Assembly: GCA_020184695.1 (NCBI GenBank)
Contig: JAANOX010000222.1
Span: forward strand, 1-6,991
Direction of reading: 5' to 3'
From: Histomonas meleagridis 2922-C6/04-290x
Taxonomy: Eukaryota > Protista > Parabasalia
Length of the DNA: 6,991 nucleotides
Shown here one piece after another: positions 1 to 6,991 of the stretch. Every line of letters begins with the position of its first letter. Position 1 is the first letter of the stretch. Made by a program: the position numbers and the translations under genes. The notes under the pieces are model-generated. The model saw only the letters and a list, made by a program, of their open reading frames with translations, was not told the origin of the DNA and searched no databases.

Positions 1-2
1 TA

Positions 3-437
3 TCAGAATATAAAATAAATTACGCCGCTGTTGATTTTAAATATAATCATAATACAACAGTGAAGATAGACAAACCAACAAATAAACCTATACTTCATAA
101 TAATATTCTTGTCGGCGTTAAATTTTATGATAAGAATTTAAAACTTCTTGAATCAGTAAATTTAAAATTTACCGATAACATTCTTACTAAAACATATAAA
201 AAGAAACTTGTAAATATTGCTCCTGCAGAATTAAATAATAAATTTATGAAAGCCAGAAATGATATTGTCAAGAAGATCACAAACGAACTTGTTGAGAAAC
301 GTGAAGAAATCGATAATAGAATTATATCATTAAATGCATATATTGGTAATCAAAATATAGCAATTTCGAAAGAGTTTGAAGGAGAAAAAATAACTTTTCC
401 GGAAAATACAAACAATAAGAAATCGTTTGATATGTAA
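3..437 (+). CDS. 5'-partial hypothetical protein (C-terminal ~144 aa of a gene starting upstream of the window)
   Basis: The frame of ORF 60..437 is open back to base 3 (SEYKINYAAVDFKYNHNTTVKIDKP...), so GTG at 60 is probably not the start. It ends ATG TAA A. No recognisable domain. Confidence 0.6.
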   Translation, partial: SEYKINYAAVDFKYNHNTTVKIDKPTNKPILHNNILVGVKFYDKNLKLLESVNLKFTDNILTKTYKKKLVNIAPAELNNKFMKARNDIVKKITNELVEKREEIDNRIISLNAYIGNQNIAISKEFEGEKITFPENTNNKKSFDM

Positions 438-525
438 ATCATGTAAAAGTGAAAATGACTATCATATAACGAGATAAATTTATTTTAAAATTTCAATGTC
501 AGTTTTTCACTTTTTCAATGAACGC

Positions 526-581
526 CTTACGTTCGATTCCCGTACAGTGCGTTTTTTGTTAATGTCTTACGTTCGATTCCC
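526..581. repeat. 16-bp direct repeat CTTACGTTCGATTCCC x2 (526-541, 566-581)
   Basis: Two identical copies 40 bp apart. Each contains GTTCGATTC, which matches the Pol III B-box consensus. Confidence 0.9.
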
Positions 582-624
582 AAACCTATTGAATTTTATT
601 TTTGAACTTTTTTTACTCGTTCTA

Positions 625-688
625 CCTTAACGTTCAACTCTAACGTTCTTCCTTAACGTTCGACTCTAACGTTCTTCCTTAACGTTCA
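625..688. repeat. 26-bp tandem repeat x2.5 built on AACGTT palindromes
   Basis: CCTTAACGTTC(A/G)ACTCTAACGTTCTT at 625-650 and 651-676, partial at 677-688. Dispersed CCTTAACGTTCAA at 864-876 and inverted GAACGTTAA at 1321-1329. Confidence 0.95.
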
Positions 689-736
689 CTTTATCCTTCG
701 TCATAAACACCGTCATAAAATTCGTCATCAAATATT

Positions 737-1130
737 TTTTACATTTGCCACTAAATTCAATGACAATTCAAAAAATTTTACGTTTGACACTAATTGATAG
801 CATCATTCAAATTTACATTTTCAGTACTCATTCAAATCTCATTACTGCCCGCCAATTTCTAATCCTTAACGTTCAATTACCACCAAAATTTTTTTCATTG
901 TAAAATAATTCAATACTTTACTTTTTAAAAAAAAAAAAAAAAAATGCTCCTGTGTCGAGAAACGCGTGTCAGATTTTTCAAAGACTTTTTCAGAACTCAT
1001 TCAAATTCATTTCCCGCCAATATTTTCAGTACCTATTCAATTATTAATCGTTTTGCCACCAAATTAAATGACAATTCAAAAAATTTTACATTTGCCACTA
1101 AATTAAATGATAATTCAAAATATTTTTTAC
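737..1130. repeat. 39-bp repeat unit in two tandem clusters (737-793, 1052-1130) plus a duplicated TTTTCAG..CTCATTCAAA..CCCGCCAAT block (~818-856, ~987-1021)
   Basis: TTTGCCACTAAATT(C/A)AATGACAATTCAAAAAATTTTAC variants recur with a 39-bp period in both clusters. Confidence 0.85.
927..944. repeat. poly(A)18 tract preceded by T5
   Basis: Counted directly. Confidence 0.95.
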
Positions 1131-1138
1131 AACAACTT

Positions 1139-1293
1139 CAACCGTCATTTTTCTCCGTCCGTTAATTTTTGTTAAATTTTAAACGAAAAACGTTTAAAAA
1201 AAAATTTTTGAAATCCGTTAAAAAGTTTATTTTTTACAACTTACTTTTTCAGCGGTTGTTCAAATTTTTCAACCGTCCTTTTTTCCGTCCGTT
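1139..1293. repeat. Dispersed direct repeat CAACCGTC-N7/8-CCGTCCGTT (1139-1163, 1270-1293)
   Basis: Read directly from the sequence. Confidence 0.8.
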
Positions 1294-1342
1294 TATTCTT
1301 GCGTAAACGGATTTTATCACGAACGTTAATTTGACATCAACT

Positions 1343-1423
1343 GACATGTTATATGAAATGAAAAGACATGTTATGCGAAATGAATTTTTCGGAAATGTTA
1401 TGAAAAGACATGTTATATGAAAT
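1343..1423. repeat. GACATGTTAT repeat x3 (1343, 1365, 1407)
   Basis: Three copies. The last lies inside the left arm and its reverse complement occupies the last bases of the window (ATAACATGTC near 6976-6985). Confidence 0.85.
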
Positions 1424-1681
1424 TATAAAAAAGTGGTTCCACAAAAAAATTCAATGTCGCTGTATCTCGAACCAACGATCTTTACAAAAAAAGTGACACT
1501 CGAAAAGTGACACAAAATTTCTGAGGGTTAAAAAAATAAAAAAGTGAACCCTTTTTTTGAACCCTCAACGAAACGAAGTAAATTAACATTTTTCGGATGA
1601 TTTTACAAAATAAAAAATTCATGAAACTTTACGGATTATTATAAAACTTAGTTTAAATAATTTATTTTTTTGTCATATTCT

Positions 1682-2009
1682 TTTTGCGTTAAATCCTTCA
1701 AAAAATGCTTATTTTCTCCGATTCGTTGAGGGTTCAAAAAAAGGGTTAAAAAATCACCTTTGAAAATTAAAAGGTACTTTTTACATTCAAAATCTCAGTT
1801 AATAACAACTTTAAGCTCCAAACACTAAAATCCACATAGGATTAACAACAAATTCTTACCGATATATCAACCGTCAACTTTTGCGTTAAATCCTTCAAAA
1901 AATGCTTATTTTCTCCGTTTCGTTGAGGGTTCAAAAAAAGGGTTAAAAAATCACCTTTGAAAATTAAAAGGTACTTTTTACATTCACAACCTCAGTTAAT
2001 AACAACTTT
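1682..2009. repeat. 131-bp internal direct repeat x2 (1682-1812, 1879-2009); mirrored at 5895-6025 and ~6097-6225
   Basis: TTTTGCGTTAAATCC...CAGTTAATAACAACTTT with a 197-bp period and 3 mismatches between the left-arm copies. Confidence 0.95.
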
Positions 2010-2137
2010 CCACATAGCATTACGACAACTCATCCGTTATCATCATCAGCTCCAGTAAACATGCAATATTCACGTCAAATCACTAAAATGGAGAAACTCA
2101 TTCAGCTTTTCCGAATTTCCTTTAGCTAATAACTTTT

Positions 2138-2161
2138 TTAGTTAGTTAGTTAGTTAGTTAG
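2138..2161. repeat. (TTAG)6 microsatellite; mirrored as (CTAA)6 at 5743-5766
   Basis: Counted directly in both arms. Confidence 0.95.
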
Positions 2162-2290
2162 TTTGTCATGCCTCACACATTTTAAATATAAATGTCATCA
2201 TGAATTTAAATATATTTTATTACTTTCAATCAAAACCAACCGATTTATGATAATTCAATCGATTTTAGCCGTTCATCCTTTAGTTTATGT

Positions 2291-2350
2291 AGCGCGAGTG
2301 GGAGCGAGTGCGTAGCACGAAGCTCACATAGCGCTGTGTGTGTGTGTGTG
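2291..2350 (+). other. GC-rich imperfect subterminal hairpin followed by a (TG)8 terminus; mirrored at 5555-5614
   Basis: AGCGC/GCGCT, GAGC/GCTC and GTGC-GTA-GCAC pairings, immediately followed by TG x8 (2335-2350). Confidence 0.75.
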
Positions 2351-3801
2351 GTATACAATCTGTTGTAGATGTATTTGAGGTATATATACCATTTTCTTTT
2401 AATGAGAAAACATTACCTGTTAAAAATACTGGTGAACCAATTTGAAATTGTATTAAGTCTTCTGAAACAGGAGCATTATGGATAATAGTTGTATTTATTT
2501 GTTCAAGACCTCCAGTTCCTTCGAATGTATTAAATGTAGTTGCAATATAATATATTTTACTATATGTATCAGAAAAGGTACCATTATCTTGTTTCTTTTG
2601 TGTTACAGATTCAAAATATAATCTTCCATATTTTTTATCTTCAGTAGGTGTACATCCATAAATTCTCCATAATAATTGATATGTATTACCTGATTCTTCA
2701 ATTATACTGTGAAATAAAGTTAATTTAGTAGATTCTAAACTATCAAATTGACCAGTTTTGGATTTTATATTTCCTATATTATCAATACCATTAGTTGTTA
2801 CAGAGTACATAATTTTAGAGCAATTTAAGTTAGTACAACCTAATGAATCAGAAGCTGCTGAGTAATAAAAACCATCGCAACCTTTTAGTGTTGGTATAAA
2901 GTCCATAACATTCCCTTTACATTGTATTCTAAAACTATAATCATTTTCATATCCATCACTAGTATGCATATCTATATAAGGACCTGTTTTTAAAACACCA
3001 TCGTTTTTAATAACTGCAATTGAAGGAACACTAATATTTAAATTTGAATCTGAAGGAGATGAATTTAAAGCAAAACCATTAATTGTTGAACAATGAATAT
3101 CTTCTGTATTTGAACCTATAGGAATATCTGTTAAATCATTATAACTATGTGTATGATTTGATGCAGCATATTTTGTATCATGATTATGATCTTTTGAAGC
3201 ATACTCAGGATGTGTATGATCAATCAATGCATATCTAGTATCATGATAATGTTCTACAGTTAGTTGTATCTACATTATTAATAGTTGCACATTGAATATT
3301 TCCATTACTTCCAAAACTTAATAATGAACCAGTTTTTGATTTAAAATCTAATGAATTAGTATTAGCAGTTATTCTCCATGTATTATCTTTATCATAATCT
3401 GCATTATTATGCATATCAATATATTGTCCAACTTCTACAACACCATCTTCTTTTAATGTGATAATAGCTGGAACATATAATTTTGTATCCCATTTACCAC
3501 CTTCTGCTGTTGACAATTGAAAACCATTTAATGAAGTAACTTGTACATTTCCATTTACTGTTAAATCATTATTTATTGTATTATGTGTATGACTTTTTGT
3601 AGAATATTTTTCATCTGATTGCGATTTATTATAATATAATTGTGGGATTGTAATCGAAGTTATAGTATTAAGTTTTTCTGTTATTTGATCATTTGTAGAA
3701 TAATTTTCTAAAACTTTTTGTAAGTCATCTTTATCAATAATTTCAGGAGCAGCAATAACATTAGTTTTTATACCTTTCGTAGCATTCTCAATACTAAACA
3801 T
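2351..3801 (-). pseudogene. Phage-tail-fibre-like protein, frameshifted at ~3261 and 3'-truncated at 2351 (joins ORFs 3241..3801 and 2280..3227)
   Basis: The second ORF's frame extends upstream of its TTG as TVEHYHDTRYALIDHTHPEYA, overlapping the first ORF's end, so one net frameshift joins them. There are five HxH repeats and a duplicated VP.I..(L/I)K.DGV...G.YIDMH module. After ...TTDCIP the frame reads into the (CA)n repeat (HTHTQRY...). Confidence 0.75.
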
Positions 3802-3805
3802 TGAT

Positions 3806-3814
3806 AAAAAATGA
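3806..3814 (-). promoter_or_regulatory. Possible parabasalid-type initiator (Inr) TCATTTTTT upstream of the fibre ATG
   Basis: TCATTTT fits the Trichomonas Inr consensus TCA(+1)Y(T/A), with the A 11 nt before ATG 3801. The upstream gene ends in TAAA. This is a short AT-rich motif, so a chance match is possible. Confidence 0.4.
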
Positions 3815-3821
3815 TTTTTAT

Positions 3822-4166
3822 TTAATAAATTAATAATAATTCTAACATAAAATATTCTGGATCAATTTCTTTACCATTCATTTCTTTAAACCATATTTTA
3901 AAATTTTGGTTTTTCTACTTTTTATATTCATATTTCTTATATTTAGTTCTATTTTCATTCGTATAAATACAAAAATAATCTTCATAATGATCACGTTCAA
4001 TGAAATCAGCATGCATTGAAACATCAGATACTAAATAATCCTTAAATTTACACTTACATTGTTGTACTACTATATATCTAGGATTTTGAGAATCCACAAA
4101 TTCAGGCGGAAAACGGTTTTCTTTTTGTGAAGTACAAAAATACGTTTTAGTTACAGGTTTAAGCAT
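3822..4166 (-). pseudogene. ~114-aa virus-like protein with one in-frame TAG (3917-3915); possibly a small single-jelly-roll/penton-like protein
   Basis: After the TAG the same frame continues KNQNFKIWFKEMNGKEIDPEYFMLELLLIY-TAA, stopping 20 nt before the next ATG. The C-terminal pattern (hydrophobic strand, G..I, F.LEL.L) resembles Polinton-type minor capsid C-termini; that assignment is tentative. Confidence 0.65.
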
Positions 4167-4428
4167 TTATAAAAATAAAGTTTGCCATGAGACCTAACAA
4201 TAACCGTCACTTTTTGACTACTAACCTCTGACCAAATATTAATTGGGGACAATTCGTGTTGGTTATGTGAGGTTTTTGATAGTTTTATGCGAAAAGTGGT
4301 GCTAAAAGTGCTATCGTTCCTATCAAAAAGTTTCGCGTTCTCTCAAAATTGAATGTGCATTCAAATTTTCAGACGAATTATATGGCTCACAAAAATCATT
4401 TCGATTTTTGTTGCGAGCGGAGCGAGCA

Positions 4429-4511
4429 CACTCGGGGATTGGAGGGGTCTGAGGCCTCGGAGGTCCGAAGAACACCTCCGGAGGCCGAAGACCCCGGAAA
4501 TCTCCCCAGTG
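4429..4511. other. 83-nt GC-rich imperfect hairpin
   Basis: Pairings: CACT/AGTG, GGGGA/TCCCC, GGGGTCT(4444-4450)/AGACCCC(4489-4495), GGCCTC/GAGGCC, GGAGGT/ACCTCC; 9-nt loop. Confidence 0.9.
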
Positions 4512-4520
4512 AAAAACTTA

Positions 4521-4599
4521 AGGTCGGGAATGATCACGAGGACCCTATGTGCCCCGGCCCCGGCGGCGCCCCTAGGGTCCTCGTGATCATTCCCGACCT
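4521..4599. repeat. Perfect 27-bp inverted repeat with a 25-nt GC-rich spacer
   Basis: AGGTCGGGAATGATCACGAGGACCCTA (4521-4547) and TAGGGTCCTCGTGATCATTCCCGACCT (4573-4599). Confidence 0.98.
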
Positions 4600-4649
4600 C
4601 ATTATATACCTACCAGCTTGAATTGTTGCGTTTTTATTTTTTAATAAAT

Positions 4650-5186
4650 CTATATCACCTTTATATTGAGTTTTTTTATTCTGCCAAAAGCTTTTGCGTA
4701 ACGTTTAGTTTCTTGTTGAGCTTTGTTTGCTAATTCATGCCGATGTTCAATCTCTCTTTCTGCCACTTCATGTTTTTGCTTTTCTTCATTATACTTTGCT
4801 TCAGCAGCTTTTGTCGCTTTTTTCATATCTTTTTCTTTTTCATCCGAATTCTTTTTTCTTGCTAATTCATCTTGTTTCTCTCTCCGCGTATCATTAATTT
4901 GTTGTTGACGAACATCGTTTTGATTTCTCATATTATGTATTGCGTCAAGATTTACGTTTTGTGGCGTTTGTGATAAAGCAACAGGAAGAAATGGATTTTG
5001 TAAATTTGCCATCATTTGTGACCTAGCAGAATTGGAATTTTGATTATTCGGTGAAGGAAGAATATTTGCTCTTACCGAAGCGTTAGGATTAAATGTTGGA
5101 GCTTGAGTAATTAGTCGATGCCTTAATCCGCGTTTAACATTTTTCTTTGTTTTTCTGATTCATCGTTTAATTGTTTTCTTTGCCAT
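4650..5186 (-). pseudogene. Basic N-terminus / coiled-coil hypothetical protein (~178 aa) with in-frame TGA at codon 9 (5162-5160)
   Basis: ATG at 5186 gives MAKKTIKR*IRKTKKNVKRGLRHRL...SARSQ, in frame with ORF 4650..5015. It ends at TAG 4652-4650, or at TAA 4643-4641 if that TAG is also internal. Confidence 0.65.
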
Positions 5187-5210
5187 TTAATTATAGATAA
5201 AAATATTGAT

Positions 5211-5555
5211 TCATAAGTATTGAACTCTTGCTCTTCATCCTCTTTGTATCGGCACATTATAAACTTGTTCTTGAGGTTCTGACGAGACTATTTCTTCCTT
5301 TTGCTCAAAACCTTGCTCGTCATTTCCTGTTTGTTCATCCGAAGGAATTTCCTCAGCATCAACGTAAATATCATTAATTAAATTTTTATATTTCTTCTTA
5401 AGCTATTTATGCTTACCTGTTGATTTATCTAATCTAGAATTTAATTCAATTATATGCTCCATTAATAGCTGGTCATTTGATATATAAACTTTACCGTCAG
5501 AATTATTTTTAATTACTTTTTGACTTACCGTTGAAGTTTTTGATTTCTTCGCTAA
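5211..5555 (-). pseudogene. 5'-truncated hypothetical protein (coiled coil plus acidic tail) with in-frame TAG (5405-5403) and TGA (5237-5235)
   Basis: A 115-codon frame not shown in the ORF track: LAKKSKTSTVSQKV...NDQLLMEHIIELNSRLDKSTGKHK*LKKKYKNLINDIYVDAEE...PIQRG*RARVQYL*. It has no start codon and begins at the (CA)n junction. Confidence 0.65.
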
Positions 5556-6990
5556 CACACACACACACAGCGCTATGTGAGCTTCGTGCTACGCACTCGC
5601 TCCCACCCGCGCTACATAAACTAAAGGATGAACGGTGTAAACGCGATTGATTTTCATAAATCGGTTGGTTTTGATTGAAAGTAATAAAATATATTTAAAT
5701 TCATGATGACATTTATATTTAAAATGTGTGATGCATGACAAACTAACTAACTAACTAACTAACTAAAAAAGTTATTAGCTAAAGGAAATTCGGAAAAGCT
5801 GAATGAGTTTCTCCATTTTAGTGATTTGACGTGAATATTGCATGTTTACTGGAGCTGATGATGATAACGGATGAGTTGTCGTAATGCTATGTGGAAAGTT
5901 GTTATTAACTGAGGTTGTGAATGTAAAAAGTACCTTTTAATTTTCAAAGGTGATTTTTTAACCCTTTTTTTGAACCCTCAACGAAACGGAGAAAATAAGC
6001 ATTTTTTGAAGGATTTAACGCAAAAGTTGACGGTTGATTTATCGGAAAGAATTTAATGTTTTGATGTTAATCCGTGGAAAGTTGTGTTTGGAGCTTAAAG
6101 CTGTTATTAACTGAAGGTTTTTATCAAAAAAGTACCTTTTAAAAATCAAAGGTTAAAAAATCACTTTTTTTTAACCCTCAACGAAACGGAGAAAATGAGC
6201 ATTTTTTGAAGGCTTTAACGCAAAAAGAATATGACAAAAAAATAAATTATTTAAACTAAGCTTATCATAACAGATTGTTAATTTTCTAAATTTAATGTCG
6301 TTCCAGAAGAAGAAAGAATCAAGCTCAGGATCATAATAATAATCTTCTAATTGATGATTGCCATACTTATTAACTTCAATTGAATCTTCATTGATTTCGT
6401 CGAAGAATTCAAAAGCTCTATCGCTATATGAAGAAGTATTTTTTAGATTTTCTGACTGATAAACCCAACGGAGATTTGAAACGTGATTGTTTGAACGATT
6501 GTGATCTATGTGATCTATAAAAGGTTTGTCATCAGGATTTGGAATAAATTGTAATGCAACAATACGATGTTTAAGATATAATTTTCTGTTTAATTTACAT
6601 GCAATATATCCGGTAGTTTTAATTGAAAATTTTTTTATGACTTTTTTATCACGTTTTCTTCTTATGGCATTCGGATATTCTGTGTTAATCTCATAATTTC
6701 GGTTCACAACACAAATTTTCCAACTCATATTTTTATTAATAATAAAAAAATAAATTTTTTTGAAATTAGCTTTAATTTTTTATTTTGTAAAATCATCCGA
6801 AAAATGTTAATTTACTTCGTTTCGTTGAGGGTTCGAAAAAAGGGTTCACTTTTTTATTTTTTTAACCCTCGAAAATTTTGTGTCACTTTTCGAGTGTCAC
6901 TTTTTTGTATAGGTCGTTGGTTCGAGATACAGCGACATTGAATTTTTTTGTAAAACCACTTTTTTATAATTTCATATAACATGTCTTTTC
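5555..6990 (-). mobile_element. Right arm of long inverted repeat; HNH-carrying copy ending in (TG)7T on the - strand
   Basis: Reverse-complement match to 1402-2350, with ~6261-6773 (HNH gene and its 5' flank) replacing 1620-1646. The match runs to the window edge, so the outer boundary is not seen. Confidence 0.8.
6171..6728 (-). CDS. HNH endonuclease (HNH_3 / homing-endonuclease type) with a probably non-native C-terminus
   Basis: Residues 54-97 read HRIVALQFIPNPDDKPFIDHIDHNRSNNHVSNLRWVYQSENLKN, the canonical HR.VA..F.PNP....DH.D.N..NN...NLRW...EN motif with intact H and N residues. Residues 157-185 are translated from sequence shared with the left arm. Confidence 0.9.
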   Translation of the reverse strand: MSWKICVVNRNYEINTEYPNAIRRKRDKKVIKKFSIKTTGYIACKLNRKLYLKHRIVALQFIPNPDDKPFIDHIDHNRSNNHVSNLRWVYQSENLKNTSSYSDRAFEFFDEINEDSIEVNKYGNHQLEDYYYDPELDSFFFWNDIKFRKLTICYDKLSLNNLFFCHILFALKPSKNAHFLRFVEG

Positions 6991-6991
6991 G

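Follow-up and report, generated by a model that had tools for sequence, protein, structure and literature searches.

The 6,991-nucleotide stretch of Histomonas meleagridis DNA analyzed here (the window) is probably a pile-up of broken Polinton-like virus (PLV) copies in the nuclear genome of the parasite. The two inverted arms of the window would be outward-extending end regions of one element family, M. The 3.2 kb between them would consist of the end of a second element, F (2350-4614), cut at the left arm, and a third, PLV-like gene fragment (4615-5554), cut at the right arm.

By its closest matches, the window belongs to the H. meleagridis nuclear genome. Three H. meleagridis loci, situated beside host kinase, ankyrin and MCM-binding genes, match its DNA at 94-96% identity, and these three loci are 90-96% identical among themselves. 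An organelle or phage origin was rejected in view of the matches to Histomonas nuclear loci; a search for phage DNA gave no match, and no tRNA was found in the window. Such an origin had been considered because of the 27% GC content of the window and its GC-rich cluster.

The region 2350-4614 appears to represent the last 2.3 kb of a Polinton-like virus element, F. All its features lie on the minus strand: a broken fibre ("minor tail protein"-like) gene (2350-3801), an 83-aa ORF (3915-4166) and the GC-rich terminal repeat of the element (4200-4614), with the tip at 4614. The fibre ORF is 87% identical to a 530-aa H. meleagridis protein, P0001. In the tblastn comparison, the gene was recovered in two frames without stops inside the HSPs, and coverage extended only to residue 429 of 530; the gene has one frameshift and has lost about its last 100 codons at the left arm. 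Its likeness to phage tail proteins is confined to short fibre repeats, and no relatives of the protein were found in IMG/VR. The 83-aa ORF is 76-90% conserved in loci L001, L002 and L003, and had no Pfam or PHROG match. The terminal repeat, where the composition of the window peaks, opens with a (GGTA)2 reiteration, behind which comes a 36/36-nt palindrome (4521-4599), for which a hairpin of -42.5 kcal/mol (z = -11.5) was calculated. An exact-pattern scan of IMG/VR for the palindrome found no match, and the only Rfam hits on the window were sub-threshold miRNA matches on this palindrome.

The capsid gene of F is located in other copies of the element, outside the window. An AF2 model for the P0136/P0139 family (pLDDT of the modelled member 89) has the double-jelly-roll major capsid fold (best E-value 1e-14, probability 1.0), with matches to the capsid proteins of iridovirus, PBCV-1, Sputnik and mavirus at E-values of 1e-14 to 1e-10. 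DNA_pol_B_2 was detected in two ORFs of locus L019 (E = 2.7e-12 and 1.8e-13), and 43 relatives of this polymerase are found on IMG/VR contigs of 6-25 kb, mostly 14-25 kb. F loci also match the Pox_A32-positive ATPase of the human-gut element L065 (tblastn, E = 1e-8 to 1e-9). In several copies the ATPase region of F seems to be disrupted, as no ORF of at least 100 aa covers it; the region is common, together with other F genes, to human-gut elements with a Pox_A32 ATPase. An identical F tip occurs in the window, L001, L016 and L018, each time with a different flank, and in L018 the GC-rich piece is present at both ends in opposite orientation. About 19 members over two strains make up one F protein cluster. 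The double-jelly-roll capsid, the A32/FtsK-type ATPase and the terminal inverted repeats with a defined tip are the features by which we place F among the PLVs.

No integrase was found in the F copies read. The only ORFs with an rve domain belong to separate transposons of about 1.7 kb, which have their own 85-nt terminal inverted repeats (TIRs) and match the published IS481EU family; the possibility that an rve integrase near F is its own was therefore rejected. Polintons are defined by polymerase B plus rve integrase (PMC5499653). This pairing of protein-primed polymerase B and rve in a single element, which marks a Polinton/Maverick in the strict sense, was not seen in F. A reading of the arm together with the GC-rich segment as a 2.8-kb TIR of F was also rejected, given the sharp F tip, its four flanks and the existence of armless F copies.

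The neighbouring region, 4615-5554 on the minus strand, appears to be a gene-region fragment of another Polinton-like copy. It has lost its N-terminal part where it meets the arm, and at least one in-frame stop is present. The fragment includes ORFs of 121 and 53 aa and is homologous to a 221-aa protein of a human-gut element (tblastn to L065 9349-10014: 41% identity over 102 aa, E = 7e-11). Neither its DNA nor its translation matched any F locus.

The arms occupy 1402-2349 (left, plus strand) and 5555-6990 (right, minus strand). An earlier note on this DNA had described two related but non-identical arms facing each other, and the alignment agrees: 902 of 931 aligned positions match (about 97% identity), and exact inverted matches reach a length of 306 nt, compared with 12-18 nt in 20 shuffles. 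The chief difference is a segment of about 0.5 kb present in the right arm only. The left arm has two tandem units of about 197 bp (1682-1812 and 1879-2009), a (TTAG)6.5 tract (2138-2163), a subterminal hairpin and a terminal (TG)8. Along the minus strand, the right arm leads from an outer region through an HNH gene and units of about 200 bp to the hairpin and the (TG)n end. The same note had seen no transposase, integrase or recombinase; this held for the window ORFs scanned against Pfam and PHROG, none of which has such a domain. The HNH nuclease that it had placed inside one arm is indeed present as an HNH_3 ORF in the right arm, but the left arm is not free of the gene, as it keeps a 3' remnant. 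The outer boundary set at 1402 did not stand up, because the right arm continues up to the window's final base and 1402 is only the mirror of that edge. In locus L001, positions 8056-8719 are colinear with the window from 1637 down to 984 (71% identity), and the arm repeat family therefore reaches further out. The non-coding, repeat-rich stretch at 438-1401 is of the same repeat family as the arms, with tandem units of 13, 12, 39 and 22 bp. A match to window 1180-1284 is found at 74-178 of the metagenome contig L004 (85% identity), and an F element is inserted in L001 at a point equivalent to about window 960.

The arms are not confined to this site: two further copies are present in L001 and one in L004. 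In steps of 100 nt, the identity of an arm alternates between its partner in the window and the L001 copy, and the arm family appears to be dispersed and mosaic. Its non-coding sequence seems to be constrained, because it remains 75-89% identical to L004 although 61% of synonymous sites differ.

Outside the left arm, the window starts with the 3' 144 codons of a conserved gene of about 153 aa (3-437, plus strand), which we assign to the arm-bearing element M and which is truncated by the left window edge. Gut metagenomes yielded nine relatives of 135-169 aa, the best of them 91% identical; the family had no relatives in IMG/VR. A fold search with the AF2 model of the protein (pLDDT 72) gave no significant match. 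Its counterparts in human-gut contigs are arranged head-to-head with a Pox_A32-type ATPase gene and are close to protein-primed polymerase B. This position beside a packaging ATPase suggests that the arm-bearing element extends outward, as does the fact that two M ends face each other. In the proposed layout, the M end region would run inward from the 153-aa gene over about 1 kb of short tandem repeats to the HNH_3 gene within inverted repeats of 60-70 nt, and then over two units of about 200 bp to a small hairpin and a (TG)7-8 run, which would be the end of the family. The arms appear to be end regions of a repeated virus-like element family; the M copies seen were all partial, and (TG)n may be either a genome terminus or a recombination hot spot. 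The 153-aa gene occupies an internal and not a terminal place in F and in the human-gut relatives, which counts against this reading.

The two arms might alternatively be the product of a local inverted duplication. There would have been one original M end at the fibre gene; a break near 5554 would have folded back, primed on the (TG)n tract through CA/TG microhomology and copied the left arm in reverse, and later gene conversion would have blurred the identity. The right arm does start exactly at the microsatellite, the preceding base permits 1-3 nt of microhomology, and the arms are 98-100% identical over 1847-2146. However, the left arm at 1747-1846 is 97% identical to the L001 copy and only 77% identical to the right arm. 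The HNH lesions differ between the arms, the HNH-less form also occurs in a copy at another locus, and the same discrete end is found at other loci without an inverted partner. We therefore consider a local duplication unlikely.

The HNH_3 gene of the right arm is a damaged, homing-endonuclease-type gene with an ORF of 185 aa (6171-6728, minus strand). It matches positions 1-44 of 46 of Pfam HNH_3 (PF13392, E = 1.9e-10) and the PHROG HNH families (1.6e-22), and its closest relatives are metagenome proteins of 184-186 aa, with 77% and 57% identity. The solved structure nearest to an intact relative, P0005, is I-HmuI (1u3e, E = 2.4e-6); P0005 itself had only two weak, domain-level matches in IMG/VR. 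Alignment with the relatives in L004 and L001 shows that these have a longer native 3' end. In the right arm one deletion has removed this end, which is why the frame runs on into arm sequence. The left arm retains about the last 11 codons of the same gene and is therefore not HNH-free by origin. Among the copies, the right arm, the first L001 copy and L004 have the gene, and the left arm and the second L001 copy lack it. A catalytic domain together with presence or absence at the same site among homologous copies characterizes free-standing HNH homing endonucleases. We interpret the gene as such a free-standing homing-endonuclease gene, probably already resident in the ancestral arm, because it occupies the same position in L004 and L001, and probably once functional, because its dN/dS against L004 is 0.10. 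It would thus behave as a selfish homing-endonuclease gene that was formerly under purifying selection. The mosaic identity among arm copies is compatible with homing of the putative endonuclease, without being specific to it.

These properties raise the question of whether the arm is a self-contained HNH cassette, located downstream of the PLV 153-aa gene and spreading by homing, with (TG)n as the edge of the co-converted tract. The variable presence of the gene at one site, the inverted repeats of 60-70 nt around it and the mosaic identity among copies speak for a cassette, and so do related HNH genes in metagenome relatives, which sit between the polymerase B gene and the next gene. Homing requires homologous flanks, yet the (TG)n end adjoins five unrelated sequences. 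Moreover, the HNH-less form is a deletion derivative that retains the last codons of the gene, and not an empty target. A homing cassette is consequently a doubtful explanation of the arms.

The inner end is common to both arms and consists of a small hairpin followed by a (TG)7-8 / (CA) microsatellite. The last 200 nt or so of the arm are 99-100% identical in three copies, and the end adjoins five unrelated neighbours among the sequences reached. A discrete end with unrelated neighbours is what is expected of a PLV terminal inverted repeat, and a simple-repeat end fits a Polinton/Maverick-like replicon. In the window, the arm end cuts the fibre gene on the left and the second viral gene on the right. 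The (CA)n tract could also have been part of the fibre gene, coding for HxH repeats, but this was rejected, as intact fibre paralogs have no (CA)n at the junction point and L001 and L003 read straight through. A non-LTR or SINE-like 3' tail and a Helitron end were considered as well; no reverse transcriptase and no Rep, respectively, were present in any locus read, the structure is a misfit with Helitron termini, and both are kept as remote thoughts. Exact-pattern scans of IMG/VR and of the metagenome collection for the arm end gave no match. We think it improbable that the arm is an undescribed mobile unit of 1.6-2.3 kb, composed of the HNH gene in its 60-70-nt inverted repeats and the hairpin-plus-(TG)n end. 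If it were, it would move or join without flanking homology into virus-like elements and host DNA, and this would explain five unrelated neighbours at one same end.

The earlier note had offered two models. In the first, two copies of an undescribed HNH-encoding element of about 1.5 kb or longer form a cargo-carrying unit; with the 3.2 kb between them, this would be a composite transposon or a small TIR element. A unique segment flanked by inverted arms, in a window with no other recombinase, has the right shape for this. The 3.2 kb, which had been taken for one viral gene module, is viral-element sequence as proposed, but it comprises truncated gene pieces of two different elements, each severed precisely at an arm end, and is neither one module nor a cargo. 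The discrete arm ends are the inner ones and face inward. Arms elsewhere adjoin other DNA, F copies elsewhere lack arms, and in eight Histomonas loci (seven genomic places) arms and F are separate or otherwise arranged. The HNH copies are damaged in both arms, and Pfam and PHROG searches gave only HNH_3 and no transposase. Transposition of DNA is not a known activity of HNH nucleases. A cargo unit is thus very improbable. The second model, in which the arms are terminal inverted repeats of larger Polinton/Maverick-like elements with bodies extending outward, is partly supported. The ends are discrete and point inward, and a virus-element gene, the 153-aa gene with its relatives beside A32 packaging ATPase and protein-primed polymerase B, lies outside the left arm; an element-borne rve integrase was not found in the copies read. 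An assembly artefact, in which a chimeric or fold-back long read creates a false palindrome, is barely credible: Nanopore data underlie the published assemblies, for which a single chimeric contig has been reported (PMC8529796), but fold-back errors yield near-identical arms that meet at a point, and these arms differ by 3% and a 0.5-kb indel and have 3.2 kb of unique sequence between them.

For the preferred reading, a pile-up of broken virus copies, the following history may be proposed. M and F would have replicated or integrated as linear, protein-primed elements whose simple-repeat ends served initiation. Double-strand breaks and gene conversion among the copies could then have produced the mosaic arms and their head-to-head arrangement, and the HNH nuclease may have helped to cause these breaks. 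Two independent insertions just 3.2 kb apart would require a clustering tendency, a point that we count against this reading.

H. meleagridis is the cause of blackhead disease in poultry. The paper on its genome reported almost no mobile DNA, with interspersed repeats amounting to only 0.23%, and no viral DNA (PMC8529796). The window and its relatives point to the presence in this genome of at least two Polinton-like families that encode a capsid, with close kin in animal-gut and human-gut metagenomes, and would extend the known host range of such elements by one lineage. The window is also a worked example of how nested viral copies can mimic a composite transposon, and reveals no new mechanism of mobility.

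With bacterial composite transposons, in which two IS copies flank a cargo, the window shares the geometry alone: it has no transposase, its discrete ends point inward, its middle is truncated and the unit is not repeated in the eight loci. The HNH gene resembles I-HmuI of phage SPO1 (PDB 1u3e) and the intron-less homing genes of T4-like phages in its HNH_3 domain, small size and intergenic position. As with free-standing homing endonucleases in general, some related copies have the gene and others lack it, and in part of them it is decaying. In contrast to these, the putative endonuclease gene has no intron context, and its HNH-less copies are deletion derivatives and not naive targets. Hybrid rumen virophages from animal gut metagenomes (PMC4409740) may be a further related group. 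With the Maverick/Polinton elements of Trichomonas vaginalis, the elements described here share the host phylum, a protein-primed polymerase B, TIRs and the occurrence in multiple copies; they differ in that no element-borne rve was seen and that the copy number is in the tens and not in the thousands.

The closest parallel is with the endogenous PLVs of protists (PMC10120064, Bellas et al., 2023) and of cryptophytes in particular (PMC12220804). Free-standing HNH_3 genes, phage-like fibre genes, TIRs and nested insertions are all known from published PLVs (PMC12220804). Judging from its copies, F is likewise 12-17 kb in length. It has the double-jelly-roll capsid, the A32-type ATPase region, the protein-primed polymerase B, the phage-like fibre gene and the inverted terminal repeats of these viruses, and is similarly present in many copies that are decaying and nested. 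It differs from them in that the copies read yielded neither an integrase nor a recombinase, and in its GC-rich ends with a palindrome of 36-37-nt arms. M is distinguished by an end region with about 2 kb of conserved non-coding repeats and by the dinucleotide run at its end. A further difference is the host, which in this case is a parabasalid parasite of poultry.

The 6991-bp window (27% GC) contains two inverted arms, which a repeat finder and blastn placed at 1402-2349 (left) and 5555-6990 (right). In a global alignment, 902 of 931 aligned positions were identical, and the longest exact inverted match was 306 nt. As shuffled sequence gives only 12-18 nt, a chance origin of the arms was excluded, and the description of the arms in the earlier note as related but non-identical was confirmed. 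The right arm is about 0.5 kb longer than the left, and the surplus contains most of an HNH ORF. Since the right arm extends to the final base of the window, position 1402 is not a biological boundary. On the inward side, both arms stop at the same (TG)7-8 run. Each arm also carries a (TTAG)6.5 microsatellite (2138-2163 and 5741-5766), some 190 nt away from its (TG)n terminus.

A 315-aa ORF at 2280-3227 was 87% identical to a 530-aa H. meleagridis "minor tail protein". Three H. meleagridis loci (L001-L003) matched window positions 2350-4614 with 94-96% identity, the same range as found among these loci themselves, and were surrounded by ordinary host genes (kinase-Ras fusion, ankyrin, MCM-binding). 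The composition of the window is in keeping with the 28.7% GC of the published H. meleagridis genome (PMC8529796). Judging from the fibre ORF match, the identity to the three loci, their host gene neighbours and the composition, the window is almost certainly another copy within the H. meleagridis nuclear genome.

The multi-copy element, here called F, includes the fibre gene, an 83-aa ORF and a GC-rich segment. Its tip is sharp, starting with (GGTA)2 and followed 16 nt inward by a palindrome with 36-37-nt arms (folding energy -42.5 kcal/mol, z = -11.5). The identical tip was found with four unrelated flanks, at position 4614 of the window and in the H. meleagridis loci L001, L016 and L018. 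Sub-threshold Rfam matches to miRNA precursors (mir-3913, mir-5881) on both strands of 4518-4605 reflect the perfect hairpin of this palindrome, and miRNA genes were rejected for this region. The GC-rich segment is present at both ends of L018 in opposite orientation, and in L002/L016 it closes off an 11-kb body on the distal side, which indicates inverted terminal repeats about 0.5 kb long for F.

A protein-primed family-B polymerase (PF03175), split across two ORFs (7788-9997), was seen in a single F copy, L019. Its relatives on IMG/VR (n=43) reside on contigs of 6-25 kb, mostly 14-25 kb. Beside the F polymerase lies a member of a family of 232- to 563-aa proteins (507 representatives), and a confident model of one family member (pLDDT 89) matches major capsid proteins of the double-jelly-roll type from an iridovirus, PBCV-1, Sputnik and mavirus. 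F loci also have an A32-type ATPase region and two more genes in common with the human-gut elements described below. Polymerase, capsid fold, ATPase region, inverted ends and multiple copies together identify F as an endogenous Polinton-like virus (PLV), of which the window contains just the terminal 2.3 kb (2350-4614). A single F protein cluster had 19 members over the two sequenced strains. In none of the copies read did an ORF of at least 100 aa include the ATPase-like region, and F copies appear to be decayed for the most part.

A small transposon of about 1.7 kb adjoins F copies in L002 (4941-6666) and L017 (6646-7242), in the latter directly abutting a truncated F end; its TIRs measure 85 nt, it encodes an rve-type transposase, and it is in keeping with the H. 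meleagridis IS481EU families already published (PMC10045372). In L003, the F fibre gene is interrupted by a nested 2.3-kb insertion (11117-13456) that carries a winged-helix ORF and has terminal inverted repeats of 33 nt. Several F copies lie beside a tandem satellite made up of units of about 160-170 bp (L001 3469-4297, L017 14004-18498, L018 5458-5867), which also adjoins ankyrin-gene paralogs in L001 and L017. This suggests that the elements occupy repeat-rich neighbourhoods.

The fibre gene in the window has one frameshift and lacks about 100 final codons, and two intact fibre paralogs continue through the point of changeover from fibre to arm, where they have no (CA)n. The following 0.94 kb (4615-5554) had no match to any F locus. 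Its translation is homologous to a 221-aa protein found in the human-gut elements (41%, E 7e-11); the N-terminal part is absent at the right-arm junction, and at least one in-frame stop is present. This stretch is a piece of a further PLV-class element. Three virus-like sequence families converge in the window, the F tip and the arm ends being discrete. Each arm end cuts short a gene of another element, and the middle between the arms is no module.

The arm end, in which a small hairpin precedes (TG)7-8, occurred five times with five different neighbours: the interior of the fibre gene and the 221-like fragment in the window, unrelated flanking DNA without detectable relative among the loci read (L001), the interior of an HNH gene (also L001), and the end of the metagenome contig L004, where the hairpin is preserved with an altered inner stem. 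The arm family reaches well past 1402, as L001 is colinear with the window outward as far as 984; at the equivalent of about window 960, an F element is inserted into the arm-family sequence of L001. In consecutive 100-nt segments, the left and right arms were 95, 77, 98, 100, 100, 99, 94 and 100% identical, and the left arm and its L001 copy 87, 97, 93, 87, 93, 100, 99 and 100%. The earlier note had raised a one-off inverted duplication as a possibility that would count against its reading. The copies in L001 and L004 and the mosaic of identities argue that they are instead members of a dispersed, recombining family.

Pfam and PHROG searches of the window ORFs detected no enzyme domain other than HNH, bearing out the claim that an HNH nuclease in one arm is the sole enzyme. 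The ORF (6171-6728, minus strand) matched Pfam HNH_3 (E 1.9e-10) and several PHROG HNH families, and among solved structures the homing endonuclease I-HmuI came nearest, as judged from an intact relative. The most similar proteins, of 184-186 aa, are encoded on small contigs from gut metagenomes (77% and 57% identity). One of these contigs, L004, repeats the arm layout from window position ~1180 through the (TG)n end. In others (L009-L011, 57%), the HNH gene directly follows the 3' end of a protein-primed polymerase B gene, with a convergent gene next to it; in the HNH-free contig L065, the homologue of this convergent gene sits upstream of the polymerase, so that gene order around the polymerase varies among relatives. 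The dN/dS between the window and L004 HNH genes was 0.10 (149 codons), indicating that it stayed functional over most of its history. Set against these relatives, the right-arm gene has had its native 3' end removed by one deletion and its frame continues into arm sequence; in the left arm, one large deletion left just the final ~11 codons, and the HNH-less form of the left arm recurs in a second L001 arm copy. This gene is ancestral to the arm and now in decay.

Noncoding parts of the arm (1180-1284, 1610-1856, 2263-2349) were 75-89% identical to L004, while the adjacent HNH gene differs at 61% of its synonymous sites. This suggests that the noncoding arm repeats are constrained cis-acting sequence, apparently more so than silent coding sites. 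Inverted repeats of 60-70 nt bracket the HNH position (1547-1616 versus 1678-1747; 6777-6846 versus 5960-6025 and 6164-6229) and are also present in L004, where the two are more alike than either is to the window's copies, a sign of either concerted evolution or a constraint on pairing.

A conserved ORF of about 153 aa runs off the left edge of the window (3-437). Its relatives were found solely in gut metagenomes (best match 91% identical), and a scan with the family retrieved 26 human-gut contigs (L065-L090, 29% GC), most of the longer ones 96-98% identical to L068 across samples. The element that these contigs jointly describe (e.g. L068 1-15319, L082 1-9618) is PLV-like and roughly 16-20 kb long. 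Its genes encode a 1224-aa fibre protein, a D5-like primase-helicase, an 812-aa protein-primed polymerase, a capsid-protein homologue and the 221-aa protein, and the gene for its Pox_A32 ATPase lies head-to-head with the 153-aa gene. At its beginning, L082 has ~50 nt that recur as their reverse complement close to the right end of L068, a hint of TIRs on this element. That its host is a human-gut parabasalid is only a guess. A more distant version of the 153-aa gene is present in F too, adjoining the F polymerase and ATPase. From these two gene contexts, the family owning the arms, M, would be a second lineage of the PLV class with its body outside the window, and the arm a candidate terminal inverted repeat or recombination-prone internal boundary. 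The earlier proposal of Polinton-like ends extending outward was partly supported, with the arm as a candidate TIR.

These elements probably replicate from their ends through protein priming. Protein-primed replicons typically start with short terminal reiterations, to which (GGTA)2 and (TG)n may be compared. Two M copies may have arrived or recombined beside an older F insertion, giving the head-to-head layout, and gene conversion among arm copies, possibly begun by HNH-made breaks, could have produced the mosaic. The inverted arms might also have come from a fold-back duplication with the microsatellite as its priming site, but this would fit the mosaic identity pattern less well. The alternative of the earlier note, a composite transposon carrying cargo, was not supported, as the arm ends cut genes of other elements and the middle consists of fragments. 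In the preferred reading, PLV-class elements met and recombined in one place. Free-standing HNH_3 genes and phage-like fibre genes have been described for Polinton-like viruses, as have TIRs and nested insertions (PMC12220804).
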